Shown: positions 1 to 64,000 of the stretch, piece after piece
Layout: the number at the start of each line of letters is the position of its first letter
Position numbering within the stretch: position 1 is the first letter of the stretch
DNA from: Utricularia gibba
Taxonomy: Eukaryota; Plantae; Magnoliophyta
Length of the DNA stretch: 64,000 nucleotides
Direction: 5' to 3'
Assembly: GCA_002189035.1 (NCBI GenBank)
Contig: NEEC01000011.1
Span: forward strand, 2,170,001 to 2,234,000
The notes under the pieces: model-generated
The model's database searches: none
Told to the model about the DNA's origin: nothing
Seen by the model: the letters and a program-made list of their open reading frames with translations, nothing else
Made by a program: the position numbers and the translations under genes

Positions 1-447
1 CAATTGAGTTTTATTAATGAAGACAAATTTTTATGTTTTTATATATGTTAAACATATTTATCAAACAGAATAATATTTTAAATACATATTTATCAAATTT
101 ATATACAAAAAAAATTTCCAATTATAATCATGTGTTTACTCAAACACAAATAATTCAAATGCATCATTAAAAATATCACCATATGATGGACAATTTGTAT
201 TAATTGGATTAAAATACAATAATACTTTGAAAAAAGGAAAAGCAACCAATAAAAATCGTCGGTGAAAGACAAGGGTGATGTGGACACTTTGTAGTAGCGG
301 TTGGGATGGGGCCCATGGTGGATTTGTGGAGAGCATTATTGCATTCAAATGCTCACCTACCAATCATGCCATGCCTTCAATATTTTTCGTCTATTATTCA
401 TAAAATTAAATACAAAATAATATACGCATGCAAATGAAATATAATAT

Positions 448-448
<1 letters not shown>

Positions 449-482
<34 letters not shown>
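449..482. repeat. (AT)n microsatellite
   Basis: Uninterrupted TA dinucleotide run visible in the sequence. Confidence 0.95.
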
Positions 483-489
<7 letters not shown>

Positions 490-524
490 ATAGAAATTAA
501 TTGAGTCCAAAATTGGAATTGGAC

Positions 525-626
525 TGGCCCATGATATGTCCGTCTATCTGGGCCCAGGACCAGTAAGGGAGTAGTGCTAGTTGATTCAAGGAGGCCCAGG
601 CTCATTAAACAGTACCCTCAGGCCCA
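525..626. promoter_or_regulatory. Cluster of site II-like elements (TGGGCC/GGCCCA) upstream of iPGAM
   Basis: Several GGCCCA/TGGGCC copies 280-380 nt upstream of the ATG at 903. Site II elements (TCP-bound) are typical of housekeeping and respiratory gene promoters. Confidence 0.5.
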
Positions 627-902
627 AGGATTTGAAGGAGGTACAGCCTAAATATCTCGACGATGGTGCTCTTTCTTTTCTATTTATTCTGTGGTAACAC
701 TCCACGACCAACAGCAGCTTCCGCCGGGTTTTTCTCATCTGCTTTCGTCTCTGGGTTCTTGCGGTGCGTGGCTTTTTTCTTTTTGGGATTCAAGATTGCG
801 GAATACGTTCTTTTTTTTTTGTGACTGGTTACGGTTGGCGTAGATCTGATTTCGTTTGCATGTCTTGACGATTTTTGTTATTGGTTTTGATAGAAAGTTG
901 AG

Positions 903-3630
903 ATGGGTACCGCTGGATTCACATGGAAATTGGAAGATCATCCGAAGCTTCCGAAGGGAAAGGTGATAGCAATGGTTGTTTTGGATGGCTGGGGTGAGGC
1001 TGCCGCCGATCAGTACAACTGCATCCATGTAGCTCAGACGCCCACCATGGATTCGCTCAAAAATGTAATGTTTACCGTCATCGAAATTTTTATTGATTGC
1101 CTGGAAAATTAAAATACTGACTTGTGGTTGGTGAAATGATAAAGGGTGCTCCAGAGAAATGGAGACTGGTGAAAGCCCATGGTAAGGCTGTTGGGTTGCC
1201 CACGGACGATGACATGGGCAACAGTGAGGTGGGTCACAACGCTCTTGGGGCTGGCAGGATTTATGCTCAAGGGTGAGCTTTGTTTGTCTTTTTTTTTTTA
1301 ATCTGCGTCATTCGTTTCCGCTGGTTTATTAGTTAAAGGCGATGTCTTTGAATTGAAGTTTTCATTTTTGTGATGGACTTTTTCTGTTTTCAACTGCTAA
1401 ATTTTTTGTCTTCATTTCGCTAACTATGCATGTGAAACTCTCGACATATTTCCCACCTCTGAAGTATCATGCTTTAACTGGTGTTCTTATCCGTGTCTCT
1501 ATGTAGTGCAAAGCTTGTTGATAGTGCTCTGGAAACTGGTAAAATTTTCGAAGGCGAAGGTTTCAAGTACATAAAAGAAAGCTTTGAAACTGGAACATTG
1601 CATCTCATTGGCTTGTTAAGTGATGGAGGCGTTCACTCCAGGCTCGATCAGCTACAGGTGTTAAATTGTTACTTGACCCATTCTGCCGATCAATTGTTAC
1701 AGACTAATGATGCATTCATCTTTAAAATTTTGTTCCTCATTCACTTTTTATTACTTGTGTCAGTTGCTTCTTAAAGGCGCTAGTGCCAATGGTGCTAAAA
1801 GGATCAGGGTACACTTTCTTACTGATGGACGCGATGTATTGGATGGATCAAGTGTAGGCTTTGTTGAAACCCTAGAGAATGATCTCGCAGCATTGCGTGA
1901 AAAGGGCATAGATGCGGCTATTGCATCTGGAGGCGGGCGTATGTATGTGACCATGGACAGATATGAGGTACGTCTTCTGTGTATATGTAATTATGTTACT
2001 TCTGGTACTGGGCTGGGGGTTCATGCTGGGAATATCCATTATCTCAGTTTTCTGGTGCATTTACTGACTGCTTTATTTTCCAGAATGATTGGGATATTGT
2101 AAAGCGCGGATGGGATGCCCAAGTGCTTGGAGAAGCACCACACAAGTTTAAGAGTGCTGTTGAGGCTGTCAAAAAGCTGAGAGAAACCGCCAATGATCAA
2201 TTTCTTCCTCCTTTTGTTATCACTAACGATGATGGGAAGGCTGTCGGGCCTATTGTTGATGGTGATGCTGTTGTAACCTTCAACTTTAGAGCTGATCGTA
2301 TGGTTATGATCGCTAAGGCTCTTGAATATGAAAACTTCGACAAATTCAACCGAGTCCGCTTTCCTAAAATCCGTTATGCTGGAATGCTTCAGTATGATGG
2401 TGAACTTAAGCTTCCAAGTCGCTATCTTGTTTCTCCACCAGAAATTGAAAGAACATCTGGAGAATATTTGGTGCACAATGGTGTTCGCACTTTTGCTTGT
2501 AGGTTAGATATCTGCATCTCTGTAGCTTGTTATATTGTTTTTCCCCTTCTCAAGTTGGGTTAACTACTCAGTATTGCAGCACCCCTTCTGTGCAACCAGA
2601 AGCATCTTTGATCGTGGAGTAACTTTCATTGAACTAACTTTTTCCATTTTTTGTGCAGTGAAACAGTTAAATTTGGCCATGTCACTTTCTTTTGGAATGG
2701 AAATCGCTCGGGTTGTTTTAACCCTGAATTGGAAGAGTATGTCGAGATTCCTAGTGATTCTGGCATTTCATTCAATGTCCAGCCAAAGATGAAGGCCGTG
2801 GAGATAGCTGAGAAGGCAAGGGATGCTATATTGAGCGGAAAGTTTGACCAGGTAACCACAGTTTTGTACCTTTTTTTTTTTAAATGGCAAGAACCACAGT
2901 TTTGTACTGATTTACATCTTTGGAGCATTTGATTACATCTTGAATTCTTCTCTTTTTATTCGAAAGGTTCGTGTTAACCTCCCCAATGGTGATATGGTTG
3001 GGCATACTGGTGACATTGAAGCCACAGTTGTGGCTTGCAAGGCTGCTGATGATGCTGTCAAGGTAATTGTTTAGTCTTATGACATGCCAATGTTGCTTTA
3101 TCATGAAAGTACATTGCTGCTAACTGTAGTACTGCATATGGTAGATGATTCTTGATGCTGTTGAACAAGTGGGTGGAATATATGTTGTGACTGCTGATCA
3201 TGGAAATGCTGAGGACATGGTGAAAAGAGACAAGAAAGGCAACCCTGCTCTGGATAAGAATGGCAGCATTCAGATACTTACTTCCCACACCCTCCAGCCT
3301 GTAAGTTTACCTCCCTCATAATGCAAACTACCCATATACAGCATGTCTGCTTCATGTTTGCTTGAATCTGGCCTACTGATGCATACCATCACTGGTTTCT
3401 TCTGTTGTACATTGATCTGTGGTGTTTCAGCAATGCCTGACTCAGACATGGTGACATTTTGTTAGGTTCCTCTTGCAATTGGTGGCCCTGGACTGGCACC
3501 AGGCGTGAGATTCCGCACAGACGTTCCTGAGGGAGGATTAGCCAATGTGGCTGCAACTGTGATGAATCTCCATGGGTTTGTAGCCCCAGGCGATTACGAA
3601 CCGACCCTCATCGAGGTCGTCGATGCTTGA
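903..3630 (+). CDS. iPGAM: 2,3-bisphosphoglycerate-independent phosphoglycerate mutase (iPGAM), about 9 exons
   Basis: Motifs [73 protein letters not shown] and TADHGNAE lie in consecutive GT-AG-bounded exons. Stop TGA at 3628-3630. Confidence 0.97.
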
Positions 3631-3901
3631 GTCTCTTGATTCAAATTTTCCGGCAGAGGGAATTGAAAGAGCGCTTAGTATTCACTGGTTTGAATAATTG
3701 TTGAGAGATGCCATTGCTGCCTTCTGATTGAGCAGTATTTTGCCATTTTCAGCTTAGTGCTGCTGCTGCTGTTGAACAGCATTTTTCAGCAAAGCTTGTT
3801 GTTCTGCTGAAGGGTTTGTCTGTATGAGATAAATCTTGTATCAACGATTCAAAAGCTGTAGTAAATCCTTGGGATGGAATGAAGCAGCATGTCTTGTTCT
3901 T

Positions 3902-4901
3902 CTAAGCAACGCTGAAGGAGCTGGCAGCACTCTCAACGTACCTCTTGGCACCCTTGAACCATCTCTTGTCTCCAGCCTGAACCTTGCAGACATACAGCTT
4001 ACCTTCCTTCACAGCAGCCGTGATCAGGAGATGTTTCCCTCCTTCGTCTCCGTCTGCTGTTCTCGTCAAGACAGACAGGAAGTAGTACGGCGTGCCGGCG
4101 ACGACCGGCGTCGATGTTTCCAGAACATTCGCCGTAGCAACAACTCCTGAGTCGAATCCACCCTGCGGCAGCAGCAACCATTTCAAGGCATGATACATCA
4201 AGTTTGAACCAGAGATGTAGAGCTTTTTTCTACCTCTGAATCAGTCTTCCCGGAGTAAGATTGTTTGCCCAGCAAATAATCCACCTGCATTCAGTTCTAG
4301 GATTTTAAGTATAAAGGGATGAATCCCTTATCAGAAAAGATGGGAACCATATCTCTACCTGGGAGAGAAATCCCTCAGGGGAGCCATAGTCAGTGATCGC
4401 CTTCTTGTCTGTAGGAGAGATCAACACACACAGGTTGCTCGTTCCATCGAAGTTATCCTCATACCGGAGCACCTGCCCAGGATACTCAACCTCCCCACTG
4501 GGATTCCACTTCGCAGGTATAGAGATCTTGAATCCATCACCAACATATGCTTTGAAATCCGTGTTCGCCTTAGGCTTCCCAAATATGTTTGCTGCATTTC
4601 AATCACACCCCGTTAACACAGACTGCATTTCAATATGTTAGTTCCATTCCATCTTACCAGATTCCCCGTAGGCGGCATCTGCAGGGGAGACCTTGGAGGT
4701 GGCGGCAGCAGCTCCGATGAGCACAGTGAGGGCCAGTCTCCTGGACAAAGGAGCCACATTGGCGTCATGGGGTTCATTCTCCCTCTGCTGCGCTCTGCAC
4801 GCGACCTGGGAAGGCCTCAGACAGGGAGCTGATCTCCTTGCAGCGACCGGGATGCCGGCAGCTGCCGCATGGTGATGCAAGAAGCATGAAGTGGAGGCCA
4901 T
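3902..4901 (-). CDS. PSBP: Oxygen-evolving enhancer protein 2 (PsbP), 4 exons
   Basis: Bipartite transit peptide ending ADA-AYGE. Mature region [51 protein letters not shown], and C-terminal [33 protein letters not shown]. Confidence 0.97.
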
Positions 4902-5986
4902 GGGAAGGGAACTCCTCCTTCTGTGTCCAAAGGAGGATTTTTAAGAGTGAAGAAGACAAGAGATCGGGAAGATGAGATGAAAAGGGATAAGACAAGGGAG
5001 GATCGGTTGGTTTCTAAGCGTCAGGCGTGTAAGATTCCGACGCCAATGAAATAATCAATCCAATGCAGATGAATAATTAAAAATAATTATTATTATTGCA
5101 ATTATTTATTTAAAAATTTAATGAAAAATAACTCGCGGTCATTCGCTTTAAATTGAATTATTTTTTTTAAGACAAGGAAATGCAGGATTCATGTTGACTT
5201 CTTTTGACTTTTGACTTGTCTGTTCAATTCTGAAGTTCAACTTGGCGGCGCTAGGTAAACCAGTGATGATTACGGGGGTTGGTTTTGTCTGTAAGTGGTG
5301 AGGTTATGCCGGCGAAAGATTCATTTTTGGTTGGGGTTCGGCAATTAATTTTGATGGCAGGGGAGGAGTTCATAATCATGGAGCCCAAAAATCATAAAAA
5401 TTCAGTGTGTTGGGTGTGTGGGCACAGCGTGACTTGGCGGGGTGGGGGCTGGGGCAGACATTCATTTAACGTACTCCTCTTCTCCCATTTGCGGAGTGTC
5501 GCCAATCGTTTCGTGACTGCAGTAAAATCGAACTGAAGGGCTTTTTCCTATCGGCTCGGGATCCCTGCTTTTGGTTCTTCATCTTTTCGTCTGGGTATAA
5601 CTTCTTCTTTATGATGACTGCTTTTTGCTTCAGCTGTATCCTGGTCCTTGTGTTTTTTTGGGTGCTGTTTGTATTAACCAGAGGGGATTCTGGTTCTTGG
5701 TTCTTCGCTCATACTTTGTGACTATAAATCATCAAAAAGGATGCGCTTTAGTTGAAAAAGATCCTTCTTTGGTTAAAAAGCATTTCCCCTTTGTTTCTTT
5801 GTTTCGGAGTGGTTGGAGTGAGTAATTTCTTGAAATGGGTTTTGTGTTTAGCTCACCACAGTGCTGGTTGCTACAGTTCCCGCTACTTGGACTTTCAAGT
5901 TCAATATCTCTCTTAAATGCGTTTTCTTCTTATTGGTATCTGCTACTCATCTTCTAACCCTTGTTGTCGTAGATAACTAAGAGAAA

Positions 5987-7119
5987 ATGCCTGAAGGAAT
6001 AACAACCGAGTCGTTGGCGCATGATATCATGGAAGCCATCCATGATGGGGTTTCGAGGCACAGTGATGTTCCCTTTTTTGAAGGGGATAGTTCCAAATAT
6101 GTGAAGTCTCAGGTTAACAGGCTCTTTGGGCGTGACAAGCCAGTTCACCATCTGTTGGGTGGTGGGAAATGTAAGAGCTTATACATCTTATTTCACACAC
6201 AGATAGGCTTCAACTGCTTCGTCTAAATGTTTCATGGATGCTTTGGGTAACTTAAACCTGATGTTTTGAATGTGCAGCGGCTGATCTGTTCTTGTGGAAG
6301 AACAAAACAATCTCTGCTGGCGCTCTAACTGGCGCTACTATTGTTTGGCTTATTTTTGAATGGCTTGACTACCACTTTCTCACACTTGCATCCTTTGTCC
6401 TCTTCTTGGGCATGATCGTTCAGTTTGTCTGGTCCAATGCTTCTGGATTCATAAATCGGTAAATATTCATGTTTTTACTCATTGTTAGTTACGAAACATG
6501 CTCCAACTTTTACTAGTTATCCATGAAAGCAGATCCCAAGGAGGAGTTCCCCGTCTTGTGTTGCCTGAGGAGTATTTTGTTCACATCGGGAGAATTGTGG
6601 GAGTCGAGGTGAACCGTGCCTTAGACTTCTTGCAGGATGTCTCTTGTGGGGGCAGCCTGAAACAATTCCTCTTGGTAATTTTTGCTGCTGTTGCTTCCTT
6701 TCACCCATTTTGTTCGAAAGCTTAGCACCACATGGAGGATCACATGCATTCTTTTGCAGGTTGCTGCCTCTTTGTGGGCTGCAGCTATCATTGGAACCTG
6801 GTGCAACTTCTTGACTCTGATATACATTGGTAAGCATGTTCTTACATTTCAAATCTAGGATAGACAGACACCATGGTCGAACTCTTGTATCGGTTTCGAC
6901 ATGCGAAATTCGATATTTTGCTTCAAGCATGACACCATATTCTCAGGTTTCATTGCTGCGCACACACTGCCGGTGCTGTATGATCGATATGAGGATGAAG
7001 TGGACGGCTTCGTCAGCAATGTTGTGGGGCAGCTTCAGCACAACTACAGGAAGCTGGACACCAGTGTGCTTAGCCGAATCCCCAAAGCTGCCTCCTTTAG
7101 GACCAAGAAGTGGGACTAG
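5987..7119 (+). CDS. Reticulon-like protein B (RTNLB8/9-like), 5 exons
   Basis: RLFGRDKPVHHLLGGGK / ADLFLWKNKTISAG / hydrophobic hairpins / AHTLPVLYDRYEDEVD form a reticulon homology domain. Stop TAG at 7117-7119. Confidence 0.93.
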
Positions 7120-7553
7120 ATGTCTTTCTGCACCAGCACCCCTAATTGTGAACTGTCACAAGAACCTCTGCTTCACTCCTTGTCATTTTCTGGAACTCAT
7201 TGCAAGTGCTGAGGCATTCCGTTGTGTTGGCCAGGCCTTCATGGGACCTGTTCTGTGTGGTCAAACCTGAAGCATCACAATCTCTCTGAATTCATCTTTT
7301 ATCATGTTCTTGTGTTGATCACTCTTTCTGCTTCTGTCACAAACATTTGAAAGGCAGAGGATGCATTCACATAGGAGATAGAGAGGGGCATACGGATCTG
7401 CTGCCTGAGGCAAAATAGCATATAGCAAGCGCACTGTAGGAATGAAGGATACAATAATGTGCTATTTAGAGAAACAAAAACAAAAGCTGTGAAGCACAAG
7501 CAGTTCTTCATGGCTGGCTTCTGCTTCAGAAAAATCTCCTTCCTTTTAGCTGG

Positions 7554-10061
7554 TTATTTGTCGTTGCCAAAACTACTGAAACGGCTTGGCCTAGAATTTC
7601 TAGTGGATTGTGAATCACCGAACCTGCTGGAAGTATTAGTTCTTGGATTTCCAAAGCTACCACCGAAGCCACCGCTTCTATCGGGGCTGTCATATTTTCC
7701 AAAGCCACCGGAGCGGCCAAAACCAGAACCACCGGAGTTGCCAAAGCGGCTGGAATTCTGCCCACCACTGAAGCCATAGCCTCCGAACTGACCACCCCTC
7801 GAGTTACCACCAAAGCTACTGGAGCGGCCAAATCCAGAATCTTCAAAACGACCTCCTGCATTTCCGAAACGTCCACCACCAATCCCACCGCTGAAACTAG
7901 AAATTGTTGCTTCATCAACTGCTATCTTGGGGAGCTGAACACAAGGGAAATTAGGTAATAATAAGAAACTGATCCTTCATGTTATTCATCTTATACTCAG
8001 TAGGGGCTGGTGGCAGAAACTTAAATAATCTAGAGAAAAATGCGAGTTACCATACCTCTTGAAACTTGCATCCTACTTCACGTTCAATCGCCTTAATTTC
8101 CCGGAACTGGTGTGGTGAACACATAAGGATTGCCTTGCCTTTCTTCCCAGCACGACCTGTTCTTCCAGAGCGGTGAACAAATATCTCTGAGGAATTGGGA
8201 AGTTCATAATGTATGACCTGTGCACATAAACAAGACAGAGTTACAGTGAATCCTTCTAAAATACCATGGAATGGATGATAGAAGCTCTGAGGGAAGATGC
8301 TAAAATAAATGCTGGAAAAAAGTTTTCATTATTTTGATAGTGAAGAAAGGAGATCCACCAGATCAACATTTGGCACGTCCAAGCCGCGTGCAGCTACATC
8401 AGTTGCCACTAAAATATTGATCCGCCCGTCTCGAAACGCAGAGAGAGTCCTCTCCCTCTGGTTTTGGGTGATATCACCATGCAATGGCTCACATTTGTAG
8501 TTTCTTTGCATAGCATATGCCAGTCGATCAGCATCCCGTTTTGTTTGGGTAAATACAATGCATTTGCCTCCATTTGCATGCTCCTGTAACAAAGGTTTCT
8601 CGAAGAATTGATATTTATGGTACATTGGAAAACGATGAGCAGATTCAGTTTCATATGTACAGATACTGCAGCATTAATTCATACCGTAACTAGAGGTCCA
8701 ATAATTGCAGCTTTCTCTCGCGCGTCTGATGAGATTGCAAATAAGGATATCCCATCAGCTAATTTCTGGTCGGATTCTCCCACCTGCGAAGCACTTCTGA
8801 ATCAAACCATTTTCATTTTAGAGAAACAACACAAGAATCAGACAACGTGCAACCACCTTCAAAAACATTTTTTAACCTGAAAAAGTTATCAACAGTAAAT
8901 TACAAAAAGACTGCTACAGCAAATAAGGTATATAGTCTTACAAGGTCAATGGTAACTGGATTCTTCAGAAATTTCTGGGTAAGTCTCACTATCCAATTCG
9001 GCATTGTTGCTGAAAACATCATCGTCTGATGCTTTTGAGACATGTACCCCAATATCGTCTCTACATCATCAGCAAACCCCACATTCAGCATCTGATCAGC
9101 TTCGTCAAGGACCACGAATTGCACTTCAGAAAGTTTTAAAGCACCACGCTTTATCAAATCAATAACACGGCCAGGAGTGCCGACAACAGCATCAACACCG
9201 CGATCTAGACTGCTCATTTGGCGAGAAATAGGGACACCTCCGTAGACACACAGAGTGTCCAATTTAGGGGCAGAATCAGCAAATTCTTTTTCCACCTGTC
9301 GTGCAAGTTCTCTCGTTGGTGCTAATACAAGCGCTAACGGATTCCTTCCCTGTCTGAATGGGAACAGCAGGTAAAAGAAATCACTTTATGAGCACCCATT
9401 AGAGTGAAAATAACGAGAAAAAGAATCAGCAATAACTAACCCGTGCTTCTCATTGAACTTTATAATCTTGTCCAAGATAGGAATCCCAAAGGCCAACGTC
9501 TTCCCCGTTCCTGTTCTTGCACGCCCTATCATGTCGCGACCTTTCATAGCTGGTTCGAGAACCTCCCTCTGCGGTACATGAAACAATTATAAGCACATAC
9601 ATGGCTTGCACACAGAAGAAACTAAGATGACCCAAATTTTGAATGAAACATAGATCATGCACAAGACTCCACATTTGATTCCAGAACTACACCTGGATGG
9701 GAAAAAGCTTGTGAATTCCCCTACGGGCCAATGCCGATACAATTTCATTAGAAATACCAAGTTTCGAGATCTCAAGCCCTTCATCAGAGGACCCACTCGA
9801 AGTCCCTTGGTCCTCGGAATCAGAATAATCAGGAACGGCGTATCCGGCTCCCAAAGTCCGACCTGAATGAAAACCTCTAACGGAAGGTTTGGGAGGAGAC
9901 CCACGAGGTAAAGGAAGCCCAAAAGTTTGAATATGCGAAGAAAAGTTGGCATTAGCCTGAGACTGCAATACGAAGTCGCCGCAAAAAAGATGGGTGAGCG
10001 CAGTTAGAGCAGTTCTCCTCGACGTTGACAAGGAGCATCGCTTAAGCAAAAGGCTACCCAT
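7554..10061 (-). CDS. Mitochondrial DEAD-box RNA helicase (RH53/RH9, PMH-type) with Gly/Ser-rich RGG-like tail
   Basis: Q motif [43 protein letters not shown] and [11 protein letters not shown]-terminus resembles a mitochondrial presequence. The last exon is GGF-rich and ends SSFGNDK* (stop at 7554-7556). Confidence 0.95.
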
Positions 10062-10198
10062 TTCCTTACCGGTATCCTTTGATTTTCTGGAAAATCAAGG
10101 GAACCAGAAAGACTGAGAGTGAAAAAGGGTTTTGGCTAGGGCTTAAGAAGAAGATCTGAGTGCAACAGGGAAACGTAGTGGCTCGTTCCAGTGAATAA

Positions 10199-10247
10199 AT
10201 GGCCCATGGGCCAAAACTATATGGGCCTTAAATTCATAGCTGGCCCA
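10199..10247. promoter_or_regulatory. Site II element cluster upstream of the mitochondrial helicase
   Basis: GGCCCA/TGGGCC repeated about 4 times 140-190 nt upstream of the ATG at 10061. Typical of nuclear genes for mitochondrial proteins. Confidence 0.55.
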
Positions 10248-10339
10248 TACTCAGCTATATGTCATGGGACCTGATCCAAACTACTAAAGAATTCGTTTGA
10301 TGATAAGAGTATTATTATGTTTAATTATAATATAATTAA

Positions 10340-10358
10340 ATATATATATATATATATA
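10340..10358. repeat. (AT)n microsatellite
   Basis: TA run visible in the sequence. Confidence 0.9.
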
Positions 10359-10519
10359 TTCAATTATAATGTATGTAATATACAAATTGTGTGTTTTATA
10401 TTCTGATGGGGTTTAAGTCGGACTGGGTTAATCGATTTCTAAAAAGTAGTTAAAAAGTATTCTGATAGAACAACATAGGACGACCAATAACTATCAGAGT
10501 CTATCCATAGTAGCCATTT

Positions 10520-10929
10520 TGTTCAGTCTGAAAAATAGTCGAATTACGACAATGACAAAGTAGTCAACGATTATCTGAAAGCAGAACCACAATATGAGCA
10601 GGAGCCAAAGAAAGCATCTAACATCTACATAATTCAAAATTCGGTCAGATCAACCTCACCTATAAATATTAAAAACCTCAAAGAAGAAAGGGTTCGACTC
10701 TAAGACTTCCAACTTATATTTTCTTCTCATCTCCATCTAGTAAAGTCGTTTTCCCAACAACCTCCGACAACTTTGTGGTTTTTCCGTTCTCCAATGGTTT
10801 CTATGTTAAAATCCCAATCTTTTTTCATTTTTAGGTAGCAAAGCTGTATCACACAGAATACCAAAGACTTAATCGGATACGGCACGCTCGTCCACATCCG
10901 TGACCCGAAAATCGACCTTCACTCTAACA
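10520..10929 (+). mobile_element. Candidate solo LTR (~410 bp)
   Basis: Ends are TGTT...AACA. Internal CCTATAAATA TATA box near 10659-10668. A CCATT pentamer lies on both flanks, but the left copy is offset by one T. Composition is less AT-rich than the flanks. Confidence 0.35.
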
Positions 10930-11654
10930 CCATTTTTCATTCTCAACATATTCGAAAATAGAAGTTTTAGGTATAATAATAAAAAAATCCACCAGAAAAA
11001 TTTAACGATTAAAGTTTAAAAGGAAAAATAATTTTTAAAATAATTAGGTCTCGTTAAAATAAGTATATGAATAATACAGTCATATAAAATTTTCACAAAT
11101 ATACTAATTAATCATATAATATTTTATATAAAAATTTAAATATAAATCTTCTATATTATACTATTAAACAATCTATAAAAACCATATCATACTCTTCTTG
11201 CATGATAATGTACATTGATACCAATCATAATTTTGTTTAAGATTATTTTCAAATCTTCGTGCATGGATCGGATCACCTCCCTGCCTTGATGTTATGCATG
11301 CTTGTTTTTGGTTAGAGACATGTATAGATCAAAGATGGATGGATATGGGCATCATGTGGATGCAGGGTAGCTAAAGTAGCACGACGAAGAAAAGTAAGAA
11401 GCAAGAAAGAAGCGCAGGGAGTCATGTTCAAGAAACCAGTTACCGTTCTCATACAAACCACTCTCTGGTCTAATGCCATCCCTGACCTCTGTTCCACTCA
11501 TCTGTTAGCTGCAAGAAGCTTCCCGAGATTCAGAAGGTTCATTCTGGTGCGGGGGTGTTGAGAACCATCTTCCAGGAGCTATAGCTTCCCTGAATCATCG
11601 CCATGTGCACATGGATGGAGGAGCATCAACGCCAGTACAGCTTAGAAGAAGGCT

Positions 11655-14600
11655 TTACCTCGGACCACGATCGGAGGAAGGCTTTGAATCCAAATCACCA
11701 GGCACGAAAATAGGGAGTTGGTTGGACACAGAATCCCTCTTGAATCTTGTTTCACGAGGCAGAGTTAAATATCCCAGTTGTGCATCAAGCCCAGCGTGTC
11801 TTGAGCTTGAGGACCCTGCTTGGTTCTTCAGTCCATCTCTGGTCAGAGGATTCAGAAGTGGACCGCCAAAGAAGATGGAGTCTCCTCTTGGGTACATTGC
11901 CTTTTCAGGTTGCTGCTGGAGGGCCGACAGAGGCTCTCCAGGGGGCACAGAAGGCCTAATGGCTTGACTGCTTGTTGTCACTGCTGTTATGGGAAGTAAC
12001 GGTTCTTTCTTGCGGGGTTCTGAAGCTGAGATTGGAACAGATACATACCTCCCAGCTTCTTGATCCCACACCACAGATGTTCTCTTGATGTCTCTTATCA
12101 TGGGTTCAGTACTGCTGTGCCTCTGCATTATCCTGTCATCAAAACCAGATGATCTTTGGAAGATTGCGTTGTCCCTGCCCAGGCTTGCTGCCATCCCAGA
12201 AGAAGACCTCTCAACGAGTGGAAGATGTACGGCCGGGCTAGCTGCATCAGAGTTTATTCCATGAGATGGAGGAAGTGGACTCAGGGAGACGGATTCATGG
12301 ACATGGCTTGGGCTGCTCAAACTGCTCATCGTCTGAGTCTCTGTTTCATAGTTGTCCCGGCTACCATGGCTAGGAGTGAAAGAATGTCTGAGCGGCAAGT
12401 TCCTGAACTCATTCCTTGCATCTCTGTTTCCCGCCGCATCGGCACTGATGCTGCTCCGGACACTTGCATTGTCACTGGAACTGATCTCAGAATCATGCAA
12501 ATGCCTGTTATCAATAGGACGCAGTACAGAAGACGACGCCCTTGCTTTCGCAGCAGCTTTCATTGCCTCGCTTGAGTCTAGCTTAGCCAGCTTCCAGGCA
12601 CTGATACGCACACCCTTTTTCGGGCCCTTTCCTTTATCTCCAGCTCCATCAGCATCAGGATCAACTGTAGATGGCAACATTCCAGGTCCTAATTGGGGAG
12701 CAACTTCCTCCTGATATTCCAACAGATGATTACCAGAATCATTACACGCGGCTTGTAATCTTGGAGAAGATGATGCAACTGAGGAAAATGGATCAGTGCA
12801 CTGTACCTGGTAGTCGACGAACACCCTTGGAGGGGTGCACCAGGCACCCTTGTACTGCAGCCCCAGAGAGCTCGCCCCACTGAACCCCGTCGCGGCTGAG
12901 CCGGACGGTGAGTATATGATGTTCGGGGCTTCCTCATCGCCTGGAGCTTCACTCATGGATCGCATTGCGACAACGTATTCGTAGGTTGTGATTCCCTGTC
13001 GTAATAACAGCAAATCATGAGAAGACAGAATTAACAGAACACAGGAGGAAGTTGGTTAGTTCTTTCTGATGCATATCTGGTTTCAGAAAGATTTCACAAC
13101 CTTCTTGATAAGTATCATGTGGAAAGAGAAGAGCTCCCCTAAGGGCACAATGGCCAGCAGCGATAGAGCTGTACATATGGCCTGCAGAACGAAATCGAAT
13201 TGAGAATGCAATTATTCGTCGCAGGAAAGAAGCTAAATTTGATATGGTAAAGGCAGAAATGATCACCACAACAGTTGCAAAAGGGGGCTTTGAGAAGCCA
13301 TGTCCCAGTCTATCAACTATCTCCAGCTCCATGTGGCTCTTCCTCACAAAACAGCGTACTAGAACAATAATGCCGACGCCAGCTTCAAGAAGAAGCTGTA
13401 ATTCAAGGAAGAAAATAGTTAGCCATAACCCCTATTTCAATCAGAAATAACCCTGCAAAGTTACCCAAGCTAGGCTGACGGACATAAGTGAGATGAAGGT
13501 GACATAGTTTTTACGCCCCACACAGTTATTGAGCCACTAGAAACAGAAGAAGTAGAGTTAGCTAGTTCATCAGATGGATGACAAGTTACAAGTTTGGAAG
13601 GTGTCAAATCTTAGGTGGCAAGGAATGTACCCGGCAATGATGATCAAACTCATCTACACATTTGTCACAGCTCCTGCAGTGCTTGCTAAATTTGCGAACC
13701 TATAAGGATGTCAAAGAGATTACTCGTTTAACACGAACAAACAGACATTACATAACCGGTGCTGGTTGAAACAGAAAGATCTGTACTGGTGTGTCTAGTT
13801 AATTACCTCAGCGTTGCAAAGTGTGCAAAATAATGCCTCTTCGCCTCTATCTTCCATTTCGGCTGTCTCATCTTGTTTACGGCAATCTTCATGAATGAAA
13901 ACCCACAGAAAACCACTTTGAAGATACTGGAAATGAATTTTCTTCGTGGAGGAAGGACCGAGGCATTGGAATTGTTATGATCAACTGAGCCTTTCTTGCT
14001 TGATGCAGCTCCAGCATTGGGACTTCGTGAAGCCGGGGATGCACACGAATGACTCCCCATGCGAATTTCATCAAAATTTGGATTTGGACCAAGGGAAATT
14101 GTCTCCTGTTTGTCCTGTGCCTTATGCAGGAAGGTTGGATCAAACTTGGACATAATACCTGGGTCTGCTGGGTTAATGGCCGTTGCACGAACATAAAGAA
14201 TGAAAACCGAGAGAGCCTGCATGCAAAGATAACAAATTTTGAGTGAGCAAATAAATCTGCAGAAGGAATCGCATGAATTTCTGTTAAGCCTAAGGAGCTT
14301 CCAGAAAACGTGTGTGTGGGCATTCCAATCAGGAACAAAAGCCGCATTGTTATCCACTGTATACAAAGCACCAGAACTTCCAGAAATGCAAATGCGCTAC
14401 AATAAGAAAAACAAGCAAGAATGATGCTCTCACCAGTGGGGAATATACACCAACAACGATGTACTCCCATATTCTTGCTCCCAGGAACGGAGAAAAGAAT
14501 GCATAAAATGCTACAACTAGCATGAAGAAAACCGTGATTGCAACGACCTGTGAAGAGATGAAAATCAGTCTCCGGTCAAGGAACTCTCACTCTACATAAC

Positions 14601-15012
14601 ATAATTCATAACAATCAACACTCAAAGAAAAGAAGCAGTCTTTTCCCAATTGCATCTCCAGCGAAGTACCGCAATCTCCTATTATACATTGTCAAGATCT
14701 GTAAAACCTTTCAACAGTATTACACTAAAAAAAACTTCCAACATCAACAAATGGGTAATGAGAAGGAGCTAGAATAAGTTCTGCTACATAGCGAGAACAA
14801 GTTTCATCACATTTTGTTCATGGACCAAGAAGAGCTAAACTATATCTTGTTTGACTTCCCAAGTCCCATTTCCGCGTTCCAAGCAAGTCCCGGTTAACAA
14901 TTGACAGAATCGCAAACCATTGACTTAAGGTAGACTGCCATCAGAGAAAATGAACTGCAACTATGACCTGAAGGGTGTGCGCCGGCAGCTGCCAGCCATG
15001 CTTCCTCACCAT
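11655..15012 (-). CDS. DHHC protein S-acyltransferase (PAT19/PAT20-like) with one apparent -1 frameshift near 13900
   Basis: Start [16 protein letters not shown]. Motifs [70 protein letters not shown] and [12 protein letters not shown]. Long Ser-rich C-terminal exon (ORF 11655-13013). Confidence 0.93.
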
Positions 15013-17375
15013 AACTGATCCACTTCGCGCTCCTCTTCCCTAAGAAAATCCGTCCTCGGGAGTGTAAACAGTGAGAAAATCAAGCCCACCCCCACAATAA
15101 TATTCTCGCGCAAGTCCCTATTCCGCCGAGTCAGAACTCAGGTCAGTCACGGGTCGATGAGTTTTCCACCCCGGGAACAAGTTAAAAATGAGATCAAGAA
15201 AATTACAGAGGAAGCACAAGGAATTGGAGAAGATGGCCCCTTCCCCCTATCGAAAACAGAGACTTTCCTAAAACAAAACAAAAAAACAGCGAAGAAGGCT
15301 CAGACGCACTGCACTGCAAATGGGTAAGTGGGTTTTGTCGGCATCCTGAAGTTGGAGGAAGATGGGGAATTTTCGAGAGAGAGGGTTTAGTGACTGGGAG
15401 TAAAAACAGCAAGCGGACAAGGCGACAGCAGCACCTCCGTGGGTTTCCGTCGGGTCAGGGCTCCCAGTGCAGGGCCAGGCCACGCAAGGAATTTCTCGCA
15501 AAAAGGAAACAAAAAAAAAGAAGGAAAAGGTAACTAAAATAGAGTAACTTTTTACCAGAAACAAAACTGTAAAAAGAAAACATATGGAAAAGGCCTTTGA
15601 ATATGTAGTATGGGTTAAGTGGGGTCCACACTGCTTATTGTGGTCCTCTTTTAATTTCACAACATTTTAGGTTAATAATATACTAATGGAGTATTTATGG
15701 AATACAATTATAGAGCTTTAAAAAAATAATTATTAAAATAACCTCAAAAATAATGAGACTATTGCCTACATGTTTTACTATAATTTTTTTAAAAATAATG
15801 AATTCGAATTATAATTTCATTCGATCCAATTTAAATTTATGTCAAGATTGTAAAATAGATTTAAATCATGTAAGTAATTTTTTTATAATATTTTAAAAAT
15901 TATTTAAAATAATATAAATAAAAAGGCCCATTAGTTATAATAAAGAGCCCATTTTCCACTTTGGTCCAAACTAATTGGAGAGGCCCATTACTTATGATTG
16001 GTAGCCCATTATTTTGAGTTGCATTTTTTTATATTATTTTTTTTAAAAAAAACTTTCAATCCACCTAAAGGTAGAGGTTTGTAATTTTTTTTTTAAAAAA
16101 GAATTACTTCTTGTTTCTTTTTTTTTTTTTGAATAATAGTTATTTAAATTTGATAATAATATCATTTTGAAACGTTTGTAGAGCATAAGCACACATCAAG
16201 AAATTGTTTGCTATGTATTAGAAATTTGACTATCTTCTCATCATTTTGTGAGAAAATTGATCATTCTTAATATAAATTTTTTAACTTAATATATGAGAGA
16301 TATTGTATAGTTGTCAATTTTCTAAATGACCTATTCAATAAACTTGAGGTGGTCATGGGGTTTTGCTATCAGATATGCCCTTAGAACCATAGGGCCTAGG
16401 GGGGTGGGGCTGGATACTCTGGACTTGGAATATTTGCCCCCTTTTCTCCGCTAAGGCAACTTTGTTCATTGTACCACAAAAGCCAAGGAATATCGCTTTT
16501 GTGCCTTACTTTATCTTGGATTTATTTATATAAAATAGTTTAACAAATTCAAATGTTAATATTAAGAACAAATACTAATACTAAAAACAAACCATATGAA
16601 ATATAATAATTTATTTTCTTATTGCATGATATTTACATTTTGAATATACATTTTTTTCTGATTTATATTTTTCTATTTTAGAATAATTATGTAAATTTTG
16701 TAGGATATTTTTTTTTAAAATACTACGAAAATTCTTTGATAGCAATTTCAAAATTAACCATGTTTTGATATGTAATAGTTTGAAGATGTGTCCCCTCACG
16801 GACTGAACAAAACATTAATCTTTCAGAATTGTACATATAAAGTAAACAATGTTGTAGAATAACAACCGCATTCCTTATACTATTTATATAATGAATCTCA
16901 TGGGGTCCACTTTGGATAAAAATATTATATTCAATTTTATTATCTAAAAACATATAGATTTAAAAAAAAAAAGAAAACTTTTATGGAGGTCGCGTTCCTT
17001 CTTTTGGTTAGGTGGGTCAACCCATGACGTGACAGGTGGGGCCCAGTTTCGTGGCTTTTCTATCTGTGTGAAACTGGAAAAAATCGGGGGGAAACAGAAA
17101 GAGGGGGAATGGGGTGGAGTGGAAAAGTGTACGTTATCGAGGGAAGGGCTTAATCGTCTTTTCACAAGTGACAGCAGTCAACATGAGTGAATGAGTGGAA
17201 GTGTAGGATTCTCTGGGAATCAATCTCAGCCGTCCACTCGGAACGGTCATCTGCTGTGGCCCCGTCCACGTGCCACGATCCGCCTCCTCCGCCCCTACTA
17301 TCCCTACCCCTCTATAATACCACGTACTCGCTCTCCCCCACTGCCGTCTGCGTCGCACCTGCAACTCCCACGGCG

Positions 17376-18977
17376 ATGGATTCCGAATCTCTTTGCAGAT
17401 TTACCGTCGTCGTTCTGCTTCTCCTCGCCTGCGTTTCTTGTTCTGCTGGTGAGTTTCGGTTTCGTGAGTTGATTTAAGCTTTTTTTTAGTCTGCATTTGA
17501 GTTGAATCTGGATTTTGTTTTTTTGTGGCTTGCTTGTGTTGCAATGTAGAGGGTGGTTCTGTTGGGGTGAACTACGGGAGGGTGGCGAACAACCTCCCGT
17601 CGGCGACGAAAGTGGTACGCCTTCTGAAATCTCAGGGTTTGGACCGTGTGAAGGTCTACGACGCCGACCCGGCGGTTCTCAAGGCGTTGGCGCATTCCGG
17701 CGTGAAAGTGACGGTGAATCTTCCTAACGAGCTACTCTCCGCTGCCGCGCGCCGGGAATCCTTTGCGTTCGAGTGGGTTCTGAAGAATGTCGCTGCGTAC
17801 CACCCCGCAACCGCGATCGAGGCGGTAGCCGTTGGGAATGAGGTGTTTGTGGACACGCATAACACCACGCGGTTTCTCATTCCGGCGATGTACAACATTT
17901 ATGGGGCTCTGGCGAAGTACGGTCTGCAGAGTGAGGTTAAAGTTTCTTCCCCTATTGCTCTCAGCGCGTTGCAGACCTCTTACCCTTCTTCCGCCGGCGC
18001 CTTCCGCCGCGAATTGGTCGATTCCGTTTTCAAGCCTATGCTCCAGTTTCTCCGGAAAACAGGGTCTTCTCTGATGGTGAACGTTTACCCTTTTTTCGCT
18101 TACGAATCGAATGCTGATGTTATTTCTCTGGATTACGCCCTCCTCCGTGAGAATCCCGGCGTTGTTGACGCTGGGAACGGGCTCCGGTACGTATCCCTCT
18201 TCGACGCCCAAGTCGACGCCGTGTTTGCGGCAATGTCGGCCTTGAAATACGACGACATACCGGTGATCATCAGCGAAACTGGGTGGCCGTCCAAGGGCGA
18301 TACAAACGAGGTCGGCGCAAGCGTAGAGAACGCCGCCGCGTACAACGGAAACCTAATCCGGCGAGTGCTAACCGGCGGCGGAACTCCCCTTCGCCCGAAA
18401 GCAGACCTCACAGTGTACCTCTTCGCTCTGTTCAACGAGAACAAGAAGCCCGGACCCACCTCGGAGAGGAACTTCGGTCTCTTCTACCCCGACGAGACCA
18501 AAGTCTACGACATTCCGTTCACTCTCGAAGGACTGAAGAGCAAGCCGAAGGACGAGGAGACCCATCCGGCCCCGCTAAACCGAGGAGAACAGCGGATTTC
18601 AACTGCGGCGAGCGGGCAAACCTGGTGCGTGGCGAATTCCATGGCGGCGGCGGAGAAGTTGCAGTTGGGGCTGGACTACGCCTGTGGCGAAGGCGGAGCG
18701 GACTGCCACCCGATCCAGCCCGGGTCCAGTTGCTTCGACCCGAATACCCTGGAGGCCCATGCCTCCTACGCCTTCAATAACTACTTCCAGAAACAGGGCC
18801 GCGCCGTGGGCTCCTGCTACTTCGGAGGCGCCGCCTACGTCGTCACCCAGCAGCCCAGTAAGCAAACCCAACTCCCCCTTTCTGTTTTCCTCTCCCTTTT
18901 TCAGAGAAACCATCTACTAACGTACGCATTGTGTCTTTCCAGTGTACGGGCAATGCGCACTTCCCTTTGGAAACTGA
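17376..18977 (+). CDS. Glucan endo-1,3-beta-glucosidase (GH17) with C-terminal X8/CBM43 domain, 3 exons (17376-17448, 17550-18857, 18943-18977)
   Basis: Signal peptide exon. GVNYGRVANNLP, VAVGNEV (acid/base), ISETGWPS (nucleophile), LFALFNEN and ERNFGLF. X8 domain WCVAN..LDYACG..DCHPIQPGSSCFDPNT..HASYAFN. The spliced end is MYGQCALPFGN* with no obvious GPI tail. Confidence 0.95.
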
Positions 18978-18991
18978 GGAAGCATTGAACG

Positions 18992-19584
18992 AAATGTACA
19001 AACTTGATTCAACTACTGTTCTATAAACTCAACCCCTGTCTGTGTTCCTTCTACTCCTTCCATATATGAGTTCTTGAGTCTGTCTGTCTGTCTTTACCAT
19101 GAGAATGATCATTCCAGGAGTTCCTGGTATTATATGTAGCTTATTGCAGCTGTTGGGTCGCCATGAATCAGTGACATTGTGAAGAACAATCACCCAAATG
19201 AACACCCCATCATCATTCTCTGCCCTCCCCCCTGTTATGCATCATCTTCAGCCTTGCTAGATAGAGCAAGGGGCATCTGGCAGCAAAATGGGGATGCCCA
19301 AATGTACAAACTTGATTCAACTACTGTTCTATAAACTCAACCCCTGTCTGTGTTCCTTCTACTCCTTCCATATATGAGTTCTTGAGTCTGTCTGTCTTCA
19401 CCATGAGAATGATCATTCCAGGAGTTCCTGGTATTATATGTAGCTTATTGCAGCTGTTGGGTCGCCATGAATCAGTGACATTGTGAAGAACAATCACCCA
19501 CATGAACACCCCATTATCATCCTCTTCCTCCCCACCTTGCTATACAGAGGAAAGGGGAATCTGGCAGCAAAATGGGGATGCCCA
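18992..19584. repeat. Tandem direct duplication (~308 bp + ~285 bp)
   Basis: Copy 1 is 18992-19299 and copy 2 is 19300-19584. Both begin AAATGTACAAACTTGATTCAACTACTG and end GGCAGCAAAATGGGGATGCCCA. The first ~200 bp are nearly identical. Confidence 0.95.
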
Positions 19585-20397
19585 CATGGAACTAGCACAG
19601 GTTCCCATACAGATCAGTAAATGAGTGTGATTTTGAATGTCTTTGGAATCTGATACGGTGTGGTTTTTGTTGGTATCCCACCCTATCTCTGTTCATATTC
19701 CTCCGCCCGTGAGCAGCAGCAGTGCTGCTAATGGGGTTTAGATGCATCTCTGACGGTTCAAAGCCTGTGGGGGCCCTGCCCTCTCCTTCCTCATCACTGC
19801 CTCATGTTACTGCATTCAATGATTGGGATCAATGTGTCGTCCCCCCCTCCCAACAATGCATTAACTTGCAGCAATGAGATCTTCGCTCATTTCTCCTGCC
19901 TTTTCCGGTGGTTGAATGAGCTCCTCCCCCACCTATGGAATAACGAACAACATCAGCACATTACCAACTGCGCTTTTATAGTCAAACGCCACGAGTCCCA
20001 AGCTGAGCTTTCGCTTGCAGTCAGTTACACATCACCGGGTGTGGGGCATTGTTTTCATCTCACCGTAAACACAGCCGGAATCCTTCTCTGTTAAAATTAT
20101 ACTCACCGGAATTCTCTTTCTGGAAGGAAAAAGAAACCAGCTTTACAGTTTGGGACGCGGGAGCGGCAGCTTCCGAATTCGGGGTGCATATCGTGGCTCT
20201 GCGATTCCATACGCGGCGTCTCTCGTCGGTCGGAAACATAACTTTCCGGTGGATTAGTTTGGTCTCATCGTTGTCGACGTTGTGGCGATTACTCTTCTTT
20301 GAAGGGACCATGTGGATAAAAATTTGAAAAAAAATAAAAGAAGTTAGGGTGGGTAAATATTTGTGTGATTTTTTTTTCCTGAAAGTTAAAAAAAAAA

Positions 20398-21639
20398 TCA
20401 AGGTAACAATTTTGGGGAGGGAGAATTGAGGCGGCTGTCGGCGTGGACGCCAGAGCACTGTCCTGGAGGTCGCGAGAGCTGATCGGCGGTTCTGGCGGGG
20501 CAACCGGCGAGCCCCAACGGAGGTGACGTGATGCAGTTGAACGAAACGCACACTGACGTGGTTTCCGGTAGCGCTGTTCCCGGATCCATTGGGAAATCCG
20601 TGAAGTAATTGTGCTGTAGATAGAGTGTTTTCATGGCGCCGGACTCTACGCTTTCGACGTACTGCTTAGGGACGGCACCTGTGAGGCGGTTGTGATTCAA
20701 GAACAGAGCCTCGACACCGGTAAACGCGGTGGTTAGTTCTCCGTCGAGGAGATTGTGGCTTAGGTCGATTGCCGATCCTTTTGGTTTGGGGCACGGCAGC
20801 GAATTGGGGATTGCGCCGGTCAGATTGTTCCGTTGGAGGAGCACCGATGTGATGCTTCTGCAGAAGAGCGATTCCGGTAGCATTCCGCTGAATTGATTGC
20901 CGCTGAGGTCGAGATACTCCAAATCGGTAAGTGGATCCAGGCCGCGGAGATTCCCCGACATTTGGTTGTTCGCCGTCGACAGGTACCGGAGAGAAGCCGG
21001 CATTCCCAAAGGCAGCGTCCCGGACAAATTGTTGTTACTGAGGTCGAGGTGGAGGATCTGATTTGGCAAGAAAAATGGCATTTCTCCACTGATTTTGTTC
21101 GCCGCCAAGACAAGCACTCTGAGTTGGCCCAACACCGGAAACGCCGGCGGAAGGCTACCGGAGAGTAGATTGTAGCTGAGATCAAGAGTGTGCAGATTCG
21201 CCAACCCAAAGATTTGAACTGGTATTTCTCCGGTCAACCGGTTACTCGTAAGTGAAAGTACTCTGAGGTTACGCAGAGTGCTCAGTTTCGGTGGAATTGG
21301 TCCAGTGACGTCTCCGGCGAAGAGGATGAGCTGGGTGAGATGGCTTAGCTGAGCAATTGCCGGAGAAAGCTCTCCGAACAGACCTGGAGAAGCGGAGAGC
21401 CCAGTCCCGAGGGACAGAATAGTGACACGGGACTCCTCGCAGGTGACTCCAGCGAACGAAGCACAGGGATCCACGGCGGCCGAGAAGTTCCATGTGGAGA
21501 AGAAGCCTTCAGGAACAGCCAAATCAGCGAGCGAGCTCCTGATTTCACGAAGTGCAGCCAAATCCCCAGGATGAATCTGAGAGCAAGCAGTGAAGTTAAC
21601 ACAGAGAAGAACAAGCAGTCCATGCGCAAGGAGCCTCAT
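20398..21639 (-). CDS. Secreted leucine-rich repeat protein (LRRNT plus plant-specific LRRs; no kinase or TM domain), single exon
   Basis: Signal peptide, N-cap DLAALREI..W..DPC..F.GVTC, repeated LxxLxLxxNxL(S/T)GxIP, and Cys C-cap (CVSFNCI..GCP..RPPGQC). Intact 413-aa ORF. Confidence 0.9.
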   Translation of the reverse strand: MRLLAHGLLVLLCVNFTACSQIHPGDLAALREIRSSLADLAVPEGFFSTWNFSAAVDPCASFAGVTCEESRVTILSLGTGLSASPGLFGELSPAIAQLSHLTQLILFAGDVTGPIPPKLSTLRNLRVLSLTSNRLTGEIPVQIFGLANLHTLDLSYNLLSGSLPPAFPVLGQLRVLVLAANKISGEMPFFLPNQILHLDLSNNNLSGTLPLGMPASLRYLSTANNQMSGNLRGLDPLTDLEYLDLSGNQFSGMLPESLFCRSITSVLLQRNNLTGAIPNSLPCPKPKGSAIDLSHNLLDGELTTAFTGVEALFLNHNRLTGAVPKQYVESVESGAMKTLYLQHNYFTDFPMDPGTALPETTSVCVSFNCITSPPLGLAGCPARTADQLSRPPGQCSGVHADSRLNSPSPKLLP

Positions 21640-22311
21640 TCTGCATTACATTTCCTTCCCTCCTCCTCTCTCCTCCCTCAGCACCGCAGCAGCTTTATAA
21701 AAACAGTGGTAATAATTCTGCACGTTAGTGCTGCTGGGGACACTCATTCATTGCGCCTTCCGAATGCACGCATTGCAGGATTAGACATCTCTAATGGGTG
21801 CTTCACTGTTCAGTGAAGAAGTGGAAGGAAATGGAAGGACAAGACAGGGCAGGCGGGTTGTCCACTGCCGGTTTCTTAAAAGAGGCTGACATGTCCAATC
21901 ACATTCTGACAGCTTGATTAAGAGATGGCCGTCGCTTGTTGAACAAAATTGGTCACGGATATGCAGTGGACACATGTTTCCTTCCCAGGTTACAAGTACA
22001 GCAGAAGCAGAACCTGCGATGGCATCCTTCTTCAGTGTTCTCAGAGCTTTATCTATCATACAATGGCCAGGCCAGCGTCGGCCTAAGCTGACTAATTTTA
22101 CATGGAACAGAGTGATGAGGAAAGAATCAACTTCTATCTGGGAAGGGAGAGCACCGCACGTGGAGTCCTTTACCTCCAAATTGGCAGCCAGGAGACGGTG
22201 CAGGTGCTGATCCAGGAATTTTAGGCTCAGCAGTGGGCAAGGAGGGGATTCCGGCGGGGGGTGGGCCGGAGCTGTGTGTTTCTGCAACAAAGAGGCGTTT
22301 TGTCTGCGGCA

Positions 22312-25300
22312 TCAAGAACTGCTGGCAACCTCAGCAGCTCGTTGCCTCATCATTTCCATTACTGCAGCTCTTCGTCTGGAATCAGACTGTTGTTGTAGCC
22401 TTCTCATGTGGACCTTCAAGTCTCTGGGGAGACAAACAAGCGGAAATGAGAATCAGGTGAAGATGAAGCTAGTTGGTCAGCTTTGCTCCAAGGATTTTAT
22501 TATGTATATTAACCTGCAGCGTGGGACGGTGCACTCAGATTCCTTGCAAGCTCGGGCATGAAGCTGAAGAAGATTCCACATTTTCTTGCACAGGGGACAC
22601 CCACCGGAGGCACGAACTTTGCACATATAGCCGTGCCGGAAAAGCCCCTTAACCTTGCGGCAATTTGGATATTGGCAGGCTGGAGAACGACACTGTGCGG
22701 CATGCACCAGGAGGTCCAGCATTTTCCTCAGCTGCAAAGCCCAGATCAGAAGATGATCAGATACCAGACAACACTAAACGTGCTGCAAGGCACACACACC
22801 CAACTCCTTGCCATGGATGGAACATGGGAAGCACAAGTTACCTGCATTACACGCATTTGCCTGGCTTCCTGATTCTGTGCGTCTCGATCATTGGATGGAT
22901 GATTGGTCAACTTATGAGGATGATCAATCCCACCATCCTTCTTATAGCATGCATTGCAGACATCATAATCTGGGCATGTCTCACACCGCCAACCTTGCCC
23001 AGATTCGATGTCAAGGTGACAAACATTGCATGTTGTCACAAAAGCAGGCGCAGTGGGGTTGTGAAGATGATACAGGACCATCATCGAAGAGTGTTTGGCT
23101 CGTCGAAGAGTATCATACTGGTAGTGATTTCCTTGGCAGAGACTAAGAAAAGCTTGTCTGGTGTCAAAGAATTCACTCTCAAGAATTTCATCTCTATCTT
23201 TTGTGTCCTCGGGAACACCCGTTATTTCGATCTGCAGTTTCCAATTTTCAAACAAAGTAAACGATGCACATGATAAGAAGTAGTCAGGCTCATTGAGCAC
23301 TAAAAAACACTTACGGGATAAAGCGTGTGTTTCTCCTTTAGGTTCGTCGGGTGCCTCTCCCTATCTTCACGCTTCCTTTCGACATCGTAGCATCTGCAAC
23401 ATGAAAGTAGATTTTTTACGTTCATTCATTGGCTAGGCCAAGTCCACCATCCCCATGTAAGCCTTACTTGTCACAAAGCTGAAAATTCTTGCATTGCTTG
23501 CAAGCCCATCGATTCCCAGAAACCATTAATATGCAGCAGTGCGAGCATGGATACTGCAGGTGAACCATGATAAAGTCTTCTTTCATGGGAGAGATGGTGT
23601 CACCAAGCTGTGCAAAGTAAGAAAAGAAAACTGATTAAGCATGTAATGGACTGCACATATTGGCATGTATGAAGATTAAAAAAAAAAGGCCTCTGTAAAG
23701 GAATAACAGGATTGATAGAAAAGTTACTTTGTGCATTAACAGCAGATCTTTGGATGCATTGCCAGATAGATCAGTTTGACCAGATGCCTTGAGAGCTCTC
23801 TTGGTGATTGTTTTCTTGATAGTTCCCTTCTTATGTAGTTTCTTCCCGTCATCCTCTTGTTGCAATTGATAGATCATATCTTCAGCGGCACCAGGCCAAT
23901 AATCTCCATCGAAGTAAGGCAACCTGCAAGCGGTTACCTTTGCCTTACATTCACCAAGGCAAACAAAGAAGTGGTCGTATAGATTTGCAAGATCAACGAC
24001 AATGCTCTCTTTTCCAGCCTTCCTTAACATGGACAAGTACCTGACATGATCAAATTCAATTAGCACGAAGAGCTGTATCAAGTGAAGATTCGTATCAAAG
24101 CAAGCGATCACAGTTACCATTCCCGAAGCTTATCCGATTTTGGTGTCTTTTGAATTTCCGGATGACAGTACAATATGTAGTCTTCTCCCTTCAATGGAGG
24201 GCACGCCCATATGTAGCAGCTTGTGAAACCACGCAACTTGCAATACTCCAAGTATCCTATCTGCAAGAGAAAATATGATAAACTACCACATGGCAAACAA
24301 CAATAAGCCTTTGAAGGAATAAGAGCGAAGGCTCATAAACTTGCCAGGATCTCATGATATACAAATGTCCGAAGAGCCTCCCCTGTGACTGCTTTAACTT
24401 CTGGTCTGAAATACTTGACTGAGTCCAGATAAGAGAGGTACACACGACGATGATTTGGTTGTGGGCATTCAGATCCGAATTCTTGGACATACATGCCAAA
24501 GAGGCATACTTCAACTCCCTCAATTTTTTGAAATAACAAAATAACCTGGAAAAATGCGAGAAAGCAATATTAAACTCGATCTAACAGACGTCATGTGCAA
24601 CTTTACCAAAAAACAAAAAACAGTTGAAAATATTGATTACAGGGATGGGGGAGGAATATGACTGACAAATCTGATTCAATCTGCATCTTGAGATTATTAT
24701 AAAATTATATAGCCTTCATGCTAGTACAAGAGAAACAAAGGGACATTATGGTCTCTCAAAGTTTTCTCAGTATTAAGAACACAAGAAAACAAATGAAAAC
24801 AGTTAATGAAGTTCCACCATTGGTAGTATTCCAAAACTTCACAAAACAACTGTACCTTGGACTTATAAGGAAACTCTACAGGATAGTTTTCCCCTTGGAA
24901 AATTTCAAGAAAGCGTGGCTTTACTTCCAATTTCTTGTCCACGGATGAAACCACTCTAATAACAAGTGACTCTGCCCCTGGAATCTGCAAGGGTGACTTT
25001 CCAGTAAGATACCCCCCAAAAAATCCTCGAATTTCCTTTATTTAGTTTACAATATGAGGATAGAAAAGAAACACACTCAACCACCAAATTACTGCACAAC
25101 GATAATCATGAAAGATGAAGAGACATAAGACAGACATGAGGGATATAACTGGAGTACCTCATCATAACTTTTCCCCAGAAGTCTTGCCCTGTCCAGCCTT
25201 TCTTGCTTCAACTTCGAAAATAGCCGTTGCTCTATATGATCGCTCAATATTGTTCTGGGCAAATCTTTTGCACCAAGAACAGTGCTTTGAGGTAGAGGCA

Positions 25301-28300
25301 TCCGTTCTCCTCTCTCAACCTCTTTTATGTAACAATTTGGACAAGTGTACTCAGCCTGCCCACCATCATTTCTTCTACCGTTGAACAATGCACATATTTG
25401 ATGTTGCCAGGCCTCACACTTGTCACACTGAACCCACTGCAAATAGTAGATACATATTGAGGACCTCAAAAAACGAAATCTTTCACGAGCAATGTTTAGA
25501 GATGATTAAGCATAACATACCCATTCTTCAGTTTCTTCATCATTTTTCTTCTTCTCCAGCCTCGCCTTGGGGATAGAAGTTCCGTCTACTAGAATGCTAT
25601 CCCCACGGGTTTCATTGTAGCAGGGAATGCAAAGATAATGTCGGGTTTCACCAGCACCAAATGTATAATACATAGCATTCCTTTTTATGCGAGCACCACA
25701 AGGTGTGCAATATATAGGGGGTGGTTCAAAAGTGAGCTTTTCAACAGCACACAACTGACAAGAGTTTTCACTCATTGAATGCTCCATGGCTTGATTCTTT
25801 TCTGCCTTCACTTTACTCTGAATGGAGAACGCAGAAGGCATATTTCAGAAAAAAATGATTAAATCAAAAAATGGACATTCAAAGTTCAGCAAACACTGAC
25901 ACGGAGAAAAGGACCAACAGAATCCATCCATTTGAAAGAAACGTGAAAGGAATCTGGAAGTAAACTAGAAAATGAATGATTAGACTTGCCATTAAAAATT
26001 TGCAGATGCTGAAATAAAAAAAAAAAAAACTAACGGCTACATTTTAAAAAACATCTGCAAGGAGTATAAAATTCAGTGACTTCAAAGCACTCGCATACAT
26101 GAAGACTATGTGAAATAAAGACGACAAAACAAATTGCCGAATTGCATGACTAACCTGCCCCACCCACAGTCTGAGACCTGTAATATGTTGCCTCACTTGT
26201 TCAGGGGTAAATAACTCTGTTAGTGAGACACCTTTTATTTTTGGTTTCCCAGACTTGGATGTATTCTCAGCGGGTAATGGTATTTTAGAGTGCTCCAGTT
26301 CCTTGGCACTCTTACTGACCTCCACCATACCCAAAACAGAGGGATAGTTGACAAGGTAGAATCACCTTCTGACTTCTGGATGTAGGCATCTTCATTCTCG
26401 GCATTTTTCATCTCAACCATCTTTGAAATTGGATGAACAAGAATACCTCTAACTTCACTTTTTATTTCAGTGTTTTCAGGTTTCACAGAGATGAGAGTGC
26501 CACGATGCTGCGCATCCTGAATAGGGACTACATCTTCTGCAGGAGCCAGTCGGACAGAAGAGTTACCTTCAGCACTGATGAACTGGTGGGATGGTTCAAT
26601 TTTTAAGCGTTTAATTGAAGGCTGCAGATCTTCATGCGTCTCTACAATCACTGTATTTTTAGAAGATGGACGTCCTATACTGTCATTTGCCTCACATGAT
26701 GCTTGAGAACCATTGGCAGAACTAGGAAATCCAGATACCATGTCAGTTCGACCAAGTGCTTTTAAATGAGTCTTCTGCACAAAGTTCTTCACCGGGATGC
26801 AAACAGGACAACTCAAATCACAGCAGCGCCTGTGATGATTAATTAACAATCGAGTCATACAACAACGAGGATAGATGCACTGAAATGTATTGCAGTGCTC
26901 AATATGTTTCAAAAGTTTCTGAACCGTTATGCAGTTAAGCTCTTGGCATCTCCCTTCTGGGGCAGGACATCTCCGTGCATGCCGCAGAAACAATAGCCAT
27001 CTCTGTTGGTTTCTGTATTGCTGTTCCTGATTAATCTTTTTTGATCCTGTAAGATGGACGGTCGAGCTAGGGGGCACTACTAGTTGCGAAGATTCTGGCT
27101 GAAAAATTTTAGATTCCTCTGAGGATAAATTATTTGGTTGTGCTGCATCTTGGCCACCAAGGCTCTTATGAAATCCACTTTCGAGGCTTTGCTCATGATG
27201 AAACCCTCCCTGGGCATCAGATACATCTTGGGACCATTTTATGCCACCAGAAACAGTATCAAAATCATTCCGCAGAATAGGCTGCTGCGGATTCAAAATT
27301 TGTGCCATCAAATCAGATGTCTGAGATAGTGACGAACTGGCAGTTTGTCCAGCATTTAGATGGGACAGCAACTGATTAGATCTAGAACGGTCTTCAGTGG
27401 ACTTATTGTGGACCTGACTCTGAACATCAGGAAGCTGCATCTGATGAGATAAACGTGGATGCAGAGCTTCATTCGAATTTTCCATCACATGCCCCAACTT
27501 TGGGTGTGAAACTAGACTGGACGATAACTGAGATTGACTGATTGTGCCGCTCTTTATCATTGACTGACTTTGAGTTAGCAGTCTCTGTTGGGCCTGCTGT
27601 TGCACAAGCTGCTGGCTTTGCAAATGATGAGAAGAGTGTGGAAGCTGTTGCAGTTGATGAGGTGCTACAGGATTTTCTGAAACATGAAACTGTGACTGAT
27701 CCATTGACTGAGGCTTCAGTGAAGTCAATTGTTGCACACTCGACGGATTGCTGATACTCAGAGAGGAGCTCGATTTCTGTAGTGGTTGAATAGACATGGA
27801 ATTCAAGCTCTGGTTGTTTACCACTGATCCAACTAATGACACCGGAGGATAGAAGTTACCAGAAGCTGAGACATTAGCAACATCTATTCCAATTCCATCA
27901 CCTGATGGAGATGTAGGAAGGAAAAATCAAAAAATGAAAGAAATCAACAAATGCATGCAGGCCAATTTTGAATCTAAATGTATCCATAAACATAAGCAAT
28001 CAAACAACCTAAAAAAGCAAAAGAAGTACCATGCATTTCAGTGTGCTGATGTTGGTCAAAATGCTGATGAAATGATTGTGTGGAATTTCCATATACTGAT
28101 CCCGACATATGTGTCTCAGTAACACCTGCACCAGTCATCATAGGCACACTGCTACCCAACATTCCCAAACCCCCATTCAGTGGCCCACTTGATAAACCAT
28201 ACGGTTTCTGCTGCAATGTAGACCTGAATCCACCTCCAATATTTTGTAAAATGCGACTGTTTTGACTCAGTTGTTTTGGCTGCATGGGTGGAGGCAAAGA

Positions 28301-29485
28301 TTCAACAGCAGGAAATGAGCTAGCAATATTGCGTGACTCCATGATTACTTGGCTGTTATGATTGCTATTCAGGTTACTGTTGTCAGAGTTATTAAATCCA
28401 GGAGTAGGGATCATTTGGCTTGCCATTTTATGCATACCCATGGAAGTACCCATGTTACTTCTACCAGAATTTACAGCGAAAGCAGCAGAGGACGGTGGAA
28501 AAGCTCCTGGAAAACACAAGGTCATTGTATAAATGTACACTGAAAGAAAGCGACGAAGACAAGATCAAAAGGATTTATTTACCATCAGATGAAGAAAAAG
28601 AACTAGCATGCACATTCGTAGAAGGCCCATTTCCGGATGGCATGAAATTCCCATTCCCATAATTGTTTGTAGAAAATGCCATTGAGTTTGCACTATTACC
28701 AAGGACATGGGAGTTATCCAAAGAATGAGATACATTGGCAGTGGGAGTTGCGGTCTGTTGCAAACCGGGAGTTGGGATCATTGTTCCCATAGATGGAGAA
28801 GAACTAGGCTGAGCAAATTGTTGGTTCTGATTATTCATTGACCGCTTGAACAAAGCTTGCAAACGACTTTTTAAAGTTGCTTGATTCAAATATTCTTCCT
28901 GCGGAAAAGAATATCACCTAAGTCATGCAATGGGCTTAAATGATATAAAAAAATTCCAGTAGCAATAGACAATTTTTTAAAAGTAATGATGGATTCACTA
29001 AGAATATTTAAACGCACTCTTGTTCTGGCACTCTTGCATAAGGCTTCTTCCAGACGTTTAACCAGATCAAACACCTTTTTTTCTGGCCACTCACGAGATT
29101 GTTGATTCCCAAGCATAATGCATTCCCAGCTGCAAGAAAAACGAACTTAACAGCTAAAAAAACGTACTACTTTAAAGTTAAAAAATGTGATATCACATGG
29201 CGACAAAGTAATCTTTTTAAGGCCTAACATATCATTCATAATCAATGAAAGATCAATGAAATACAGAAAAATTGTATCATATTCCTCTTACATTTTTTCC
29301 CTCATAAAGGCACGGGCATCTGCATATTCTGGATCCATGTTTGGAACACTGGAATACATATTAGGATTCTGTATCTGGGTAGGTGCAGCATTTCCAGCTT
29401 GTGATGATGGCCCAGGCAGCGTTGCACCAGCTTGATTTGGCACTGGTCCAGGTAACTGCCCAGAAAGATGACTCTGCAGATTCAT
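22312..29485 (-). CDS. HAC1: CBP/p300-type histone acetyltransferase (HAC1/HAC12-like) with one apparent -1 frameshift near 26342
   Basis: Start [13 protein letters not shown]1 ([14 protein letters not shown]), [21 protein letters not shown] ([15 protein letters not shown]), HAT ([24 protein letters not shown]), ZZ ([12 protein letters not shown]) and TAZ2 (LLVHAAQC). Ends [21 protein letters not shown]. Confidence 0.95.
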
Positions 29486-30847
29486 TATGACTTGAGTGGT
29501 ATACGCGTGCACTTCATAGCAAAAAACCCGAGTTCCACCATGCAGACACAAAACCCATCACGATCTAATTGACCTAATGCTGCTTTAATTACGCAAACTT
29601 GGTCTGTGTACCTGTAAAAGCATAGCTGACAGAAACTTGAGTAGCAAGAAAACATGTGAGAAGACAGCATACTAACTAGACGAAAATCAAGAGTTCATCT
29701 CATACATACAAGGGACTTTTGATTCATAACAGATTAACTTGTCCTAATCCGAGGATGAAATTCAACAATCTAAAACTGTCTGACAACCAAGGAATCAAAG
29801 CCTTGACTAAATAAAAAAGCTTAACCAGGAAACCGAAGAAACAAATGCATTCCGTGGAACTTTTCATCATAATGTATAATTCCCAGTAAACGGGAATTGG
29901 AATGGATACTAATACTCCACAACATGTAATGTACTAAACAGAGGATCAGGACAAACCACAGGAATCTCTCTAATGAGGGGTAAACGAGAACGCATATCAC
30001 GATAATGGAGTTTCTCTCACTGTATGAATCAAGTGGGAAACTTGATTTAAACTCGCTCTGAGAACAAGGAAGTAACGGTCTAATCGTGATCGAATGCACA
30101 GCAACAAATTAACGATCAGAATCATGCATTCAAAACCGCGTATACCCAAAACGAGACAACCCGGCCAATAATCCTGAACGTTCTAGGGCTTCAACCAAAT
30201 TGGGCGAAATCTCGTTAGGCAACAAATTATGATCCAACTAGAAAAAACTGGTTCTTCAAATGGACTAGCATTACTAGAAATAATCAAAAATCAAGCGAAG
30301 CAATCACCCACCATTTGATAAGACAAAAGCAGAGATACCGGCGAAATCAGCGACGCGGGATCGAAGCCCAGCAAATAGAAAGATGTCAGAAAATTGTGGG
30401 TAGGCGGTGGCGCTAATGGCGCCGGCGAAGCTTCTTCCAACTTGATGAAGCATGCAAATTTGCAACGGGCGGAATGGACGAAAGACAGCAAGCGCGACAA
30501 ACTCTGAAGTGTTGCACTTGGAATTTTTGTCTTTTTCCTGAAAAAGTGAAAACCTTCACGAAAATAATTTATTCCACTGAACCATATAAATATTTCCACC
30601 GTCGTCTGAATCCAGCGCAGACCTCTGTATCCAGCGAAGGTCGTTCGCAAGCACGGTGATGTGCCACCGCTTCACATTGCAATTTTCCAGAACTTCCGGG
30701 GTGGATTTGCAATTTATCAAACTCAAAGGGTCTACACATAGCCCGTCCGGATTCCCAATCGCCAGTCGAAGCAGGATTCCACGAATTCCTTGAAGAACGA
30801 GAAACCCCAAAGCGAAGTAAGATCGGATTTGTGTAGGGATTGAGGGT

Positions 30848-32718
30848 ATGAAGAAGAGAGAGCGAGAAAATCCATGTGGGATTTGTGGGCACTACCATAA
30901 GTACGAGGAAGGGGAGGTGTGCGGGGTCTGCGGACATCTAAAAGCCGCGGATTCATCCGCGTCTGTGGCGCATGCCGGCGCTTTCGCGTCGGAGATTTTG
31001 CCAGAATTTCTCTACTTGGGTAGTTATGATAATGCCGCACGAGCTGAAATTCTCAAGACTCAGGGAATCTCCCGTGTACTCAATGTAATACCGTAGTTCC
31101 TTCTAATCATGTTTCCTTGATTTGATTGTTCCTATCTAGTCGTCCCCTCAAGTCCTCTTTTTTCTGTTTGGTTCATTTTGATGTATTTAAACTAGCCACC
31201 ATTTCAATAAGCTCCGCAAAAACTTGTTCTTGAGGATTCTTTTTGCCATGTCGTCATTGCTGGGAGTTTTGGAAACTATGCTCTCAAGCATTTAAATTGT
31301 ATGTGTTAGCTCCAGTAATTTTTTCATGGTCGCTCAAGCTTTGTGCATGTGTGTTGCTTGTATCTATTCTATGAACGTTAGGTAATTATTTCTTTGTCTT
31401 ATCTTGTGGGCAGGTTGTGCCTGCTTGCCAGAATTTGTACAAGAACTCCTTTACGTATCATTGTCTCCAGTACAGTCAAAAATTGCCGTTCGATGACGCA
31501 GTTCAGTTTCTTGGTATGTGATTCAAGAGTAATGCATCAGTTTCTTCCCTTTCAAGTCTCTTGCTTTGTTGAAGAACCGATCTAGTGTTTAGGGAATATG
31601 GGTTCTAGATAGTCTCGACACCCTAAAAAAGTATTCTCTTACTTTGTTTCGTGCTTTTAATTGTTCTTCACTTGAAATGTTCTGCAGACCGTGGTCTTGA
31701 GAATTTTTGTCTGTTATCTAGTCGCATTATGTTTGTGTTTAGCAACTATTTTATCTTACTTAGTATTCTTTGTTGCAGAAAAATGTGAGAAGGAGAGAGC
31801 CAAGGTTCTTGTCCACTGCATGACTGGAAAAAACAGGTGATTGGTTCATTCTTCTTATTCACCTGCTAGGTTGCTGGATATCTGTTATTGGGAGTTAACT
31901 TGGTTGAGAGTTTTGAGATCAATGCACGGGAAGAAAAGAACAATGTGGTCTTTGGTTTTTGTGGCTGTTTTGCATTCCAGGTCACCTGCTATCGTAATGG
32001 CATACTTGATGAAAAATAAAGGTTGGAAACTGGCACAGAGTTACCAGTGGGTAAAAGAGCGCAGACCTTTGATTGAGCTAAATGAAGGTTTGTACTACGC
32101 TTCTGCTCCAATACCTCGCATTCGAAAATCTGCTGGAGTTTGCAAAAACAGAAAACGGTGTTTGGTAGAAAAATCAGGCTTCCCTTCAGATTTCACTTTC
32201 CTCCTGCTCCAATACCTCACATGCTAAAATATGCTGGGGTTTTTGTAGCTGTAAATCTCAATAGCCTTCCTATTCGCAGACTGGTAATAGATTTTTGGTT
32301 GAAAAACTCTGGCTTTTTTCAGTTTGTGCAACTTTAAGGTGAATTAGATTTTAGCTTGTTTCCACTTTCCTTCTATGGCAATTGATTTTATTACCTCTAC
32401 TGGTTTTTTTTCATGGATTTCAGAGGTATACCAGCAATTACAGGAGTATGAGCAAACAGTATTCGGGTCATCCATGAACAATGGCATAGCCATGCCGAAT
32501 TCACCACTCATTAGCTTTGGCTTCTCAAGGCAAACTGATCCATCCATCCCCTCCCAGCTTTCAACGACACTGCTGCCTCATCAATATTTTCTCAAGTTCC
32601 ATTCAATCCTCCACCTCAGGGATTTGTTTTCGGAGCTGGGCAGCCTCTTCAGCTGAATCCTGGTGATTCTGCCGTGAATACAACGGTTCTTAATGATATT
32701 GCAATGGATGGTTCTTGA
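30848..32718 (+). CDS. IBR5: Dual-specificity / MAP kinase phosphatase IBR5-like, 5 exons
   Basis: N-terminus MKKRERENPCGICGHYHKYEEGEVCGVCGH, EILPEFLYLGSYDNA, catalytic VLVHCMTGKNRS split by an intron, and AYLMK..W.LAQSYQWVKERRP. Ends DIAMDGS*. Confidence 0.93.
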
Positions 32719-33115
32719 GCTCCCTGGCATTGGATTGCTGGAAGATGAAGATGCCCCGCGATAGCACTATTCATGCTGCTGCTTGGTCTGAGTTTTAGCG
32801 AATGAGACACAGAGAAATTGGGCTACTGTGTGTCGTAACAGTCAGTCTTAATGTAGATTTGTATCCGTTTTATACCATTTGTGCAGTTCATCACAGTTTG
32901 TTATTTGTGTGGGATGGATGAGACTCAGCATTTGTTAAATGTTAACTCCCCTATCGTATCACATCTGAAGTGAAAAAAAGATGCGACCAATTCATTCCCA
33001 GGTAAAAAGAATAAGAAAAACATAGGCAGCAGAGACAACAAAAAGTGTAGCCAAGAAACCAGGATGGTGTACTCTTCAATGTCTATTCATCAAATGAAGT
33101 CATGGTACCGACTAT

Positions 33116-34536
33116 CTACTGATCATGTTCAGAGGCTATCATGTTAGCATTCCTTACTGTAGTTCCATTGGTGTCCGGAGTGTTGTTTACTGGAGGTATT
33201 TGAGATGAGGGGGGAGAGGATTCCGCTCTCTGGTAAGTTGATACAATGATTTAGAATCCGAAAATGGATTAGATGTAACTAAGGATGATAGCACAGGGAA
33301 AGGTAATGCGATGAATGGGCTTACCTGCAATGAAGTTCTCTGCAATGTCTTCTCAGACGGGTGCTCGTACTTGTAGTTTGATCTGAATCTACAAGCTCTT
33401 ATTCCATGGCTTACCGGGCGTTGACATTCTGTGCGACAACATTGCTGAGGATGATAATATGCTGGTGCAGTGACAACAAAAGAAGCACAGGAAGGCCAAG
33501 ACTTACCCTGCTGATCAAAGATTCATTTAACACATAATAGGATTGAACTAGTTGAACCATCAATGCTGCTGAGTTTTAAATACTAACGATATACAATGAT
33601 GGTCGAGTTCAGAGGCCCCAAAGAATGAGATATTTGTATATAAGAACCAGAACCAACAACAAGGATTTGCACTTAAGAAACAACTACGTCAACCATGAAG
33701 AAGCATACCATATAAATGGAGGGTTGTTGAGCTGGATAGCCAAAGATCGGCATGTAGCTTTGCGTTTGTTGAAATGGAGAAGCAACGAAGTAAGCTGTGG
33801 CCAGCCATGATCCAGGGAGTCCGAGGGCCGGGTAGAAAACAGCAGGTGAAGAGGGTTGAGGATGATGGAACTTGCAAGCAAGCCCAAATTTACACATTCC
33901 AGTCTGCATATAAAAAGAACATGGCTCTGCATCCTGGAAACCACCAGAATTCAGCAATAGAGACTTATTTCTATGCTTCGATCAAGAAAAGAACATATGA
34001 CTGAAAAACAATCCACATGAAGTGAAGATTAAAAACCTGACGCAGTGGTAGGCCAAGATCATTCAGGCGTAGATCTAGTAGCCTTCTCTTTGGATGGTTA
34101 AACTTACAAAGAGCTCCAAATTTGCATGTACCGGTCCACATGTAATACTTCAGAATGACACAATCAATCAATGGAGGAATTTCAATTTATGGATGCCATA
34201 AAAAGGACATAAACCGGCGATAACATACCCGACAATCTGGTTCTTCAGCTCTTTCTGGGAAATCAGGAGCATATATAATGCCGTGACCCTATCCATCATC
34301 AACAGAAGCATGAGATTTGAAAAGTTCAATTCTGTATTTACAAAGATAGACAAGCCAAATGGCTAAACATCATTTACACGTAATGTGCCAGGGGGGTGAT
34401 TAAAATGGCAACTCATCCCGTAAGCACAAGTTCTTGTCCTCAAAAAGTAGGTGCAATCAGGTGCCCCAGGGCGCCTTGGATACAAACCCTTTGTTTGATT
34501 ACTGTCTGCAGAGTCATTTACACTTAATCCTCCCAT
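33116..34536 (-). CDS. CCCH tandem zinc-finger protein (ZFN/C3H-type); 5' end uncertain
   Basis: Three C-x8-C-x5-C-x3-H fingers: [12 protein letters not shown]...[30 protein letters not shown], and [22 protein letters not shown] degenerate fourth finger follows. Stop TAG at 33116-33118. Additional upstream exons (34790, 35091) are possible. Confidence 0.8.
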
Positions 34537-35563
34537 TTTCTCTGCAAATTTCATCAATTAATTAACCTTGAAAGATCAAGTAATCAAGAAACCAACCGAT
34601 AATAAACATAGAAGCATCCATCCAGAAGAAGATAGCCGTTCTTGTAAGACACAGGGCACTAAAATCAGTGATCAGATAACATGGAAGCTCCATACTAGAT
34701 CAGAAAACCAAAAACGAAAAAATGGCAATCACCATCACAAACCCACAAAGCACAACAAAAATCCCCAGTCCTCACTTGCAACACCTGCATCGATCGAACT
34801 CTTATCATTCATCGCTTCTCGATTCACTAGCGTGGGGTAGAAACTCAGAATGTGAAGAACTCCTCCGATGCGGTAGACTATACTTTTGAACTACAGAGAA
34901 GACACAAAAGTGAATAATGTTGACCCACCACACCAACTTACGTAAAAAAAGTCGTGATTACGTAATGAAACACCCATGTCCTTGGACTCTCTTCGTGATC
35001 CTGCAAGAAGCAAGGAGCACTTTCTTGGAGAATGACGCCGGATTTCCGGTTTCCCTCCCTCGTCGTCCACTGCCCTGGACTGCATTTCCACCTTCAGCGG
35101 AACTTTTCTTTTTTTCCGTCGCAGCAGTCAAAGGTTCAAAATTTCTCGATATTATTAAATAATATACATTGATTTTTCTCTATAAAATATTATTTAATTT
35201 TCTTGAAAATAGAATATAATGTTTTATTCATAAATTTACCTGAGTTATATGTGATTATTTAAAAAGGTAATATTTTGTAAAATAAAAAAACAAGAAAAGG
35301 ACATCGTCATTGTTGTATTAAAACATGGAATTGGAAAAAAACTTAGGATGTGTTAGATGATTCTTTTAAATTATTTTAATAAAGCTTTGATCGTAATGAT
35401 TCTTGAAAAAATCATTGAATTATGAATTTTCATGACGCAACACAAAATAATTTTGAAATTGTATGTTATGTATATTATGATTTAAAAGATAATTTTTATT
35501 TTATTTAAATTCAACATTTATTTAGAAGGAAATGGTGGAGCCTCCTTTCTTCCAATTGATCGT

Positions 35564-36927
35564 TCAACCATCCTGTTTGTCTCCTTTCTTCCCCGTGCAA
35601 ATTCTCAAGATCTCCTGCTGCAGTTCACCAAACGCTTTTTCTTGATCCATTTTCATCTTCTTGCTGAGTTCTGCAGCTCTTCGCCTGAGCCCTTCCCCTC
35701 TTTTCTCCAGAACTACCTCGCTGATGGCTTCAGCCACCGCTTCTCCATCAAAGTTACCGGAATCATCTCGCCGGATCTCGACTCCGATGCCCAGCTCCAC
35801 CAGCAGCTTAGAGTTCGCAGGCTGATCGACTTTCAACGGCAATGCGATGATGGGTTTGCCAAAGTAGACGCTTTCGTTTATAGAGCTCCACCCGCAGTGG
35901 GATATGAACGCTCCACGCTTGGATGTGCAAGAATTGCAGTCTGTGGTGCCCAATTCCTCACCACCATCCCTCGGGATTTCGTTCGCTCCAAGAACCCATC
36001 TTCTATCGGATCTTCGTTTCCGGGGTGTGATCTTGCAACCCATATGAAATTAACAGTGCTTAGCTCAAGCCCTCTTGCCATCTCCTCAGCTTGCTCCTTG
36101 GACAGGTAGTTTTCGCTTCCTAAAGAAACGTAAACAATGGAAGAAGGAGGTTTTTGATCCATGAACTCCAGAAAATGAGCATCAGCTGAGGTTTTTGCAC
36201 TCTCAGACACTACTGGGCCAACAGAGACAACCCTCTTTCTCATCAAGGTGGACATATGGTCCATATACTTCCCCTCCATGCTTCTGCAACTGTTAACCAA
36301 CACGATGTCGCTAGGAATTCTGGATAAAGAAGATAAGAGATCCGATTCCTCTTCCTCATCACCAGCTTTAAGCGAGGATGGTACCCTATCAAGCATATCC
36401 AACATCTTCCTCTTCTCAAACTCATGAAAACGGATACCTGGAAAGGGGAAAGTATCGAAATCCTTGTGGGTAGAAAGATGCTGAAAGAAGCCGTAAGCAG
36501 TGCAACTCGAAGTGTAGAACAAGAGGCTAGGGATTCCCTTGGAGATTGCAATTTTCGCAGACCAACCCTGGAACCCGTCATATATGACCAAATCGGGTTG
36601 CAGGGTGGCGATTATGTCGGAAAATTGAGGAATTGACATGGTGAGAGCTTGCATGAGAACAGGTATGAGATTGGGTGGGAGATTTTTGGTGGTGTGCAAA
36701 CGCGGAGGAAGTTGAGGCGATTCTGGGAGATGAAGTTGAACTAGTTCAATCGGAAAATCCTCTGGTTCGCTCTTCAGAGACTCTGAAACTGAATCCAGAA
36801 TTACAGGTGTGGAACAGAGGTATGTACGGAAATTTCTCCGGGAGAGAACCCTAGCGAGTTGAAGAAATGCGGATACATGGCCATGGGCGAGAAACGGGAA
36901 GAGCAAGACTCTGGGTTTCTCAGACAT
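35564..36927 (-). CDS. UDP-glycosyltransferase, UGT94-like (sugar-sugar glycosyltransferase type), with -1 frameshift in the PSPG box at 35913-35914
   Basis: N-terminal FPFLAHGH and YLCSTP. The PSPG box WAPQTAILAHPSV[G]AFISHCGWSSINESVYFGKPIIALPLKVDQ is split across ORFs 35878-36927 and 35564-36043. No intron. Confidence 0.9.
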
Positions 36928-39899
36928 GAGTAATCAAGATCTGGGTTTTCCTAGGCACCGGAGACAAACCCGGCGATCGGAGTTTCTTAGCAGCAGCTGG
37001 AGTCAACACGACGATCTGGGCGTTTGCAGGAATCGGAAGTCAGCGAGAACAAGATGATTCCTCCATGGACAAAGAAAAGTACAAAACAATCTCGAGGAAG
37101 TCGGCGCCCACAACAAAAATTCTAAATTTCCATGCTCATCCCGACCGGTTCTGTGGGTAGACGTGTGGGGATTTGCATCAGCTGATCAGCGGAAACCCGC
37201 TCGCTGACAAATTCCACCGGAGAAGCACACGGGGGAGGTCTTGCTCGGTTACACTACAAAGGCCTTCCATGGAGATCCTGTCGATCTTCGTATTTTCTTA
37301 TGCAGAGCATCATGGAATATGAGGAACATAAAAAGCTTCCCAGGAGCGTACAGTTTTGAACAACAGAATTATCAATGCTTGTTTGTGGCAGTGATGATTG
37401 TAAGGCACTTTTTTCCACAGAGAATGATGTTGGATTTACAATCATCACTTGTGCTGCTTTCCCATTTCGCATGTTAGACGCCTATACTCATTTCATGTCA
37501 ACGTGTGGTCGACGAATGAAGTATTGAAATTAAGGATAGGATAATTTGGACTAATAGATCAAATACACAAAAAAACATAAATGATATTAAAAAAATATTA
37601 AATTCAATCTATTATTAATGATACATAAATTTTTATATATTTAATTATTTTATTTTTATTTATCTATATATAATTGTTTGTTTTAATAACAATAACGGTA
37701 GGAAATTACAAATATGTTGGTATCAAGTATAATCACGACTCCAACAACTTTATTGCAGTAGATATATATCTCACATCTAATCCTGTAGTTTTTCTTAAGA
37801 TATAGTCTATTTGACTTATTTTGCAATTTATGATTTAAAGTAAAAATTAAAATAAGTGTTTTACAGAATACCTCTATTTGTTTTAAAATTTAACTTTTAA
37901 TTCTATTTCTACTTATTTGTAATTTATTTTAATTTTAACTATTTCAATAACTTATCATATAAGTTGATAAAATATGATTTATTCAATAAGTATGTTACTT
38001 AATTTAAAATAAACTACTTCTGTTTATTTGACATTTAATTGTACAATAACTTTTACTTATGAATTAAATAGAATTTGTTGATTCAGTCACATATACTACA
38101 GCCTTAGCCTTTTTAACAAGTCAGCTCAACTGATCACCATATACATTATTACTATGACTTATGAAACACCATACATCCACTCCATGTGTTCGATGGTCGG
38201 ACACATGATAGCAGTTTCATGGGTAACTTTTTTGTCCAGGAAAGAGCTTGCTTCTGCATCTGGAGACAGCAGTCTGATGCTACGGGATGTGAAGGAAAAT
38301 CCTTCTGTAAGTTCCTAGTCATCAAACCCATCTTCCCCAAGCAACTCAGCTTGATTTTCAAGATATAGTGCTAACCGGTAAATGCTCAGGTGCGGACTTT
38401 CAGAGGACACACAAATGAGAAACCTTTGTAGGCCTGGGCGTGAACAGTGAATTTCTAGCTTGCACCAGTGAGACAAACCAAGTGTTTGTGATCACATGTA
38501 AGGTTGGAGTACTTGTAATGGCATATTACATCGGTTATAGATGGGATTTAAAATGAAATTAAGTAAAATGACTATAAAATACCTGTACAAGGATTTTTCC
38601 CCAACACTTCTTTTATAGATATTTTAAAATTAAACGTGTTTGTCCTAATGTAAGGATATGTAAGTTTGATGAATGTGGGAAAAACATGAATTCGTAATAA
38701 CTGATTGTTCAAAACGTACAATATCATATAAAGTTGTTAGAGGGGTCGTTACAATCACAAGATAAGCAGTAAATGGTTACTGATCTGGAGCGGAAAATGT
38801 CTGTGAGACATTTTGGTTCCAATTTAAGCTTTTTTAAAAAATAAAATAAAATCAGAATCGCGGGCTACGATTCGGTTTCGGAACCCACGGTTCCGGTTTA
38901 CTTCAAAAGACGGCCGGTTTGGGTTGTATCTCCAAACCGAACCAAAAAACCGGTTGACGCGTAATCAAGACCGTGGGTAGGGGCCATGGGTGCCAATAGC
39001 TTCGGTTTCAATTCGAGGCTATTATTATAATAACAACACAATATTAAAATATATAAGTATATTAATAAATAAATCGTAGATTCAGACTTTCTAATTATGT
39101 ATTAGAAATGTGGTCATTCCATACTCTCTTCAATGTCTGAAAAAATGTTTTTTTTTTTGGAATGTAATAATTTTAATTCATTGTATGAGATAAATTGTAC
39201 GAATATATAATTTTTTAAATGAGCCACTTTTATTACACCTAATCAGTGTGTGATAAAAGTAAACATCTGTAATGTAAAAATTTTAATTTAAATTGTTCAA
39301 TAGATTCTAAGATTCACTACTTTTCTATATAAACCCCAAGGTAATTGATGTGGGCTCCACTAGTTGTGTATAAATTTTGAAAAAACTATCCAGTTTTATT
39401 ATGAATAATTTTGTTGTCAAAATACTTCTAATTTTTTTTAAAAAATTGATGTACTAATTTTTATTTTATTAAAATGAAACATAAGTTAATTTAAAAAAAA
39501 AAAAAAAAACAAGGCGGGGGTGGGGGGTCCCGACCCCCATGATTTTAATAAATATCAACGCCTTTCTTGAATGGCGCATGTGTGATGTTAATGAAAAGAA
39601 TGTCCAGCTACCCAATTTGGTCTTACATCCCATCTCTCACGGGTCACCATCATATTTTTACTTTTTTATTATAAAATAATACGCAATTTGGGAATTTTTT
39701 TTTCGAATAGTAATTTAATTGCAGATTTAATATTTTTTTATTGATGAAATTACCATATGGATGGGGAGCCCCTTTAAGCACTTGCCTTTTTTTCCCACTC
39801 GGCCTCAGGCAGCGTCAGCTGTAATATAACACAACGCTCTGGCGCGTAAGGTTTACTAAAGCGGAATAAAGTGGTGAGCTCTCGCGCCGCGGAATCGGA

Positions 39900-41609
39900 A
39901 TGCATTCCACCGACGGCCCTACGCCGCCGCAGTGCCCCCATGAGAATCTTCGCAGGATAGCTGATTTGTTGGCCCGCCTCCTCCCGGACGTGGTGTCTCT
40001 GAATTGCTTCGCTTCCCGATGGCAGGTTATCCGCGGCAGGTTGGTTACTCTCAAGCCGCTCATCGCGGAAATTGGGGACGCGGCTCACTGGTATGAGAAT
40101 TCGTTGCTCGTTGCACTTCTGCCGGATGTTTTGTTGACTCTTTGTCGGGTTGAGACGCTATGCCGCCACTGTGGGGATGATTCCGTTGTCAGCCGGGGAA
40201 AGCTGCTGATGCAATCGGACCTTGATATGGCGGCTGGATGGCTGTCGAAGCACGTTGGTGACCTCGAGGTTCTTCTTCGCTCGGGTATCCTCCGTCAATC
40301 AACCGCCATTGTGCCTTCTCGGCCGGAGGCGAATTCCTCTAAGGAGGAGGTTACTTTCTTTATCAAGGACCTCTTTGCCAGGATCCAGATTGGAGGGCTG
40401 GATTTCAAGCGGAAGGCGTTGGATTCGTTGATTGAGCTTTTGTTGGAGGATGAAAAGTCCGCCGTTCTTGTAGCCCAGGATGGGGATGTGGGCTGTCTTA
40501 TTCCTTTGCTTGACTTGAATACTGATTTTTCCATTAGGGAATCTGCGGTTTCCGCCGTGTCACTGCTCGTCTCCGCGGGTGATTTGCCCCGGAAGTGTTT
40601 GTTTGAGGAAGGGGCATTGGGCCCTTTACTGAGAATAATCGAGTCTGGTTCAATGCCCGCAAAGGAAAAGGCTGCCATGGCGGTGGAGTTCATCACCAGT
40701 GATCCTGATAATGCTTGGGCGATTAATGCGTATGGAGGTATTCCCGTTGTTATCGAATTATGCAAATCTGGTTCACTTGTAGCCCAAACGTACGCAGCTG
40801 GTGTGATAAGAAATCTCTCTAACAGTGAAGATATTCAGATGGCTCTAGCAGAGGAAAATGCTGTCCCTGTTCTAATGCAGTTACTTGCTTCCGGTAGTCC
40901 TTCTGTTCAAGGAAAAGCAGCTAACTGCTTATCGATTCTTGCATCTTCGAGCGAGCATTTTCGCAGTCTGTTACTACAAGAAAGGTGCTTGCAGAAACTT
41001 CTTCACACATTCCAGGAATGCACAGGACCTGATGCATTAGAGCACATTCTACGTGCTCTTTATTCACTATCTTCCTCGGATACTTGCTATAGAATTTTAT
41101 CTGGATCTACTCCTTTCATTCTACGTCTTGCTGAGCTTGTGAAGCGTGGGAATCTAGTGTTGCAGCATTTGTCTGCCTCTTTACTTGCTAATCTAGCCAT
41201 CTGCGATGGGAACAAGAGAGCCATCAGCGGCTCCATCGGCCCTCTGGTGAAGTTAATGGAATCTGTGAAGCCCGATGGTATGCAAGAAGTTGCTGCAAAG
41301 GCACTGGTATCATTGTTATCCATAAAATCGAACAGGAAGGAACTTGTGAGAGATGAAAAGAGCTTGATGAAGCTTGTGCAGATGTTGAATCCTGCTAATG
41401 ACATAGTATCAAAGAAACTTCCAGTCTCAGTTGTGGCTGCAGTCATGGCCGGAGGAAGTCAGGGCTGCCGGAAAAGGCTTCTCGCAAGCGGTGCATATCC
41501 CCACCTACAGAGGTTAACAGATGCTGATGTCCCCGGAGCCAAAAAGTGCTTACAGAGACTCTCTGCAAATCGTCTAGCATCTATGCTAAGCTGGGCTTGG
41601 AGGCAATAG
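39900..41609 (+). CDS. Armadillo (ARM) repeat protein, single exon, no U-box seen
   Basis: 569-aa ORF. N-terminal SLNCFASRWQVIR..L block, KLLMQSDLD, DLFARIQIG, then ARM repeats (EEGALGPLLRIIESG, YGGIPVVIELC). Confidence 0.9.
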   Translation: MHSTDGPTPPQCPHENLRRIADLLARLLPDVVSLNCFASRWQVIRGRLVTLKPLIAEIGDAAHWYENSLLVALLPDVLLTLCRVETLCRHCGDDSVVSRGKLLMQSDLDMAAGWLSKHVGDLEVLLRSGILRQSTAIVPSRPEANSSKEEVTFFIKDLFARIQIGGLDFKRKALDSLIELLLEDEKSAVLVAQDGDVGCLIPLLDLNTDFSIRESAVSAVSLLVSAGDLPRKCLFEEGALGPLLRIIESGSMPAKEKAAMAVEFITSDPDNAWAINAYGGIPVVIELCKSGSLVAQTYAAGVIRNLSNSEDIQMALAEENAVPVLMQLLASGSPSVQGKAANCLSILASSSEHFRSLLLQERCLQKLLHTFQECTGPDALEHILRALYSLSSSDTCYRILSGSTPFILRLAELVKRGNLVLQHLSASLLANLAICDGNKRAISGSIGPLVKLMESVKPDGMQEVAAKALVSLLSIKSNRKELVRDEKSLMKLVQMLNPANDIVSKKLPVSVVAAVMAGGSQGCRKRLLASGAYPHLQRLTDADVPGAKKCLQRLSANRLASMLSWAWRQ

Positions 41610-41866
41610 CTCCTTCAAAAAGGTAATTTCTGTACCTTAACCAAACTGCTTAGCATAATCGTCTGGTAATCATGTTGGCCTACTTGAACGACTGATCATG
41701 ACCTCCCAAACACTGAAAACTTAAACAGGACAGTCTGATTTTCTCATTGTAGTGGTCCTTGACTTTGCTTTTGTTATAAGCTTAGACCTGGAATCCAGAA
41801 AATGACCCCCCTCTCTTCTGTGGTCCTCTTAGCTACGAGTCACTGTAAGCTACAGGTGATTCAATG

Positions 41867-41885
41867 CACACACACACACACACAC
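41867..41885. repeat. (CA)n microsatellite
   Basis: CA run visible in the sequence. Confidence 0.9.
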
Positions 41886-42548
41886 CACAAACCAGCTACA
41901 CAGCCAGCCTTCAATCCAGTGAACTTCAATGTGCAGAAACCAGTCCTCTAGTATCACAACTCCCTCCTTCATGACCATTTCACTGAGTCCATCCATGTCT
42001 GCAGATTTCAATTCACTCTTCTGTGCTTACACTGGATTAATGACTCCTTGCCCTGTGCTTCTCAGGGGGAAGACAGCTTAATACTTAGTTGTGTGTGTTA
42101 AATACCTACCATAGCAGCTGATGAAGATGATGATGAGGTGATAACAGAATGGATGCAGTTTTTTTACCAGTGTCCGTTGTCGTTTTGCCTTGCTTCTTCT
42201 TGTCTCTTACTTGTGGCTGATTGCTGTTGTTTGTCTTCAAGGTTTGCTAACTCTTCTTGTACTGTAACTGCAATGGAATTTGTTTCTGCATGTCTTGGAC
42301 TCCTTTAAAAAAAAAACGAGAATTTTATATTTTTATTTAATTTAATTATTTAAAATTTTCTATTCAATAATTGAAATAATATAATATAATTATATAAAAA
42401 TATCTGAATTTTATTTTCTAATTTTAAAAAGTTAGATTAATAATAGTAAGGAATAACTACTTTATATAGGGATGATGGCGGTATATGGAGGTTTTGTATC
42501 CAGAAATCGGGGTGGGTTGGTCGAACGTGAACTGAGTTCCAGTCCAGG

Positions 42549-44236
42549 ATGGAAAACCAATCGTCGGATCTTGCGGCGGCCGGCGCTCTGAGCGGACACC
42601 CGCAGATTGACCTTATCAACACCTTTTGTGAAATCACCGCTTGCGCCTCCAAATCCGAGGCCCTATTCTTCCTGGAGTCTCACGGATTCGACCTCGACGC
42701 CGCCGTTTCCACTTTTTTAGACGATGTTGGCCTCACCGACGCTGAGGACCATCGCGGCTTAGCGGAGGATCCATCGAATTCTCCCTATGTCCCTCCTATT
42801 CATCCGATTCAACCTGTTGAGTCTCCTCGCTCCCGATCCCCTTCACCGCCGCCGAAATCTCGATCTTATGGTCTCCGCTCCTCTTCCTCAAAACCTAAAT
42901 CCGGTGCCTCATCTTCTAGTGTTCGAGGCCGCGGAAGAGGAGCTGGAATTAGAACTTTGGCTGACCTGGGTTCGAGCCCTAAGGATTCGGATTCGGATAG
43001 TGATCCTGATTTCGATCCTCAGGAGTACTACACTGGCGGAGAAAAGAGGTACTTCGTTTTCATCGCCGTAACATAAATTTTTTTCTGCTTGGGTTACTCA
43101 TTGCATTCATATCGAACCACCTGTTCTACGTTGATTATCCAAATCTCGTTTTCGTTTTTGGAAAACGAGGAATTGGGTTTGATGGAATCGCTTCACTTTA
43201 GCATCTTTTTTTTACTATGCAACAGTGGGATGCTAGTACAGGGTCCTTCGAAAGCGCAGGACGTTGATGCGATTTTCAATCAAGCGAGGCAAGCAGGTGC
43301 TGTAGATGCATCTTCTGAAGTTCCGCGTTCTTCAAACTCTAGAAGCTTCAGTGGAACTGCGAGGCTATTATCTGGGGAGGCTTCATTGAATCCTCAGCCC
43401 CCTGAATCCGTGAATCATACCATTACCTTCTGGAGAAACGGCTTTACAGTTGATGATGGACCCCTGAGATTGCTGGATGATCCTGCTAATGCATCCTTCT
43501 TGGAGGTTAGATTTCTCATATATTTTAGCCAGTTTCACAATTGGGTTTCGTGTTTTCTTCACGGTTCATTTCACACAACTGTTCAATAAAACGCTCTGTT
43601 GGCTGAACAAGACTAGAAGAACTGATTGTTACTTGCAGCGAATTTGTTCATGTGGCTCACTTGCTTTCCATCCAGAGTATCAGGAAATCTGAATGCCCAA
43701 GGGAACTTGCACCGGCGGATCGTAGGACACAAGTTCAGGTCAATCTCATGAGGAAGGAGGAAGATTACAAGGTTTGTCTTCTTCGCCACAACATTGGATG
43801 CATTGCATTCTTCACGCAACTTCTGCAACTATTTAATTTTTCAGGAACCAGAGAAGCCCCGTCTCCCCTTTCAAGGCGTTGGAAGAACTCTTGGTAGTAC
43901 CATCAGTGAGACTGCTCCTACTCCTGCTCCTACTCCTGCTCCAACTCCAACTCCGGCAGCCACTCCTCTGGCACCCCTCCCGGTCTCGTGGTGGATGGCG
44001 CACTGCCTAGCACATCAGTTCAGCTGAGGTTGGCAGATGGTACGCGCATGGTTTCTCGCTTCAACAACTCCCACACAATCAGAGACATACGAAGCTTCAT
44101 CGACGCATCCAGACCCAATGCACCCAGAACTTACCAACTCCAATCCATGGGGTTTCCTCCCAAACCGCTCACTGATCTGAACCAGACCATAGATGAAGCC
44201 GGCATTGGCAATTCTGTGGTGATCCAGAAACTATAG
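42549..44236 (+). CDS. Plant UBX-domain protein (PUX3/4/5, p47/Shp1 type: UBA-like + SEP + UBX) with -1 frameshift near 43975
   Basis: UBA-like [44 protein letters not shown] domain [41 protein letters not shown] box FQGVGRTLG, and [27 protein letters not shown]. Confidence 0.92.
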
Positions 44237-44353
44237 GCAGCCATCCACCTCCTGACCACCCAAAACCACAGGTTTTCATGTCTTAATGCCTCTGGAGTCT
44301 TAGTAGCTGCTATCCTTATTCATTCCAAGACAATCTGCTTATGGAACAAAGCT

Positions 44354-44533
44354 TCATTCTATTTTCACTTTTGCTGCTATGCATTGATCAGCCTGCCAGA
44401 ATGAGCGCTCTTTCGACACCTCCCACATCTCCTCCAGTGGCTCATCCGCCCTCATTCCCACCATTGCTTGGTGCGATCCAGTTCGAGCAACCGAGCTAAG
44501 GCTTAGCAATGGAGCTGCGGTGATGCTGGCCAT
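44354..44533 (-). CDS. Small unknown protein (59 aa, MASITAAPLLSLSSVART...AAKVKIE*) with a 5'-UTR intron
   Basis: ATG in good context (GACATGGC) just after a TTTTGCAG acceptor. An upstream CCG|GTGAGT donor lies near 44837. N-terminus is Ala/Ser-rich like a transit peptide. No family recognised. Confidence 0.5.
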   Translation of the reverse strand: MASITAAPLLSLSSVARTGSHQAMVGMRADEPLEEMWEVSKERSFWQADQCIAAKVKIE

Positions 44534-44970
44534 GTCTCCTGGTTCTCTGCAAAATTCCCAAGCTCTTATCATACCACATTCAACTAAGCAATGCCATGTT
44601 CTACCAAGGAGCTGAATGTACCACTGAACTACACACCAACAAATAAAAAAAAAAACAAAAAGATCAGACACCATTGCGGGGTTGCGTTCTGCTTGTGTTT
44701 ACAACAAATCTGGCAACTGTTCGCAGATAACCAGCATAGATAGATATACGGCCGCCAAAAGCTCGATACACAGAGGATTCTGAACAAGTCGATTCTCTAA
44801 ATAATCTCAGCCTAGTAAGCAAGGAAACTGCACTCACCGGATTTCGAACCCTACACCGAGATCCAGATGGAACGGAACGCCGAGGTTTACCCCCAATGCT
44901 TTGGTCATTTACAAGGACCAATTAAAATTAGGGTTCTTATTGTCGTCAGCCATTACCTGCAACTGCTAAT

Positions 44971-44999
44971 CACGTGGCGAGATGCATTTAGCACGTGGC
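44971..44999. promoter_or_regulatory. Paired ABRE/G-box (CACGTGGC x2)
   Basis: Exact CACGTGGC at 44971-44978 and 44992-44999, upstream of the small minus-strand transcription unit. Confidence 0.6.
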
Positions 45000-45206
45000 A
45001 TACTAAAAATGGGGTATTTGTTGTCATTTTCCTTTTTATTATTTTATGAATAATAATTATTTACGCAATTAATAAAATTTGTTTTTTGCGAATAATGGAT
45101 ACTTTGGATGAAATAAGAATGTTGTCATGGGAAGGGATTAAGAGTGGCCGTTATAATGGATAAAAGATGAAATGGATCCTATCCCGTGTCTGCAGGTGCG
45201 CCGGAG

Positions 45207-45596
45207 TTAAAACATCGACGGCGTGAAGATCACGGCGGAGGTCTTCCTGCAACCATCAATAAATCGACGAACAGAATATGTCGAATTTCTCCGATCCGTG
45301 AAAGAAACAACTAACTCTTCCGCGTACCAGAAGTTCTGCCCGTGACCTGCCGGCGATCGCTCTTCCGTAGTTGGACTCCGATCGAGAAATCCGTTAGATC
45401 TCTGCTTCCGGTAGATCTCCTCCAGCAGCGGCTCGTCCTCTGAGATCGCTTGCAGCGACGGCCGCCACTGCCTCGCTGGCGGTTGCCTTTTCCGTTCTTC
45501 TGTTTCGTGACCGCCTCTTCCTTGATTCTTCTTCTTCCGCTTGCCGGCTGCGGATCCGCCGTTTGAGAAGCATACTAAACACGGTAAAATCTTCAT
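45207..45596 (-). CDS. Small uncharacterised plant protein with WRPSLxxISED motif, 2 exons (intron 45247-45327)
   Basis: MKILPCLVCF..., basic stretch, QWRPSLQAISED and C-terminal FTPSMF*. This resembles a plant-specific small-protein family. The GT-AG intron is 81 nt. Confidence 0.7.
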   Translation of the reverse strand: MKILPCLVCFSNGGSAAGKRKKKNQGRGGHETEERKRQPPARQWRPSLQAISEDEPLLEEIYRKQRSNGFLDRSPTTEERSPAGHGQNFWYAEELVVSFTDRRNSTYSVRRFIDGCRKTSAVIFTPSMF

Positions 45597-46186
45597 TGGC
45601 TCTTCTTGATTACATTTTCACTAAAAAAAAGACGACGTTTTAAATGTCCGGTTGAGCCAAGAACCGGCGAGGGTAACGGTTCACGGCTCAACGGTTTATA
45701 AACCCACCGACGTGGGTCTTTGCGTAGTGTAACTGTTACTATTATTGTGAATCATGTTAATTTATTAATAATTAATAAAATTGAAATCCATTATTTTGAA
45801 TTTAATTATTTATCATTTATTTATTTTTTTGGATAATGACAGGTCCTTAGTTGCTGCAATTATATACATTTTGGTCCCCGTGTTTTGAATAAGAAGAGCT
45901 TATCAGGAAACGCAGAATCTGTTTCTGTTACACAGCCACGTTATGATGCTCTACTTGGCACAATCCTGACCATGCACCGCCTACCTCTCCACGTCAACTA
46001 GACGGCGAATTGTCTATTCTAGCCCTCCCGCGTGCTGAATTTGTCTACTTGGACAGGGGTAGCTTCGGTATTAACCATCACCAACGTTTATTTCATGAAA
46101 CGCTCTTCACAAATCCATTCATTCTCTCCCTTCGTCTTCTTCCTCGACAAAAGTTTGTGAAGCTGTAGCTCTTGCGGCGTTTTCAG

Positions 46187-46724
46187 ATGAAGAGGTGCGA
46201 GCTTTGTGGAGGACAAGCGTGTTTGCAATGCGACGCAGATCAGGCGAATTTGTGTTGGAGGTGCGACGCGGAGGTTCATTCCGCCAACTTCCTGGTCGCG
46301 CGGCACTCGAGGCGCTTGCTCTGCAAATCGTGCCAATCGACGTTGCCGTGGTCCACAGTAGGAGGTTGCCTGACTCCGATTGACTCGGTTTGCGAGAAAT
46401 GCGCTTGCGGAGGTGCCGATGAGGACTTTGAGGATGAAACTCAGGTCGTTCCGTTTTCGCCTCCGCCTCCGCCTCAGGCGGATAGTTGTTCGTCGAGCAG
46501 CGGTAAGGCGGCGAGGGATGCAGATGCCGAGGATCCGCCTAAAAAGCGACATCGGATTGCGAAAGATCTCCATTCACCAGTACTTTTCAACTTTTTCCCG
46601 CCGAAGAATCTGAATGAAAACCGATGATCGCCGCCGCGCGCACATTTTTCTGGTTCGAGTACAGGGTCGTCCGCCGCTTGAAGAGAAAAAAGAAACCCTA
46701 GGGGACCGGTTATTATCAAGGTAA
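46187..46724 (+). CDS. Single B-box zinc-finger protein (group V BBX, no CCT); 3' end uncertain
   Basis: MKRCELCGGQACLQCDADQANLCWRCDAEVHSANFLVARHSRRLLCKSCQ..PW..VCEKC and ETQVVPFS. Putative intron 46580-46664. Confidence 0.85.
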
Positions 46725-48766
46725 AAACGACGTCGTTCAAGGTTTTCAGCGGATCGTTGATTTCAGATCCAGAACGTGGAGAAACAGCGGGTCCGATCCG
46801 ATTTCGGAATATCGATTTTCTCGGGAAGCATCTAGTAGCCATCAGAATCACCTCTTTTTCATTCTCTCCGCGAGTTGAAGCAGACGAAGCATAACAAAAA
46901 AAAAAAAAAGAAAAAAGGAAAGGGCAAGATTCGCCATCTGAGGTCAAGAATGGGAGGAAAGCGAATTGTGGCTGAGCGACAAAGTTGAAATGCCAAGGAA
47001 GCAACGTGAGGCTTGGAGTGGTGGCGTTTTAGGTGGATCTGAAGAATCAAGAAAGGGAAAGAAGCAGCTACCACACTTGTGGACACAAGCAGGTCACTTG
47101 GTGATGGGTGGTTGTTGCCTTCACGTTAACGTACCCCCACATCAACCTTGGACATCGATACGTTGTTTTTTTCCTGCACCTTCCCCTCCCTCCTGGTGCC
47201 CAACTTCTTCCCACCTTCGTCCCCCATCCACCGCCGCCGACCTGCAACTCAACGAAGCCACTGGTTGTGATACTTTCAAGACAGTTTGAACCGCGCCAAT
47301 CCAATCTTTAGAGAAGTTTGTAGACTAAATATATTTTAAAGTGAAATTCAAAATTATCTAAAAATTCGAGATATAATTAGAACCAGAATCCAATGACTTG
47401 CATTCAATTTGTGTGGATTCAGTGGCTGGCATTATGTGCTAAAAATAGAGGTTAATCATATAATTTTTTTATTTTTAGAAATTAAATATTTCGATGTAAA
47501 TAATTATTTATATAATTTTTAGAATAATAATTAACAAATTAGTCAATTATATCTGCTTAGACTATCAAATGTATTGATATTCAACTTTATTGAAACGTTT
47601 GCGATTATTTCAATTCCAAATAATTTAGAGTAGGAGACGATATTTATAATTTATTTAATCGTGTAATATTTAATATTATATCAAATTTCTTCAATTTTGA
47701 ATGGGATAAGTATTTAAATTTATTGGAGCTTTATATGTGGGATTGAATTGGATTTCAGGTGTGAGGTTTTGATTTATCGAATATTTAATTGTATTAAAAA
47801 ATGTATTTTAATATAAAATTACCACGTAAGGATCTTATCATGATATATACTGAATGATGAGACTCACGCCAAGTTCTCTGTATGCAGACCGCATCTGGCT
47901 GTCAATGGCGGCTTGAAACGTCTTCATGTTCAGCTTCCGAACTCCGATTCCCACCTCATGATCTGTCTTCTTGCCATTGGTCTTGACTGGTGGTTGGTGG
48001 GATCTTGAGAGTTGCCGATATGAGAAGCCTCCTTTCTGCGCTCGGTGTGTAGCCGTATCTTCGTTTCGTTCAGGATTGAAGCTCCGGGGTGTCGCGAGGT
48101 ATTTAAACGCTCTTCCTGCTTCCTACTTTTTTCGTTTTTGTTGTTGATTACCCTATGGATGGGAAATTATTTTGCCTTCAACTTTTACCCATTTATCGCC
48201 AACCGCCAAATCTCGGATCTTTGACTAGCAATGGTTTGTGATTTTCTCTTTACTAACTTTTCCGACTTCCCCATTTACCCAAGCAAAAACCTTGGATGTC
48301 GGGACATGAGTGTCGCTGTTGGGTAATAATTTGTCTGGGCTAAAAAGATTTGAGTACTTTATGTGTTAACTCATAGTGGGTGCTCTTACTTGCTTCCCCA
48401 GGCAGTGCCTCCTCAATTCGTAACCGGGATTAGGTTCTTTCATTTGCGGGAACTTCAATTCATTCTGGCAGATTCAGTGATTTGCAAAGTTTCTCACACC
48501 TCTGGGCAGGTGTGGGGTGCTAAAAAGAGCACTCTGTTCCATGGTGCCTTTTGGAGATTGAGGAGGATTTCAGGAGGTTTCCCAGTTGACTACGGCTAAT
48601 GTTTTCCTAATTCTGATCCTGCAGAGCAATGGAGCCGGCAGTGCTTATGTTTATGTTTGTGTGTTTATAGATCAATGCCTTTTTATGGACAGCTGTATTT
48701 TGCCTTAACCTTCAGTTTTGGAGTTTGAACTATTTTATGTGAGGGGCATTTGAATGTTTTGTGAAG

Positions 48767-50911
48767 ATGTTCAGATTTTCTTGCTTTTCTCCTTACGTAC
48801 CGTCCCATAAGCATAAGGTATGTGGAATTCCCTCTTTATCTGCAATGTGTACTCATTTATTTGCATGATCGCTAATTTGTGCATTCCTTCTCTGCATAGA
48901 AAACTGTTCTATCCGGTGAAGCAATGGGGAAAGATCTGGTAGAGTCATCACTAAACAAGACTGGTAAGTCCAGGGCAGATCACTCTCGTGTTAAGCGCGA
49001 GTGCAAATCCCATGAACTGGGCGGTAACTACATTGGAAGTTTTGGTGTCATGTTGCATAAGGACGAAAGCATTAGGAAGAGTTTGTCTCTTGGAAATATT
49101 TTGAACTGGGAAGAGAGGTGTATTGCTGATAGACCAGAGGATGATATGGAAAACAGATTGCTTCATAACTTATCAAAAAATTGCAGTGGCAATGCTGCTG
49201 CAGATGATGTCGATGCTCGTTCTTTCATCCCAACAGATGAATTCCAAGAGCCAGTGCTGTCTGAGTCTGCTCAAGTTGGTTCTGAGTTTACCAAAAACAT
49301 GCCCATCTTTTCTTGTGGGGAATCGTATTTGATAGAGAAGGAGCATCCTGATAAGGATGATCTTTGTGTTCCCATCATTACAAAATCTGCCTCTCTACCG
49401 AGGCTGTGTTCGCCTACGCTGTTACATGTTTCTGCTTTCCATCGCTCTAGATCAGCAGAGAATTTAATTGATTCTAGAAAGGCTTGCACTGAACGTGATA
49501 TTGGAAAACAGATGGACTTTGAAAAAGTTGGGGACAAGACTTATATTGAGAACCTTGCATATGATGCTGATGAGAACTATAACCCCATAGCTTCTGCAAG
49601 ACAGTGGATTGTACCTGATTCTTATGGGACTGATACAGGGATAGACGCAAAGGCACCAACTAAGGATTATAAGCTAAAGCGAATTGAGCAATGGGTTACC
49701 AATCTTCGGTACACTGGCCCTCATGATGAAACTGGGGAGGCTGCTCCATTTGAAGATCATCAGGAGTTGCTTATACTGAATACATCGATGAGCAAACCAG
49801 CCGCTGCAAACTATGATGCGAGTGTAATGCTTGGAGCCGAAGCTGCAAAAACTTACATCTCTTCACTCAACCCCTCAGCAACCACAGCTCAGCTTTGCAA
49901 TCTTGGTCTGGTGGTGATTCCTTTCCTCGGTGCTTTTATCGCCCTCAAAGCACTGAATTTATCCGGAAATGCAATAGGTATGGCATTCTGTATCATTAAT
50001 TCACAACCATTTGGCCTTGTTTGTTCCTGAGAATTCTTACTGTTTTTGCATGTTCACAGTGAGGATCACATCTGGGGCTCTTCCCGAGGACTCCACATCC
50101 TGAACCTCTCTAAAAACTGTATCGCCACAATCGAAGGACTTCGCAATCTTTCACGGCTGCGTGTTCTAGATCTCAGCTACAACCGGATTCTGAGAATTGG
50201 TCATGGTATGCCTCCTCATAGGGCCATAGAAAAATGGGCATCAATATGCTCTATGTACCTCTTTTCCTGCTTCCATTGATCTGATCTGTCTTTTTTTGTC
50301 AAGGCTTGTCTGGGTGTTCCTCCCTCAAGGAGCTCTACTTGGCCGGAAACAAGATCAGCGAGGTGGAAGGGCTCCACCGCCTCCTGAAGCTAAACGTTTT
50401 GGACCTTCGCTTCAACAAGATTTCCACTACTAAATGCCTTGGTCAGCTTGCTGCAAACTTCAGCTGTCTCCACGCACTCAGTTTAGAAGGGAATCCTGCA
50501 CAGAAGCATGTGGGCGATGAACAGCTGAAGAAATACGTGCTGTGCCTGCTCCCCAACCTCACATACTACAACAGACGATCTGTCAAAGTCGGGACTCTGA
50601 AGGATGGCACCGATCGATCTGCGAGATTAGGAATCGGATCGCATCAGATGGATCGTGGGGCGAGGCAGGAAGTTAAGAATATGAGGAGAGGCACCCACGG
50701 AGGAGCTGCGTCGGCAAGAGGCTCCAGCCATCGGAGGGATCACCAGGGAGGAGCAGCGGCAAAAGCAGGGAGCAACAAGCAAGTCCGGCCGGCGCAGACC
50801 AAAGTGAGAACGGACACGACTGGTACTAGTTTGGTGCGGCATCTCCCCGTTGTCAGGAGTGATCTCTCGTTGCCCAAGAGCCGAAGCGATGGGAATCTCA
50901 GAGCCCTTTGA
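48767..50911 (+). CDS. SDS22-like / outer-arm-dynein-light-chain-1-like LRR protein, 4 exons, with -1 frameshift at 50083-50085
   Basis: Exon 1 MFRFSCFSPYVPSHKHK (48767-48817). Exon 2 contains KSASLP and KRIEQWV. LRRs ALNLSGNAI/VRITSGALPRGLHILNLSKN.IATIEGLR, LKELYLAGNKISEVEGLHRLLKL and LSLEGNPAQ. Confidence 0.88.
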
Positions 50912-51134
50912 GTTCTGTTCTGAGCACAACTTTCTGCCATTGGTTATGCACCCGCCATAGCCGTTACCTGATGAACGGCCACGATTGCGCGGGGCGGGCG
51001 TTTTTAATAAATGGAATCACCAACGGTCGAATTTCATTGTTTTCCCATTTAAATGCCACAAGCCTTTCCAGAAATCTTCGAACTCATTTTGCCCTAGCAA
51101 TTTCTTGAAGAATTTGAATTGTTTCAGATCGAGA

Positions 51135-52430
51135 ATGAGTACTCAGCGATTTGTGGAAGCTCCTGCAGATCTTCAGATTTGGGACAACGCCGCTTTCGAC
51201 AACGGGGACTGCTTGTCGCACTCGTGGGGTTCGTTGAAATCGATTTTTGAGAATGGAAGGGCGTCAACAGAATCGGTTTCGGGGAAGGAGAATCAGAGCC
51301 CTGGGGTGGAAAATCGGATGCGCCCCGTTGTTTCTGGTGATGGTGAGTCGAAAATTAGGATTGTTCTGGGGAAGAAATTTGAGGAAAATCCCTTTCTGAA
51401 GCCGGTGGATGTGAATCGAATCAAGGATGAAATTACGTTAGATGAAGAAATTCAAGAGATTGAATCTGAAATTCTGAGGTTGAGCTCACGATTGAAGGCT
51501 CTAAAACTGGAAAAGGCTGAGATGAGAGTCAAAACTGGTGAGAAAAGGGTTTCTCCGGCGAAACCCGCTGATCGGAAACTGAGATTTAAGCCGCCGGAGG
51601 AGTTCCCAAAAGTTAGTAGCAACAGAAAGCAAGATGTAGGGAGAGGAGTGAGTTTAGGGCCTGCTGAGATTGGAAGGAGAAGAAGAGGAATCAGTATGGA
51701 TCCATCTGAGATTCTGTCAACGATGAAATCAAGGCAAGAAATGATCACTCCTTCACAAGATAGAAGAAAGTCCTGTTTCTTCAATCTGCTGGATATTGAT
51801 GAAGAAAAAGTCGTTCCTGCAACTGGTAGAGTAACAAAATCTCATGTTGCTGTTCCACGGCAGGCTGTGAGTACAATCACAGCAAGGAGAAGTGTCAAGA
51901 AGGATGATGGTTTGTTGAGTACCATTCAACCTAAGAAGCTTTTCGGTGAAAAATCCGTACCAGCCGCAAGTAAGAAGCCTGGAAGAGTGGTGGCTAGCAG
52001 ATACAATCAGAGCACCACTGCTTCAGCAATGAAAAAGAGGTCACTGACAGAGAACAACAGCAAGAGATGCGAGAAAAAGCGCTCATTATCGGCAGAGAAA
52101 TCACGGGGAACTGTAACTGATACCAGCAACATAGGAGCTTCAAACAGGACGAAGAAGAAGTGGGAGATCCCAAGCGAGATTGTTCTTCATGACAGTAGTT
52201 TACAGGAAGAGAAGTCGCCTTCGTCATTGATCACAGCAATTCCCAACTTGCTTCCCAAGCTCCGGGTAGCACAATGCTTGAAAGACAGCCCCCGGGACTC
52301 AGGACCTGCTAAAAGGGTAGCCGAATTGGTTGGAAGAAAGTCTGTTTTCGCCACTGATGATGGAGAAGGGGCTTCTGTTTGCCAGGCCCTGACTTATGTC
52401 GAAGAAGATGATGAGATGGAAGAAAAATGA
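51135..52430 (+). CDS. Uncharacterised plant protein (DLQIWDNAAFD motif, coiled coil, basic C-terminal half), single exon
   Basis: Long ORF 50985-52430; first plausible ATG is MSTQRF at 51135. Coiled coil DEEIQEIESEILRLSSRLKALKLEK, RRGVSLGP.EI, PGRVVASRYNQ and RDSGPAKRVAELVGRKS. Confidence 0.8.
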   Translation: MSTQRFVEAPADLQIWDNAAFDNGDCLSHSWGSLKSIFENGRASTESVSGKENQSPGVENRMRPVVSGDGESKIRIVLGKKFEENPFLKPVDVNRIKDEITLDEEIQEIESEILRLSSRLKALKLEKAEMRVKTGEKRVSPAKPADRKLRFKPPEEFPKVSSNRKQDVGRGVSLGPAEIGRRRRGISMDPSEILSTMKSRQEMITPSQDRRKSCFFNLLDIDEEKVVPATGRVTKSHVAVPRQAVSTITARRSVKKDDGLLSTIQPKKLFGEKSVPAASKKPGRVVASRYNQSTTASAMKKRSLTENNSKRCEKKRSLSAEKSRGTVTDTSNIGASNRTKKKWEIPSEIVLHDSSLQEEKSPSSLITAIPNLLPKLRVAQCLKDSPRDSGPAKRVAELVGRKSVFATDDGEGASVCQALTYVEEDDEMEEK

Positions 52431-52677
52431 TTTGGATGTTATAAAGTAGCTGCTCTACATTGTTATCTTCCCTGAACAATCAATTCAAGGATGCTTGTCA
52501 TCTCCTAGCGTTGGAACAGAATCTTTAGAACAAAAAAATGCTCAAAATATCAAATTTCCAGTCAACCCGAGAATGCATAAAGGATGCCCTCACCAACTAG
52601 TCCAATACATAAGAATGTGAAAGGTAAGCTGAAAACCAAATGTCATTGTTGCCTCTTAGTAACATCATTGGTTTGCC

Positions 52678-55127
52678 TCAAATTCGACTGGAGTCCCTTC
52701 CTAGGACAAATCGCCTTCCCCAGTCTGCTACAACCAGGTATCTTGTTCTCCAGCTGACTTGCTTGCTGCAGATGCATTAATGCAAAACAGCATTTTAAAT
52801 TAAGCAGAAGAAAGAACGGATACTAGTATGTTCATTAGGTGGCACTATTCATTCACCTGGCATAAACAGAGTACCACAGCCACTGTGTGCTGTGGCCAAT
52901 GGAGATCCAGTCACCTGGGAGCTCAGCTGCAGCTTGTTCCCCTCCCAGAGGTGCAAACTGACCGAAGTGCTTGTACCTTCATTCCACAAAATTGGTTGAC
53001 AGGTAACACAAGGCAGTAATGCAAGTTGATGCAACCAAATGCTTTTATCACCTAAATGGACGGAAGCGATGCCTTCCTTCACCTCGGAACCGTATAGGGC
53101 CTTCAGGGTTCTTCTCACAGATCTCCATACGGTTGAAGCAGTCAGCAAGATATTGGCCTTGCTGAGCAGCCACCTACAGTATAGGCTTGCAGAAAGTAAG
53201 TTCCAGTGTGCCTAGAATGCATAAAGATCACATAACAGGACGCCAAACCTGTGCTGTTGCTGGAAGATTTTTCATCTGTGAATCAACCTCAGCGAGTGCT
53301 ATCTTAAACTTATCGATATCCAGCTGTTCATCTCCTCCAGAGTTCTTGAGAAGATTGTTAAAATTCTTGAGTTGCTTCTTCTTCAAATAGATTTCAATCT
53401 GTGGATACCTGTCACAGATATCATTGATCACTTCCTTGAAGTCCTCAACTCGAAGGTGTCCAGTCCCTTTTTTGTCTGCTTTGCTGAATATAGCTGCTAT
53501 GTCATCCTGGCAATAAGTTTGCAAGGTGAAGTTTAAACTACAGGAGCCCATCCATCCTCTCGAAACACAAGAAACCTTCCTCAGAGAGAAACACATACCA
53601 TGACTTTACGTTGATTTACTGTGGCACAGTCACCCAAGGCATAGATACTATCACATCCTAGAACTCTTAGCCACTCATCTGTGGCAAGTACTCTTCGGTT
53701 TGCCTTTACCATTTGACACAAAGGAATCAGCACCAGCAAGTGACAATAGACATAAGTACACTGAGATATACCTGACCAATTTCCTTCATAAAATCCATTA
53801 CAACAGGGCGAGTTCCAATGCCAGTGGACCACACAACCATCCCATAAGGTATAGAAACCACTTCTCCTGTTGCTCTTACCTTAGTCATTATTTCCTTTTC
53901 AGTCACCTTTGTAACCATGGAGCCAACCTTCAAATCGATCCCATCTCTTTTGAACTTATCCTCAGCAAAAAGTGTTATCCTTTTGTCAAACCTTCACAAC
54001 CATGGATGGATCCTTCAGTGAGCAAAATGTAAAAGAAGAAGAACAGCATTATTATAACTACTGGGAGCTGACATACATGTTCAAGATGTGGTCACCAGCC
54101 TCAAGTAGTGTAATTTTGACAAGGCTTTTGATGCTGGGGTAAAGCTTTGCTAAATCCTGAGTTACAAAATCATGGAGCTCTGCTGCAAATTCCACCCCAG
54201 TAGGACCACCTCCCACGACAACAAATTTCAGAATCTTCTTCTTTTCCTCCTCACTCACACTTGGAAGACTTGCTCTCTCAAAACAGTTTATCACGGAGTT
54301 GCGAATCCTCTGTGCATCCTCTATTTCCTGCAGGGAGAATGAGAAGCTTGATCCCATATAACATCTCAGCACAAGGTATCACTTGAAGAATTCTAACCTT
54401 CAAGAAATGTGCGTTCTCCACAACACCAGGGGTGTTGAAAGTATTGGGACGAGCACCCATTGCTACAACAAGATAGTCATAATCCAGAGTAAACTCTTCC
54501 TTCTCGTCATTGTTGGATTGCTGGGTGGATCTGCAGTGAACTTTCTTTTTCTCCCTGTCGATTTTATAACACTCAGCTTCTATGAATTGGGCATCGAATT
54601 TCTTCTGCATTCAAATAGGGAGCAAGTCTGTGTTAGTATCAGAATCCATTAAAATCTCCCACAAAAGGATGACGGGATATCTGTTTCACCCTTCCAAGGA
54701 TGTTGCGAATCGGCTCCACGATGCTTCGAGCTTCCACCGTGCCGTTCGTGACACTCGGCAGGAGAGGGGTGAAGGCAAAATAGTTTCTTGGCGACACCAC
54801 CTGAACCTCGTACGATGGGTTCTTCAGATTCTTGAGGAAACTGGTCCCAGCCCACCCTGTTCCCAGAACCACCACCTTTTTCTTAGGAGTGCCAGCAAAA
54901 GAAGGGGTCAAGTTTCCAAACCCATCCTTCGACAGCAACGCTAGTCCTCCTCCTCCTCCTCCTCTGCAATCAAAGAACGTCGACGTTACACAGATCTTTA
55001 GCGAAAAAAAGTGAAAACACAAGAGAACGCAAACAAACCCGACAGTGAAGACTAGGAGCAGTTTAGCGAGATTGGGATTGGAGCGGTAAGCATCGGAAGC
55101 CCTCCGGAAAAATGCGTTGGCGCTCAT
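52678..55127 (-). CDS. NDB: External alternative NAD(P)H:ubiquinone oxidoreductase, NDB type (NDB2-like)
   Basis: [63 protein letters not shown]-hand insert, [27 protein letters not shown] and C-terminal GRDSSRI*. Confidence 0.96.
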
Positions 55128-56078
55128 TCTGCAAAACTTGTTCATCAAGGAAGAAGAGGAATGCGGGAGCGCAGCCCTAATACGGAGACGCATTCATGCA
55201 ACAAAATTCCGAGGATCAGCATCGAACCGTTACGTGAGCCGGGCTTCTTCCCCGTGTTAACAGCTGTCAACCTCGTACACCAATTTCGGCCCATCACTGC
55301 AACTTACTCTCATGAATAAAAAAGGAAAGTTCCTTTTTTGTCTCCATAAATAAGAAATACACCACTATTTTTGGTAGTCTTCGATCCGCATTTAACACAT
55401 GCTTTAAAAATTCTCGCTACCATTTTTAAAATCATTATTCCAATTCCATTTTAATATATAAATAAATTCGAAACTTTGAAGTGACATTTAATTGAAGTTG
55501 AATGGATGCATGTAATTTTACACAGTTGGTCAACTTCTTTTTATAATGTTTCATATTGTGATAATTTTAAATTCTCTCATATATTTAATAATGTTTCTAA
55601 ATTATAATAAATCAAAAAATGAATTAACCTATTTTCAAAATAGTTGTACAGACTAGTGTTTTGGATTCCAATAAAGAGATTGCAAATACAAAAAAAAAAC
55701 ATTAGTATTATAAAAAATCAACAAAAATGAACATGTTGACTTTAGAATACTGTTCCAAAGGAGGCTTCACTGGGGTACTGCATGACTTGAGAAGGTGAGG
55801 CATACATCAGCTGCACACGTCCAGTGAGAAGAAGAGATGAATGATATATCAGCAAGGCACTCTCTCCTAAGATTTCAACAGCCACCAAGCACAGAATGAG
55901 ACACAACACGCAAAATTGGGCAGAGATGAATAGAATGAAACGCATATCAGGTATTTTGTTTTGGCATTTAACTCCAATCTCGTGGAAGTGATGGGGACAA
56001 GAAGCTGACGGCAACACTTCTGGTTTCTGAGTTTTCCAGATCCACAGCCTTTTGATCCGTAGGGTGAGGGTATAGTTA

Positions 56079-56190
56079 GCTCAACTGCAACACACATAGA
56101 GGTATTAGGATTGTGATCACCTGCAATGCCTTTTCATTATGAGGGCTGTGCCGGATCAGCTCATGCGTTGTCCGGAGTTGCATCACGGGC
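56079..56190 (-). ncRNA. Diverged copy (A) of the tandem box C/D-like RNA family
   Basis: Minus strand reads GCCC-GTGATGC (C box)...GGACAACGCATGAG-CTGA...TTGCAG-GTGATCA. It shares 5' and C'-region sequence with copies B-D. The 3' end and D box are uncertain. Confidence 0.4.
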
Positions 56191-56280
56191 TAGCGCTGGG
56201 ATAAAGAGTATGGCATTCATGTAGTAAAGGGTTTAAATGAGCTTAGTAGAAATATCAATATTCAAATGAACAGTAAGAAT

Positions 56281-56397
56281 GCCTCAGATGGTGGAATATG
56301 ATCATTTACAAAACAGATTCACCAAGTAGGTTCTCTCTGCAGAGCAGAGACTTGGCTTCACTGCAGCTCATATAATTTCCACGGTAGCATCATGGGC
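56281..56397 (-). ncRNA. Box C/D snoRNA-like RNA, copy B (117 nt)
   Basis: C box ATGATGC, D box CTGA, terminal GCC/GGC stem, internal CTGT/ATGATCA D'/C' pair, and internal CCAAGT..ACTTGG hairpin. Confidence 0.75.
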
Positions 56398-56498
56398 TAG
56401 GGCTACAATGGGAAAACAACATTCTAGTGACAAAGGTTTAATCGAGGATCCTAGCAATAATAAAAAAAATCAAGTGCACAGCAGGAAGTGAATAGAAG

Positions 56499-56615
56499 GC
56501 CTCAGATGGTGGAATATGATCACCTGCAATACAGATTCACCAAGTAGGTTCTCTCTGCAGAGCAGAGACTTGGCTTCACTGCAGCTCATACATTGTCCAC
56601 AGTAGCATCACAGGC
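56499..56615 (-). ncRNA. Box C/D snoRNA-like RNA, copy C (117 nt)
   Basis: C box GTGATGC, D box CTGA, terminal GCC/GGC stem. Near-identical core to copy B. Confidence 0.75.
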
Positions 56616-56666
56616 TATGTTAGATTGATAAAATGCCAATATATACAGTAGACGTAGATAAACACC

Positions 56667-56782
56667 GCCTAGAAATGTGGATTCCGATCACTTGCGGAAC
56701 AGATTCACCAAGTAGGTTCTCCCTTATGATAGGGACTTGGATTCACTGCCGCTCATATACTATCCACACATTCATCACAGGC
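56667..56782 (-). ncRNA. Box C/D snoRNA-like RNA, copy D (116 nt)
   Basis: Perfect C box GTGATGA, terminal GCCT/AGGC stem, conserved GAACCTACTTGGTGAATCTG core, and an apical hairpin with changed sequence but retained pairing. The D box reads CTA (one base short). Confidence 0.6.
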
Positions 56783-56840
56783 ATTAGTGTTGCACAAGCA
56801 AAAAGAAGGCGCTGCAAAAAAACAGCAACAATAGTCCAGG

Positions 56841-56925
56841 GGCTCAGTTTTGTGACAGCTATATCAATCATGAATTTTCTGAAGCAGAACTGGCGTATTG
56901 TAGCTGTATAAAAATCATCATAGCC
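56841..56925 (-). ncRNA. Canonical-size box C/D snoRNA candidate (85 nt), unrelated to copies A-D
   Basis: Minus strand: GGCT-ATGATGA ... CTGC (D') ... ATGATTG (C') ... CTGA-GCC. Perfect C and D boxes with a GGC/GCC terminal stem. Confidence 0.7.
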
Positions 56926-58139
56926 GCAAACTGAGACACAGCATTTCCAATATCACAAAATCCATCCAATCCTGCTCATGACTCATGGTTTGGAAATCTC
57001 AGTAGAGGTAGCAAACTCATAATGACCAAGATCGAATCTTTTTATAGAAATATACGAATTAAAAACCGTTACTGGAATGAAACCATGAGGATCGTATAAA
57101 GCAATAGCACAGACACACAGCAACCAACAGAAATAACGGCATCGAGCCTATATTGCTACCCCTTATCAACTAGCGATTCATAAAGGAACGAGAAAAGGCG
57201 CAATGTGACCGTCAATTTGACACAAATTAGTCGTGAAGAAAGGTACAGTGAGACAAATCTGCAACACTAGACGGCGTCTATCTAGCACGAGCATTGGGAC
57301 TCCTTCCTTCATCCTTAAGCTCAGAGGAGCCCGGGTAGCTACATGCAAAATCATCTAAAAAAGAAGCACAATCACAAGCAAGGGGGATTCGCGTCGACTG
57401 CAGCGAACCTAAAACTCGAAAATACTAGGTTTGAAGACAGACGATTGTGCAACCAGCTTTTTGTAGTCATCCCGTCCTGGGCTTAGGGCTCTGCAGCGAG
57501 ATGGGCTCCAGCGGAGCTTCACTCCGGCAGCCACACCCAAAGCGCACATCTCATGGCCCTCAAACCACGGCCCACAATAGGCAGCCCGTCTGCAGCCCAA
57601 AACCTATTTAATTTAAAGATATTATTATTCAAAACTCAATTTTCGAAAAATAATTTTAATAAAATAGAAATTGTCTATATAACTCTTTTATGTTAATTTA
57701 AAATTAATTAATTTTTTTAAAAAAAATATGTTTTAAAATCAATTTTATTATAACACATAAATTACTTTTTTTTCAATGAGAATAAAAATTTATTTTAAAT
57801 ATTGTAGAGTCACATCTCAAAGATGTAGTAAATAATTTTTTTTATTTTTAGTATTTTTTTAAATAAAAAAATAAACTATAAATCTTAGAAAAGAAAAAGG
57901 AGATGAAAATGGAGGCGTAGAGTGTGAAATAGACTCTCCGGTTCTATGGAGTAGAAGAAGGAAAAAGTGGGTCGTGTATCATGGCCGCATCTGTCTCGTC
58001 TTCTTCCTTCTTCACTCCATATGCCTGCTTCTCTTTTCCGGAGACCCCGCTAGAAAGACACTCTGCTGGCCTGCCACTCTAACTGGAAAGAAAACTATCC
58101 CTTGTTCTCTTCTGTGGGCTGAATCCGATCGATCGCGGG

Positions 58140-58839
58140 ATGGGGTGCTGTGCGAGTTCTGGTGTTGAGAGTGGAGAAAATGGGCCCCTCGGCCTCAGAT
58201 CGCCTCCTGTCGAGGAGGAGACCGTCAAAGAAGTGCTCTTAGAGACGCGCATTGTTCCTAAGGTTGATGATGGGGAGCTAAGGGTGTTTTGCAGGCGCCG
58301 GCTGCGGCGGTGAGTAACGATCCTATGAGAAGAGTGATAACCCAGGAGAGGAGAGTGGATGATGGGGAGAAGAAACCGAGTGGGGATATTGTTTCTGATT
58401 CCTCGGAGACGTTTAGCTATAGTGACGGTTTACCACATCCGGCGGCGCCGGTCGAGAAGAAAGACTTCAAGGAGGAAGGAGGGGTTCTTGACCAGAGGCA
58501 CCCGGCGAGGAAGCCATGCGCATCTATCCCGACGAGGCGTAATGGGGATGGGGAAAAGCCGGTTGTCTCTTCGCCGGAGAAGAAAACGCCTCATAGGGGC
58601 ACCCGGGGAACGGTAACAACAGAGCAACCGAAGTCCGTGGCGGAGGGAATTTCTGGACGGGATCCCGGAGATGGGTCAGCTAGAAGGTCAAGGATGCCAG
58701 TGAGACGCACCAACAGCCCCCGCGGCGGAATGGAACCGACGAAAAGCGCGTGGGTGCCGCCACGCCTCCTAAAAACGGCGAATTAACGACTGAGGATTCC
58801 CTCGAGAACCACGTCGTTCAACAGGTGTCGGAACAATAA
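58140..58839 (+). CDS. Uncharacterised plant protein (MGCC..., EEETVKEVLxET, RDPGxxSxRRSRxP and SLEN motifs) split over three frames by two apparent -1 frameshifts; intact gene or pseudogene
   Basis: Frame 1 from the ATG at 58140 gives MGCCASS..PPVEEETVKEVLLET. Frame 2 (ORF 58289-58786) gives RDPGDGSARRSRMP. Frame 3 gives EDSLENHVVQQVSEQ* (stop 58837-58839). Confidence 0.65.
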
Positions 58840-58866
58840 TTCAAGGAACAACTAGTAAACATAACT

Positions 58867-58938
58867 GGTCCCATGGTCTAGCGGTTAGGACATTGGACTC
58901 TGAATCCAGTAACCCGAGTTCAAATCTCGGTGGGACCT
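58867..58938 (+). tRNA. trnQ-CUG: tRNA-Gln (anticodon CTG)
   Basis: GGTCCCA acceptor stem pairs with TGGGACC. A-box TGGTCTAGCGG, anticodon arm TTGGA-CTCTGAA-TCCAG, T-loop GTTCAAATC. 72 nt, no intron. Confidence 0.98.
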
Positions 58939-58945
58939 TTTTTTT
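58938..58945 (+). terminator. RNA polymerase III oligo-T terminator
   Basis: T8 run immediately after the tRNA-Gln body. Confidence 0.85.
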
Positions 58946-59851
58946 GGTTTTGTTTTTATGAGTATAGGTTTTGGGTAGTTGAGGTTCATCATCTTCGGAC
59001 ATATTTTGTGCTTGTAGCCACCAAATATTCTCCTGATCTTGTACACCCAACTTCTTTTTCTTTTCATCACATGACACAACTTCACATTGTTCTACGCACC
59101 ATTGATCGCTTTGACTCGTGTTGGTTTGTTTAAATATTGCATCTTTCTGCTTTTATTGTATGGATCTGATGCCTGAACAGTTCTGTGACTTCTGAGTAGT
59201 CGCCATTTAGTGCTCGATAAAACTGTCAGTGGTTGGTTGGATGAGTTATGTCCTAATCTTCATGATAGTTAGTTGAGTTAGCATTCTCTCTTCATTAATG
59301 CCACAGTGCTCTGTTTCCTCCAATATTCTGTAGTTTGGTTATGTCATTTAATGGTGATCCCCAGCCCAATTAAGTGAGCTTATGACTATGCTAGTCCTAT
59401 GCCTGGTTGGAGCGCTTTTGCATTTACTGGGCCAAAAACCAGCTGAAAGTGGAGGCTCTGCTGAATTATTCATTCAATGAAAATGATTCTGAATGACAAC
59501 TGAAGCATCCACGTGCTGATTCACTTGTCCAAAGTGTTGCTTTTTTGTGTTTTCTTCAGTAAAATTGAGTTTACTACACTTACATTGGTTTTATCCTCTC
59601 TGCTTCCTGCTATTGCTATTCCCTCTTGCTGTTGGTATGCTCTGGAATCTACTGCAACTGTTTCCTGGTTTCCTTAGATGGTTCTTTTGCCTGTTTTAGG
59701 AGACACAGCACTGTTTTCGAGTAGATCAAATAACATGGAGCTGATACATGGATGGTGGATCACCAATCCAGAAGACTAGCAAACACACAAATGCACCTTC
59801 AGTGTGCTTATTCCAACACAAACCCTGCATGGAGCAAGCACTGGATCATGC

Positions 59852-60190
59852 TCAAGGAGCTGATGGCACCTCAAAGCCTGGGTTGGGTACGAATGTGTCG
59901 TCCCCGCCAGGTATTATGCTTCGTCTGGTTGCCCCACCAAACCTGGGGACTTGAGCACCTCCAGGCTCTCCGGTGATGGGGTTAGTGTTGAATGGATCAG
60001 CACACTTTTTGGGTAACATGAAACGGCCTAATCCCGGCACCAGCATCGTCCCATGATCAAAGTGGCCAAACCAGTGAGGATGCAGCTTCTTGAAGCCGGA
60101 GATGTTTCGCCCGGCGACGGTCTGACCTGCAAGAAAGACAAGGGATGCAAGAAGAAGAATCAGAGATGCAGCTCTTGGTGTTGAAGCCAT
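59852..60190 (-). CDS. Small secreted putative cell-wall protein (IPGGDDTFVPNPGFEVP motif)
   Basis: Signal peptide MASTPRAASLILLLASLVFLAGQTVAG-R, G..LVPGLGRF, NPITG, and C-terminal GGDDTFVPNPGFEVP. Alternative start at 60199. Confidence 0.75.
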   Translation of the reverse strand: MASTPRAASLILLLASLVFLAGQTVAGRNISGFKKLHPHWFGHFDHGTMLVPGLGRFMLPKKCADPFNTNPITGEPGGAQVPRFGGATRRSIIPGGDDTFVPNPGFEVPSAP

Positions 60191-60643
60191 TTTCCTCATG
60201 ACAGAATGTACCGGGAAGGCTGTTTATGGTCTGATTTGCTGCTGCTTCCACGGTGGCTTTAATGAACAGAGTTCATCAGACCAAATCACTACGGCCAGTA
60301 AATGCAGTGATCTCGTGCAAGTACCAGATTTCAGCAAACGTATACTTAATACAACTGAGAGGTTCCCATCCAAAGTATGCTTCATTGGGAACACGAGGTG
60401 AATGCTCATCAAATTCCAAGTTACAACCAGAAGGTGGCTGGTAACTCTGAAGAGTAGGAGCCATTCACATTGGAAATGTAAAGGGTAGAGGCTTTTCTCT
60501 GTGAAAGAGCATTTAGCTTTTCCGTTCTGACACAACTTTGGGGCAACTATGGTGAAAGGCTATCATCCACTCCAATGAACACAAGCAGATACAGAGAGAA
60601 AAAAACATGGGACACAGAGGTTAGATCGATGGGTGAATGACAA

Positions 60644-62294
60644 TCATGACGGCGGACGGTCACCGGAAAACTTCATAAGTCGAACCAGCGAGTTAACTCT
60701 GGTCAAGCCCTCCAAACCGGACCATGCATCATCTTCAGACTTGGCATTTGCATCGACAGCACGGCAATCACCGTCATGGGAGGATCGGACGGTGAAGTTC
60801 CTTTGAAGATATGGCTCCGTTGAGTTCTCACCGTCGTGGCTCTGCGGAGTTTGTTGGGCTGAGTGTTCAGCATCAGAATCAGTAATCTTCTCATCCAAAA
60901 ACAAGCAGACTACTGCGCAGTCATCCATCTTAGTTGTGGGATATTTGACTCGCCATCCACGTGCTGCTCCCTCCACGACAAGCCTCGCTGCTGCGGATCG
61001 TGTCGGGGATGATGACACAATATCGACTACTTCTTGGTTGTTGAGTACATCCCAAACCTGCATTGCCAACAGGGTTTCGATCAATAGCTCCAAAGTTGCA
61101 GTCTTACTTTTTGCATCAGGGGTTTGAGAAGGCATACACCATCAGAAGCAAGAACGACGAAGGTGTCGCGATCGGTGAGTGTCCGGTGCGAGAATTCTGG
61201 AACGGAGATGACACCATATCCCTTCAAGCAGAAGTCTCCAAAAGCTCGAGCCATTGCCAAACCAGGAGCATCATCGAAAGGAAGCCAAACTCTCTGGACA
61301 TCCGGCTCATCTTCTAGAGCAAAAACTCGACCTTTGCATCGCTTTATCCTTTCCGCCTCCTCTGTTACAATACCAGAGATCATGAAGCTGCAAACAAAAA
61401 TGAAGCCCCCAGAATTCGAAAGCTTACTCGGCAGATCAGGCTTGAGATCAACTGTTAACTGGGTGGCGACCATTGAATCATTGTTGTCTCTAGATCCCAT
61501 TATTGCTCGAGAATCCCCAACGTTTCCAATGAAAAGATTCGACCCCTTCAATGAAATCAACCAGAATTAAAGCTCAGATCATGAGGAGAGCTGCTTCTGT
61601 TAAAGCTACCTTTTTTATAACAGTCACAGCGGTGCTGCCACTGCAAAAGCAATCTACATTAGGATGGCGCCTCAGCTCTTTGTCCATGGCTTTGTATGAT
61701 TTGAGAAAAGTTTCTTTGTACAAGGATCGAAGTTCTTCGTCAGCCAAACCATCGTTCTCCAGATCTAGTGAGTCTGATTTGACGTTCTCACAGCAGCAAC
61801 TGGTATTTCTTCCATTTTTCTTCGACTCCAAGGAGTTGATGATGGAGGAGAGCTTCAGAGGTAAAACATCTCGTACTCTGCGAGCAACCAGATGTCCATG
61901 GGGGCCATGACCATCAAAGATTCCACAAAAGGTGACATCTTCAGCCATGAAATTCTGAAAACACATGATCAAGAAAGTGTGTGAAGCAATGTAACTGAGT
62001 AGATGAGATGGGACATAGAATGAAATTCGAACGCACTTCCCACACGATCATAGCGTCTTGATTTATGCCTTTTCTTCCCTGTTGAGTAAACAAGCAGGCA
62101 GTGCTGCTCCTACCGTTGGTGAAAATGCGGTTTGGAATGGAATATAAATCTTGCAGTGTAGCTACATTATCTGAAAACCAGCCCCGCCTCCTCCAGGGGA
62201 GAAGATCTGCAATCAAACAAGAGGAAGAAGCTGCCTCTCTGTCGCTCCGGCTGCTGCAACCATTCGAGCTACTCTTTGAGACGCAACCACCCAT
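60644..62294 (-). CDS. Protein phosphatase 2C (N-myristoylated, clade E-like), 5 exons
   Basis: MGGCVS N-terminus, FTQQGRKGINQDAMIVWE, FCGIFDGHGPHGH, CFCSGSTAVT, GNVGDSRA, LTVDLKPDLP, PGLAMARAFGD, VLASDGVWDV and DDCAVVCLF. Confidence 0.95.
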
Positions 62295-64000
62295 TTTCTC
62301 AACCCCACAAACAGCAGTTCATCTAGTAGATCTTAACTTCTGAAACACTCTTCTCCTTCCACTTCACACTGTTTTAAGGAAGCTCAAAAAACATCAGCGC
62401 CCAAGTATTGACAGAAGAGTACAAAACAACAACTTCCTCATGCTTACAAATGGCACTAAAAGCTACTGCTGGATTGATCTAAATTCGATAATCCAACAAC
62501 ATGATGTGAAGTATGCATATAATTTCTCTTCAACTATTCATCGCAAAGATGTCGCTTCACGGATCCCACAACATTTATAATTATTAAATGTTGCATAAGC
62601 CATTATGTTAATAACCCCAAAACAATCACAGATCTCTGCAAGAGCATATTTAGAAAGTAAAGAATACAAGAGATCTGCTTTTCGAATCACTCGGAAATTT
62701 GGTTCGCAACAGCACTAATAGAGATCCGTCACCCTTCTTTCGGTGAGTTTTTGTCGAACAGGTAAAGCGAAAAGAGAAAACAGAAGGAAAGAACCAGTCC
62801 AAGAAGCAAAAAAGACGAGCAGATCATTACGGGGAAAGTAAACAGAAAAAAAAAAAAAGGCGAGAGCTCAGACCCCGAACGGAATGCGAGAAACTTTAAT
62901 ACTCCTGGTAACACAAAAAACCCAGGATCAAGATTCAATTTTCACACCCATTTGGGCGATCCCGCCAGAAAAGGAACGGCATACAAGACAAAGTCAAGAG
63001 TTTTTTACCTTTGGAGTTTTGCGGGTTTAATACGGCACACATTTAGCAGAAGAATGTGACACCCATGAGGGGCATTCTCGAAATGATGAGAGCGAAGCTG
63101 CAGTTGCGTGTGAGACGATAAAAGACGCAAAAGTGAGAGCAGAAAGCTCGATCCTGGAAGGTGCAGTCACTGGAAGCGTATGTGGGAGGTGTATATGTGT
63201 TGCGTCTTAGGAGAAGGAGAGGTGAGGTTAGTGCAGTCCAGATGACATTGACACAAGCTCGCTTTAAGCCGCTATTCCTTTCCATTACTGCTATCGGAAA
63301 GTAACCCAGCCGCGTAGCGGCGCGTATCACACCCACACCGAATGATTCTCCCTTGGGCTTTTCCGGCAGTGGGCTCTGCTGCCGGCCCCTAACCCAAGTG
63401 AGGATCAAGTGAAAAGGAGAAAAAGAAGGATAAGAAGAAAAGCGCACGTGGCCTCCCTCTTCTTTTGCTTTTGTCCAATTCCCAAAAGTCAACCACATGG
63501 GCACATCTCCAAGATTCAATTCCCGGGGATCGATACAAATTCTTGTGAATCCCCCATGTTTGCGTGTTCTGTCATCCACCCACAAAGTAGCGCTTTCTGC
63601 AACACAGATAACACTCGCTCACATTCACCACATACCCTCTCCGGGTGAGCTTATACACTTAAACCCCTTGTTTAGTAATTGGTATAAGCACAGATATATG
63701 GTATGTTTGGTAATTGGTATAAGTTTTTTTCGATACATTTATTTATCTTACTATAAACATATATTTATCACACATGACACCCCTCCTTAAATTTATACTA
63801 ATATCATAAATAAATTTCTATCAATATAATATATACTGATATAACTACCAAATTTAGAGCTTCCTAATCACTGTCTTTCCATGAAACCCATGTTTTTTTA
63901 ACTCCCAAACTTTTGAGAAACTAGATTCAATGAGTAATAGAATCATCAATGTTTAGTGGAATAAGGGTTCTTAAGTTTCAATAAAAATATTTTCAAATGC

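Follow-up and report, generated by a model that had tools for sequence, protein, structure and literature searches.

What are the four tandem repeats that lie on the minus strand between positions 56079 and 56782 of the window, the whole 64,000-nucleotide stretch of DNA analysed here? The first-pass annotation, made from the letters, described them as box C/D-like RNAs and proposed a diversifying, undescribed system. The array is more than chance: it consists of extra, partly decaying snoR6/Z278 copies in a textbook plant polycistronic snoRNA gene. Sequence comparison indicates that the repeats are very probably tandem paralogues of a known plant C/D family (rice Z278, RF00201; Arabidopsis snoR6) within an ordinary conserved cluster. 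The proposed undescribed system thus gives way to the known snoZ278/AtsnoR6 family, in a cluster conserved with Arabidopsis.

Three of the repeats, copy B (56281–56397), copy C (56499–56615) and copy D (56667–56782), are 116–117 nt in length, and their bodies are mutually 77–91% identical. The fourth, copy A (56079–56192, also on the minus strand), is a degenerate relative that aligns to the other three at 56–64% identity. A repeat search returned a 124-nt pair spanning copies B and C (56276–56399 and 56494–56617, 91% identical), together with three- and four-copy sub-families. A 22-nt core, GAGAACCTACTTGGTGAATCTG, is invariant in B, C and D; such a match was found in none of 100 shuffles of the window. 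The spacers had been described as unrelated, and most of them show approximately random similarity, the exception being those of B and A, which are weakly alike.

The box layout proposed earlier is present in copies B and C, which have a C box (AUGAUGC/GUGAUGC, the latter in C), a CUGA D box and a GCC/GGC terminal stem. It fails in copy D, where a canonical C box (GUGAUGA) is found with CUAG at the place of the D box. Copy A has the boxes GUGAUGC (C), CUGA (D′) and GUGAUCA (C′), with UUGA as D; alignment to the other copies shows that neither the internal hairpin nor the 25S antisense element, described below, is present in it. Our committed reading of these sequences is that B and C would be working snoRNAs. 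Given the broken D box of D and the absence of hairpin and antisense element from A, these two copies are probably decaying, non-functional duplicates.

The family assignment was obtained using a permissive Rfam scan of 55700–57600. The snoZ278 model aligns end to end (positions 1–115 of 115) with copies B, C and D, with scores of 33.9, 33.6 and 22.7 bits and E-values of 1.3e-4, 1.6e-4 and 0.11 (1.9-kb search), respectively. The boundaries of these matches coincide exactly with those that the first-pass annotation had given to the three repeats. All three full-length alignments, however, score 2 to 13 bits short of the 36-bit gathering cut-off, which counts against the assignment, and no snoZ278 match to the repeats was reported at that threshold. 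Copy A has no Rfam match at E ≤ 10 in the same scan. The only internal helix of snoZ278 and its conserved motif AGAACCUACUUG align to the apical hairpin and to GAACCTACTTGG of B, C and D; this central hairpin, located between CAAGU and AGAACCUACUUG, is present in these three copies and missing from A. The repeats therefore share with rice Z278 the 115-position alignment, the terminal C/D boxes and stem, the central 5-bp hairpin, AGAACCUACUUG and the overall length. They differ in the segments beside the boxes, which deviate from the RF00201 consensus: GGUGAAU is found here where the consensus has cAGCUGC, and it is this replacement that gives rise to the 25S complementarity. The family is conserved across monocots and dicots.

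Orthology to the Arabidopsis genes is based on the covariance model, length and gene order. Three neighbours of the repeats, all on the minus strand, were called by Rfam at gathering thresholds: the H/ACA snoRNA snoR134 (57201–57348; RF01430, 93.1 bits, full length), the box C/D snoRNA snoZ223 (56837–56929; RF00135, 62.3 bits) and the H/ACA snoRNA snoR97 (55951–56061; RF01215, 54.4 bits). On the minus strand the order is thus snoR134, Z223, the repeats and snoR97. Fourteen nucleotides of the Z223 D′ guide match LSU rRNA perfectly, and their place on the rRNA fits Arabidopsis Am1143, which is the site of U38; this match identifies Z223 as the U38 orthologue, and the repeats consequently fill the snoR6 slot. 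Arabidopsis has three clusters of the composition snoR134/U36a/U38/snoR6/snoR97 (Kim et al. 2010, PMC2875012), and, according to the supplement of Streit et al. 2020 (PMC7464842), its U36a clusters encode snoR6-1, -2 and -3 (chr1:875224–875340, chr1:1009073–1009189 and chr4:1445731–1445848), C/D RNAs of 117, 117 and 118 nt that each collected thousands of reads. Z278 is also listed alongside snoR134, Z223 and U36a in a cotton study. Our repeats share with snoR6-1, -2 and -3 the slot between U38 and snoR97, the length (117–118 versus 116–117 nt) and polycistronic expression, the likeness being one of length and gene order. The Arabidopsis clusters have one snoR6 copy each, whereas here there are three and a relic, and U36a is not recognisable. 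Indeed, the U36a slot between snoR134 and U38 (56930–57200, minus strand) contains no Rfam match and no rRNA complementarity of at least 11 nt, and U36a seems to have been lost or to have decayed at this locus. A contig of a related species has 291 unrelated letters in place of 56930–57200.

The cluster appears to be transcribed as a unit. Contigs of the same organism from three studies tile 55742–57412 with zero differences, spacers included, and contig depth falls to zero on both flanks (55600–55741 and 57446–57700). As coverage is confined to this interval, and DNA would not stop at such borders, we take 55742–57412 (minus strand) to be a single polycistronic snoRNA precursor of about 1.67 kb. 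Two points weigh against this case: discrete mature RNA ends are absent from the contigs, and the label of the runs, ‘RNA?’, is a guess. Directly upstream of the start of coverage, past an AT-rich tract, a promoter-like region (57483–57599, minus strand) contains four Site II-type motifs (TGGGCY/RGCCCA) in about 120 bp, compared with 63 over the whole window on both strands. Judged by its motifs, this region fits the independent promoter of a plant ribosome-biogenesis gene and may function as such. About 1.3 kb past it, on the opposite strand, is a tRNA-Gln(CTG) gene (58867–58938, plus strand). On the other side, about 550 bp downstream of the end of coverage and on the same strand as the cluster, the ORF at 54639–55193 opens with the N-terminal Rossmann segment of Pyr_redox_2 and probably represents exon 1 of an NAD(P)H dehydrogenase-like gene.

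The amplification of the repeats is local, as had been suggested. Contigs of the related species fall only on snoR134, Z223, one repeat unit (copy C) and snoR97, with copy A uncovered, and diverged contigs of the same organism are consistent with a paralogous cluster. Joints of a single unit, running from Z223 into the unit or from the unit into snoR97, are found both in the related-species contigs and in a diverged contig of the same organism. Since the paralogous locus and the related species each have a single unit, the triplication, which left three copies and a relic here, is specific to this locus.

The repeats differ from a normal guide in their fold. Fold z-scores against dinucleotide shuffles are −3.2 for C, −3.0 for B and −2.2 for D, compared with −0.9 for Z223 and +0.6 for copy A. 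Z223 is thus a 93-nt unstructured RNA with a 14-nt guide, whereas the repeats, at 117 nt and a z-score of about −3, are rod-like. In the consensus fold, the rod is composed, from the outside to the inside, of a stem formed by G34-C35-A36-G37 and C82-U83-G84-U85 (GCAG/CUGY), a symmetric purine loop (UGAA/GAAU), a second stem (GCCAAGU/ACUUGGU), an unpaired AGAACCU and the apical hairpin. The UGAA/GAAU loop was considered as a K-turn and rejected, as it is symmetric and lacks a 3-nt bulge.

Three base pairs in B, C and D remain paired despite changes on both sides. In the hairpin of copy D, U50–A62 has become C–G and C54–G58 has become U–A. The same replacements (U50>C with A62>G and C54>U with G58>A, relative to copy C) are found in the diverged contigs of the paralogous locus and of the related species, where U85>C also converts G34–U85 to G–C. 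The covarying apical hairpin noticed in the first-pass annotation is therefore confirmed, and the compensatory changes indicate selection on the fold. The consensus fold also predicts pairing between a 5′ GUGGA and a 3′ UCCAC segment. D and B differ there by one two-sided change (GGAU/AUCC versus GGAA/UUCC, respectively), and C has one break; for three sequences, this putative pairing is only suggestive.

The GCAG/CUGY stem accounts for a feature that had been read as two D′/C′-like pairs. The doubled boxes (CUGC and CUGU, GUGAAG and GUGAAU) are more plausibly the opposite strands of a single irregular helix, the internal stem. Copy A, without this helix, has CUGA at the homologous position, showing that the first box was formerly an ordinary CUGA D′ box.

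An 11-nt antisense element, ACUUGGUGAAU, is present in copies C (56535–56545), B (56317–56327) and D (56703–56713), all on the minus strand. It is a perfect complement of AUUCACCAAGU, which is found in three LSU rRNA loci (L055, L016 and L002), and CUGU comes directly after it, then 7 nt of linker and a C′-like box, GUGAUCA. In a comparison with 18S, 5.8S and LSU rRNA, AUUCACCAAGU is the sole perfect antisense match of at least 10 nt common to B, C and D. The 25S stretch named in the first-pass annotation is genuine: a 32-mer that contains it, GAATTCACCAAGTGTTGGATTGTTCACCCACC, occurs in 62 metagenomic contigs, and all four of those checked are eukaryotic LSU rRNA by Rfam, one of them with a whole rDNA unit. 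Inside a eukaryotic LSU rRNA gene (L016, 2326–2481 and 7840–7992), Rfam also reports MIR2912 at 126 bits, which suggests that this model was built on rRNA fragments.

The duplex formed by ACUUGGUGAAU contains 11 uninterrupted Watson–Crick pairs and one terminal G–U, 12 in all, and ends at CUGU. Numbering on the rRNA was counted from the A-loop UG and gives the right base at five published Arabidopsis sites (A2912, G2918, U2922, G2923 and A2935). By this count the element covers 25S 2904–2914 (Arabidopsis numbering), just 5′ of the A-loop, and the predicted target at +5 from CUGU is A2908, the A of UUCACC within 25S GAAUUCACC. A match of 11 nt or longer that runs into CUGN or NUGA on its 3′ side arises in 0.7% of shuffles, an 11-mer anywhere in the RNA in 10%, and the duplex energy of ACUUGGUGAAU is equalled by 2 of 30 shuffled guides.

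The repeats resemble canonical guides such as Z223/U38 in their C/D boxes, terminal stem, internal C′-like box and antisense element of at least 11 nt abutting an internal box. Guides are expected to make at least 9–10 uninterrupted pairs with rRNA or snRNA ending at a D or D′ box, and ACUUGGUGAAU does so with 25S up to CUGU. A D′ box that forms a K-turn or K-loop with C′ is of the NNGA/CUGA type, and the internal box here is not: it reads CUGU in the array and CUGC in the paralogues and the relative, neither of which has the GA expected of a D′ box, and in the consensus fold it is base-paired to GCAG. Also unlike canonical guides, the antisense element is itself paired, as the first-pass annotation had noted, with 7 of its 11 nucleotides in the GCCAAGU/ACUUGGU stem (six of which form standard pairs in B, C and D alike), and the other box-adjacent segments have no rRNA match. 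With so much of the element inside the stem, its conservation may be structural. The match is also not family-wide, since the rice-based Rfam consensus has ACUUGcAGCUG at this place.

The entire cluster was scanned without bias for antisense matches to rRNA, with the Z223 D′ guide as positive control; none of the shuffles matched the duplex energy of this guide. For the variable 5′ segments, the D guides and the other box-adjacent segments, no rRNA target was better than shuffled controls. The idea that the first segments diversify towards new targets therefore receives no support, their rRNA matches being no better than chance. Several individual matches are described here for completeness. 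AUAGCUGUCACAAAA, which is the Z223 D guide, matches LSU rRNA over 10 bp some 78 nt upstream of the place where the 11-mer pairs (L002 ~2556, L055 ~3210), and the energy of this match is reached by only 1 of 30 shuffles. Copy A has two matches near chance level: a 13-nt perfect match to a variable part of LSU rRNA, in L055 only, and UGAUCCGGCAC, which pairs with 25S 2913–2923 across G2918 and the A-loop through 11 pairs, four of them G–U. In the spacer between B and A, the 13 nt UCAUUUGAAUAUU at 56257–56269 (minus strand) are perfectly complementary to LSU rRNA at two loci (L016 1280–1292 and L002 1204–1216). The last two U's of UCAUUUGAAUAUU and the following GA can be read as a UUGA box that places an rRNA C at +5, which by rough position may be the Arabidopsis snoR147 site C1479. 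Around it a C box is not evident, the sequence is AT-rich and a weak SNORD81-like match (19 bits) overlaps, and the rRNA match may be due to chance.

Candidates for guidance to the A-loop itself were rejected. The D guide of B and C pairs there only with two mismatches, and the A-loop region is not among the best duplex sites. A second antisense element in copies C and D, GUGGACAAU, forms 9 pairs with the A-loop including G–U, with about 0.7 such matches expected by chance, and is broken in B. Finally, no box-adjacent segment puts U2922 or G2918 at +5, which removes the array as a guide for Um2922 or Gm2918; to our knowledge, plant Um2922 is still without a known guide.

Published methylation data bear on the predicted site. 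Two Arabidopsis maps and the tomato and tobacco cryo-EM maps contain no Nm between Um2884 and Am2912, so that the equivalent of A2908 is unmethylated in these species; a literature search for mapped Nm at A2907 or A2908 returned nothing relevant. The +5 arithmetic of the first-pass annotation is therefore right, and the methylation that it predicted is absent from Arabidopsis, tomato and tobacco. About 15 Nm sites differ between plants (PMC11542601). Wu et al. 2021 (PMC8053127) matched Arabidopsis SnoR6.3 to Gm2918 of 25S rRNA and regarded SnoR6.1 and SnoR6.2 as expressed orphans. Gm2918 lies ten nucleotides downstream of our predicted site on the same strand; the rRNA neighbourhood is thus the same, but the element here predicts A2908, not G2918.

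We propose the following sequence of events. By analogy with plant clusters, each snoRNA would be cut and trimmed from the 1.67-kb precursor, and a C/D snoRNP would form on the terminal C box (RUGAUGC/A), D box (CUGA) and GCC/GGC stem, thereby protecting each snoRNA. The internal stem would then open, and ACUUGGUGAAU of copies B and C would pair with 25S 2904–2914. Whether this pairing is functional is, from the sequence, evenly balanced in our judgement. It is quite possible, if short of probable, that the family is an orphan here as in Arabidopsis and that the match is fortuitous or a by-product of the stem.

The explanation that survives best alongside ours takes this further: the repeats would be without a target in the rRNA of this species, the 11-mer would be a by-product of an rRNA-like stem, and the array would be a neutral tandem duplication drifting towards pseudogenes. 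We hold it as tentative. It accommodates the missing hairpin of copy A and the lost D box of copy D, the single-copy state of the paralogous locus and the related species, the occurrence of an 11-mer match in one in ten shuffles, the lack of targets for the remaining guide segments and the orphan status of SnoR6.1 and SnoR6.2 (PMC8053127). It does not readily explain why B and C retain intact boxes and an invariant core despite diverged spacers, nor the compensatory changes that indicate selection on the fold, nor the conservation of the family from monocots to dicots and its abundance in Arabidopsis.

Returning to the reading of B and C as putative working members of the snoR6/Z278 family, one possible function would be that of a canonical guide, with ACUUGGUGAAU and CUGU acting as a D′ guide and fibrillarin 2′-O-methylating the A of 25S UUCACC (A2908), a lineage-specific site close to the A-loop. 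We consider this rather unlikely. The geometry is that of a guide, with 11 Watson–Crick pairs (12 with the terminal G–U) abutting CUGU, followed by the 7-nt linker and C′-like GUGAUCA; the arrangement is rare in shuffles (0.7%), and B, C and D all carry the element unchanged. The assignment of SnoR6.3 to nearby Gm2918 and the difference of about 15 Nm sites between plants (PMC11542601) would also accommodate a new site. Set against these points are a box without the conserved GA, a guide and box that are both paired in the rod, an unusual C-to-D′ distance of about 70 nt, the lack of methylation at A2908 in Arabidopsis, tomato and tobacco, and a complementarity that is missing from the rice consensus.

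Pairing might instead occur without methylation, the snoRNP holding or chaperoning, while the 60S subunit is assembled, the 25S strand that leads into the A-loop (helix 92), with the internal stem acting as a target mimic that has to be opened first. The 5′ strand of the stem, GCCAAGU, resembles the rRNA target ACCAAGU, and the stem and the rRNA would therefore compete for the same nucleotides; the repeats are also far more structured than a normal guide, and Arabidopsis SnoR6.1 and SnoR6.2 are abundant and without a methylation target (PMC8053127, PMC7464842). Because a second rRNA-complementary segment above chance was not found, and the complementarity is not kept in the rice consensus, we regard this function as improbable. 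Least probable of all, and offered as speculation, is a conserved, abundant, self-inhibited snoR6/Z278 C/D snoRNP in which the rod masks an antisense element to the 25S strand that enters the A-loop helix and which, with that element sharpened in this lineage to 11–12 perfect pairs and the gene triplicated, would give a new Am beside the A-loop or a switchable chaperone for helices 90–92.

For annotation, the locus contributes a transcribed snoRNA gene of seven or eight units that had not been annotated, and it shows that snoR6 can be amplified locally within the conserved U36a/U38/snoR6 cluster. Few abundant C/D snoRNAs of Arabidopsis lack a convincing target; snoR6 is one of them, and its relatives here have a clean 11-nt match beside the A-loop. 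This match predicts an Am at the equivalent of A2908 in this species.
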